From Octopus sinensis (lineage: Eukaryota): a stretch of 64,000 bases of DNA. A model generated the notes under the pieces. The model ran no database searches. It saw only the letters and a program-made list of their open reading frames with translations, and was not told the origin of the DNA. Of the stretch, positions 1 through 64,000 are shown one piece after another. Made by a program: the position numbers and the translations under genes. Location: positions 124,434,001-124,498,000 of the forward strand of contig NC_043001.1 of assembly GCF_006345805.1 (NCBI RefSeq), given 5' to 3'. Numbering within the stretch: position 1 is the stretch's first letter; each line of letters opens with the position of its first letter.

Positions 1-318
1 CTATGTGCTTACAAATATATACATCTGTCTGATCTTTTACGAATACACTCCTTGCGGTTAATAATACATCAATAAACAATATTCTCATACGCTATTACAC
101 ACATACACACACACACACAGACATTGCTACTGGTTTATATACACCCCACGCATATTATTGATATTCAATATTTGTATTCAAAATTCTCACTGAATACATT
201 AAGAAGTGTTAAAATTATCGTTCTGTGTTTTTCTTTATTTTCTTTCCTCCATTTCGCCAGGCGTATGAGGTATATGTTATTTTGGTGACTATACTCAAGC
301 ATTACAATATGTTCATGT

Positions 319-470
<152 letters not shown>

Positions 471-621
471 ATACGTATGCGTATGTGAATGTATACGTGT
501 ATATACATATATATGTGTGTGTGCATTCACAAACATATCTGTGTATGCATATATATGTATATGATTATATCTATTATTTTTATGATCATCATCATCATCA
601 TCAGTAGTAGTAGTAGTAGTT

Positions 622-652
<31 letters not shown>

Positions 653-1206
653 CAATATATAGTGTAAACAGCTTTCTTGTCTTTTTCATTCACGTTTTGA
701 TATATATCTTAATGTCACAGTATACGAATATTAAAGACATTTTGGGAATTGCCATTCCCAAGACTCTACGCAACCGTTTTCTTTGTCTTTTTCTCTTTTT
801 GTTTTTTCTCTTCATTGGAATAATAATCTGCCGTTTGTATTTAAAGAGAAAGTGCAGTAATATTGTATATATATATGCTGTTTTAATATCGTTTTCGTTT
901 AGACGAGGTACAGAATGCTATGATTTAATCGTGAAGCAAACAGGAAATATGGGTCTCATGCATTCTAATAAGGGATGTGAAGGTTTCGTCAAATGGAGAT
1001 TCTGAAAATGTCATGCAGTTGGGCTTTCAAAGCTAATAACTCTTACTCCACAAAGCTCATCACATTGTTATTCAAACATGGGATTTACTACATTTGAGGC
1101 TTTGATATTCACTCCTATATTCAGGAGAGAAAATATTGGACATTCCATTTTCTGAACTTTCAAATTTTTTTTTCACCGAGTTACAGTCTTGATGAAAGTG
1201 AAATCG

Positions 1207-1401
1207 TTTTGCGTCCAAAATACCAGAGTGATTCAACTTCGATGCTCCACTACTTCTAATGGTTTCATATATAACAATACGAATATATAAAGTGACAAGG
1301 CAGAAGCCATTAGGTACTCATCTAGACTGTTGTGAAGAATAGCTATATTTCTTCAAATCACAAATGGATGGAAGCACTCCGTCGTTACGACGATGAGGGT
1401 T
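1207..1401 (-). repeat. 195-bp inverted duplicate of 2174-2368 (SINE 3' end plus flank)
   Basis: Direct reverse-complement match read from the sequence. Confidence 0.93.
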
Positions 1402-1820
1402 GAAACTGTCACTGAGGTTATCTTTGAATTTCATCTGCATAAAACAAACCGAATACCATTCCAACATTCGGGTCAGCTAAATTGATTTTGCATTTTTTTG
1501 AAAGTCAATGGCAGTTTGTAAATATTAGGAATAATTAATATATAACGATTGCAGATAAGGCACTTACCTATTTGAGTTATTGTTATTGTTTGATCAATAT
1601 TTTAGTTTATTTCATTCAACCCTATAAAAATTAAAAGATGCTACACTTTTATGAATAAAAGATATTTTAAAGAAACTCCTTTATAAGGCATTTGTTATTT
1701 AACCCCATATCATCTATATGATTACAAACACTCCCATGTTGACTGTCACGTCCTTTTTTAAGGAGAGTAATATATTGTCATTCATGCTTTTCCTATTTCA
1801 GTACACTTATTTGTGATTTG

Positions 1821-2209
1821 TGGAGGCGCAATGGCCCAGTGGTTAGGGCAGCGGACTCGCGGTTATAGGATCGCGGTTTCGATTCCCAGACTGGGCGTTG
1901 TGAGTGTTTATTGAGCGAAAACACCTAAAAAGCTCCACGAGGCTCCCGTAGAGGATGGTGGTGATCCCTGCTGTACTCTTTCACCACAACCTTCTCTCAC
2001 TCTTACTTCCTGTTTCTGTTGTATCTGTATTTCAAAGGGCCGGCCTTGTTACTCTCTGTGTCACGCTGAATATCCCCGAGAACTACGTTAAGGGTACACG
2101 TTGTCTGTGGAGTGCTCAGCCACTTATACGTTAATTTCACGAGCAGGCTGTTCCGTTGATTCGGATCAACCGGAACCCTCATCGTCGTAACGACGGAGTG
2201 CTTCCATCC
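1821..2209 (+). mobile_element. tRNA-derived SINE, family C (head GGAGGCGCAATGGCCCAGTGG), full length
   Basis: A-box TGGCCCAGTGG and B-box-like GGTTTCGATTCCC; 12-bp TSD ATTTGTGATTTG at 1809-1820 and 2210-2221; same head at 39331 and 59275. Confidence 0.9.
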
Positions 2210-2829
2210 ATTTGTGATTTGAAGAAATATAGCTATTCTTCACAACAGTCTAGATGAGTACCTAATGGCTTCTGCCTTGTCACTTTATATATTCGTATTG
2301 TTATATATGAAACCATTAGAAGTAGTGGAGCATCGAAGTTGAATCACTCTGGTATTTTGGACGCAAAATTCTGCTTTCTTTCGTCGAGTGCCACCATAGA
2401 AAAACTTCGTGACACTAGAATTATTTTGTTTTTGGTTCCACGTCAGCCATACTAGAGGAGACCTAATTGCGTTCCCACAATGACTGCCTCGCCTTCTTTT
2501 TTCTTTTCGGACGTAGTCATGTCTTAACTGCATTAACTAATTACTAATGTCTTTCTTGGTTTTAAAGATGATAGAGTAAGGAGTTGCAACAACTGTGTTT
2601 ACAATTTCTAAGAGAATGAATCACCATTGATAAAATATGTAATGATGTGATATTAGACTATTTATACATGCTGTGCACTTAAGATGTGGTGCTCTAAGGA
2701 CATACAATTTTAAATTGTTTATAAAACTATTCCTGTATTGTACCCTATAGATAAACGTCTATTAAAGAACAGGAAATTATTAATTTACTTCTTTACTTGA
2801 TAAATAAATCATGAGAAAAGTGAGCTTGA

Positions 2830-4000
2830 TATTTTCTATCGTTGGACGTATTTGAGATAAATAAACCTCGCTCAGTTAATCTTTATTGTAATAATGTCTC
2901 TGGCTTTTACTTATCTATTTTTTGCATTTAATGGCAGTAAGTGAAAACCCAATTCACAAAATTCGAACAAGAAAACAGAACGGAAATACATAAGCATTTC
3001 TTAAGCTACACGCTTGATATTAATTTCGCAATCATTCGATATAGAAGCCAATTCGTCTTCTTTAAATAACTTCATACCAATACCATAAGAAATCACTTTT
3101 ATAAACGGTTTTCGAACACAAGTCATGATAGTCTGTATTTAATGATGGAAAAGAAAACAATATTTTCACTCCGGAGTTGTGAAATCCTAAAATACAACGA
3201 CAATCACTCAATTACGAATTTTAGAATTATCATCAAGAGTTCTGTTTTCTCAAATTGCAATTTGCTTCTGATATACAGTCAGTTTATCTATCAATGTGAG
3301 AATATTTTGAGCTTTACCTCGTATACTTATAACGGCACTATTAATATGGATAAATATTTATGTTAAATATTCCAATCTAGACATTTATCGTTCGTATTGA
3401 CTATATTCAATAAAGCATTCGGAATTTTCTCCTTCAAAAAGTAGTGGCCATCTCTTTCTAAAATTCATACATTTGACAAAGCACACTACCTTTACACAAC
3501 CATCTGAATTCTGCATGCAAAGTTAAGCGAATCTGCTTAACTTTAAATGCTAATCCATACACATTTCTTCAAACAAAAGAGTCTTCAATGGTTTGTTTTC
3601 AATGAAATTCACTTTTTTAACAATTTGATGTAATATATTTTTTAATTCAACTGCTAAAGGAAAAAATGCAATTCGTCTCGATGGCATTATGATTTTCTGT
3701 TTTTTGAGTGACACAAAAAGACCTTTTATATGGCCTGCCCCGTGCGGAGGCCTATCAGTATAAATTCTAAAACATGACTTTCATGAACATTTTTCTATTT
3801 TTTTAAGGCATGCCGAAAACATTTCAGTGAAGTCTTGACATTGATTTTCTTTGGGGCAAAAAGATCCCTAAATCATGCTTCGGTCCAGCTCAATTAAGCG
3901 AATAAATGCAATTAATTTTGCTTTGTTATTAATGTCAGTTGACTTGTTAGCTCGCCAAACGAATTCCGTATCCTGAACTCTATTCTATCATTTTCTTCTA
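2830..4000 (-). pseudogene. Degenerate hAT (Buster/Charlie-like) transposase remnant
   Basis: Minus-strand fragments in the expected order: STDINNKAKLIAFIR (ESTD..AQL.FIR), YTDRPP (CTDGAP), HAEFRWLCKGSV (HTEVRWLSKG), LEYL.IF.HIN, FCELGFS..TAIK; many stops and frameshifts; ends approximate. Confidence 0.7.
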
Positions 4001-5598
4001 TATCAGCTGGCAGATCCATTAATTCGTCTATAAACTATTATTTGAAAGGGGCATTTGGCTATTTGGCCTATTCATATAATGCTTCATTTTCTAATTTGCT
4101 TTCAACCATTTTTCTCCATTTAATATTACTAACTCGGGTGCAGTGGACGACTTCGTATTTTGCGTAATCATTCCAACTATCTCAATAAAAAGTAGGTGAA
4201 ACTTTTTAGAAAGAGCTAACCATTTTATAAAACAGATCTTTTACATCGATTGCTGTTTTGGCATTCTGGCATGATTCGAATCCTTTTCACGAAGATACCG
4301 CTATATAATTATAATTAATAAACATTATATGGTCACCGTTTTTTCGCCACAGCCATTACACACACAAAAGGAAAGATTGATGTATGCTACCTGTCTAAAA
4401 AGTAAAAAGGTTATGCAATTGCTACCTTATTGGTAACCTAGCTAGCTATACTTCCACCTTATTTACAGTAAGCACAATTGATTTTTCAGAAACGTTCACA
4501 CTGAGATCTACATGTAATTCCTCTTCATAACTTATGTAAATTTATCATATGAATAAGATGCTCATGATTAATTTATGGAAGGAATAAAATAGAAAAAAGT
4601 ATGTTCTTAGATTAAACGAGGTATTAGAATTAATCTTTATGTACAAAATCTTATTTTAAAAACTGTTTTACAAATTTTATAAATATACGTTTAGTGGCTC
4701 ACTTAGCCGGTGGTGGAATTAGGCGTTCCAAAGAAAATCTACTACAAAGAGATTAACAAAACCTTCCCACTCGAATGACAGAAGTTAGGACATGCCAGCG
4801 CCGGTCAACTTTGACTATGTATCTACGCAAACGATACAGGCAGTTGTCCATGCACACAAGCCACATATCTATATATATCATAGATGTTTAGAGAAGGGAA
4901 AATCCTATCCTTGGACACCAGTGTCATCATAATCATTGCAGTCAGACCGCATTGAGCGTGAACAAATTATGCATATTTGACGCTCTAACAGTTTCGCCAA
5001 TCCAGTGCCCTGGAGCGACAACATTTTATCGACCCCGAAAGGTAAAATAGGATATTGATCTCGGCAGAATTTGAACACATAGCGTAGTGAGTTTCACAAA
5101 TGCTGTGAGGTTTTCTATCCAACACTCTAACGAATCTAAGTAATTCAAAATAAATAATGATTACACAATAAAAGACATCTCTAAGTAATCGCCCACGCGA
5201 TAAATTCATATAAGTCATTGAGTACATTAAACGACTAGATATATACACCATCATCCTTTGTTATTAAACTAAATTCTTTATATGTCTATATATACTTACA
5301 TATATTATACATAAATTACTGATAATTACAATTAAGAATCAAAACAGAAATGTGTTAATACAAAAGATCTTAATGACGCGAGCAATTTCTGCAATTTACT
5401 TTTATTTATCATCAAAGTACAAACAATTCATGGTATTTTAACAAGGGATACAAGCACAAGATTAGAAGAGCACACGCAAACATACCAAGAAATATATATA
5501 AGCAGATCAAAAATATGTATACATTCCTACATGCATAAACACACACAAATACATACATTCTACACACACGCATCTGTCTGTCTGTATGTCTCTCTCTC

Positions 5599-5635
<37 letters not shown>

Positions 5636-5724
5636 ACTATATTCATATATATATATATATATACACACACACATATATATATATATATAATATATATTGA
5701 CTATATTCATATGTATATATATAT

Positions 5725-5768
<44 letters not shown>

Positions 5769-6123
5769 ACTATATTCATATATATATATATATTGACTAT
5801 ATTCATATATATATATATACATATATATATATATGGTTATCCGTAATAATGAAGGGTGAAATTAATTAATTTGGAAAAATTATCAATTACACCAAGTAGT
5901 CTTCGGCATGTAAAAGCCTCATTCGAGGAAAATTTAAGTAATACTAAGCAATAAGGGTTTAGCAACGAGTTGCCTTACCACATACCGAATTTAGAAATAG
6001 CAGTCAAAGGGTTATAGCTATTTCTTCTACTAAAAAGGGAGATCTCAGTAAAAACAGCATTTGGAAGGCAGACACAAACAGGTAAGAGAGAATGAATTGA
6101 CTGCAATCTATCATACATTTTTT

Positions 6124-6242
6124 TAGTTATCCACGGACGTACGTTTCGAAATCAAGTTTTTAGGAAAGCATAAGAATTAAATATTAAATATTAAATAATT
6201 CTATCTTACCGAAACTTCTTTTCTCTTCAGCGTAGAATACTA
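6124..6242 (-). ncRNA. Type I hammerhead ribozyme (600-bp repeat)
   Basis: Reverse complement of the 6760-6878 motif: CUGAAGA-G..C-GAAA-CGUACG-UC. Confidence 0.8.
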
Positions 6243-6759
6243 TAATCATAAATGATTATATATTGAATTTTGAGATACCAGAAGGCACCAACTCAACTCA
6301 GTATCAGAGCGAGCTAGAATCCGCAACTGGTATCACCGAATTCAATTTGTGAATGAAACGATTGTGTCAACAGCCCCTTCCCACCCGCGTGTAGCCAAAA
6401 CAAGATGCTGTGGTCATCTACTGAGATAAAATATGGTTATCCGTAATAATGAAGGGTGAACGTAATTAATTTGGAAAAATTATCAATTACACCAAGTAGT
6501 CTTCGGCATGTAAAAGCCTCATTCGAGGAAAATTTAAGTAATACTAAGCAATAAGGGTTTAGCAACGAGTTGCCTTACCACATACCGAATTTAGAAATAG
6601 CAGTCAAAGGGTTATAGCTATTTCTTCTACTAAAAAGGGAGATCTCAGTAAAAACAGCATTTGGAAGGCAGACACAAACGGATTCTAGCTCGCTCTGATA
6701 CTGAGTTGAGTTGGTGCCTTCTGGTATCTCAAAATTCAATATATAATCATTTATGATTA

Positions 6760-6878
6760 TAGTATTCTACGCTGAAGAGAAAAGAAGTTTCGGTAAGATA
6801 GAATTATTTAATATTTAATATTTAATTCTTATGCTTTCCTAAAAACTTGATTTCGAAACGTACGTCCGTGGATAACTA
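6760..6878 (+). ncRNA. Type I hammerhead ribozyme (600-bp repeat)
   Basis: Stem I UCUACG/CGUGGA extended by UAGU/ACUA; core CUGAAGA 6772-6778; 76-nt stem II (GAAA/UUUC, AAGUUU/AAACUU, AGAAUUA/UAAUUCU); GAAA 6855-6858; palindromic stem III ACGUACGU; predicted cleavage after GUC at 6866. Confidence 0.85.
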
Positions 6879-7358
6879 AAAAAATGTATGATAGATTGCA
6901 GTCAATTCATTCTCTCTTACCTGTTTGTGTCTGCCTTCCAAATGCTGTTTTTACTGAGATCTCCCTTTTTAGTAGAAGAAATAGCTATAACCCTTTGACT
7001 GCTATTTCTAAATTCGGTATGTGGTAAGGCACTCGTTGCTAAACCCTTATTGCTTAGTATTACTTAAATTTTCCTCGAATGAGGCTTTTACATGCCGAAG
7101 ACTACTTGGTGTAATTGATAATTTTTCCAAATTAATTAATTTCACCCTTCATTATTACGGATAACCATATTTTATCTCAGTAGATGACCACAGCATCTTG
7201 TTTTGGCTACACGCGGGTGGGAAGGGGCTGTTGACACAATCGTTTCATTCACAAATTGAATTCGGTGATACCAGTTGCGGATTCTAGCTCGCTCTGATAC
7301 TGAGTTGAGTTGGTGCCTTCTGGTATCTCAAAATTCAATATATAATCATTTATGATTA

Positions 7359-7477
7359 TAGTATTCTACGCTGAAGAGAAAAGAAGTTTCGGTAAGATAG
7401 AATTATTTAATATTTAATATTTAATTCTTATGCTTTCCTAAAAACTTGATTTCGAAACGTACGTCCGTGGATAACTA
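7359..7477 (+). ncRNA. Type I hammerhead ribozyme (600-bp repeat)
   Basis: Same motif; CUGAAGA 7371-7377, GUC 7463-7465. Confidence 0.85.
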
Positions 7478-7957
7478 AAAAAATGTATGATAGATTGCAG
7501 TCAATTCATTCTCTCTTACCTGTTTGTGTCTGCCTTCCAAATGCTGTTTTTACTGAGATCTCCCTTTTTAGTAGAAGAATAGCTATAACCCTTTGACTGC
7601 TATTTCTAAATTCGGTATGTGGTAAGGCAACTCGTTGCTAAACCCTTATTGCTTAGTATTACTTAAATTTTCCTCGAATGAGGCTTTTACATGCCGAAGA
7701 CTACTTGGTGTAATTGATAATTTTTCCAAATTAATTAATTTCACCCTTCATTATTACGGATAACCATATTTTATCTCAGTAGATGACCACAGCATCTTGT
7801 TTTGGCTACACGCGGGTGGGAAGGGGCTGTTGACACAATCGTTTCATTCACAAATTGAATTCGGTGATACCAGTTGCGGATTCTAGCTCGCTCTGATACT
7901 GAGTTGAGTTGGTGCCTTCTGGTATCTCAAAATTCAATATATAATCATTTATGATTA

Positions 7958-8076
7958 TAGTATTCTACGCTGAAGAGAAAAGAAGTTTCGGTAAGATAGA
8001 ATTATTTAATATTTAATATTTAATTCTTATGCTTTCCTAAAAACTTGATTTCGAAACGTACGTCCGTGGATAACTA
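7958..8076 (+). ncRNA. Type I hammerhead ribozyme (600-bp repeat)
   Basis: Same motif; CUGAAGA 7970-7976, GUC 8062-8064. Confidence 0.85.
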
Positions 8077-8256
8077 AAAAAATGTATGATAGATTGCAGT
8101 CAATTCATTCTCTCTTACCTGTTTGTGTCTGCCTTCCAAATGCTGTTTTTACTGAGATCTCCCTTTTTAGTAGAAGAAATAGCTATAACCCTTTGACTGC
8201 TATTTCTAAATTCGGTATGTGGTAAGGCAACTCGTTGCTAAACCCTTATTGCTTAG

Positions 8257-8293
<37 letters not shown>

Positions 8294-8688
8294 TTGTAAG
8301 TGCGTATGTGTGCGCGTGCGTCTGTGTGTATGTAAATATAGGAGCAATTCAATATATAAATGTAGGAACAATTCAAACATCGTCGACGAACGACGGAGAT
8401 CTATCATATATATATATATATTGCTCCTATATTTACATACACACACGCACGCGCACACATACATACTTACAATTATATATATATATATATAAGAGGTTAA
8501 AAAGAACCACCTTAAAGAATATATCCAATGAATTACTGGTTTGTTACCTATTATTTTGTTGTGAATAGTAATATTCATAAAGTAATAGGTTTTAGCATAA
8601 CACTTTGTTGATTAAAATTCAAATTAAAATCCAGAAAATGGAGAAGTAGCGTTAATGTAATTTATTAACTACAACAATTCAACGTGTT

Positions 8689-8772
8689 CCCTTACAGCTG
8701 TTTTGATTTTGCACAAATGAATTAAATTCTATTAAATTGAAACATTTTGGGGAGCAAAATCTCTCCAGAGGT
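8689..8772 (-). ncRNA. Degenerate type I hammerhead in an inverted pLTR-like segment
   Basis: CCU-CUGGAGA-GAUUUUGC...GCAAAAUC-AAAA-CAGCUG-UA-AGG; perfect 8-bp stem II base and palindromic stem III, but two core substitutions (A6G, G12A). Confidence 0.55.
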
Positions 8773-9029
8773 GTAAAAAAGACATATTGTTAGGTTATTA
8801 ACAGGTTATTCTTCCAAAATATCTCAGCCAAAGCATAACTTTTTTTTTGCCTTTTTTACTAAATATATGCAATTACTCCGGGCTTGACAACTAATTGTAA
8901 TGGTAATGACCCCAGTAATAATACGCCTGGTAGCAACAGTGTTAATTCACACAATCTTGATCCTATAAGCCCAAGTATTATAGGAAGGCGCAGTCGTAAT
9001 AAAAATTATGTAATGGTAAATAATGAGAG

Positions 9030-9425
9030 CAATTGCTTAGTTAAAAGCTTATGTCCGCTCTCAGGTCGATCCTTCGCCGAAAATGTAGTTTATAGGTGTA
9101 GTGTGGTGACGGAGACTAATACTTATGCTATTATAGGCTGCTCTATAAATCTGAAGCAGCGCTTTTACGCAACCATCTATGATCCTTCAAATTAAGGCAT
9201 AGGGAAGGTAGGTCTTCTCTGACCACGAAGATTTGAGAACTTAAAGATGAAAATGTTAGATTCGATTTGAAATGGGAGATAATTAAGGTTGCAAAACCAT
9301 ATTCCAGTAGCAGAGACGGGTGCAGACTATGCTGCGTGGAGCTGTATGAAATATTAAAGCAATCGAATAGTGAAAATCTAATTATTAATAGAGTGAACCT
9401 TCGTCTTTCGTATCCACATAGTAAC
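9030..9425 (+). pseudogene. Penelope-like element GIY-YIG endonuclease C-terminal remnant
   Basis: CPLSGRSFAENVVYRCSV...IIGCSINLKQRFY followed after a frameshift by LKWEIIKVAKPYSSSRDGCRLCCVE..IL; matches the PLE pattern CPL.G.C...VVY...YIG....FK.R..H...W.I...A.PY....C.LC..E. Confidence 0.78.
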
Positions 9426-9832
9426 CTGTACTTTTAGATATTTTAAGGACATTCCATAACCTCTATTCTAGGTCTTAACGCTCGACAAAACAAACTCAGT
9501 CCCACCACCTCTCTCTTATGTAAACACTTAGTTCATTGATCAACTTAATCGCTTGAGTTATCTTTTACATTTTTCCTTTTCCTATACATGCTATTCCTTA
9601 TTACTTATAAACCTTGTTAACATTATTTGAATACTATGTAATTTTGAATGTTATTCGATATTGAAGGAACTATTCATCTGTATAGTTTGACCTAGTATTA
9701 CGCATTTGCGATTTGACTATAACCCATAAAATAGCAGCCTACACATTCTGGCGAGTTTCTTTCCTAATCCACTAAATAAATGATCCTCATACAAAGTTAC
9801 TGTTATTGGTGCAGCACACGATAATGAAGGTA

Positions 9833-10093
9833 CAGAGTGTTCAAAAAGTCTCTCCGCAGTGAATTTTCTCATCTTGACTCTCCATGAGTCAGACTCGCCA
9901 AGATGTATTTCAAAACATATTTAGAAGAGTCAACTTGTGTATTGAAAATGGAGGACAACACTTTCAACATCTCTTATAAAGTATTTTAATGTCTTGTAAA
10001 CATCTAATATATTCTTTTGTAGTCTTATACCATCTTATAAGTATCTATTTTGCAATAGAATACTTACTGTGGAGAGACTTTTTGAACACCCTG
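9833..10093 (+). mobile_element. Tc1/mariner-derived MITE (261 bp)
   Basis: TIRs CAGAGTGTTCAAAAAGTCTCTCC / GGAGAGACTTTTTGAACACCCTG, TA on both sides; internal CIENGGQHFQHLL* transposase C-terminus. Confidence 0.88.
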
Positions 10094-11309
10094 TACATAT
10101 CCAAACTTCTTGCACAAGCCTATATAATAGCGAGTTTACTATCTTAGTAAATTATGCTAACGCCACATATAACATTCTAAATAGTTAATAAATAGACAAC
10201 TGCCACCTACTGGTTTACTTCAATATCCGATCTGGTATCCACTCATTATTCATTATTAGGTAATTTATTAGGAAACTCTTTTATTCCTCAAACTTCATAA
10301 TTGAAATAATGACTATTACACAATTACGACTACCCGATATTCCCTGACGTATCATTTGTAACAATAACAATTCCATTCCAGGTACACTCTTTCTCTTATT
10401 ACAAGTGCATTCCACTATCCCAAATATCCCATTTGTCTCTATATCAACATCTTACATCTATTTTCTTCTACCAAATAAAATAATCACAAAACATCGTCCC
10501 ATAGTACTGATCATTTGAGTTCCCTACTACCATCCGCCAAAGTCAATCACTATCCACTTTAATTCTGTTGGTGGCTCTCCCTTCCTCGCTTTGAACTTTA
10601 ACCTTTAGCAAGGGCTTGCTATAACCCGTCCCTGCACTTAATTACTTATGAATATATTATTTATTTATTCAATTACCTTTTTTCTTCGATTCATTCTCTG
10701 CTACCCATTTTTCTAATCCTAGTATAATTTATTACACTATAATTGCCTACACATTTTCTCTAGTCTCTGAAATAAACCAGTCTAGCTGACACCAATTTAC
10801 TTCCTCTACCCACTGTCACTGACCATAAATATCATATTACAGCTTCTCACCCGACCCTTAATGCCTTAACACCCAAATTTTGCTGGCTTTTCTCCTATTT
10901 CACGGTCGTCTTCGGCTCGCTTCATGTATATATCATCAGTTAGTATTTATTATTTTACACTAATGTATATGTGTCTTCAAACCCTTTCCTTCTCTCTCTT
11001 TCTTTCCCCCTTTTTCCTCCTGCTGTCTGGGCCCCTGCCACTCCTGTTGGCTGCTCTGTTCTTGTTGTGAGGAGTTGTACTATGACTTCACAGATCTAGA
11101 TATACTTTGTGGGCAAGGACTTTGCTAGTCTAGGCATAACACTTGCGTAACGTATTATTTGGTCAAAGCATTTAATACTCTGCGAATTATTTCAGACCTC
11201 TTTTTGATTGCCTCCGTGTTCATGTCGGCGAAGCAAAGAGAACTTCGTAAATAAGCTTTTCTACGTTTGTTTGTAGTGAAACTTTTAGTATAGACAGTAA
11301 ATATATTTA

Positions 11310-11650
11310 CTAAACACTTCTAAAAACACCTGTGCTCACAGGTTTTATGACCCATTCTTCTGAGGCGTAGATTGTAGTTGGAAACATATAGGCATTATAC
11401 AGTCTGATTTCGAGTAAGTCGCTAATAACACGCCTATTCAACATTGCATTGGTTAGCCTTTCGAAAACAGTAGAAGGCAGTGCAATCTGTCTTTTCACAT
11501 CCTCTGTGACATCTGATACGTCATGGCTTAGAAATACACTACATCTCCAATTTGATAGTCATCCAATGTGGTCATCTTTTTACTAGGTGATAGGATATTG
11601 CATTCTACACACTTATTTTCAAATTGCATTCTTTACATGCTTCGACTGTC
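11310..11650 (-). pseudogene. RTE-clade LINE RT remnant
   Basis: KRQIALPSTVFERL...IRLYNAYMFPTTIYASEEW resembles the RTE motif RI.KA..AF..L...LY.A.V.P.LLY.SETW. Confidence 0.65.
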
Positions 11651-12126
11651 TGTTTATTAGATATTTCTATATTTCAGAAAGAATGTGTGGTCAGCTTGCC
11701 TAAGGTCTATGTCCAGCTTAATGTTAAAGATTATTCCTATCATTAATATGTTTGGGTCTACTTCGGTTGATGAAGGGTGTTATTCCGCTGTTTCATTGTG
11801 ACGAAGGAGGATTCAGTTTCCCGTATGGACTCCGTTTCTGTGACTTATCAGAGTGTGGGATTATGTAGGTGTACAGAAAGATGCTGTTTCTTTCCATATT
11901 TTTTGCCTATGGTGTTTGTTGTGCACACACACTGGTCTGTCTTTGTAGACATTCCACTACATAATCTTCGATAGTTTCATACGTAGTACGCATCATTATT
12001 CCTCTATATATTGTAGCGCTGTTCTGCAATCCCTAACTGCCTGTATATCCAAACTTTTGAGACCACTGCGCAGACGCAAGTTTTATATGTGGATATGGCT
12101 GTGTGTATATTTAAATCTAAAGGCTG

Positions 12127-12195
12127 TCCCACTGATGAAACTGACCATCAACAAATATTTTTTTGCTGAACATAGTTAGAAGATATGGTCTGGGA
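12127..12195 (+). ncRNA. Degenerate type I hammerhead
   Basis: UCCCA-CUGAUGA-AACU...AGUU-A-GAAG-AUAUG-GUC-UGGGA; stem I intact, GAAA mutated. Confidence 0.55.
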
Positions 12196-12571
12196 AATAA
12201 TTGAGATGGTAAACGTTTTTAATTTTCATTCCTTTCGAGAATTTATTTGGTGGTCTGAGTTTTCTACTGCTCTTTCTAGTACAAGGCTTTCCTATTTGGA
12301 AGCCTCTTATTGTATTTCTATGTGAATAATATATAGTCTAATGGCTAATTCGTTTTTGTGCTAGGCCACTGGTAATAATAATTTCTTTTTACCCTATTGT
12401 TATTTATTATGTTTAAATTTCCTTTGATAAATTTGTCCGAAAACTTTTACCGGCATCCTCTCTGTCGCCGGGTATAATCTGCGTCTGCGCAGTGGTATGG
12501 AAAGTTAGGATATACAGGCAGTTAGTTTTACATGTGGATATGGCTGTGTGTATATTTAAATCTAAAGGCTG

Positions 12572-12640
12572 TCCCACTGATGAAATTTGCCTTCAGCGAA
12601 TATTTTTTTGCTGGAAATAGTTAGAAAACATGGTCTGGGA
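12572..12640 (+). ncRNA. Type I hammerhead, slightly degenerate
   Basis: UCCCA-CUGAUGA-AAUU...AGUU-A-GAAA-ACAUG-GUC-UGGGA; near-palindromic stem III. Confidence 0.65.
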
Positions 12641-13959
12641 AATAATTGAGATGGTAAACGTTTTTAATTTTCATTACTTTCAAGAATTTATCCTTATTTG
12701 GTGGTTTGAGTTTTCTACGGCTCTTTCTAGCACAAGGCTTTCTCATTTGGAAGCCTCTTATTGTATTTCTATGTGAATAATATATAGTCTAATGACTAAT
12801 TCGTTTTTGTGCTAGGCCACTGGTAATAATAATTTCTTATTACCCTATTGTTATATATATATATGCGTGTATATGTGTGTGTGGATGTATGTGTTTCTTT
12901 GTGTGCGTGTATGTGTGATTGTATTAGCTGAAGAGATACCACAGTTCCAGAGAGTCGCTCTAAATGGAAATTAGATAAGTTTGGCCAGTTGTCATAAGAA
13001 TAGCGGGATGGTTTTGAATGGAATACCTTTGTGGTACAAGTTCAGGATAGGTCTGTGGCTAAACAATAACACAGTATACCAAATTTCATATGAAATATGA
13101 AGTAAGTTGATCTCAGCATTCACGATTATATTATATTTTTAAAATAAGATGTTTGGAAGTTCTGAGCAGAATTGAGTAAAATGTTTGTTATGGAGTCTCT
13201 GTGTGATGAGACGCAGTAAATGTAATACGAGATAGTTAATTCTTGTGGCTGTTGTAACCTTCACCATTTTCTTTCTAAAATTCGTGTTGTTGTTATTTAA
13301 ATGATCATTAAAAATACATAATCTGTTTAAAGGTGATATGTTGAAATTACAAGTTGTTCAATTCCAATGTTATGACAAGATATAGCTATTAGAATCGTGA
13401 CACACAGTATATATACCTTTAGAAGAAAATGATCTCTTCATTGAAGCAGTAACATACGATAACAGAAAATCAGCGAATTTCATGTGGAATTCCGGTGTCG
13501 TTTGTTATATATTTATAATAGAACGAAACGATAAGTTTTGGCGACGAGGTTTCATGTAATGAGTAAGTATAAATAAAGTATTTTCTTTCGAAAGAGTGGG
13601 AAGCTATACAATATAATTAATAAATTTGATCCAGATTATTTTGTTAAACATAGTGACTGATGACTGTCTACCATCGAATGATTATGACATGAGTGAAGTG
13701 AGCATATGCGTAGCATACTATTTCAGAGAATTTGCTGAACAGTAAAAAGGCAGATGGTGATTATTCAAGGAAAATTCTCGTTATATCTATGTAAAGAGAT
13801 GTTTGAGATTCGATTATTCCCTCCAAAATAGACAGAATGTATACAGTAAATTGATGTATGTTAAACGTACTTCATTAAAATGCTGATTCGTGCATTGTAT
13901 GCATTTGATGTCTGATATAAATAGACACACGAATATACGTATATCTACTTTATAAATAT

Positions 13960-14362
13960 AGGCGCAGGAGTGGCTGTGTGGTAAGTAGCTTGCTAACCAA
14001 CCACAGGGTTCCGGGTTCAGTCCCACTGCGTGGCATCTTGGGAAAGTGTCTTCTGCTATAGCCTCGGGCCGGCCAATGCCTTGTGAGTGGATTTAGTAGA
14101 CGGAAACTGAAAGAAACCTGTCGTATATATATGTGTGTGTGTGTATGTGTTTGTGTGTCTGTGTTTGTCCCTCTAGCATTGCTTGACAACCGATGCTGGT
14201 GTGTTTACGTCCCCGTCACTTAGCGGTTCGGCAAAATGAAACGTATAGAATAAGTACTGGGCTTACAAAGAATAAGTCCCGGGGTCGATTTGCTCGACTA
14301 AATGCGGTGCTCCAGCATGGCCGCTGTCAAAATGACTGAAACAAGTAAAAGAGTAAAAGAGT
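13960..14362 (+). mobile_element. tRNA-derived SINE, family B (CORE-like centre, internal TG/TA repeat)
   Basis: Head GGCGCAGGAGTGGCTGTGTGGTAAG, B-box GGGTTCAGTCCC, CTTGGGAAAGTG core-like motif, tail GCGGTGCTCCAGCATGGCCGC...ACTGAAAC; many copies in the window. Confidence 0.88.
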
Positions 14363-14394
14363 ATATATATATATATATATATATATATACTCTT

Positions 14395-15195
14395 TATTCT
14401 TTACTCTTTTATTTGTTTCAATCATTTGACTGTAGCCATACTGGAGCACCGCCTTTAGTCGAGCAAATCTACCCCAGGAATTATTCTTTGTAAGCCTAGT
14501 ATTTATTCTACCGGTCTCTTTTGCTGAACTGCTAAGTTACGGGGAGGTAAACAAACCACCATCAGATGTCAAGCGATGTTGGGGGGAGAAACACAGACAC
14601 ACAAACACACATACATACACACACACACACACATATATATATATACTAGCAGTATCGCCCGGCGTTGCTCAGGTTTGTAAGGGAAATAACTATAAAGCAT
14701 TTTTAGAGAGTTATAGCCAAAAAACAGCAAAAAAATGGAAAAAAATGATGGTAATTTTTTTTTGATAGTTAAAAAAGGTGGAGTTGCGTCCCCTACACAG
14801 TTTGTGGTTTGTGTTCCTGATTCTCGACCCCATGTCGAATTTATCGATTTTTTTCAGAACTGGGGGAACTTTTCAAAATTTTCGCTGCGTTAGTTTTGAA
14901 TTATGACATTGGGAAATGTGTGTGTCAAGTTTCATCAGAATCGGTTGAAAGCCGTGGTCAGGGTGAGGGTACAAGCAAACAGACACACAGAAACACGCAC
15001 AGACAAACTGCCGTTTATATAGAGAGATATATACATATATACGACGGGCTTCTTTCAGTTTCCGCCTACCAAATCTACTCACAAGGCTTTGGTCGACCCG
15101 AGGCTATAGTAGAAGACACCTGCCCAAGGTGCCACGCAGTGGGACTGAACTCAGAAGAATGTGGTTGGTAAGCAAGCCACTTACCGCACAGCCGC
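14395..15195 (-). mobile_element. SINE family B, interrupted by a Helitron
   Basis: Reverse-complement similarity to 13960-14362; tail-to-tail with it. Confidence 0.82.
14646..15027 (-). mobile_element. Non-autonomous Helitron
   Basis: On minus: 5' TC, 3' hairpin (CCTGAGCAACGCCGGG) then CTAG; inserted at A|T without TSD; 3' end shared with 25301-25600. Confidence 0.78.
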
Positions 15196-15482
15196 TCTAT
15201 CTATAGATAGATACATACATACATATGTAAGTATGTATATAAAACATATATATGCTTTTTATATATATGTATACGTATGTATGTATATAGACATACACAT
15301 GTGTATAAGTCTATGTACCCATATACATATGTAAACATGTGTGTATGTCTTTGTATGTATGTATGTATGTATGTATTATGTACGTATGTACGAATGCATG
15401 CACGTATGTATGTGTGCGTATGTATGTATGTATGTATGTATGTATGTATGTATGTATGTATGCATGCATGCATGCATGCTTG

Positions 15483-16030
15483 GTGAGCTAGAAAATGGTG
15501 GAAGGCCAGCACATAATCCGAAAATAAGGTTCAAGGGCTGCCTCAAAATTGCTCTGAGACAGGTAGAAGTTTCAGATATTGATTGGAAGAGAGAGAAAGA
15601 GGTGTGCAAGACCGAAATGGATCGACGAGAAGAGTGCACAGTGGCTGTTCGAAGTTTGGAAGAGAAGGGATGAAGCACGAGAAATACAAGAGAAGGCTTA
15701 GAAAAATTAACCTGTGGGAAGTGAAGGAGTGTTGCTTTTGTGTGTGATTTGTGGGAAGAAATGCTTGAGTCGTGCAGTCCTGATCAACTATCAGAGAACT
15801 CACGGCAATCAACTCCTTGCAAAGTGTGATACGGTTATTGTACACAACTGAACATGTTCAACTTGTGGAATGTTCTGCCTTTCAGTTGGAGGATTGAAAA
15901 GGCATGACAAAAGATTTCATTCTGTGGCACCTGTTCGCGCTGGCAACCAGCATAGCTGTTCTTCATGCAATAGAGTGTGCAAATCTTTGTTCGGACTCAA
16001 GAGTCATACAAGGGAGTCATACATCATCAA
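15483..16030 (+). pseudogene. RTE-clade LINE 3' remnant
   Basis: GELENGGRPAHNPKIRFKGCLK...W and terminal zinc-finger-like CSSCNRVCKSLFGLKSH. Confidence 0.7.
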
Positions 16031-16073
16031 TGACTCATTTCAATGATTCTTTCTGGCAATAAGTTGACAGAAA

Positions 16074-18440
16074 GTGACACCGACATCAGTTTCGGATCAC
16101 AACATAATAGAGCTGTCTATTTTTTGGCCGAAAGTGACCAGAGACATACAGCCTAAAGGAAGCACCCGAAATCTCTCCAATCTGAACTTCCACAAAGCAG
16201 ATTGGAAATCGATCCAAAAAGAGATCCTCAGAGAGGACTGGCCGGAATGTGTCTCCACACCAGACATTGGCATGAAACTAGAATGTTTCATGTCTTCTGT
16301 GCAAGCCGTATGCCAGAAATATGTCCCAGAGCACAAGGCCAAAACAAATAGGAGCAAGATTCCAAGAGACAGGAAGATCCTCATGAGACGACGAAGGTTG
16401 CAAATCGTCTCAACCAACATCCCAAAAGTAGCGAAACGTCCCGCCTAAAAACAACACTGATGGATATCGGAAAAAGGCTGCAACAGTCCTATGTGAAGGA
16501 GAAAGCAGACAAAGAAGCCTGGGTTATAAAAAACATTAAATCAAACCCAAAGGCCTCCTTTCATTACGCGAAAGAAACAGTCTCAGTGCACTAAAAGATA
16601 GGACCCCTCCTCCAAAAGAATGGCACCCTCAAGACAGTAATGGCCAGTTCAAAAGTGTCTTTACCACCCCGTTGGAACACAGACAAGTGAACGAACCAGT
16701 GGACTTCTTTGCCGCCTCACCTATAACCAGCGAGGCGGTTACAATAGAATGTATTGACATTAGCGAAAAAGATGTCCTACTAGCCATAGATGAAGTGGAC
16801 ACAAACTCAGCTGCTGGTCCAGACGGTTTCCCAGCCATCCTCCTCAAAGCGTGTAAGCATGCCCTGGCAAAACCCCTCAAGATTCTCTTCCAGAGCTTTC
16901 TTGCGAATGGCAAACTGCCAAGCAGGCTGAAGGAGGGAATAATATGCCCAATACATAAAGGGGGAAGTAGAGCAGATGCCAAAAACTATAGGCCTATCTC
17001 TCTGACTTCACACATCAGCAAAGTCATGGAAAGGATAGTCAGAAAGAAACTAATCGCATTCCTTGAGGAAAATAACTTGCTGAGTAATACCCAGCATGGT
17101 TTTCGACCAGGTAGGAGCTGCCTGACCCAGCTCTTACAGCATTATGACTGGGTATTGAGGCCGTTACTCAACAAATCAAATGTGGACGTAATCTACCTTG
17201 ATTTTGCAAAAGCTTTTGACAAGGTGGATCATGGTATGATATGCCACAAACTACGTGACCTCGGCATAGCTGGAAAACTTGGAGTGTGGTTGCATGACGT
17301 CCTGAAAGATAGGAGTCAGGCAGTAGTGGTTAATGGAGCCACCTCTATGAACACACAAATAGTGAGCGGTGTTCCACAGGGCACTGTCTTGGGACCACTG
17401 CTTTTTATAGTGGCCCTCTCAGATATGCCCTCAAATGCCCGGATAGCCACTCTGGCCAGCTATGCAGACGATACGAAAGTCTCGCAGAAAATACAGAACC
17501 CCAGCGATGTTGCACACCTGCAGCAGGAGTTGGACTCAATCTACAGATGGGCTGAGGATAATAATATGCAGTTTAATGCTGAAAAATTCTAGGCCCTGCG
17601 CTACCAGCATCCAAAACTGAATATTAAACTTACAGGATACACCGGTCCACAGGGAATTTCAATCCCAGAGCCTAAGTCTGTGAGGGTCCTGGGTATCGAC
17701 ATGAGTGATGATACCTCTTTCCATGTGCACATTACCAGGATGGTGACAAAGTGCAGACGACTGGCTGGGTGGATCCTAAGAACATTCAGAACCAGAGATA
17801 AGGAAACCATGATGATCCTCTGGCGGACATTCGTCCTCAGTCGCCTGGATTACTGCTCACAGCTATGGTCACCCACCAGTGTAAAATTAACAGCAGACCT
17901 TGAAGCAATCCAGAGAAGATTCACAAAGAAGATCGTCTCTTTGCAACAGCTCAGCTACTGGGAAAGTTTGAAACAGCTAAGACTCTACTCCCTGGAGAGA
18001 AGACGGGAGAGGTATGCAGTAATATATGTCTGGAAGATCCTGGAAGGAATTGTGCCAAATTTTGGCATTGTAAGCTACACCAATGCTAGAACGGGACGAC
18101 ACTGCATAGTGCCAAAGATCCCAGCAATGCCATCACGCTTCAGGACCAGCTTCTGCAACAGCCTGGGTTTCAAGGGCCCACAGCTTTTTAATATTCTCCC
18201 AAAGAGTCTGAGGAACTTGCACAAAGTAGATGTAGCGGTTTTTAAATCAAAGCTGGACATCTTCCTGTCAAGAGTCCCAGATGAACGTACCTCACGGCAA
18301 GAGGTGCAAATGAGAGTAGCTGTATCAAACTCCATTCTTCACCAAGTGCCACATATTAGACGAGGTTCGTCGCAATAACAGTGTAGGACAAAACGGCGGT
18401 GCATCAGCATGGCCGCAGCTCTGAGCTGAAACTAAAAAAA
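16074..18440 (+). mobile_element. 5'-truncated CR1/L2-group LINE with RT pseudogene
   Basis: RT motifs GPDG, NYRPISLTS, QHGF, YLDFAKAFDKVDH, GVPQGTVLGPLLF, YADD; ORFs 16672-17592 and 17680-18378 are in one frame split by a single TAG; further disruptions upstream; A-rich tail. Confidence 0.92.
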
Positions 18441-19582
18441 ATATATATATATATATTATTTATGCATGTATGTATACATGTATGTAGGTCATTATTCAGT
18501 TATTTTATCAAGATTTCTTGCCAATATAGCAAGAGCCGGTTTCTAAACTAGATCCAAGCTGCCTTCATTAGAATTTCAACACCACCAGCATAAATAATAT
18601 GGGTGGCTTATTCGCAATTTTACAACATAAAGGCAGAAACATAAATGTCACTAAAGGGACAAAGGGACCTAGCTTGTCAGCCATTAAGACGGTGCTTTAC
18701 GTAGCTATTGAGTTAGTTTGACTCTAATTTCTAGCAATATTAGTGATGATTAGTACCCTTTTGTCACTTTAGTGACGTCTGTACACACACACACACTCAT
18801 CACATTCTGAACGTCTCGCTGGGTCAAAGGATGGTTGATGAAATGGTATCTGGGTCTGATCACGACTACATAGATATCTAAAATAATTAGCGAAAACATG
18901 GTCCATGATATCAGGTCATACTTGCTTGCGGATGACGGCTATGTTTATATTAATGTATTAACAAACTTTTACTTTCCTAATATTTTACATTTTCATTCTT
19001 AATCATATAATTCTTGTATTGGAAATTAAAAATAAAAATTTGTGGAAAATTTGTTCAGGTTTTAATAAAATTAGTTGCCTATGTTTTAATTTGGTGTATG
19101 GAAATATTCTTCAGCAAGAAAGGAGGGGAAATCCTTAATTTAATTAAACAAGTATGTAGATATTTTTTTTAAGAGTACAGCTAATCAGGCTGTAGTTACA
19201 ATTCGAATCCTACCCTCTTTATATACGTTTGGAAAATGTAAGAGCATCACAAGTGTATTACATGCAGTTGTATTATATATTTTATTTGTTCTTTTCTAAA
19301 CGCTGAGTTTTGCGCATTGTTGCTCGCAAAAGTAATGTTGTAGTAAATTCCATGCTGTGTTATTTAATTTTACAAACATGAACAACTGTTCGTGAAAATA
19401 AACATTAGATTGAACAGTGAATATAAACAAAATATAAACAAAGCACTGGTGTGAATTTAAATGAGCACATGTGTTTTCTTGTTAATACCTCAGTGCAGCT
19501 AACACGCCAGTACGTGTTATAAATATGTGTGGTCTGTGTATGTGTATGTGGCTGTGTTTGTGGATATGCAGAGGTGTGTGTG

Positions 19583-19629
<47 letters not shown>

Positions 19630-21684
19630 TATATTATATATATATATATTATATATATATATATATATATATCAACGATTCCTTTGTATTATATGCGTGT
19701 GTGTATTTGTGAACGTGTGTTTGGTGTTTGTATACACACATACATATGAATACATACTGTGCTGTGCGTATATGTCTTTGCCTCTTTCTGTGTCTCTGTA
19801 TATTGTATCATCCAAGCTCAGGGTTTCCTACAAACCGACCATCAGGCGTATATTTTTAATGTAATATATTTAGCATTCAGTTATTACCGAAATCGGCATT
19901 GAGAATGAACACTTTTTTAGGTTTTAAATCTTCAGTGTGTTATTTATCGAAAACTCGTCATTATTTCTTTTTTATATATATATTTTTATCTATTCGTTTT
20001 TTTGTTTTGTTTATGTGTATTAAGCTATATTGCAACGACTTGGAAACGGACATTTCTTTTTTCTGATAACACGCTCATATAGAGAAAGCGGATACTGCGT
20101 AAATTAACAGAAAAAGAAAATATGCAGAAAAGGACACAGAATTACGTCGGCAATTTGGTAAGGTAGAAATTAAAAGATATAGTACGGTGCTGCATTAAAT
20201 ATTTAGGCCGTTTAGTTCCTTCTCCTTAGAGTCTACGTTTGAAAACTGTCAAGGTGAATTTCTAGTATTATGTATCGATGGTCAATAAGATATGTTTGTA
20301 CAAATATATTTCTATAGACCATTACATAAATTCGGCTTTGTTCCAAGTCTAATGATAGTAATATGACACTCGAACATAAAGATTGAGGAGTTGAGAGGGA
20401 AGAGAGACAGGAAGAGGGGATAAAACGAAAGAGAGAAAAATATAGAAATATTTATAAAAAATGTGAGAGAGGTTACCATCATTGTAATATATTTAGTTCG
20501 TAATAATTAGTTTGCATATTTGAAAATAGCGTGTTGTGTTTGCTAATTGCTGTTGGAAAACTAAAGCCATTGCCAAATGAGAAGTTAGATAATAATCATT
20601 TGGAGAAGAACTCATTGAAATGTTTTAAGCCGAATGGAATTAAATTAAAAGAGATAATTGGCATTTATTCAACTGATTCTTTGTTTGTATTTTATTTCTA
20701 ACATATCAACAAATACAGAACGTAGCAATGCTGTAACCATTTCCAAATGTGCTGACTTGCCCGACGTCGTCGGTATCAAGTCTTTTAACCAGCGATTACT
20801 TTAATATTTATTTTACATGAGGGTCGTATCTCAAAGTGCTGTCCCGTAAGTCTGTCCTATCATAACAGCGTATGTACACCCTCTGTATAAACATTTATTG
20901 TTTCCTCTCTGTTGATTTGGCAGGCATGTGAATGACTACGAGGAGGTTTTAATAAGAAAGGAATATGTCTCGATTTCCACTTCATCACATGCTTGTTTGT
21001 AATTTAAACTTACTGGGATTCAAGGTGTGTCAACACATTTCTGTTTCAGTTTGAGCTGTCACTCTTGACATAGTTTAGTTGACTGAAGCAATGTTGAGCA
21101 ATATTTATTTTTCCTCGATACGAGTACAGTCTACATTTGTTAATGTTATCATACTGAGAGCAATGTGTTAGTTTCATTTCCCTAAAGTACATTCTGTTAT
21201 TAACATTTTTAGAGGTTTCAGATATGACATTGTAGTAAATACCACTCTTACGATGATTCTGTATATATCCTGGTGTGTGGTAGCTAATTATGAAGATGTA
21301 AATATATTAAATTGTACGTACCATTTAGCAAACATAACAAAGATAAATGTAGCAGGACAAATGTCTTTTACCATAACTGCGAATAGATCCCAATCTTGTC
21401 TGTGAAACTGGTGAGAGGAGAAACTGCGAATGCTTATCAGATGAATTGTACATGTAATTCGAAGTTGCAAATCATGTTATTAATCATGCCTGGGAATTAC
21501 ATAAGGAGTATACAAGTCTGTGGAGTACTCAGTCATTTACACACTAATCCAACGAGCCGATGGTAGTTCTGTTGATCGAACATATCTATACTGATCGTTG
21601 AATGAAGAACGACGGGATCCATGTACTTTGAACTATGTAGATGTTAGTTGCAGTTTGCTTTCGTAGTCGCTGTTGATGTTGTTG

Positions 21685-21722
<38 letters not shown>

Positions 21723-22122
21723 GTGGTGGTGGTGGTGCTGCTGCTGCTGCCGGAGGCGGCTATAGTTAGACTTGAGTCAAAAGCTGAAAGGGTATATCTA
21801 TAATCAAATGCCTTCTAAAGGGTGACAATATATATTATATCTTTTACTTGTTTTAATTATTGAACTGCAGGTATCTTGGGGCACCGTCCTGATGGGTCCA
21901 GTCGAACAGAGAGACCCGAGAACTTACATTTAAAGCCTGATATTTATACCATCGGTCATTTTTAACGAAATGCTAAGGATGTAAACAAATCAACACCTGT
22001 TCTCAATTTATGAGCATCAAACAGAAAGACACACAAACGTAGATGTGTGTGTGTATGCATGTGTACATGAGTGTATATGTATATATACACACACGTATAT
22101 ACATATATGTATGTATGTGTAT

Positions 22123-22152
<30 letters not shown>

Positions 22153-22153
<1 letters not shown>

Positions 22154-22269
22154 CACGTGATCACGTGACCGACCAGACCATCAGATGTTTTACACATCGC
22201 TGGTCACAATGCGTTCGCATTGTTTTAGCCTTCGAATGACGCCACCCCGCTGGCTAAGCGAGCAGGCCA

Positions 22270-22270
<1 letters not shown>
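22153..22270 (-). mobile_element. 3' tail of the SINE family C subtype ending in CACGTGATCACGTGAT, inside (TA)n
   Basis: Reverse complement of ~59446-59565. Confidence 0.82.
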
Positions 22271-22301
<31 letters not shown>

Positions 22302-22449
22302 TATATATATATTTGTATAATGCCTTTACTGTTATGTAATGGTGTAATAAAGTATTGATTGGGTATCATCTGATGGTTGATGTTTGATTGATTTAAGTAT
22401 GTTTCTCCATTTTCTAATTTTGTAGTATTATATATATATATATATATAA

Positions 22450-22780
22450 CAATTAAGGATAATTTCCTACTAAGGAATCTTAACAAGAAATTATCAGGTA
22501 GATAGCGTGAAAAACCTCATAAGAGAAAAATTTCGAAAATAATTCTTTCTTATTGAACATATTAATTTATATATAGAGGACATTATTATACATACATGCC
22601 ACACGCTACGAGGGACATTAGTCATTTCTACCAAAAATTTTACTAATCCTACCCAATGCAATTTTTTCAAAGCAAGACATGTCTTGCTTTGAAAAAATTG
22701 CATTGGGTAGGATTAGTAAAATTTTTGGTAGAAATGACTAATGTCCTTCGTAGCGTGTGGCATGTATGTATAATAATGCC

Positions 22781-22784
<4 letters not shown>
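22450..22784. repeat. (TA)n-inserted element ending in a spacerless ~200-bp palindrome (22581-22778)
   Basis: 99-bp arms with one mismatch, centred on GACATGTC; terminal motif shared with elements at ~47625 and ~60505. Confidence 0.85.
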
Positions 22785-22860
<76 letters not shown>

Positions 22861-22916
22861 GCTCTATATATATATATATTATATATATATATATATAATA
22901 TATATATATATATGTG

Positions 22917-23784
22917 CGAGATGTATTCAACATTATCCAACTGTATATTTTACCACCAAAACTAAAACCGTGTGGGAAAAATCCGTTGGGTTGAAGGTGA
23001 CACCACGTTTCTCGCGTCAGTTCCCGGCTGTGAGCATAGGATGTATTATGCGCTCGTCAGACTTTCATTTCCACACAAGATAACCGAGCGCATTCAGCAG
23101 AGACTATCAACCCACGTCTCATCTGTAGTGATGACTAAATTCATGAAATCTAGGTCGCAGTTTGTACAGTCCAGCATGTCCTGAACGATTTCCACGCGGA
23201 CTTGCTTCTGCTGCTCTGCCAGTAACGTAGAAACGAATTTCACCTACACTCTCCACATAAACAAATGCTCCGTTAAAATGGATTGCACTAATCTTTATTC
23301 CCACTTCGTGGGCAATTTCCAGGATGGTTGCATAACGTTCTTCCATGACTATTCGATGAACTTCCGCAATCGGCTCCTAGTTTCGGCTTCGAGGTGGCCT
23401 ACCTGAACGTGCTTCACTCTCAACTAAGATACAGCCATGTCTGAAACGGCTGTACCACTCCTTGATCTGGGTTTTGTCCATAGCGTCATTAACAACAGTC
23501 AGCAGAATATTCTGAATGGTTTCAGCTCGAGTATCACGAAGCTTTTGGCACAACTTGATGCAGTGTATCTGCTCGATGCTTTATTAGAATTGATAATTCA
23601 ATAAGTGTGCACTACATATCTTTACTCTAGACGAAACAACTGGAAAGTGACGCGGCCTACCTACGCGAAAAATTTCGGGATTGCTCAGGCAGAGTGGTGT
23701 TACATTCTACACAAAGGATTTTCTCCACGCAGCATTAGTTTGGGCGGGAAAAAATATGGACTGATACTCTTTGAACGTACCTCG
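22917..23784 (-). mobile_element. Internally deleted mariner element
   Basis: Ends CGAGGTACGTTCAA / CGAGATGTATTCAA (degenerate TIRs), TA flank; minus-strand KTQIKEWYSRFRHG...ESEARSGRP mariner HTH. Confidence 0.8.
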
Positions 23785-23823
23785 TATATGTGTGTGTGTC
23801 TGCGTGTGTGTATGTATGTATGG

Positions 23824-23895
<72 letters not shown>

Positions 23896-24680
23896 TTCGA
23901 AACGCAGAGTAGATGAAACCATAGCGACTGAAGAAGGGGAATTTTCCTTGTGTTATTTGTCCTGTACTCTATTTTTTCGTTGTTTAAGAAAAATGTCCAG
24001 TTCCTTGGTGTTGTGTTTATGTTTTCGTTTCTTATTGTGTTCGACGATTTTTTGGTGTCCTGTACCCATATATGCCTGTATATATACATATAGAGGTAGG
24101 TATGTACATATATGTATGTATATATGCATATGTTTTATTTATTAATTTATTATATATATATATGTATGTATATACGACGGGCTTATTTCAGTTTCGGTCA
24201 GCCAAATCCACTCACAAGATTTTGGTCGGCCTGGGGCTATAGTAGAAGACACTTGCCCAAGATGCTACAAAGTAGCACTGAACCCAAGACTACATGTTTG
24301 TGAAGTAACATTCTTAATCACACAGCGACGCCTGTACCTACCTAGTCTAGTACTACATCAGCCAGTGTATCCTTCGTTAGGATGCGGTATGAGAGGAACT
24401 TGGCAGCTAATTCTAACAAAACAAGAGATGATTCAGCGACTGTTACGCAGTATGTGTGTCATTTTCAACCCACATTATTATCAACATCAGTTAATATTCA
24501 ATAGATTCGAGTAACTTGCTTCTCTAGAGGAATAAAAACAGGAGCTGGTTTCTATTACGATCGAAATTGAACAGTGTAAATTTCCACTTGTATTGTTCTA
24601 CGATCAATTTTGAAATTCTGCCCATTTCACAATTCTAATCACGCCAACAGATACAGGCGAGTATAGAAAAATTATGATTT

Positions 24681-24686
24681 ATTATT

Positions 24687-24718
<32 letters not shown>

Positions 24719-24726
24719 TATCATCA

Positions 24727-24775
<49 letters not shown>

Positions 24776-24922
24776 TACTACTACTATTATTATTATTACT
24801 ATTACTATTACTACTACTATTACTATTACTATTACTACTACTACTACTACTACTATTATTACTGCTACTATTACTACTACTACTACTACTACTATTATTA
24901 CTACTACTACTTCTACTACTAC

Positions 24923-24997
<75 letters not shown>
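24681..24997. repeat. Compound (CAT)n/(TAT)n/(TAC)n microsatellite
   Basis: Trinucleotide runs; explain the poly-Y/N/S ORFs. Confidence 0.95.
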
Positions 24998-24998
<1 letters not shown>

Positions 24999-25300
24999 TT
25001 TGTTTTGAAGCCAACAGAATTCTGTTTCTGAACCTGAAATATTGGGAAAATATTGAGAATAAAGCCAACTCAACTAATTGATAAACATCATTAGGTTATA
25101 TTTTTTTTATCTGGAATATCACTTAACCAGAGCTGTTTTCCAATTGACACTTGTGTATTAACTTTAACGACTCCTTTTTCCTGAGATTGCTGCTTACATC
25201 ACGACTTCGATTAAAATTCCTTACTTTTCGTCATTCACACGAAATCGAACAATGCGTACACAGCGGCAGTTCCATCCTTCTTTCGTACGAATATCTTTTA

Positions 25301-25600
25301 CTAGCAGTATCGCCCAGCGTTGCTCGGGTTTGTAAGGGAAATAAGTATATAAGCATTTTTAGAAAGTTACTTCCCTTATATAACCCGAGCAAAAATCATT
25401 AAAAATGCGGAAAAATGATGGTAATTTTTTTTTAAATCGTAGACTCATCGTAGACGCGCGCTAGTACCCAGAAAGGTTCGATATGAATGACGACTATAAG
25501 ATACCCGCTTTTGGTTAAACTGCACCACAAAATGTGGAAGTAGTTAGGAATCTAAATCGTAGGAGACAGAGTCTCACACATACAACTTTATATATAAAGA
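25301..25600 (-). mobile_element. Non-autonomous Helitron
   Basis: On minus: TCTTTATATAT start, CCCGAGCAACGCTGGG hairpin plus CTAG end, A|T insertion site. Confidence 0.8.
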
Positions 25601-25649
25601 TGTGGTTCAGTCATTAGACTGCGGCCATGCTGGGGTACTGCCTTAATCG

Positions 25650-28310
25650 GTTTATTCGAACAACTACAGCGCCTCCGTGCCAGTAGATTTATCTCGAACC
25701 GGCAGTACTCCTTGGTAGCACTGCCATGGCAAGGATTCCTGGAAGTTGACAATGGTAGTATCAGGTCCGAATGTCGCCCGAAACAGACCAGCTAGTTTAT
25801 CCTCATCGGCACACTTACCCATAACTAGATTTTTTTGATATTGCTAAATTAGAACTTCCACCGATCGCATTGCCCGACTGGAAGATTGACGACGTTCTAG
25901 ATGCCAGGCACTCAATCTTCGAAGTAAATAACTGCGGAATGGGATGTCTTACAAACGGAGGCGACACCCACTCACCGCACAGGAAAATTTGTATGTGGCG
26001 TAGCAATAGAGAGTCGATGTGGATCAGCAGCCATGGCATGCCAAGCCTGAGTTCCAGAAGGTGTTGGTAACAAATGGACCACCTGACCAGCGGGGTGCCT
26101 CCTTTCCACAGAAAACCAGAAAAGTTAACACATAAGTTCCACTAAAACTGCACTGCGGCAAGGCACACCTGTCAGGCATTAAGTTATTAGGAAGACGATG
26201 TACGCATTCGCTACCTCTGCTCGACCTTTCAGGGATAATTTCCTGTTAGCCCATTTCTGAGTGAGACCGGCCACACTGCTTGTAACCTCATGCCAGTTCT
26301 TGTCCACCTGGAGGTCCGAGCTAAACATGACTTTCACTGGCTTGTCTGTTCAGCGAGCTACTATGCTCTCCAATTGCCAAACTGCAGCCTAGCGACATGT
26401 TCGGATTTATTTCTCTCCTATCATCATCATTGTTCGACCGTGGTCGAGACAATGGAATTTACTATGTTACGCCAGACCTCACGGTCCATCATAGCATTAC
26501 AGAGCTCCTGTTGCTGCATGCATGTATCCCTGGAGATTACATCAGGGTAGGAGAGTGTGCGCCCTCCGGTATCGCGAGTAGATGGCTTCCAGAGGAGAAG
26601 AGTAGAAATTATCTCGTTTTCAGCTCTACAACAATGTCCAGCAAACTGGACTCTCCTACCTTTCACAAGAGATGATACAGGTGGTAATTTCCCATATATT
26701 TGTACTTTGGCTGGATGACGCTTCCACGAGAGATTTTGAGCTCTCATAAGGAGGCGAGTGAAAGTTCCATCCAACCGCCTCTCAAGCTTCTTTGATAACG
26801 TCCAGGTTTCTGAACCATATAGTAGAATTGGTTCGACTGTGGCTTTGAATATTTTAAGTTTGAAATCTCTACTTAGATTTGATGACCAGATATTATGCAT
26901 ATCATTACAGGCTGACCAGGCCATATCCTTTCTAGTTAGAAAATCTTTTTCAGATGATGATATGTATGACCCAAGATATTTGTAATCAGAAACCATATTT
27001 AAGAGCGTATTCTTGAGAGTATGGAATCCTGCAGGGAGACACACTCGCCCCATTTCTCTTCATCATTGTCGTTGACAATGTGTTAAGTATGTCAGTTGAT
27101 ACCATTTCTGGTAGGGGCTTTGAAATAAAACCTAGAAGTTCCAGACACCCAGCTGAGCACTTAACATACACTGACTTTGCTGATGACATCGCTCTTATCA
27201 GTGATTCTCTCTCCAATGCCCAGTCTCTTTTGTAATCCCTTGAACAAGCCTCAAATTGTGTAGGTCTTTACCTCAATGTGTCCAAGACTGAATATGTAAA
27301 CAAGTGCCTGTCCAACAGTGATTTCTCTCCTAAGATTGCCTCATATTCTTTTAAAATGGAATTGACTAATTCTCTGTAGTGTGTGACACAATCACGGTGG
27401 TATCATCCGATGCAGCTACCTCGCATTCCAGTTCGAAGGGATGCCACTCAAGTGTTCAAATGTTCGAGCGTCAGAATGTATAGAAGTGATGAAAGAGGAT
27501 AACCTGGACGTATTGAGCACGAGATATGGAACGGTTCCGAGAGGTGGTCGTTTACTTTGATCACCGAGCAAGTGCCACTATACATTACTGCGATCAAACC
27601 ACTGAAAATGGGTCCGAAACCAGTTGCTTTTAGGACTGCTGCCATGCAGGAAAGTCGGCCCTCTCGAGGATTTTGACTGATCCCAAAAGATCAGAGGCCC
27701 ACTGATAAAAATTTGTCACCCATTCCTTCTATCATGTAATGCATGAGGTGAAGGCTTTTGTAGATGGATGTATTAGCGATCGCACGTTTATGCTTCTCCG
27801 ACCAAACCACCTACGACAAGCGTAAGTCTCTTCGCTAACAACTTGACCGAAATTTTAAACTCTGCATTTAGCAGAGTTATGAGCCGTATAATATCCCTAT
27901 TTCTGGCGCCTTGTCTCAGTAACGTTAACACACCCCGGCTCGCATAACTCTTCTTCCATTTTGCTGCCACTTGTATTGTTCATTTGAGAAGCGGTCGCCA
28001 AACAGCTCTGGCATAATGCCGTTGATTCCTAAGGTATACCAACCGAACCGGGCGATTTGTCCCTTGCACAACCATTCAATACTTCTCATATCTCAGTTGC
28101 CTCTCTCAGCGCCTTGCTTCTTCATTCGAGAGTCGCAGTAGGCAATAAAGTCCATAGTTCTTTCTGACCCATCACTTTTTCTGATGAGTCGAGTAAAATG
28201 CTACTACAAAGACGCACACATTTGCTTGAAACCGCGCAGCATGGGACCATACTGATTTGTACAAGACTGAATTGTGACATGCCACGTCGCGCCTTCATCA
28301 CTTGCTCCTT
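25650..28310 (-). pseudogene. Degenerate L1/Tx1-like LINE ORF2, split by the RTE insertion
   Basis: RLITLLNAEFKISVKLLAKRL and SIRPGYPLSSLLYILTLE (GxRQGCPLSPLLF-like) on minus; ends approximate. Confidence 0.7.
26421..27320 (-). mobile_element. RTE-clade LINE insertion, 5'-truncated with a 5' inversion
   Basis: Minus 27020-26427 encodes YKYLG...LLYGSETW...FAGH with a (TGA)n tail; plus 27021-27320 encodes GILQGDTLAPFLF...FADD; 12-bp TSD ATTTCTCTCCTA at 26409-26420 and 27321-27332. Confidence 0.9.
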
Positions 28311-29796
28311 CTTACTTTAGCACATGAGATCTACTCCATACAACGTAGTCTTTGTGTTTGGCATTGAAGCCAACAAATTTGTAGACCAGATCCATGGCAG
28401 TCCCGGAATAAGTGAATTACAAAAGACCATATTCATGAGCACCTTACATATTCTACGTAAATTCCTCTCCATGTAAAATGCAGCTTCACCCATTCTGTTT
28501 TTTCCTCTCCCACAGACACCAGTGTTTTCTATTGCACGGCACCTCACATATTAGCATCTTTAGATGATACAAAACTTTGTTGTTGCTTGACATTTCTGTT
28601 TGAGACTTGGGTAAAATTCGTATAAAGTATAGCAAAACCCAAACATTGAAAAAAATATTGATTGTTGATGGGATGGTTGTATGTACCGCTACTGGTTTTG
28701 ATAAATGTAGATTATTACGTACACAGCTGACACTAAATTGGAATATATGAACCCGCGATAATCTTACTAGTTACAAAAGCAACTGGTAGCTAAGTAATGA
28801 GGCATTAATTCACATTACCTAGAAATGAAACCACCACTCACTTTATCAAGAACAAAATTCATTATTACTATTAAGGGTTAATGTATGTAATTTTTTTCTT
28901 TTTTTTTTTTTTTGCCGTCCGTGGTGTTTTCTAGCCTTAATATGGTATAGAAATCAAACTTTCAACTGAAAATGAAGTCATAACGTGAAGTTGTCTTTGA
29001 AAATATTTCCAGAATAAAAAACTAAAAAGAAGAGTCGTGTAAAAGAAAAGTACATTTGAAAAGATATTTACGACCTTTATTCGTTCAATAATAGGCTTGT
29101 AATGCAATATAATTTGTTTTATTATAATTAAATTATCATTTTTAAAAATGTAGTAAAGAATTCCGATATGTTCCTGCCATGCTCACTTTTACAGTGTTCA
29201 ATAATTTCCCGAGCAATTCAATTACAATTGAAAATAGTTTCCGGTTTCGTTCGAGAGAGGGACCTCGAATAATGCAGTAGGTTAGAGTAACCGTTATTAC
29301 AGCCTATACCCAGTCAAAAGCTAATTATATTCCATTCATTAGAATCCTAATAATTCACCGGTAATAACTGGCTGAGCACTCATCAACCTTTATGTTAAGT
29401 ATCTACAAAAAAATTTAGCAATACAGCTAATTGAAAAAAAATATGTATATTCCGTCTCCCTACAAAAAAAATTACTATGAGCTAATCGATATTCACTATT
29501 AGATATACCTTGCAAACTTTTATATAGTTTTTGTACATGTGTATGTATGTGCGAGTATGTGTACATATTTACATGTGCTTTCCATATCTGACAGTTGCAT
29601 CAGGTTTGGCCGGTAGAGTTGCATCAGGTTTGTCTGATCACAGGTGCTGCCTGTATCCAATATATTTGTATCTAATAGGCTCCGACCATTTAGTTACAAT
29701 GCCAAAGACACGTGTATTTAGAGCTCAAACGGGCCGTCGTTGTTGTTATTGTTGTTTATATCCCTTGGTGGAGACGATCTATTGTCGAAATAATTA

Positions 29797-30440
29797 AGGT
29801 GGCAAGCGGGAAAATTCGTTAGCTCGCTTCAGAAAATGTTTTGTCGCATTTCCTCCGTCTTTTCGTTCTGAGTTCAAATTCCGCCGAGTTCGATTTTTCC
29901 ATTCATCCTTTTGGGGAACGACAAAAATAAGTACCAGTCGAGCACTAGATCCGATGCAATCAACAAGTCCTCTCCTCCAAAGGTTTCAGGTCTTGTGCCT
30001 ACAGTAGAAAGATTATTATTATCTTACAAATATGGCGAGCTGAGAGAATCGTCAGTACGCCGGACAAGTTTCTTTACAGCATTTCATCCGTTTTTCGTTC
30101 TGAATTCACATTCTCCCGAAGTCAACTTGGCTTTTCATCATTTGGGAGACGATAGAAATATGTATCAGTTTAGCAGTAATCAACTTACCCTTCTCCCAAA
30201 AATATCTCAAGCTTTACGCCTAGAGTAGAAATAATTATCATTAAAGGTAGCGAGGTGGCAGAATCGTTAGCGTGGTGAACAAAACTTTTAGCGCCATATC
30301 TTCTCCCTCTTTCCGTTCTGTATTCAAATACTCTTTCATGATTTCAGGGTCGATAAAATAAAGTATTAATCAGATACTGAAGTCGATATAATCGACAACA
30401 CTCTGCCCCAAAATTGCTGGCTTTGTTCTAAAATTTAAAA
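29797..30440 (+). mobile_element. Three tandem diverged copies of SINE family A
   Basis: Repeated GAGCTGGCAGAATCGTTAG-like heads, GAGTTCAAATTC B-box and TTTCATCCTTTCGGGGTCGATAAA-like core. Confidence 0.7.
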
Positions 30441-30998
30441 TCATAACTATTATGATTGAAATCAATAGTTTTATGTTTATTACGCACTACTGCCACTGAA
30501 TAGCCGAATACAACTTTCTGTGCCTTGAGTGCATATACTTCATATTTTAATAATTTGATCATGTGTAAAAGCAGATCTCGTTACAGTCCAATGATAACTA
30601 GCACATCTTTAAAGTTCACTAACAGTCACCAATTAATTGGTAGTTTTAGATAATATTTTATTCATTTGTCAATTATTAACAAATGGGTAAACACTAAACC
30701 CGCTATTCATTAATATATGAACAGAGGATGACTAAATGAATACAATCGACTTTACAATACGTAGCAGACATTTCAGACCTGAACAAGACTAACAGAAATA
30801 TCTGAAGTATTTATAGTAGAATAAAGAGAGAGATTTTCATAAGTATACGCATTGAATGAAGATACTAGAGATGTGAGTTAAATCATTAAAGAATAAGTTT
30901 TAAACTTTAGCACAAGGGCAGCAATTTTGAGGTGGGGGTTATTCAGTCGAATATATCGATCCCAGTGGTATTTAATGTATCGAATTATATTTATATGT

Positions 30999-31035
<37 letters not shown>

Positions 31036-31068
31036 ATATATATATATATATATAAATATATGTGTGTG

Positions 31069-31147
<79 letters not shown>

Positions 31148-32560
31148 ATATATATATAATAATATATATATATACACATCTATATGCTTATATGTGTTTC
31201 ATGGTTTTGTGTATAGAAATACATACATATGTGTGTGTGTGAGAGAGTAAGTGAGTCTCTCTCTCTGTGTTTACCGTCACACACACACACTCATAAACCT
31301 TCCCACAGTTCAGTGAAATATGCATAGCCAACATTTCGAAGTAATTGCCAAACTCTTAATCCTAAAAAAAAGGATGTTACATGCATGTGTCTGCGAGTGC
31401 GCGAGTGTGTATGATGCATGTATGCATATATATGTATAAATAAAAGCATGCAATTATGCATGCGTGTATACACACACACATACTCAGAGAGAAAAAGGGC
31501 TCGGAGAAGGTAGTGATGGAGAAGAATAGAAAGAAATGATGACGCTGTCCATATAACTATGACGCATAAGAGCAATGGAAATAAACGTCAGAAAGTGTCA
31601 GAAAGAAGAAGAGAATAAAGAAAATTGGAGAAGTTGGTGGAACTGTCAAATAACATGTCAACAAGTAATAAGACGTCATCAGTCGGATGGGAGCGGTCAT
31701 ATCGACATTGCTGTGTTGTCTCACTAACGATTGTCCCTCTTGCCACAGCTATATGTGTTAACTCTTTACAACTTTATTGACAGAGTTTGCCTTGACACGT
31801 ATCCCACCTGAGAGTATTTCGATGACATCACGTTCACAACATCATGGAAAGGCTAATGGCAAAGTGAAAATAGTTAGAGTGAGGAAGTAAATAATAAATT
31901 ATCTTAAGAAGGAAATAGAAGAAAGGCAAGCATTTTGGCAAAGATTTACTAACTTATCACGCAGATGAGATAGATTACAAATACAGGCGTCGATATTAAA
32001 TGTTTGAATGTAAAACAGCATTTTTTTTATTTAAATATAATTTGCTGTAATCTATGTAATAATTTGAGGGTAAAGATTAATTTACCTGTAAGTAAATTTT
32101 ATTAGGGGATTTACCATCTAGCAACCATATTTATATAATCATTCCATCTAATTTGTTTGTCGTTGTTGTGGTGGTGGTGGTCGTGGTGGTTGCTGTGGTT
32201 GTTGTTATTATTATTATAATTATCATTATAAAGGGTGCGAGCTGGCACGCTGGACCGACTGATTAGTTGCATTTCATCCGTCTTTCTAACCTGAGTTGAC
32301 ATCCAACCAAAGATGACTTTATCTTTTATAATTTCGGGTCGAAAATATAAGTACCAGTGAAATACTGGTGTCGATGTAATCGACTATCCCTCTCCTCCAA
32401 AATTTCAGGTCTTGTGCCTATAGTAGAAAGGATTATCATTATTTCTTCTTTTTCTTTTTGTCTTTTTTTTCGTGTCAGACGGGAAAACTTCACCATGATC
32501 AGCTATATCTCCATTCTCGCCTTATAATAATAATCATTGTTGTTGTTGTTGTTATTATTA

Positions 32561-32615
<55 letters not shown>

Positions 32616-33344
32616 GTATTTCTTGTTGTTGTAGTTGTACTAAAACTCACAGCTTATTTTGCTGGGTATGAGCGAAAGTGTCAACTGTCCACAGACTGCA
32701 GACTAAGTTGACACTTGTTAATTGGTCATGCTTCAAGAAGCGTGTAAAAAATTCATGCTGTTTTTGCAGGTGTTCTACCTTCAAACTTGCACTGTTCAAG
32801 GAATTTATATCTTCAGAAATTCTCCTTTTCCACCATGGTTATTTATTTCCCTTCTATCCGTCGCTGTTCTATTCTCAGTAGTTCTCAATCCCATCCTTTC
32901 CGCCACAATCCTACTAGCAGCCTTTTTAAAGATTATCCTTCTTTTAATAGCTTCTAGCTCCAATTCTGTTAAACATAGGTTCTTTCGTATTGCTCTTATC
33001 GGTCACATAATGTCTATTCAGTAATTTCGAACAGTTCCATTGCCTTCCATTCATTGTGCATTCGTTTTCTGTACCCTCTGACAAGCGTGCCATTTGCACC
33101 CACTGGAGTGCACCGATGGTAACATTACATAACCCTCATGTTTACTTGTTTACGCTACCTGTGTCTTGTAGCATGGCTAGCAGTTGCTGGATTACGGCCG
33201 GGCCCAACCTCCTGTACAGTGGGGCACCTGCCGGGTGTGACACCTTCACCATTGGTTCCAGTCTCGTCCACACCGTTATCGTAATCTATTTTGCTTAGCA
33301 TTGTCACTCACAAATGAGATGTGTTTTTAGGTTAATACCAACCG

Positions 33345-33556
33345 AGCACGCCGGGCGATATGCTTTCCCGCATTTCGCCTGCCGTTATGTTCTGAGTTCA
33401 AATTCCGCCGAGGTCGACTTTGCCTTTCATCCTTTCGGGGTCGATAAATAATGCCAGTTACGCACTGGGGTCGATATAATCGACTTAATCCGTTTGTCTG
33501 TCCTGGTTTGTCCTCTCTGTGTTTAGCCCCCTGTGGGTAGTAAAGAAATAGGTATT
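33345..33556 (+). mobile_element. SINE family A
   Basis: Close match to 55166-55390. Confidence 0.85.
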
Positions 33557-34059
33557 TCTATCGAAAACACCATCTCTATCAAGGTAGTCCGCCAAGGCAG
33601 CAGAGCCCTTGCTACCCTGGTTTTCAACTCAGAGTACTCTTTCTTCTAAGCTGCTTGCCATCCAAGGCTAACGAGTACAGCCTACCAGGTGCACTGGTTA
33701 TTTGAATGCACCAGATACTCGCCTCTTCCCATTCTTCTCCTGTTGGTTCGGCGAAGGAGACGGGCTTGACTGGGCATTTTATAAGTGATGGGGTGCTCAA
33801 CTCCCCTCACCACCGCGGCACTGACAGACAATTGAAAACAAATAAATAAATAATAGTAATAATAATAAATAGAATAAGATAGAGAAAATAAATAAAGAAA
33901 AATAATAATGAATAAAAAGATAAATAATTTTTTTTTAATGGATAAATATATAAATATAAAAATAAAGTGGAATAATAAAAATAAAATCAAAATATAAATA
34001 AAAATAAAAATAAAATAAAAATAGAGCTAGTAGAAGAGGTATGTACATACTGTACATAC

Positions 34060-34097
<38 letters not shown>

Positions 34098-34469
34098 TAA
34101 ATGAAAGAAAAAGAAAAACCAATGAACAAGGCGGGAATCTATTTAACACAAGTTCAGTATAGTACATTCATATTGGCAGGGACTGCATAGGAGTGGTTGT
34201 AAACATGGAAGTGAGGCGGGTAGATATTGGACATGAGGGAAGATGGTAGAGGGGGTACGTAGGGCGGGCGGGCGCATCACGGCCTAGAGAAAGTGGCTAC
34301 TGCACCGTTCCTCACTGCCCACCCGGAAAATTTAAGATTCAACCAAACACGGAAGAAGCATTAGTCTGAATCAAAAGAAAAATATAGCTTACCGTTTGAA
34401 TTGCTCTGTGACGGCGTGATTTCGGCTGAAAAAATTTACGATATCTTCAAAAATAGGAGAAAGTGAGAG

Positions 34470-34542
<73 letters not shown>

Positions 34543-34705
34543 TGGTAAGAAGACAGAGAGACAGAGACAGAGAGGGAGAGAGAAAGGTAGGAAATACATG
34601 TGCTTTCAACAAGAGATTCAGCATTGTAACATGACTATGAATGGATAGAGGAGTAAGTTTTAGGAATTTTAGGCTTTAAGTGGTGGTTAGAAAATTTAAT
34701 TATTG

Positions 34706-34767
<62 letters not shown>

Positions 34768-34829
34768 CACATTGCAGATTAGACTGTTGGGTAACAAAAA
34801 TTCCCAACATCGGGCTGTTATCATTATTA

Positions 34830-35195
34830 AAGTGGTGAGTCGACAGAGTCGTTAGCACGCCGGGCGAAATGCGTAGCCGTAATTCGTCTGCCGTTATGTT
34901 CTGAGTTCAAATTTCGCCGAGGTCGACTTTCGGTGTCGATTAAATAAGTACCAGTTACGCACTGGGGTCGATATAATCGACTTTTAATCCGTTTGTTTGT
35001 CCTCTTTCTGTGTTTAGCCCCTTTGTGGGTAGTAAAGAAATAGGTATTTCGTTTGCACGCTACAATCTGAGTTCAAATTCCGCCGAGTTCGACTTTGCCT
35101 TTCATCATTTTGGAGTACCAGTTGTGCACTGGAGTCGATGTAATCGACTTAACTGCTTCCCCAAAATTGCTGCCCTTGTGGCGAAATTTGACACC
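34830..35195 (+). mobile_element. SINE family A, two adjacent or nested copies
   Basis: Head GTCGTTAGCACGCCGGGCGAAATGCG and two B-box/core segments. Confidence 0.78.
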
Positions 35196-35223
35196 ATTAT
35201 TATTATTATTATTATTATTATTA

Positions 35224-35317
<94 letters not shown>

Positions 35318-35322
35318 CATTC

Positions 35323-36050
35323 AGTAGTTTTATTTTTATAGCGTGCTTTCACTTCACTACCGAGCGCAGCTCTGTGTGCCTTAGGTATGTGCTGTGATTT
35401 GTTGTGATGCTCTGATGGTTATTGTATGGAAAGTGTTCTGCGTAGGATGTGTGCAGTGCCTAGTAGTGCAATTTTCTGTATGTTATATGTGTTTGTAAGT
35501 CCTGGTGTTTTTGTTATGTATTTGTCTGAATATTTTTTTATCATGCCTAATGCACCTACTATGATAGGAATTGTTTCTGTTTTTAGATTCCACATTCTGG
35601 TTACCTCTATTTCCAGGTCTTTGTATTTTGAAAGTTTCTCCATTTCTTTTAGAGACACGTTGTCATCTGCCGGTATTGATACATCAATTAGAAAGCATTT
35701 TTTTCCTCATGATCTCTGACAACTATATCTGGTCTGTGGCCTTAATTTCTCTATCTGTGTGTATCGGCATATCCCAGAGTATGGTTGCTTTCTCGTTTTC
35801 TGTGACTTTTCTGGTGTGTGCCTATACCATTTTTTTCTGTTGTTATTCCATAATGTTGGCATAGCTTCCAATGTATGTAGGTTCCAACTCTGTCATGTCT
35901 GTGAATATATTCCTTCTTAGCTAGCACTGGGCAGCCAGAGATAATATGATTTATTGTTTCTTGTCCATCTCCACATATTCTGCAGTTACTTGTTATATTT
36001 CTTTTCATTACATGTTTTTGGTAATTTCTGGTGGGGAGGCTTTGGTCTTT
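35323..36050 (-). mobile_element. 5'-truncated R4/Dong-like LINE (restriction-like endonuclease) in a (TAA)n tract
   Basis: CRIC..ETINHIISGC zinc knuckle, RHDRV, ILWDMPIHTDREI, RPDIV, LIDVSIP, EKLSKYKDL, PIIVGALG; frameshifted; (ATT)n on both flanks. Confidence 0.88.
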
Positions 36051-36057
36051 ATTATTA

Positions 36058-36127
<70 letters not shown>

Positions 36128-37599
36128 TTGTTATTGTTAATGTAATTATCATTCTTATCGTTATCAAAGTGTTGAGCTGGAAGAATCGTTGGCACGCCGA
36201 GCAAAATGGTTAGCGGCATTTCGTCCTTCTTTATATTCTGAGTTCAAGTTCTGCCGAAGTTCACTTTGCCAAATTTTAAATGAAAGTAAATATTTCAAGA
36301 CACGAAAAAAATTTTTTTTAAACTTCAGTTGCCTTCGTTGACCAGCCAGCAAGTAAGAAAGATAAGAGGAGGTTTTCGCAGTCATCTCTTACTACACAAT
36401 ATTACGAATGTAATCTTAATTAAAAAATATTAGTAGCAGTATCTGTTGCAACAGTAACAACTACAACTAAAAGAAAAACAGCTAGAAATAGAAAAACCAA
36501 CTACAACTACAACAACAGCAACGCGTAGTAAAACTATATGTCAAACAAAAAGCTTGAAAGATCAACAGCAGCAGGAAATCGAGCATTACCACAACAACCA
36601 CCCTAATAAGAAGCAATAACGGCAGTGACAACGTTTATCCTACCAAACTCTGTAGCAGTAGCAGTGAAAACGCAGCAAAACCATCTCTTTCGCCGAGATC
36701 ACAAACATGTTCGATTTCATCTGACTAGACTATAAGCATGGACATTTAAAGGAGGCGGAAAAATACATTATCCGACTAGAACAGAGAAGTGTTACGCTCA
36801 ATATATCGCAACGGCTTTTTAATCAAACGGAAAGGAAAGCATTTCTGAATAAATGCTTATCGACAGAGTAGCACAAATTACATCGTATAACTACAGAACA
36901 AGCTGAGCGCTTTTTAAGAAACATATGACAAGACATGAATTTGGGCGACATTCATATAAGTTCGGATCAATCCGGCACATGTCCAAGGTCCACACGGAAA
37001 CCCTAGTACAAAATACCTTCACCGTTCCACCAAAAGGAAATAAAAATTTCACATTGATAACGATTGACATAGGACTGAAAGTGATCTGTGTAAAAACTCA
37101 AATACACCACCAGAACTAGACTTCTGATGTGTGGAGAAATATGTCGCTTTTGAACACCACTGCACGTAGCTTGGAATAAAAAGATTTGGAAAAGAAAATT
37201 GGGTTGAAACGAGGTTGCAAATGTTGATTCAGCGGAAACCTGAGACGCAAGACAAAAATTCCCGTCTTAACAGAGATCCCATACAAAATACCCAACCTAT
37301 CAGAGATCCCAGACAAAGTATGTGACTTAACAGCAATTCCAGGAGGGCAGCAACAGCAGGTGGTAAAAATAACAAAATTAAGAAAGCCCCTACCTAAAAC
37401 TTTAACAATGAGCAGAACACATGTATACCATACGCAACTCCGGAGGCAAGGCAAAACTGGTTTTGCTGGAAATTACTAGTCTGTCTGATATTGTTAGTAA
37501 TAAAAGCAACAAAATCAACAGGTCCTGCATTCACCGAGCAAAAATGTAAAAAGAAAAGCCTTCGAAAGCTCATCAAATACAAATTTTCTTAAAAGCAAA

Positions 37600-37955
37600 T
37601 AGGTGCAGGAGTGGCTGTGTGGTAAGTAGCTTGCTAACCAACCACATGGTTCCGGGTTCAGTCCCACTGCATGGCATCTTGGGCAAGTGTCTTCTGCTAT
37701 AGCCTCGGGCCGATCAATACCTTGTGAGTGGATTTGGTAGACGGAAACTGAAAGAAGCCTGTCGTATATATGTATATATATGTGTATGTGTGTGTGTTTG
37801 TCCCCCTAGCATTGCTTGACAACCGATGCGGGTGTGTTTACGTCCCCGTCACTTAGCGGTTCGGCAAAGAATAAGTCCCGGGGTCAATTTGCTCAACTAA
37901 AGGCGATGCTCCAGCATGGCCGCTGTCAAATGACTGAAACAAGTAAAAAGAGTTA
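37600..37955 (+). mobile_element. SINE family B
   Basis: Close match to 13960-14362. Confidence 0.88.
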
Positions 37956-38080
37956 AAGATAAGTATTTGCAGTGTAAACCTCTCTTCTTTCCTGATGGCA
38001 TTATCCAAGAATTATGTCGGAAGACGAGCCGCATATTTGTGCATACTAATACATTGCCAGTGTTACTAGTTGCTTTCAAA

Positions 38081-38702
38081 GCAGTAACAAGAAGATATCG
38101 TATCAGATATGTTGAAACAGATGTTCGCCATTCAACATTCCTACAAGAACGATTTGAAAAGACAAGGGGAAATTTTGAGACACTCGCTTGGCATTATATA
38201 TGTTTCTTTATTACCCACAAGGAGCTAAACATAGATGGGACAAACAAGGACAGACAAACGGATTAAGACGATTACATCGACCCCAGTACTTAACTGGTAC
38301 TTAATTTATCGACCCCGAAAGGATGAAAGGCAAAGTCGACCTCGGCGGAATTTGAACACAGAACGTAACGGCAGACGAAATACCGCTAAGCATTTTACCC
38401 GACATGCTAACGAAATGCTTCAGCATTGTAACATGACTATGAATGGATAGAGGAGTAAGTTAAGTACTGGGGTTGATGTAATCGTCTTAATCCGTTTGTC
38501 TGTCCTTGTTTGTCCCATCTATGTTTAGCTCCTTGTGGGTAATAAAGAATCATATATAATGCCAAGCGAGTGTCTCAAAACTTCTCCTTGTCTTTTCTTT
38601 TGCTATATCATTCGTCGTAAGTACGACAAATCGTTCTTGTCGGAGTGTTGAATGGTGAACATCTATTTCAACATATCTGATACGATATCTTCTTGTTACT
38701 GC
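38081..38702. repeat. Inverted duplication (38081-38295 vs 38458-38702) including part of a family A SINE
   Basis: Reverse-complement match with a few substitutions and a ~30-bp indel. Confidence 0.88.
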
Positions 38703-38879
38703 CTGCACCATTGCTCTGAGATCATACAAACACCATAGTGGTGATCAAAGACATTTGCCATTTCGTTGACTATGGTAGTTTTCGATTTTTATCGCATCAT
38801 AGACGGGTTGTTAAGGCAGGCATTTACGAGATCAGATATAAAGTCACGTTTCATGTGGGGCATAGAAACATTGACTTCA

Positions 38880-39075
38880 AATTTTGGCACAAGGGGAGGG
38901 GAAAAGCCGATTACATCGACCCAAGTACTCAACTGATACTTATTTTATCGACCTCGAGAGGATGAAAGGCAAAGTCAACCTCGGCGGAATTTGAACTCAG
39001 AATGCCTTGACGGACGAAATGCTGCCGAGCATTTTGTCCGGTTTGCTAACGATTCTGCCAATTCACCGCCTTGGG
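38880..39075 (-). mobile_element. SINE family A
   Basis: GGATGAAAGGCAAAGTCAACCTCGGCGGAATTTGAACTCAG. Confidence 0.8.
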
Positions 39076-39330
39076 GACATAGAAATATTAAAGGTAACTA
39101 TGCTGGAGCTGTGCCTAGTAAAAGAAGCAGAAATTAAAGGCATGATACTTCTGGTATAAAGAAAGTCCGTACTTTAAAAGTAAAAGTTATCATCGTTCTT
39201 CATACATTGTCTGAAAGGAAAAAAATTGCTGACGTTTTTACATACTTTCTCTTTCGTTGGGCGTCGCTAGACTACTCTTTGATACAATCTACTCGATCGG
39301 GGCTTACCACGGGCTAAACAACAACAGCAG

Positions 39331-39712
39331 TGGAGACGCAATGGCCCAATGGTTACGGCAGCGGACACGCGGTCGGAGGATCGCGGTTTCGATTCACAGA
39401 CCGGGCGTTGTGTGTGTTTATTGAGCGAAAACACCTACAGTTCCACGAGACTCCGGCAGGGGGTGGTGGCGACCCCTGTTGTACTCTTTCGCCCCAACGT
39501 TCTCTCACTCTTCCTTCCTGTTTCTTGTCCCCGACATCCTACGCAACCGCTGAGCCTGGATGCGCATTCATCCATCCGCCGATGCTCTCGGTGTCGGGGG
39601 TTGACCTGCTTTTTCTTCTGCAGGTCTTACGAATAGCAAAGGAAAACGATTTGGACTTCTCCCATCTTGCGAGCTCTGGGACGAAGATCGCTTCGCTCAA
39701 CAGCAACAGCAA
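39331..39712 (+). mobile_element. SINE family C with an alternative 3' tail
   Basis: Head matches 1821; unrelated tail ending in CAA/CAG repeats; flanking AACAACAACAGCA duplicated. Confidence 0.82.
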
Positions 39713-39788
39713 CAACAACAGCAAAAAAACATTAGGAGTAGTGAGTAGTGAGTAGTATTAGCAGCAACAGTAGAAGCAGCAGCAGCAA

Positions 39789-39850
<62 letters not shown>

Positions 39851-40219
39851 ATTTAATTATAGATTCCCTTAGCAGCTTTGTATTAGTTACAGACACCATT
39901 AGTCATACCATTAGTCACACCATACCATTAGTCACACCAGTAGTCAATCAAAGACGTTCCAGCAATGACCAATTCAAAGAGTTAATTTTTTACCTCCTTT
40001 TTAGGAGAATAGTACGTAATTTGAAAAAAAGGTAGGTTGCTATTTCTTTCGTCCGCACGTATATTTATCATAATTAAGACACTCCCAAAGTACATAACTA
40101 AAAGCTTTTTTTTATTCCATGACTTCAGGCAAACATTTTTCCTTAGTGTCCTTTTAAAACAAAATTATCTTGTAATTAGTTTAAAACAATGTAAGAAACA
40201 AGCATAGATCCCCCAGATA

Positions 40220-40610
40220 GACGCAGGCGTGGCTGCGTGGTAAGAAGTTTGCTTCCCAAACACATGGTTCCGGGTTCAGTCCTACTGCGTGGCACCTTGG
40301 GTAAGTGTTTCCTACTATAAGTGTTTCCTCCTATAGCCCCGGGCCTTGTGAGTGGATTTGGTAAAAGAGAAACTAAAAGAAGCATATACATATATAAATA
40401 TGTGTGTTTGTGTCACTGTTTATACCCCACCAACACTTGACAACCAGTATTGGTGTGATTACATCCTCGGTAAAAAGGAATCGATTGAATAAGTAGCAGG
40501 CTTTAAAAAACACAAGTATTGGGGTCGATCCATTCGACTAAAAATGTTTCAAGGCGTTGCCCCAGCATGGCCGCAGACTAGTGAGTGAAACAAGTAAAAA
40601 ATAAAAGATA
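40220..40610 (+). mobile_element. SINE family B, diverged
   Basis: Head and CAGCATGGCCGCAG tail. Confidence 0.8.
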
Positions 40611-41196
40611 ATATACGTTGGGGGTCTATGTGCAGTAGGTGTCACTTATGTGACTAAAAGATGAACGGAGAACGTAGAAGCAAAAGGATAGCAACAACGA
40701 AGACATAAGAGATTTACACACAAGTTTATTTATCACAGGTTAAGCTGACTTGGGAATATATATAAATATATACAATACGAGAGTATAAAGAGTGAGTGAG
40801 TCAGCCACCAGCCACCATCTTACCATCAATCAATTTGTCATGGTAACCACTCCATCAAAATTTGTATCTGCTGTCACTAATGTGCATTAACGATAATTTG
40901 GTCAAGCATCATTGTGAGTGAGTGAAGGGAAAGTGTGAGTAAAAGGGGAGTGTCAGTTGGGAGAGAGAAAAAGTATTGGCTGGAAATATTGAACGTAGGG
41001 AGAGAGAATATATTTATATGGTACTGGTTGGTAACGAATATCATTAGTGTTATATACATACACATACACATGCGCACGCACACACACATATACACACACA
41101 TATATATATATACATAGATATACGTATATATCATATGCATGTATATATGTATATATGTATTATTTCTTTACCAGTATTTTATTTCTTTACAATATG

Positions 41197-41236
<40 letters not shown>

Positions 41237-41275
41237 CATGATGAAAAGTATGTTCGCATGCAATACACACACACA

Positions 41276-42411
41276 CAGCGTGCGGTGAATAAATTGTCGC
41301 CTAAATTACGCAAAAATGGAAATAATACTCGTATCTCATTTTAACAGATATATTTACCAACATGACATAAAAATATCTTGAGATACTGAAGAGTAAATTT
41401 ATACAATAAAATCGGCATTGGCTTCAACCACGGCCTCCCGACGACTTCGGAATCTCTTGCAACTCTTCTGGATGGTTTCCTTGTTTAAGTTGGTCAATAT
41501 TGTCATAATCCTTGCCTTCAGTTCATTTTTGGTGTTACAAAGAGTTTTGTTGGTTTCTCGCTCAACTACTACCTACACATAATAATGAAGGGGGTTGCAG
41601 TCTAAGGACTTAGGTGGCCAGATGTCAATGGTGATGTGGTCGCAGAAATTGTCTGACAGCCATGACTGGATTCTCCTGCTCGTGTGGCATAGCGCAGTCA
41701 TGTTGCCAGACATAGGGCCTTCCAACAGCCACCCTCTTGACTCAGGGCTACACTACCTCCTCCAGGCACTTGTTGTAGGCCTCTGTGTTGAGTCTAAAGC
41801 CATGTGGGAAGATGAATGGAGCATAACGTCGCCTGGATGTTTGATATTTATCACTCTCGGTAAATATTTGGGACACGGTAAGCCAACTTTTGTTCTATAT
41901 GTTCACCATCTGATCCTGACAAGTTTTTCTTATCTGAGAAAAACCAAAGCATGTTCGCTTGGAGGGGATGCTTGAGTTTATTCAAAAGTTTCGTAGCACA
42001 GTCTTTCCTCGTCCTTGATGGCTTGGGATAAAAGTTGGCCATTTCTAATCTTGTATGATGAATATCTTCAGAAACGTTAGCACGCCGGGCGTAATGCTTA
42101 GCCGCATTTCATCTGCCGTTACGTTGTGAGTTCACATTCCGCCGAGGTCGACTTTGCCTTTCATCCTTTCGGGGTCGATAAATGAAGTACCAGTTACACA
42201 CTGGGGTCGATGTAATTGACTTAATCCCTTTGTCTGTCCCCTCTATGTTTAGTCCCTTGTGGGCAATAAAGAAATATATATTCATGCCTACCTGCCTGAT
42301 AAGTAACTCAGACACTCTCATGTCCCTAGCGATAAACTTGATTGATTTAGAGGGATTATTGTCAATCATGGCCTGGATTTTATCAACAAATTCAGGAATT
42401 CTTTTTTTATC

Positions 42412-42412
<1 letters not shown>
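41276..42412 (-). mobile_element. Tc1/mariner (maT-like) transposase remnant interrupted by a family A SINE (~42070-42275)
   Basis: Minus-strand IWPPKSLDCNPLHYYV...SCKRFRSRREAVVEA (WPPxSPDxNPxD motif); CAG terminus at 41276. Confidence 0.78.
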
Positions 42413-42482
<70 letters not shown>

Positions 42483-42867
42483 AGATAGATAGATAGATAG
42501 ATAATTAGACAGACACACACAGACAGAGGGAGAGAGATAATTTATAACATTTCGTACCTTATACAAGTTATGCCTCTAAATGGTAATGGGTAGTCTATTA
42601 ATCTCAGTAGGTACATATAGATAGGACACGTTGAATTTGAAAAGCTATTGGTTACTCCAGGCTGGCTCTGATCTTGTGAGCGTATAAATTGTATTGAATC
42701 CAATATTGACTGTTGTTCACATGTACTGGTTCTCGTCTGTATGCTGTAAGAACATTTCAGTGTGCGTAGCGTACACACTTACACACACAGATATACACAA
42801 ACATATACATTGATATGTGTGTGTGTGTGACTGTGTGTGCGTGCGTGTTACTGTGAAATTTGTGTGG

Positions 42868-42899
<32 letters not shown>

Positions 42900-45800
42900 T
42901 ATATATATTTGTATATACATATACGCACATTTATGTTTATATATATACATATATAAATAGATGAGCATATATATATATATATATAAATATTTATATGTAT
43001 TTATATATATATGTATGTATGTATATAAATGTATATATATATATATGTATGTATGTATATATATACACTCATGTGTATATGCGTTTGAAAGAGAGTGCAT
43101 TTATGTGTGTATATATTCACATTTAGAGGATTTATGAATTTCTTCAAATTTCATCTTCATAGGACTTACGCACATGATACAAGCCAGATACAACTGGTTT
43201 ATGAAAGCTTTATTCTTTCTTCTGCGTTATTAGTTTTATCACTGTTGAATTTATGAATATTTAGTCTCTTTTCATATCCTTCTTCTCTGTGTGCAACGTT
43301 CGCAGTTGGCAATAAGATTAACTTTGTAATATGTATTGTAGAATTGAAATTTATAATAGGAGAGATGTTCAAGCATTCATTATAGTTTCATACATGAATT
43401 CCGTATTTATAAAGGCCTCAACGGAGGATGAATTTAGTATCCATGTTCCCTTGCAGTGGCTTCAGACTGCGGTTTCTGAATGAGAAGAAGTTATCCTTGG
43501 GCTAGAAACCTTGTTCAAATGCTAGTACAGATGTGTCTTTGTTAAATGTACCAAAGAGGCTATTCTGGAACTGAGCATTGGATTAACTCTATCAACCAGG
43601 TACAAGAACAGCCATATGGGTGGCGTTTGACTCAGTTTTTACTTACTAAATTCCGTGAAGGTGCTTGGTCCTTTTGTTAGGCTAGGTCGTAGTTTCGATT
43701 CCCGGTCAGAGCTGTGCATTGTGTTCATGAGCAAAGCAATTCATTTCACGTTATGCTATTCCATTCGGCTCTAAATTATTGGTGTCTCCTTCAAGAGGAA
43801 TGTCATGAGCTGGGTCACTTATACGTCACAGAAAGCACGTAACTGAACCTCTTAGTCCTCGGACCCGAGACGTGACTGACTAAATTTCATTTACAAGAAT
43901 TTGACGAAAGTTACTAGTACAAAGTGCCCTATCATTGTCTCGAACCTGAAGCTACATAGCTGCAAAATAATCTTCTAAATCACACAGTTATTTTTGCTCC
44001 TATAACACCATCTCAGCTGACAGTTGTGTAAAGAAAATGAATCAAACTAGGTCCAACAATGAGAGATCTGGTGGACCTTAAATAGAAGTTTAATATATAG
44101 TATGAATGTTGTACTAAAAGAATCCGAAAATTGTCAAACTAAATATTTCATGTATAATATGAATAAAACATTTTTCTGACAAACAAGCGCAAAGTACGAA
44201 AATAAATAACGGCGTTATTCTTGGTTTCAAGAATCCGTTGGTTTCTGTTTTACAAGAATAGTATTACCATGCAAAATAGAATATCTGACGACAGATAAGC
44301 TATAAATATTGCTAAATCCTGTTAGCATATTCATGATTTAACATATATGCTATTTTTTAGCGTTGGGTAAGTCATGATTTGGCAAATCTACGATCCAAAG
44401 CATTCTAGACATAAACAGCCTGGCATTTTCACAGTTATACCATCCAATGTCGCCTATTGTTTAAGACAATTTGATCTGGTTTCAAGCTCACGTATTTCAT
44501 TTCATTTCATTTCTCACACACATGTGAATACTCCAAACATGTCTTGCCATATCATTGGATTCTATTTTTAACTTCATACAAGGGAGGTGCCTTTAAGATT
44601 TGCCTTTTCAAGAAATTGTATATCTTGTTTATGCACCAGTTTGAAGACAATTTTTTTAGAAATGCTTATAAACCAATGTTTTATTCTTCTGAACCAGATT
44701 GAAAAACAAAGTACTTAGCTCAGTGCGTATAAGGTACTACTTATTCAGTCCTTTAGTTGAAATCGTTACTTCCTGAAAATAAAATTTTACATCTTCGTTT
44801 AGACAAAGGCTACACCGCATTTTTTTTTACTTGAAGCTGCAATTCGTCTAAGCTTATCTACAATCGACTAGGAAATTTAGAATTTGGAAGGCTCGGTTGA
44901 AAAGCATATACATTTAGACAAAGCCGTAGTGCATATTGTAGTAGGGTTGGAAAATAAATCTTTGTGCTTACAAAATCGATTTTTTAAAATTTCAGTTCAG
45001 TTTATCTAATATATATTTTAGGTTTATCTCAACAGCTTTTCTCTACTCTAGCATTGTATGCCAAAGTTATTATCTAGTGGGCCATTCTCACAAATTTTGA
45101 AGTCTCGTGATTGGTGTCGGCCTATAATTTTACCTTCAGCTTTGCTGCATTATAACCTCGGATATAACTATCTAAACTGTTACTAGCTGAAGAACTAACC
45201 ACTTCTTTAATAACTTACTATAATCACAGCCTGGTTAAATATACAACAACACCTTCTAAATGAGACGTCAGTTTATTGCAATATTAATATCTGGGTACCA
45301 CTGATAACCTTTTCCGGATGAGTAAACTGAAACAAGATAAAAGGAAATATCTTACTCGACAACAAACCGTACCGCCAGGCCAGAGGACCGAATCAATGCT
45401 GCTAATCGCTAGGCCACGCCCAGCTCTGCTAACCGCTAGACCACGCATCCTCACGTTAACATTTCAGATTTTGTATTAAATATCAAAGTAAAACTAAATG
45501 TACGATTTGTTTTAGACAGTCAGTATTACTTATAATTTCCAGTGACATTCTATGAAACGTTAAATTACATTTTCATAAGGCTAAACACAGCTGTTAAGAC
45601 ACTTCGATATCGTCATGAATTCCCGTCAGTCGTTGTCAGAGAATTTTCAATTATTCAGGCTTATACTACAATGAGAAATGCAATTATGATCTAACATCTG
45701 GACGTTTAAACAAATAACAACTTGTGTGTTGATCATGAGCAATAAGTGCTACACTCACGGGTTTTGAAGTCTTGGATGTTACCTATGAGACTCTAGTAGC

Positions 45801-47379
45801 CTACTCAAATCTATTGATTTGCCTTTGCTAACATCCTCCTTTACAAAAGAGCCAGGATAACAACCTCCGCTAAATACAGAACCATGCTTATTTATGTCGG
45901 TCGCTCTATACATACATACATACATACATACATACATACATACATACATACATACATACACACACAAACACACACACGCACACATACACACGCACATACA
46001 TTATGAGGGCCTGGGAGAGCCTTGGATATAGTTTCTCTCTCCAGTGCAAACCAGTAACAAATAACAAAACCATCTCACAGCAGAAATTATGTGTCATTAT
46101 GCATGACAGAATGTGTCTTCTTCTCTATGAGGTCAGCTAAGGCATAAAGAAAAACAAAATGGTGGTGATGACGTTTATATCAGCAGAAGCGGCGTTGAAG
46201 GCACTGATGCTAGCGATTCAATGTGCATTGCTTCCTCGCAGTCTGTAGAGAATGGTTTTGTATAACACTCAGTTGTGTGTGATCGAGCAGAATTATGACC
46301 AAATACATTCAAATCTTCTTTTGCCTTGTTTCCTCATTCTTTTTTTTTTCTGTATTTTTGCGGGTTTTTTTTCTTTTTGCAAAATTTGTTTGTTTCTTCT
46401 TTTAACAAATATCTACTCCGCATTACAATATCCTATATGCCTGCTTTAAGACTGTAGGTCCTGGATGGAAAGTGATCTGATAACTAATTGTAACCGATTG
46501 ATTTATTACATAGATACGTTCACATAGCCAAGTTTTATTGCAAATCGATTTATTATGAAGATATGTGTTCTCGTTAACTCATCTATAAACCAAATTTTAT
46601 AAAACAAATTTTATAGGAATGGTAATAGCTGGGAATTACGAGTTTATGATTTCCAGTTGCACAAACTTACATGGAGTTGACACCCTGGTAATGCGATTCA
46701 TGAAGCGTTTTATTATATTTAATCTGAAAATGAGTGTTGAAGAGAACCCATCATTGGTGAATTTAATTGATGCTATACTCAATGATAACTGAAAATGCAT
46801 AAACTTAACCATTCAACTTATTGACAGGCAACAACCCGGTCATTTACCCTTGCACTGTGATCAAGTACGTGCAATAATGGCGTCAACTTTCAGTGTTTAT
46901 ACATCGATACCTTCCGATTATTATCGAATCTATTAAAAGTTCACACGTGTCGCTTTCTTTCCATAGAGAAACAAATTCCGGAAATTGTAGACAGTCGACT
47001 GTCTCTACATATTCGCTGTCTTCGTCTGTGCATATTCTTCGCCTTTAAGTATACCAGATATAACGGCCTAGATATAATGAACACAAGCTAAAATGCTGGA
47101 ATTCCTTCCCTGAATTAGGGTCGATCCGTACTTTGTGAAATTCCCAACAAATTGAAATAACTAATGAATTTATTTGTACCATAAAACTGCGTTTGTTTGG
47201 ATAGTTTCAGTTGTTCTTCATATATTTAGATGTTTTTAAATATTCAAATTAAAAAAATATGGGATTTCTGTACAAGATTCTCTTCATTCTTCAGTGTACT
47301 TTTATTATTTAATATATACTTCAGTGATTGGATTGCCGTTATACTGAGGAACCTCCTTGCGAGGTTTTAGCCAAATAAA

Positions 47380-48005
47380 TCGACCCCACAACTTTTTACA
47401 AAGCCTGATACTCATTATATCGGCTTTTTGCCGAACGGCTATGTTTTGGGCTCATTGCCAAGCGGCAGGGGAGAACAAACACAAAGTCAAACACGCAAGC
47501 ATATACACACACGCACGCACACACACACATACACACACACATACACACACACATACACACACACATACACACACACATACATATATGTATATGTATATAT
47601 ATGTATATATATATATATTTAATGTAGGATAAATTTTTTTTCGAAAAAAAATGTTATCAATGGCCAGCATATTAAAAAATACCTTTAAAGGTTAAAATTA
47701 TAAATAAGTTATAAATAAGTGCAAACGAGAAAATTTCTAATGCCAAATATGCCGAAATTGAACATATGGTTATGAACAATATGTTCAATTTCGGCATATT
47801 TGGCATTAGAAATTTTTTCGTTTGCCCTTATTTATAATTTATGTATATATATGAGTTTCTTTCAGGTTACGTCTATCAAAACTACTCACGAAAATTTGAT
47901 CGGCCCGAGACTATAGTAGAAGACACTTGATCAAGGTGAACAAAGTAAGGCTGAACCTGGAACCGTTTGGTGGGGAAGCAAGCTTCTTACCACAGATCCA
48001 TGCCT
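47380..48005 (-). mobile_element. SINE family B split by a foldback insertion (~47620-47840) in its internal TA repeat
   Basis: 3' part at 47380-47500 and 5' part at 47850-48005 match family B; between them a hairpin 47709-47767 / 47779-47837. Confidence 0.72.
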
Positions 48006-48079
48006 ATAATTTATATTAAATATATAAGCATTTTGGAATATGGTTCATTATCTGTAGAATATTTCCAATATAAATAATG

Positions 48080-48438
48080 TTGGAGTAAAGATTGTTTCCC
48101 AACATAACATGACAGTCCCGGTTTTAGGACGAATGTTGCTGTAATTTAGCCCCGGGAGACATTGTCTCCAGCTGGCTATACGACATGATCTGTGTCATTA
48201 TATTTTCGAACAAGGGAATCTAGCACCCCCACTCAGCTCAAAACTATAACCCGAAATCGCGATACACAGATATTGTTTTAGCTGAGTGGGGGTGCAAGAT
48301 TCATTTGTTCGAAAGTATAAGGACACAAATCGTATCGTATAGCCAGCTGGAGACAATGTCTCCTGGGGCTAAATTACAGCAACATTTGTCCTAAAACCTG
48401 GACTGTCATGTTATGTTGACAAACAATTTTTACTCCAA
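48080..48438. repeat. Foldback/MITE-like inverted repeat, ~170-bp arms and ~20-bp spacer
   Basis: Arms are reverse complements with scattered mismatches. Confidence 0.85.
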
Positions 48439-49479
48439 AGTACTGTTGCTGAATATCTCATTGTGAGATTTAAAAATAGTCATTTTCTAATAAACGATGT
48501 TATCTACGTGATACTTGACCATTGCTTATTTCAATGTAAAACTGTTTAGTATTACCTTGAATATTATTTTACTAATATTTCATATTTATTTTTCTTTCTC
48601 AAATTTTTTTTCAATATTTTGTTTAAATTGCTCTCTATTCCGCTTATTAAGTTGTTTAATAAATTGATTCCAAATACTATCATTCCACATTGTCAATATC
48701 AAAATGTGGCGGTATTAGAAATTGTTGCCAGATGATGTCAGTACTATCAGATATTATTGATGTGAAATTGCAAATATCACGCTTACGTCTTCCTGTAATT
48801 GAATCGCAGTGTAAAGCAGGAGAGTAAACTACCACCGAGAACAAACATAAAAGCGTCACATGGTAACTTTGATCTTGAAGAAATGATGTTTGTACGCTGT
48901 GTGTTTCAGGATCGATACCAATGAAAAGTTTGCTGAGTGAAATTTGCTAGACGAAGACTGTGGAAACTCAGCTTCTGTTCTTAAGGAGAATGGGTTAGGT
49001 TTACTCAGTTGTCTACTTTCGCATAACATCCGGTTTCTTGAACGACTTTAGTGGTGGGTGGAGTCCATTATATTGTAAATATTCGAGTCTGAGGATAAGT
49101 TCCTCTTTTATTTCTACGATTTGGAGGCCGTTAAACGGTTATTAGCGCTACCCTTCCCCTCTGTATTGCAATAACGCTGTATATACATTATACATCTGAA
49201 CCTGATGGTGTTTTGTATTGATCTCATTATCATCTTTAGAATTGATAACCTGGTCTTAGATAATTATATCTGGAGAGAAGAGGGAATGATCATTGCAATA
49301 CCGTTCATCATTGGATAGCTTCATTCAGCTCACTTTGAGTTCAACAACAAGGAACTGTGTCACAAGAATGGTTTCTCGACATTCTGCTTTCGCTTCTATT
49401 TACCGACTCATATAACTCCCAGGTGGTAGTCACCGAGAATTACTTTTCATATTACATTTTATATTAATTTCTTTTCTTT

Positions 49480-49871
49480 CTGTTTTTTTACTTGTTTCAG
49501 TCATTTGACTACGGTCATGCTGGAGCACCACCTTTAATCGAGCAACTCGACCCCGGGACTTATTCTTTGTAAGCCCAGCACTTATTCTATCGGATTTCTT
49601 TTGCCGAACATAAACACACCAGCATCGGTTGTCAAGCAATGCTAGGGGGACATACACAGACACACTAACACACACGCACATATTTATATATATATATACA
49701 TATATACAACGAACTTCTTTCAGTTTCCGTCTACCAAATCCACTCACAAGGCTTTGGTCGGCCCGAGGCTATAGTAGAAGACACTTGCCCAAGGTGCCAC
49801 GCAGTGGGACTGAACCCGGAACCATGTGGTTGGTAAGCAAGCTACTTACCACACAGCCACTCCTGCGCCTA
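49480..49871 (-). mobile_element. SINE family B
   Basis: Reverse-complement match to 13960-14362. Confidence 0.88.
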
Positions 49872-50055
49872 TTTAATTTATGTAATTATATTTAATTTAT
49901 GTAATTTATTACATTGTATTTTCTTGGTGAAGTTAGACTTCGACTGATGCTCTTCATATCAGATCATTCACGGCTATATCTTCAAAATTTATTCAACCCT
50001 TTTCTTCCTTATTTTCTTTACATGAAGCATTCAGTCCCTTACCAATTTTTATTTC

Positions 50056-50097
<42 letters not shown>

Positions 50098-51102
50098 TGT
50101 GTGTGTATAGTGTTCAATTTCTTTCTCTACTTCATATTAATTACGTTATCAATCTCCATATGTTAACTAAAAGTTTTGCTTCTAGATATTACCTTTCGTG
50201 TAAATGTCTCACCATCACATGTTGATGTCATTGTTGATGTCATTGTTTTCGTATTTCGTATTTGGTAATATAACATTACATTTAAATGAATATTTTCATC
50301 AGCAAATCATTGATTTGTTTTTATATTTTATATGAGCGCCATTACGTTCCTCGCTGTACGACTTGAGGAGCGGCATCAGGAAATTCAAATTAAAACTTTT
50401 TACGTCAAGTATCGGCATTGATTCTGTCTACCACTTAAATTCCTTTTAATATGCCTACCATTACAAATATCTTGTTTATTAGATGCAGCCGGGTTAAATG
50501 CATGTCGATCTTTATCATTAAAGCTTTCAATGTTATATATTTTACAGTACATATTTTAATAAAAATAACGTATTTAATTTATACATTAAGCAATAAAGTT
50601 TGAATGATTCTATTCGATTAACTCACTGGGGACTGCTAACATTAATTTGAATTGGAAACTGAATTTTAGATCTTCAAATTTAGAGGATTTTCATGTTATT
50701 GGATGTTGTTATTTTTCAATGGAAGATATATGCTAACACTCTTCAATGAAAGAGTAATGTATCTAATCGCTTAAAAACAAAGCAACGTGTTTAGATTGAT
50801 AGCCTGAATGTGGAGTGTTAGAAATCTGAGAGTGGCAAGCTAAATATTTTGCAGTAATAAGTTTCTTAGTTGCATGTTCAAAACAAGCTAAATTTATCTT
50901 TTCTATATCATATTCATATCGATATGACCAGTCATTTACAAGACTCAAGACAATTAAATACATTGTGTCCAATAAATATGTGCCTATGTGTCAATGTGTA
51001 ATATACCTTTTATATAGACATATAAATATAATTGTAATGTAACGTCAATTGCGAATAAACATACGCAGGTTTGCATACATTATACATACATACACACACA
51101 CG

Positions 51103-51142
<40 letters not shown>

Positions 51143-51449
51143 TACACGCAGAGACACACACACATACCCACACTTTGTTTTTGTACTTGATTTGCAAAAT
51201 TCTTGATGTGAATTTGTGTGTTGAAACAATTCCTGCTGTGTCTAGGGATAGTCATTATGGCAATAAAAATTTAAATAAACACACGCACTGGTTCAATACC
51301 ACTTGTTTATTTTACCAACAGAATATTCAGTTGTTTGTTTAATGTGTTGACTGAGAAAGTCCATCAGGTGTTAGTTTTCTCTATCGTAGTCTCTTTTTTA
51401 TTTACGACCTCATCAATGACATACCCTCACTCTTCAAGGTTTGTTTTCA

Positions 51450-52383
51450 GTCTATATGTATGTATGTATGTATGGATGGATGTATGAATGGTTGTATGTA
51501 TACATGTATATATGTGTATGTATGTATGCCTATATCTGTATGTATGGACGCAGGTATGTATGTATGTATGTATCTAAGTATGTATGCATGCATGTACGCA
51601 TGCATGTATGTATGTATTTATATATGTATGCATGTATGTGTATGTAGGTATGTACTCATGCATGCTCGCATTTAGGTATATATGTATACTTGTATGTACG
51701 TATGTATTTATGTATGTATGCATGTATCTATGCATGCACGTAGATGTATGCATGCATGCATGTATGTATGTATGCATGTATGAATATGTATGTATACACG
51801 CATGTATGTATCTATAGATGCATGCAAGTATGCATATATGTATGCATACATGCATGTATGTATGCACACATATGTATATATGTACACATACGTGTATGAT
51901 GATATGTGTTATTTACTTATGTGTGTGTGCGTTCAGGCGTGTTGTGTTCGTGTGGTATAGTCGGTTATATTTTGAATTGAGAAGCACCTGTGTGTAGAGT
52001 TGTGTGCCGATGGCACTCTCGGTGTGTTTTGATTATTGTCAGGAATAGTAGTAGTATTACAGGAATCAGAATACCTGGTGTTATCTGTAACTGCCATTTA
52101 CCTGGCAAAATAAAACGCATGTTGCTGCATTTGACAAGCTGTGAATTGGATTAAGTAACATTTGTATGCATGTACGTACGTATATATGTATGAATGCACG
52201 TATGTATGTACCATGAACCAATGTACGTATGTGGTGTGTACGTACGTACGTACGCATGTATGTATGTATGTATGTATGTATGTATGTATGTATGTATGTA
52301 TGTATGTATATGTATATGTATGTATGTACCATGAACCAATGTACGTAAGTGTGTGTACGTACGTACGTACGCATGTATGTAGG

Positions 52384-52415
<32 letters not shown>

Positions 52416-52450
52416 TGTATGTATGTATGCATGTATGTATGTATGCCTTT
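51450..52450. repeat. Degenerate (TATG)n microsatellite blocks
   Basis: TATG/CATG runs; the complementary (CATA)n block lies at 53370-53660. Confidence 0.9.
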
Positions 52451-52629
52451 GTGTATGTGTATATATACTCGGTGACGAGAAAACATCTGAAGAAGACATA
52501 GTGAGGTAATCCTTACCGAAATCCTAAATATAATTTGAAATAATATATGAATATTTCTAGAACGTTAATCTCTACACTAACTGTATAAACGGTACGTTCG
52601 TCTATTCTTATATTTTTTCTTTCAGATAT

Positions 52630-53025
52630 TCGACCGCAGCCATGCTGGAGCAACATCTTAGCAGGGTTTTTATTCGAACAAATCGACACCAGGACTTATT
52701 TTTAAGCGTAGTACTTAACACATCAGTTCTTTTTGTCGAAACGCTAAGTTACGGGGACGTAGACACACCAACACCGGTTGTCAAGAGGTGATGGCGGACA
52801 AACATAGACACAAAAACACACATGAATACACACGCGCGTATGTACGTATATATATATATATACGACGGGCTTCTTTCAGTTTCCGTCAAACAAATCAACT
52901 CACAAGGATTTGGTCGGCGTGAGGCTATAGAAGAAACACTTGCCCAAGGTTCCACACAGTAGGAGTGAACCCGGGACCAGGTGGTTGAGAGCCAAGCTTC
53001 TTACCATACACCCACGCCTAAGCCT
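52630..53025 (-). mobile_element. SINE family B
   Basis: Reverse-complement match to the family. Confidence 0.83.
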
Positions 53026-54305
53026 ATTAACTTCTGATTCTCAATATCAATGAAACCTACCCATTGCGTAGCAATTCTTTCGAGATATACATATATGTAT
53101 GTGTGAGGGTGCGCGGATGCGTGTGTATATATGTGTGAGTATGTGTGTGAGTATGTGTGTGTGTTTTGCGTCTGTGTGTTTAATACTTGGCGTTGTTAAT
53201 TTACAGAAATCATCAACATACATACATACATACATATGCTCTTGCATATATATTGATGTGATATGTACGTATATAAGCACATGTATGTATTTATATATTT
53301 TATATATACGTCTGTTATCTTACATATAAACATACTCATGCATATATCTCTATATAGAAATATATTTATATACACACATACATACATACATACATACATA
53401 CACACACATACATACATACATACATACATACACACATACACACATACATACATACATACATACATACATACATGCATGCATACGTACGTATATACATACA
53501 TATATACATACATACATACATACATGCATGCATACGTACGTATATACATACATATATACATATATACATACATACATACATACATGCATACATACATACA
53601 TACATACATACATACATACATGCATACATACATACATACATACATACATACACACATATATATATATATATATGTGTGTGTTCGTCTGAGAATGTGAACT
53701 TGCATATGTATATATAGGTGTACTACTTACTATGCAAGGAAAATGCGCTGAAGTAAAAAGGAAATACGTAACAGCATTTGGTAAAATTCGGCACATGAAG
53801 AAGTATGAATATAAAAGGTGAAATATTGCTAACGGGTGCCAGATGTTACTGAAACATAGAGAATTACATTCCTGTGCTTCTTTCCCAAAATTTTCCAATT
53901 TAACCAGAAATCCCTTTAGCGAGCTTTGATCAATGTGTGATTGATTGAAACACCTATATCAATACATTCCTAACTTAATGTCGGGTGGTGCTTTATGAGT
54001 GCGTGTGTTTGTGTGTAAATGTGCATGCATATATGAACATGAATATATACACATATACATATATATATACCCATATAATATATGTACATATGGGTGATAT
54101 ATAGAATATATGCATATATATACAAGCACTTACGCACACACATAAAAAGTATGTATATGTCTTTGTGTGTATATATATGTGTGTGAGTGTGCGAATGTGT
54201 GTCTGTATCTATGTCCATATATCGATTTATCTATCTATCTACCTCTCCATCTCTATCTATATACGTATATATATATAATATTATATATATATATATATAT
54301 ATTAT

Positions 54306-54341
<36 letters not shown>

Positions 54342-54394
54342 ACAGATAGATATATACATGTGTGAGTGTGAGTATATATCTATCTATTATCTAT

Positions 54395-54458
<64 letters not shown>

Positions 54459-54772
54459 TCTCTTATTCTTTTATTTATTAATATTCTATTCAGTTACTTG
54501 TTTCAGTAATTTGACTGCGGTCATGCTTGAGCACCATACATATATATATATTATATGCATGTATAAATATATATATTACACATATACATAACTAATATAT
54601 ATATATATATATAAAATATGTCTAATGTGTGAGTGAGTATGTGTGTGTGTGTGTGTAAAGTAATTGGAAACCAAGGTAGGTATGAGGATATTACGGAAGA
54701 CAATGATATTAAATTGAAAGAAAAAAAAATCTCCGTTGATTTGACATACGCGTTTACAACTAAATAAATGAA

Positions 54773-54807
<35 letters not shown>

Positions 54808-55165
54808 GCGATTCAATAAAACCTTCATCACATCTAAGGATAGTCGGTCTCGGAGCAAACAGGGAAACGATACATGACAGGGTCAAATGTTTCTCGCTAA
54901 CCTAAACTGAACGTTAGCTGTCCTTTCACTACGGCCTGTACGAGCTGAACAAACTTTGTCCTCCATCTTCTTTGGTAAGCTTAAAGACGAACGACCTTGT
55001 CACGTTCAAAAAACTGGTGACCTCTCAGCTTTTATCGTTGTTGGTTTGAGTGTACAGAATGGTAGGCTTTTCTTATTTCTTGTGTCACATTCATGTTTTT
55101 CTAGTTGATGCTGTCGATACCTTTGAAAGAAAATCTATGCTCAACATACTTGGCGTTTGATATAT

Positions 55166-55390
55166 GAGCTGGCAGAATCGTTAGCATGCCGGGCGAAATG
55201 CGTAGCCGTATTTCGTCTGCCGTTACGTTCTGAGTTCAAATTCCGCCGAGGTCGACTTTGCCTTTCATCCTTTCGGGGTCGATAAATTAAGTACCAGTTA
55301 CGCACTGGGGTCGATGTAATCGACTTAATCCCTTTGTCTGTCCTTGTTTGTCCCCTCTATGTTTAGCCCCTTGTGGGCAGTAAAGAAATA
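55166..55390 (+). mobile_element. tRNA-derived SINE family A (MetaSINE-like centre), full length
   Basis: A-box TGGCAGAATCG, B-box GAGTTCAAATTC, centre GTCGACTTTGCCTTTCATCCTTTCGGGGTCGATAAA; more than 12 copies in the window. Confidence 0.87.
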
Positions 55391-55845
55391 TATATATAAT
55401 ATTTGCATTACAATTACATCGTTTCCCAATGATGTCCCGTTAAATCTGTGTTCACATTTCCACATGCACGAATTAGAGCCACTTGGAACATGCGCATACA
55501 AATACACACGTGCGCGCGTACACACATGCACGCACACAAACATGTAGGAATGCGTACCAACTCAACTACATATGGTCACAAAGCCGTGCACTCCATATAT
55601 AAATTCATGTATATATATACAGATTTTTATGATTGTTAAAAGAGCTTATTATGATTGCTTTGCAACCTAGATATTCTTTTACATTTTTATACCACTGACT
55701 TCTCTAGTATCTAACTCAGTGCCAATTACATAACGTGTATATAAACATACACGCACGCACACACACACACACATATATTGTATATAATGTATATTATATA
55801 TATATATTGTATATATATATATAATATATATATATATTATATATA

Positions 55846-55885
<40 letters not shown>

Positions 55886-55888
<3 letters not shown>

Positions 55889-58230
55889 CTAAGCAATAAG
55901 GGTTTAGCAACGAGTTGCCTACCACATACCGAATTTAGAAATAGCAGTCAAAGGTTTATAGCTATTTCTTCTACTAAAAAGGGAGATCTCAGTAAAAACA
56001 GCATTTGGAAGGCAGACACAAACAGGTAGAGAGAATGAATTGACTGCAATCTATCATACATTTTTTTAGTTATCCACGGACGTACTACTTTCGAAATCAA
56101 GTTTTAAGGAAAGCATAAGAATTAAATATTAAATATTAAATAATTCTATCTTACCGAAACTTCTTTTCTCTTCAGCGTAGAATACTATATCATAAATGAT
56201 TATATATTGAATTTTGAGATACCAGAAGGCACCACTCAACTCAGTATCAGAGCGGCTAGAATCCGCAACTGGTATCACATCACCGATTCAATTTGTGAAT
56301 GAAACGATTGTGTCAACAGCCCCTTCCCACCCGCGTGTAGCCAAAACAAGATGTGGTCATCTACTGAGATAATATGGTTATCCGTAATAATGAAGGGTGA
56401 AATTAATTAATTTGGAAAAATTATCAATTACACCAAGTAGTCTTCGGCATGTAAAAGCCTCATTCGAGGAAAATTTAAGTAATACTAAGCAATAAGGTTT
56501 AGCAACGAGTTGCCTTACCACATACCGAATTTAGAAATAGCAGTCAAAGGGTTATAGCTATTTCTTCTACTAAAAAGGGAGATCTCAGTAAAAACAGCAT
56601 TTGGAAGGCAGACACAAACAGGTAAGAGAGAATGAATTGACTGCAATCTATCATACATTTTTTTAGTTATCCACGGACGTACGTTTCGAAATCAAGTTTT
56701 AAGGAAAGCATAAGAATTAATATTAAATATTAAATAATTCTATCTTACCGAAACTTTTTTCTTCTCTTCAGCGTAGAATACTATAATCATAAATGATTAT
56801 ATATTGAATTTTGAGATACCAGAAGGCACCAACTCAACTCAGTATCAGAGCGAGCTAGAATCCGCAACTGGTATCACCGATTCAATTTGTGAATGAAACG
56901 ATTGTGTCAACAGCCCCTTCCCCCCGCGTGTAGCCAAAACAAGATTCTGTGGTCATCTACTGAGATAAAATATGGTTATCCGTAAAATGAAGGGTGAAAT
57001 TAATTAATTTGGAAAAATTATCAATTACACCAAGTAGTCTTCGGCATGTAAAAGCCTCATTCGAGGAAAATTTAAGTAATACTAAGCCATAAGGGTTTAG
57101 CAACGAGTTGCCTTACCACATACCGAATTTAGAATAGCAGTCAAAGGGTTATAGCTATTTCTTCTTCTAAAAGGGGAGATCTCAGTAAAAACAGCATTTG
57201 GAAGGCAGACACAAACAGGTAAGAGAGAATGAATTGACTGCAATCTATCATACATTTTTTTAGTTATCCACGGACGTACGTTTCGAAATCAAGTTTTAAG
57301 GAAAGCATAAGAATTAAATATTAAATATTAATAATTCTATCTTACCGAAACTTCTTTTCTCTTCAGCGTAGAATACTATAATCATAAATGATTATATATT
57401 GAATTTTGAGATACCAGAAGGCACACCAACTCAACTCAGTATCAGAGCGAGCTAGAATCCGCAACTGGTATCACCGAATTCAATTTGTGAATGAAACGAT
57501 TGTGTCAACAGCCCCTTCCCCCGCGTGTAGCCAAAACAAGATGCTGTTCATCTACTGAGATAAAATATGGTTATCCGTAATAATGAAGGGTGAAATTAAT
57601 TAATTTGGAAAAATTATCAATTACACCAAGTAGTCTTCGGCATGTAAAAGCCTCATTCGAGGAAAATTTAAGTAATACTAAGCAATAAGGGTTTAGCAAC
57701 GAGTTGCCTTACCACATACCGAATTTAGAAATAGCAGTCAAAGGGTTATAGCTATTTCTTCTACTAAAAAGGGAGATCTCAGTAAAAACAGCATTTGGAA
57801 GGCAGACACAAACAGGTAAGAGAGAATGAATTGACTGCAATCTATCATAATTTTTTTAGTTATCCACGGACGTACGTTTCGAAATCAAGTTTTAAGGAAA
57901 GCATAAGAATTAATATTAAATATTAAATATTCTATCTTCCGAAACTTCTTTTCTCTTCAGCGTAGAATACTATAATCATAAATGATTATATATTGAATTT
58001 TGAGATACCAGAAGGCACCAACTCACTCAGTATCAGAGCGAGCTAGAATCCGCAACTGGTATCACCGAATTCAATTTGTGAATGAACGATTGTGTCAACA
58101 AGCCCCTTCCCACCCGCGTGTAGCCAAAACAAGATGCTGTGGTCATCTACTGAGATAAAATATGGTTATCCGTAATAATGAAGGGTGAAATTAATTAATT
58201 TGGAAAAATTATCATTACACCAAGTAGTCT
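55886..58230 (-). mobile_element. Array 2 of the 600-bp hammerhead repeat (~3.9 head-to-tail units)
   Basis: Unit starts at 56372, 56970, 57565, 58160; minus-strand hammerheads at ~56067-56187 (stem III altered), 56664-56783, 57261-57378, 57857-57972; begins in (TA)n. Confidence 0.92.
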
Positions 58231-58231
58231 C

Positions 58232-59222
58232 ATATATATTCAACAACAATTGAGGAATGGCCTTAATAGGCTATTCGATCCACTAGAAAAGGCAGCCAGG
58301 ACTCAAACCGCCAAGTAGTAGTAATTCAGAAATTAGAGAAAATTTTAAAACATTTACCCTAAATCATCTTAGACAATGCATTGTTTCGGTGTTTTAATGG
58401 AAACCAGCTTAATTAATTAAATTAAGTCAATCCACCAAAGGCTACACCTCGTCGGATAAGAGGCCAAGAGAGATGGATATACACGAGGCATCTGTATCTA
58501 TGCCCTAAAATTTTCAAAACTATCGTACTCGCGCCAACTTATCAGCAGTAAATATAAACTGCTGATTCAATTTCAGAATTAGTCAGAAAATCATCAATTA
58601 ATCATATAGGGTAGCAAAAAATCAATAAATTTATCGCCACCAGCGGTCTAGTGAGAAAGAGAAAATAGTCATAGACTATATATATAAATTCAGCAACAAT
58701 TGAGGAATGGACTTAATAGGCCTTTCGACCCACTAGAAAGAGCAGCCAGGACTCAAACCGCCAAGTAGTAGTAATTCAGAAATTAGAGAAAATTTTAAAT
58801 CATTTACCCTAAATCATCTTTAGACAATGCATTGTTTCGGTGTTTTTAATGGCAAACCAGCTTAATTAAATTAAATTAAGTCAATCCACCAAAGGCTACA
58901 CCTCGTCGGTAAAGAGGTGTAGCCGTTGGTGGATTGACTTAATTTAATTTAATTAAGCTGGTTTGCCATTAAAAACACCGAAACAATGCATTGTCTAAAG
59001 ATGATTTAGGGTAAATGTTTTAAAATTTTCTCTAATTTCTGAATTACTACTATTTGGCGGTTTGAGTCCTGGCTGCTCTTTCTAGTGGGTCGAATGGCCT
59101 ATTAAGGTCATTCCTCAATTGTTGTTGAATTTATATATATAGTCTTTGACTATTTTCTCTTTCTCACTAGACCGCTGGGGGCGATAAATTTCTATTGAAT
59201 TTTTTGCTACCCTATATTGATT
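58232..59222. mobile_element. Second hammerhead-bearing repeat family (~450-bp unit): 1.5 tandem units plus a ~310-bp inversion
   Basis: 58232-58460 repeated from ~58681; 58914-59222 is the reverse complement of ~58597-58903; ends in TA/TG repeats. Confidence 0.88.
58817..58915 (-). ncRNA. Type I hammerhead with variant core CCGACGA (second copy at 58367-58461)
   Basis: UCUUUA-CCGACGA-GGUGU...ACACC-GAAA-CAAUGCAUUG-UC-UAAAGA; perfect 6-bp stem I, 5-bp stem II base, palindromic stem III. Confidence 0.75.
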
Positions 59223-59223
59223 A

Positions 59224-59269
<46 letters not shown>

Positions 59270-59274
59270 TACCT

Positions 59275-59565
59275 GGAGGCGCAATGGCCCAGTGGTTAGG
59301 GCAGCGGACTCGCGGTCGTAGGATCGCGGTTTCGATTCCCAGACCTGGCGTTGTGAGTGTTTATTGAGCGAAAACACCTAAAAGCTCCACGACGCTCCGG
59401 CAGGGGGTGGTGATCCTTGCTGTACTCTTTCACCACTCTTTCTGTTGGCCTGCTCGCTTAGGCAGCGGGATGGCGTCATTCAAAGGCTAAAACAATGCGA
59501 ACGCATTGTGACCAGCGATGTGTAACAGCATCTGATTGTCTGGTCGGTCACGTGATCACGTGATA
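59275..59565 (+). mobile_element. SINE family C with a third tail type
   Basis: Head nearly identical to 1821; tail ends CACGTGATCACGTGAT. Confidence 0.87.
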
Positions 59566-60733
59566 TGCAATGCACTTATATACAATTTCAATCCAACCAT
59601 TGGTAAATATTTTTTTAATGTAGCATCACTTCTTCATTTTAGCCATCATTCTCCATAATGAAATTTTGTAGCATTGAGTGCACAGAAAGCTGCTGTGTGT
59701 GTGTGAGAGAGAGTGTGTGTGTGTGTGTTTATGAGCGTCTCTGCGTGCATGTGCGTGTGTAACAACCTGTGTCTGTGTGTGCGTGCGTGCCTGAATTATT
59801 TGAAAATTACAACAATTATGATTATCCTCCTCTTAAATTGCTTTATAGTTATAGAAGAGAATTCTCGCAAGATCACTATGAGACGGGCATGGAGAAGGAA
59901 ACAAGTGCTACTACGAAATTATGATATTAGCCGAAAGCTGATATCATCATTTCGCAGAGTTTAAAATATTGATGTCAGTATCGTTTGTGGCAAATTTAAA
60001 GATTGTTCTTTAATCATAGCTGCGTCTTCATAGCTATAGAACGGAACATAAAGAGAAAAACTTTTATATTCTGGGATAAGTCGAAATTAATATTTATGAA
60101 GTAGAGAAGAAAAAAAGAAGAAATGCGAAGAAAATCTCCCCAACAACATTACACAAAACTACACTGCAATCATACCTATATTAATGCTTTCTTCCCATAG
60201 GCATAAGGATTGTAATTTAAAAGGGGTGTGGACTGAATGATTGCCAGTGATCGATGGTAATTATTTCATCGACCCCCGCAAAGATGAAAAGCAAAGCCGA
60301 CCGTGGTGAGATTTGAACTCAGGACGTAATAACGGAGAAAATGCTCACTAAGAATAATTCTCTGGTGTACCAACGATTTTGCCAGCTCACCGCCTTCCTA
60401 TATCCATGATTATATAATTCATACAGTAGAAATTATGGCACTGAATAGGAATGACAAATTTGAATATTCACCGAAACTCATATATATAATATATATATAT
60501 ATATAAGGATAATATCGTTACTTAAAATACCGATTTTATCAGGTGGCCAGCATGGGAATAAAAACCTCAAATGTAATAATTATTATTAAAATTATAATTA
60601 CGGGTATCTAAGAGTTACCACCATGCTAGAATTACTAGCCAAAACTTGACTCTAAAACCACATTAAATGTTCATACAGCATCAGGAGAGAAGAAAAAGAG
60701 ACAAAATAAACTAGCAAAAAATATTACTGGATA

Positions 60734-60792
60734 ATTCCAGATCCCGGATTTCTGGCTCTGCATAAGAAATGCTTTGCCTTCATCAGTGGAAT
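60734..60792 (-). ncRNA. Type I hammerhead in a (TA)n-flanked element (~60505-60815)
   Basis: AUUCCA-CUGAUGA-A-GGC...GCC-A-GAAA-UCCGGG-AUC-UGGAAU; 6-bp stem I. Confidence 0.72.
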
Positions 60793-61684
60793 ATACGCAG
60801 ATAGTACATAAATACAAAAATATATATATAGAATATATATATATATATATTATATATATATATATAGGCTACCCAACTATAATATTAACTGCTCTACATC
60901 TTACAGTGTGCTTCTCCACCGGATTGATGTATTTCTACAAACGATCCATATATATATATATCACTCAAACACTATAGATTATTTCTTTTCTAATCCAACG
61001 CAGATTAATTCGTTTTGCTGAAAAGAGACTAACTTCCATCATAAAATCATACTAGTGTTGTTATTAACTAGATGTTAAATGATAAGAATAAAAAAACTTG
61101 TGGAGTCATTTATTTCAACAACGTCGATTTTTCATTCTACATGTCGAAATTGCTTTTCACTAGAATTTGTCAAAGTATACGATGTTATAGATGACAACGA
61201 AGAAAGAATATAAATTGAAAGAAAACTTTGCTTATAAAAATTATGTTTGACTTAAAAGAGTATAGTCTTCCAGGCCGTTATATGCCTGATCGGAATCGTT
61301 CGACAGCGTGGTGATGTATGTCCCTATCAGTTTGTACTTCTTGCTTGATATATTGAAAAATAAACTCACTTAACCTCCAGATAATACGCTACTACACATT
61401 ACAAAATTATATATATATATAATGTCTGTATGAGTTAGAGGTTAAGAAACCATCTAAGGATATATCTCCTGAGAGTGACTTTATTTACTTACTACAGGAT
61501 GGAATACCATGCATTACAATAATGCCTTAAAACGAAGTTCTTACTTTACCTTAACGTGTCTATTACATTGCATTACATTACATGATGCTTTATTTTTTTA
61601 CTTTTTTTTACTCTACCTTATCTTTTTTACCTTACTCTATGATTCTAACAGAATTTCCCACATGTTAATTTCCTAACAGTTGTA

Positions 61685-61816
61685 CTCTCTGAAGAAGCTT
61701 TGAGACTCAACCATTATTCAATCTCTGTCCGATGTTTGTTCATTTCTGTATATCACTGATGTGATGAGGATGACTTGGAAGATTCCGAGGCCTCATGGTA
61801 GAAACGGCCGTAAGGG
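61685..61816 (+). ncRNA. Type I hammerhead with a ~105-nt stem II region, in a (TA)n-flanked element (~61421-61858)
   Basis: CUCU-CUGAAGA-(long)-GAAA-CGGCCG-UA-AGGG; palindromic stem III ACGGCCGU. Confidence 0.62.
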
Positions 61817-62036
61817 ATTTGTATCTGTACATTCATCTATTATTATTCATTCATTCATCTATATATATATATATATTAATAATAAAATATTAGGGAATAA
61901 ATCCAAAATTACAGGGAAAAATCAGATTAGGATTGAATCCAATTTTATAGTAAAATATATTATATCAAATTAGAGATAAAACCACTATTAGGCAAATCAA
62001 ACAATGAAAAACTTAAGCCAATACATACATATATAT

Positions 62037-62090
<54 letters not shown>

Positions 62091-62439
62091 ATGGTATCTG
62101 TTTTACGTATTTATTGACTGATCTCATTCGTTTACTTGTACCACTCAAACACATGTTTGTAATCATTTAATAAATAGATATTGGAATATTTACTGGCTAA
62201 TGCTTGTCGATTTTATATCCTCTCCATTTTCATATTTGCCTCGTACATATATATATATGAAATAAATCACAAACATATTTTAACGAATCTAAAGTTCGCC
62301 TACGCGTAAACACCACTTGGGGCTGATTCTGTTGAATTTCTTCCGTCCTAGCGGTCTAATAGCGCAACTCTGTCAATGTTGACTGTTTTAGTAAAAGCCA
62401 CGACTGTAAAATCTGAGCAGAGTTACACCTCTTCGATAT

Positions 62440-62482
62440 TTCCGACTGATAACGGGTAAACAGTTAGAAATGCGTCTGGGAA
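62440..62482 (+). ncRNA. Degenerate minimal type I hammerhead
   Basis: UUCCGA-CUGAUAA-...-GAAA-UGCG-UC-UGGGAA; G8A change and a stem I mismatch. Confidence 0.45.
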
Positions 62483-62733
62483 TCTGATAGGGGGCGGCAC
62501 TGTGCAGATATGGTGATTTTGCACGTGTTTATCATAAGAGAGAAGGTAATTCTCCACGGTAACTGCAGGGAATTTGCCTTTAGAAGTTGAAATATGTCAC
62601 AAACGTATCATAACAATTTTAAAGTTCGCTAATGCCTAAACACTGCAGAATATATATATATATATATCTATAATTATAATATATATATAATATATATGTT
62701 TGGGTGTGTGTGTGTTGTGTGTGGTGTGTGTCG

Positions 62734-62764
<31 letters not shown>

Positions 62765-62869
62765 TGTTGTGTGTGTGTGTGTGTCTGTGTCTCTGGGTGT
62801 GTGTAATATATATATACACACACAGAGGGAGAGAGAGGATATATATATATAATGTATATATATATATAA

Positions 62870-63002
62870 GATTTTGCCTTTCATCCTTTCGGGGTCGATA
62901 ATTAAGTACCAGATACGCACTGGAGTCGATGTAATCGACTTAATTCGTTTGTCTGTCCTTGTTTCTCCCTTCTATGTTTAGCCCCTTGTGGGCAACAAAG
63001 AA

Positions 63003-63004
<2 letters not shown>
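62870..63004 (+). mobile_element. 5'-truncated SINE family A
   Basis: Core and tail match 55166-55390. Confidence 0.82.
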
Positions 63005-63047
<43 letters not shown>

Positions 63048-63115
63048 GAGAGAGAGGGAGAGAGAGACAGAGACAGAGACAGACAGAGACATAGATAGAG
63101 ACAGACAGAGATAGG

Positions 63116-63184
<69 letters not shown>

Positions 63185-63705
63185 GGGACATTATCTCACG
63201 CACTGTATAACAGAACCAATTATTTGACATTTATGGGGGCAGTATTATTTACCAACTTCTGATCACCCCATTTGACTTATCTAGGGGTAGGTCACTAGAG
63301 GTAGGTCACTGGGGTTAGTGACATTTATGGATTCACCAAGCACGTCAGCAAATTATGTGAAAACTATAAGACCAGGAATCAAACTTCCATTACGGCGAAC
63401 ACCAATTATATATATGCTACCTATACACTCACATACAGTTAAACACTCGCGCATAAGCACACATCTCATGTAGATCACACAGGCACTGCACGCATACAGC
63501 ATACGCAAGACAATTAAATAACACACGTACACACATAGACACACGTAGACACTCGCATAGACGTACACAGACACAGATAATAAGCACATACGACACACAC
63601 TGACAGAACTCAAACATACAACATATACACATACGCACAAATGCGCACAACACGCAAGCACTAACGTCACAAAATACACCCAAAGATAGGCACACACACA
63701 CCCAG

Positions 63706-63744
<39 letters not shown>

Positions 63745-64000
63745 AACAAACACACTCACTCACATAACTGCGTTTATATGTGGTTGAGTGTACTTACGTG
63801 TGTTTGTGTCAGATTTTATTGCCGTCTGGTTTCCTAAGACGAAAAACAGTTTCCAACTATGACCATCACGATTTTTTATAGAAACATTCTCTGCATAACA
63901 ACATCAGCCCGTGTACACTTTCTTATGTTTACAGACGGGTGGATGCGATACAGGGTAGATTTGGCCGTAATTCAAGCAAGTCGAACGACAACCTAGGCAC

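What the first reader, a model, noticed from the sequence alone, without database searches (positions are those of the whole stretch)
55886..58230. Second array 50 kb away carries its own fixed SNP: signature of copying from a single monomer
Seen: all four array 2 units read AAGTTTTAAGGAAAG, while all four array 1 copies read AAGTTTTTAGGAAAG (in stem II). Both arrays have an end at the same base of the unit (...TTGCTTAGTAT joined to (AT)n, at 8259 and 55886). Inference: two independent insertions, each made by repeated copying of one template variant, as expected for rolling-circle reverse transcription of a circular RNA primed at TAT microhomology. Caveat: the many 1-bp indels in array 2 look like uncorrected long-read errors, and local tandem duplication could also homogenise units.
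Basis: partly seen in the sequence, partly recalled or inferred. Interest (0 to 1): 0.75.

Follow-up and report, generated by a model that had tools for sequence, protein, structure and literature searches.

The report
Hammerhead retrozyme arrays copied from monomers
This is one of hundreds of young insertions of a 600-letter, protein-free jumping element with a predicted self-cutting RNA motif; its marker letter is shared with many other insertions, but across the genome each insertion is internally uniform, which likely means that it was copied repeatedly from one RNA template, probably a circle, by a Penelope-type enzyme.

Summary
Observation confirmed: array 2 (55886-58230) differs from array 1 by one fixed substitution, both end at the same base, and their flanks are unrelated. 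The unit is a 600-bp non-coding repeat with a predicted type I hammerhead, i.e. a non-LTR retrozyme. The SNP is not array 2's own: 260 exact genomic matches against 1088 for the other allele; it marks a subfamily. The shared end is the family's commonest one (57 of 123 ends). The inference does better genome-wide. In 77 arrays, 62 of 64 scorable ones are pure at this site. Three of five tested variants fill one array only, two of them across both inverted arms. Cleavage junctions show no excess of indels. Arrays sit in (AT)n, and 39 of 46 two-armed insertions use two different fixed start sites, one per arm: the Penelope 'tail' footprint. Best reading: Penelope-type target-primed copying of one monomer, probably a circular RNA. 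Circularity, cleavage, expression and the partner enzyme are not shown; linear multimer templates remain possible. The model was proposed in 2014 and 2020; this scan has reported similar families with this footprint on other DNA of this genome.

The parts
55886..58230 (-). Array 2: single-armed head-to-tail array, 3.9 units of the 600-bp retrozyme; RNA-sense 3' end at unit position 194 (55886), 5' truncation at position 233 (58230); A574T in all four copies
57860..57969 (-). Predicted type I hammerhead of the last array 2 unit (stem I, CUGAAGA, about 75-nt stem II, GAAAC, palindromic GUAC loop, GUC); predicted cut between 57869 and 57868. Further copies cut at 57273/57272, 56676/56675 and 56079/56078; the last has a damaged core in the assembly, probably an error
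57894..57894 (-). Marker SNP A574T (also at 57298, 56701, 56106); subfamily allele in a predicted internal loop of stem II
55773..55888 (.). (AT)n target microsatellite at the priming end of array 2; a remnant ATATAT stands at the other end (58233-58240)
5831..6679 (-). Array 1 left arm; 3' end at unit position 304 (start site B) in (AT)n; 5' end at position 57
6679..8259 (+). Array 1 right arm; 5' end at position 412, 3' end at position 194 (start site A) in (AT)n; hammerhead cores at 6772, 7371, 7970
58232..59225 (.). Older, unrelated second hammerhead family (473-bp unit, CCGAYGA core, 64-nt stem II) as a two-armed insertion ending at its own two sites (142 and 230); array 2 abuts it; cores at 58369-58459 and 58820-58913 (-)

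Best explanation
Array 2 is one insertion of a young 600-bp non-coding repeat family whose units each carry a predicted type I hammerhead ribozyme, and each insertion was likely written into an (AT)n microsatellite in one event by a Penelope-type reverse transcriptase/endonuclease copying a single monomer template, probably a circular RNA, several times over. Shown: unit anatomy, insertion in (AT)n, fixed internal 3' ends, scattered 5' ends, uniform arrays, array-private variants elsewhere in the family, one A-site plus one B-site end in two-armed insertions. Inferred: transcription, self-cleavage and ligation to a circle; cutting of both DNA strands; priming of one DNA end at site A (194/203) and of the other at site B (289-304); strand-displacing read-around; joining of the two cDNA 5' ends (two-armed, like array 1) or of one cDNA to the target (single-armed, like array 2). 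The A574T SNP only tells which circulating subfamily supplied the template.
For: Purity: 62 of 64 arrays with 2 or more copies of site 574 are pure. Non-consensus variants at sites covered by 3 or more copies: 114 fixed, 170 single-unit, 17 intermediate. Mean divergence is 0.32% within arrays, 0.33% between arms and 1.27% between arrays; Fst-like 0.89. Genome-wide privacy held for 3 of 5 variants tested: T570C, 4 hits, two in each arm of one array; A265C, 8 hits in one array; A91G, 8 of 11 hits in both arms of one array plus 3 lone units. Arms of one insertion are identical in 15 of 16 pairs, against 550 of 3088 pairs from different arrays. 68 of 123 arms run through 2 or more cleavage sites, up to 12; 286 of 307 junctions are canonical and the indel rate there (0.048) equals the median elsewhere (0.052), so there is no scar of end-to-end template jumping. 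118 of 123 3' ends abut (AT)n; 39 of 46 two-armed insertions pair A with B, none B with B (permutation mean 20.8, 0 of 200000 reach 39). The 5' end of the A arm bears no fixed relation to site B, unlike classical twin priming on one linear RNA (the classical expectation is recalled). A second, unrelated family shows the same pairing in 9 of 11 two-armed copies. Young RT + GIY-YIG ORFs of 775-781 aa exist in G000. A purified PLE protein cuts both strands of AT-rich DNA and starts at two internal RNA sites (PMC11167929).
Against: Array 2's own SNP is shared by many arrays. Two of five candidate private variants were subfamily markers (G211A, 320 hits; C48T, 15 hits at 5 loci), so the 14 variants private among 77 arrays overstate privacy. 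One insertion (L063) has an arm-specific variant, 3 of 3 against 0 of 3. 17 intermediate variants exist; several are scattered reversions to the majority allele, as polishing errors would be, but raw reads were not seen. 6 of 123 5' ends fall within positions 597-5, at the cleavage site (1.6 expected; window chosen after looking), hinting at some cleaved linear templates or pausing. In vitro, PAc uses uncleaved RNA and needs no hammerhead activity. No PLE among 42 GIY-YIG loci shares sequence with the unit. The 3' ends here do match the target, whereas PAc starts without homology.
Confidence: 0.65

Rival explanations
1. Penelope-type target-primed copying of linear, uncleaved multimer transcripts from uniform source arrays; no circle at the insertion step. 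Monomer bottlenecks happen rarely, by another route (RNA-to-RNA or DNA-circle amplification).
For: PAc initiates internally and uses unprocessed RNA (PMC11167929). A short stem III with a palindromic loop cleaves poorly as a monomer (PMC4209133 passages). Array 2's allele and array 1's haplotype are shared by many arrays. Mild excess of 5' ends at the cleavage site.
Against: Copying a linear transcript can only keep or shorten an arm, yet arms reach 12 junctions while most have 1-3, and long arrays carry variants found nowhere else in the assembly. Two arms from different RNA molecules would not need complementary start sites. Source arrays absent from this haplotype cannot be excluded.
Confidence: 0.2
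2. Short insertions that later grew and homogenised locally by unequal crossover or gene conversion, the satellite-birth model discussed in bioRxiv 10.64898/2026.07.22.740005.
For: 17 intermediate variants and one arm-specific variant; within-array divergence rises with array length (rho 0.57), though this estimate is biased low for short arrays and dominated by assembly error.
Against: Private variants are fixed across inverted arms. Fixed variants outnumber intermediate ones 114 to 17, and minority units are scattered, not adjacent. Arrays of 10-19 units differ internally by only 0.06-0.33%.
Confidence: 0.1
3. Assembly artefact or segmental duplication of one array.
For: High indel load in array 2.
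Against: Flanks are unrelated, the architectures differ, both alleles occur at many loci on many contigs, and the family is present in short-read contigs of several runs.
Confidence: 0.03

Closest known systems
Metazoan non-LTR retrozymes (Cervera and de la Pena 2020, PMC7229834: passages and Discussion read; Li, Clavereau and Pollet, bioRxiv 10.64898/2026.07.22.740005: parts 1-3 of 5 read, abstract to Discussion)
   Same: Non-coding tandem units, each with a type I hammerhead; dispersed arrays; co-occurrence with PLEs; proposed circRNA-templated tandem cDNA insertion.
   Different: 600 bp unit (170-400 nt in the 2020 paper, 51-972 bp in the 2026 survey); stem II of about 75 nt; two-armed insertions in (AT)n with two fixed start sites and array-private fixed variants, which the parts I read do not describe; no homology to a PLE pLTR found here; RNA not tested.
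Penelope-like elements: Neptune/Naiad/Poseidon insertion structure (Craig et al. 2021, PMC8557442, passages; Frangieh et al. 2024, PMC11167929, main text read; Cervera and de la Pena 2014, PMC4209133, passages)
   Same: 5' truncation, partial tandems, an inverted 5'-truncated copy, a tail at one end that equals the distance between two RT start sites, AT-rich or (TA)n targets, hammerhead with palindromic helix III; the 2014 paper already proposes circles as templates for more-than-unit copying.
   Different: No ORF (longest open frame 51 codons); the tail is about 100 nt instead of 30-40; ends show microhomology to the target; arms reach 12 junctions.
Non-autonomous Chlamys elements such as MRC1 (PMC8557442, passage)
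   Same: Non-autonomous PLE passengers with multicopy head-to-tail insertions.
   Different: They resemble an autonomous family at the 3' end and most Chlamys lack a hammerhead; here no partner similarity was found.

Membership tests
Non-LTR retrozyme | Tandem non-coding units, each with a type I hammerhead | tested here: met
   Core and stems found in every intact unit; G4A turns a G-U pair of stem I into A-U; no frame over 51 codons. Rfam gave no hit at gathering score, probably because of the long stem II.
Non-LTR retrozyme | Dispersed multi-locus family without LTRs | tested here: met
   At least 1348 exact stem II matches, plus a further subfamily; 77 arrays examined.
Non-LTR retrozyme | Self-cleavage of the RNA | not testable with these tools
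   Structure prediction only.
Non-LTR retrozyme | Expression as monomeric circular RNA | not testable with these tools
   No listed run is on record as RNA and all runs are contigs. The monomer folds better than shuffles, z -5.4.
PLE-mobilised element | Two internal RT start sites giving a tail at one end; inverted 5'-truncated arm | tested here: met
   39 of 46 two-armed insertions pair A with B; all 46 have the same arm orientation.
PLE-mobilised element | AT-rich or microsatellite target | tested here: met
   118 of 123 3' ends abut (AT)n.
PLE-mobilised element | Sequence relation to the pLTR of an autonomous PLE | tested here: inconclusive
   No similarity in 42 loci taken from 147 GIY-YIG matches (150 of 5029 candidates scored); other PLE families were not examined.
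Autonomous PLE | RT + GIY-YIG ORF | tested here: not met
   The unit is non-coding.

The most novel reading that the evidence does not exclude
Each insertion is a genomic record of rolling-circle reverse transcription of one circular RNA molecule by a Penelope RT dimer that primes both cut DNA ends at two different fixed sites on the same circle; array-private variants are single-molecule RNA errors or edits written into every unit. This would be direct genomic evidence for the so far hypothetical retrozyme cycle and would explain the tandem, inverted and tailed structure of PLE insertions.
Probability: 0.4. Interest if true: 0.78.

Novelty: new member of a known kind. Interest (0 to 1): 0.52.

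Why it matters
How animal retrozymes get back into the genome, and why Penelope elements insert as tandem, inverted, tailed copies, are open questions; the circle-template model (PMC4209133, PMC7229834) has been proposed but, in the papers I read, not shown. A young family of over a thousand units, with uniform arrays, private variants shared by both arms and two mapped start sites, gives exact templates, primers and predictions for an in vitro or pedigree test.

Tried and rejected
Rfam scan: no hit. A hammerhead-like match at 23060 (-) is a lone hit outside any array, in a stretch that I took by eye for a DNA-transposon remnant; not followed further. Two pattern searches put the variant at the wrong base and are uninformative; A91G and A265C were repeated correctly. 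An apparent pile of 5' ends at position 1 was partly an artefact of splitting at the reference origin; after correction the ends are compatible with uniform (KS p 0.10) with a small local excess. Apparent intermediate variants at 544-558 were alignment artefacts of the AT-rich loop and were masked. Search for the partner PLE: two young RT-GIY-YIG families found, neither similar to the unit. No RNA holder listed; contigs cannot show ends, strand or circularity; a 'goes back 596' joint arises from tandem DNA as well. Presence or absence of array 2 in other individuals: no listed contig bridges 58230, which proves nothing. The 574 allele in short-read contigs shows only as a one-letter gap at 7440 and is ambiguous. 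A-to-G bias among the 14 candidate private variants (4 A>G, 2 T>C) is too small to judge. Literature searches that found no description of this footprint in retrozymes: (listings only, except the papers named); supplements were not read, including Figure S9 of PMC7229834 and the closed bioRxiv supplements, which may bear on novelty.

Full report
Observation. Aligning all 11 unit pieces shows one fixed difference between the arrays, A574T on the ribozyme strand, counted from the predicted cleavage site. Both arrays end at unit position 194 next to (AT)n. Array 2 has 32 gap openings in 2373 nt against 5 in 2431 for array 1, and short-read contigs restore several of the missing letters, so the indels are probably sequencing error. 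The flanks are unrelated.

What the unit is. It is 600 bp and non-coding (longest frame 51 codons). It carries a type I hammerhead pattern: stem I, CUGAAGA, a stem II of about 75 nt, GAAAC, a palindromic GUAC loop and GUC (the core consensus is recalled and matches the description in PMC4209133). Rfam does not score it. The monomer folds well, z -5.4. The SNP falls in a predicted internal loop of stem II. This anatomy fits the non-LTR retrozymes of PMC7229834 and bioRxiv 10.64898/2026.07.22.740005. Cleavage and expression were not testable. Earlier notes of this scan call the genome an octopus; I did not verify that.

The SNP is not private. A 32-mer with array 2's allele matches 260 times in G000 and with array 1's allele 1088 times; a further subfamily was missed by both patterns. 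I examined 77 arrays: the 2 in the window, 36 best hits to array 1's unit (biased to that haplotype) and 39 taken from the pattern lists, mostly contig C1. Hits under 88% identity, bases next to indels and the AT-rich loop 538-560 were left out. At site 574, 45 arrays are pure A, 17 pure T and 2 mixed. Array 1's haplotype is shared by 14 of 51 typed arrays; array 2's substitution haplotype by three others, two of which have a slightly longer unit. Units therefore do not cluster uniquely by array, and this SNP alone cannot separate a monomer template from a linear transcript of a uniform source array.

Evidence for a monomer bottleneck. Across the sample, non-consensus variants are fixed (114) or single-unit (170), rarely intermediate (17); divergence is 0.32% within arrays, 0.33% between the arms of one insertion and 1.27% between arrays. 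Fourteen fixed variants were seen in one array only among the 77. Five were tested genome-wide. T570C gives 4 hits, two in each arm of one insertion. A265C gives 8 hits in one array. A91G gives 8 hits in both arms of one array and 3 lone units elsewhere. G211A (320 hits) and C48T (15 hits at 5 loci) were subfamily markers. Arms of one insertion are identical in 15 of 16 pairs, against 550 of 3088 unrelated pairs; the exception is L063, with an arm-specific variant. Several intermediate cases are scattered units carrying the majority allele, as polishing errors would give, but this needs raw reads.

Insertion footprint. 118 of 123 RNA-sense 3' ends abut (AT)n. 107 of 123 fall on positions 194, 203, 297 or 304, although 35 positions offer AT homology and the best one is unused; the used sites are predicted to be more open than average (0.75 and 0.57 unpaired against 0.37). 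46 of 77 insertions have two arms with both 3' ends outward; 39 pair site A (186-203) with site B (286-309), 2 are A-A and none B-B; no permutation of 200000 reached 39. Single-armed arrays such as array 2 end at A in 28 of 31. The 5' ends are spread over the unit (KS p 0.10), with 6 of 123 at the cleavage site against 1.6 expected (post hoc). 68 of 123 arms cross two or more cleavage sites without junction scars (286 of 307 canonical). This matches the PLE footprint of inverted truncated copies and a one-sided tail (PMC8557442), which a purified PLE explains by cutting both strands of AT-rich DNA and starting at two internal RNA sites (PMC11167929). That paper also shows that uncleaved RNA is a substrate, which keeps the linear rival alive.

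Context. Array 2 abuts an older, unrelated hammerhead family at 58232-59225 (473-bp unit, CCGAYGA core, a double change that keeps its stem III palindromic), which pairs its own two start sites in 9 of 11 two-armed copies among 23 distinct loci. G000 holds young RT + GIY-YIG ORFs of 775-781 aa; one family appears to end at two positions about 55 nt apart. None of the 42 loci resembles the unit, so the partner is unknown.

Mechanism and verdict. Most likely (0.65), each array is one Penelope-type target-primed event that copied a single monomer repeatedly, probably a circle; linear multimers (0.2), later local amplification (0.1) and artefact (0.03) are the rivals. The model was proposed in PMC4209133 and PMC7229834; my searches found no paper with this genomic test, but supplements were not read. 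Earlier notes of this scan describe similar families, some with 600-bp units, with the same footprint elsewhere in this genome; I reached my reading before opening them, and they are not independent support. New member of a known kind; interest 0.52.

Noticed in passing
window 58232-59225: Second, unrelated hammerhead family (473 bp, CCGAYGA core with C at position 4, long stem II) with the same two-site, two-armed insertion pattern; array 2 sits in its (AT)n flank.
   Followed up: yes
L062:3952-6445: Every unit of this array has the A7 run just after the cleavage site expanded, to a different length in each unit (about 17-35 A); possibly RT slippage on each pass. One unit of L053 shows the same.
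   Followed up: no
L063 (G000:C4:42487280-42490426): G582C is in all 3 copies of one arm and none of 3 in the other: two templates, or a later event.
   Followed up: partly
L175, L177, L179: A subfamily about 4% from array 1's unit forms arms of 14-19 units; L175 carries an array-specific 166C with 3 scattered reversions.
   Followed up: partly
L163-L173: Young Penelope-like elements: a 775-781 aa RT + GIY-YIG ORF with CxxC before the nuclease; in L163 and L167 a 479-aa upstream ORF; the L170/L173 family has a small hammerhead-like motif in its 3' region.
   Followed up: partly
L034:12842-14448 and L081:14156-15815: Partial unit copies lie 1.6 kb beyond two long arrays; the gaps hold other small hammerhead-like motifs with a CCGA.GA core.
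   Followed up: no
L155:2616-2838; L038, L039, L080, L100 flanks: Diverged (70-87%) short relatives of the unit's priming region, suggesting older families of the same lineage.
   Followed up: no
window 1207-1401 and 2174-2368: A 195-bp perfect inverted repeat pair about 770 bp apart; other long palindromes at 14124-14637, 22575-22784, 47699-47847, 48080-48438.
   Followed up: no
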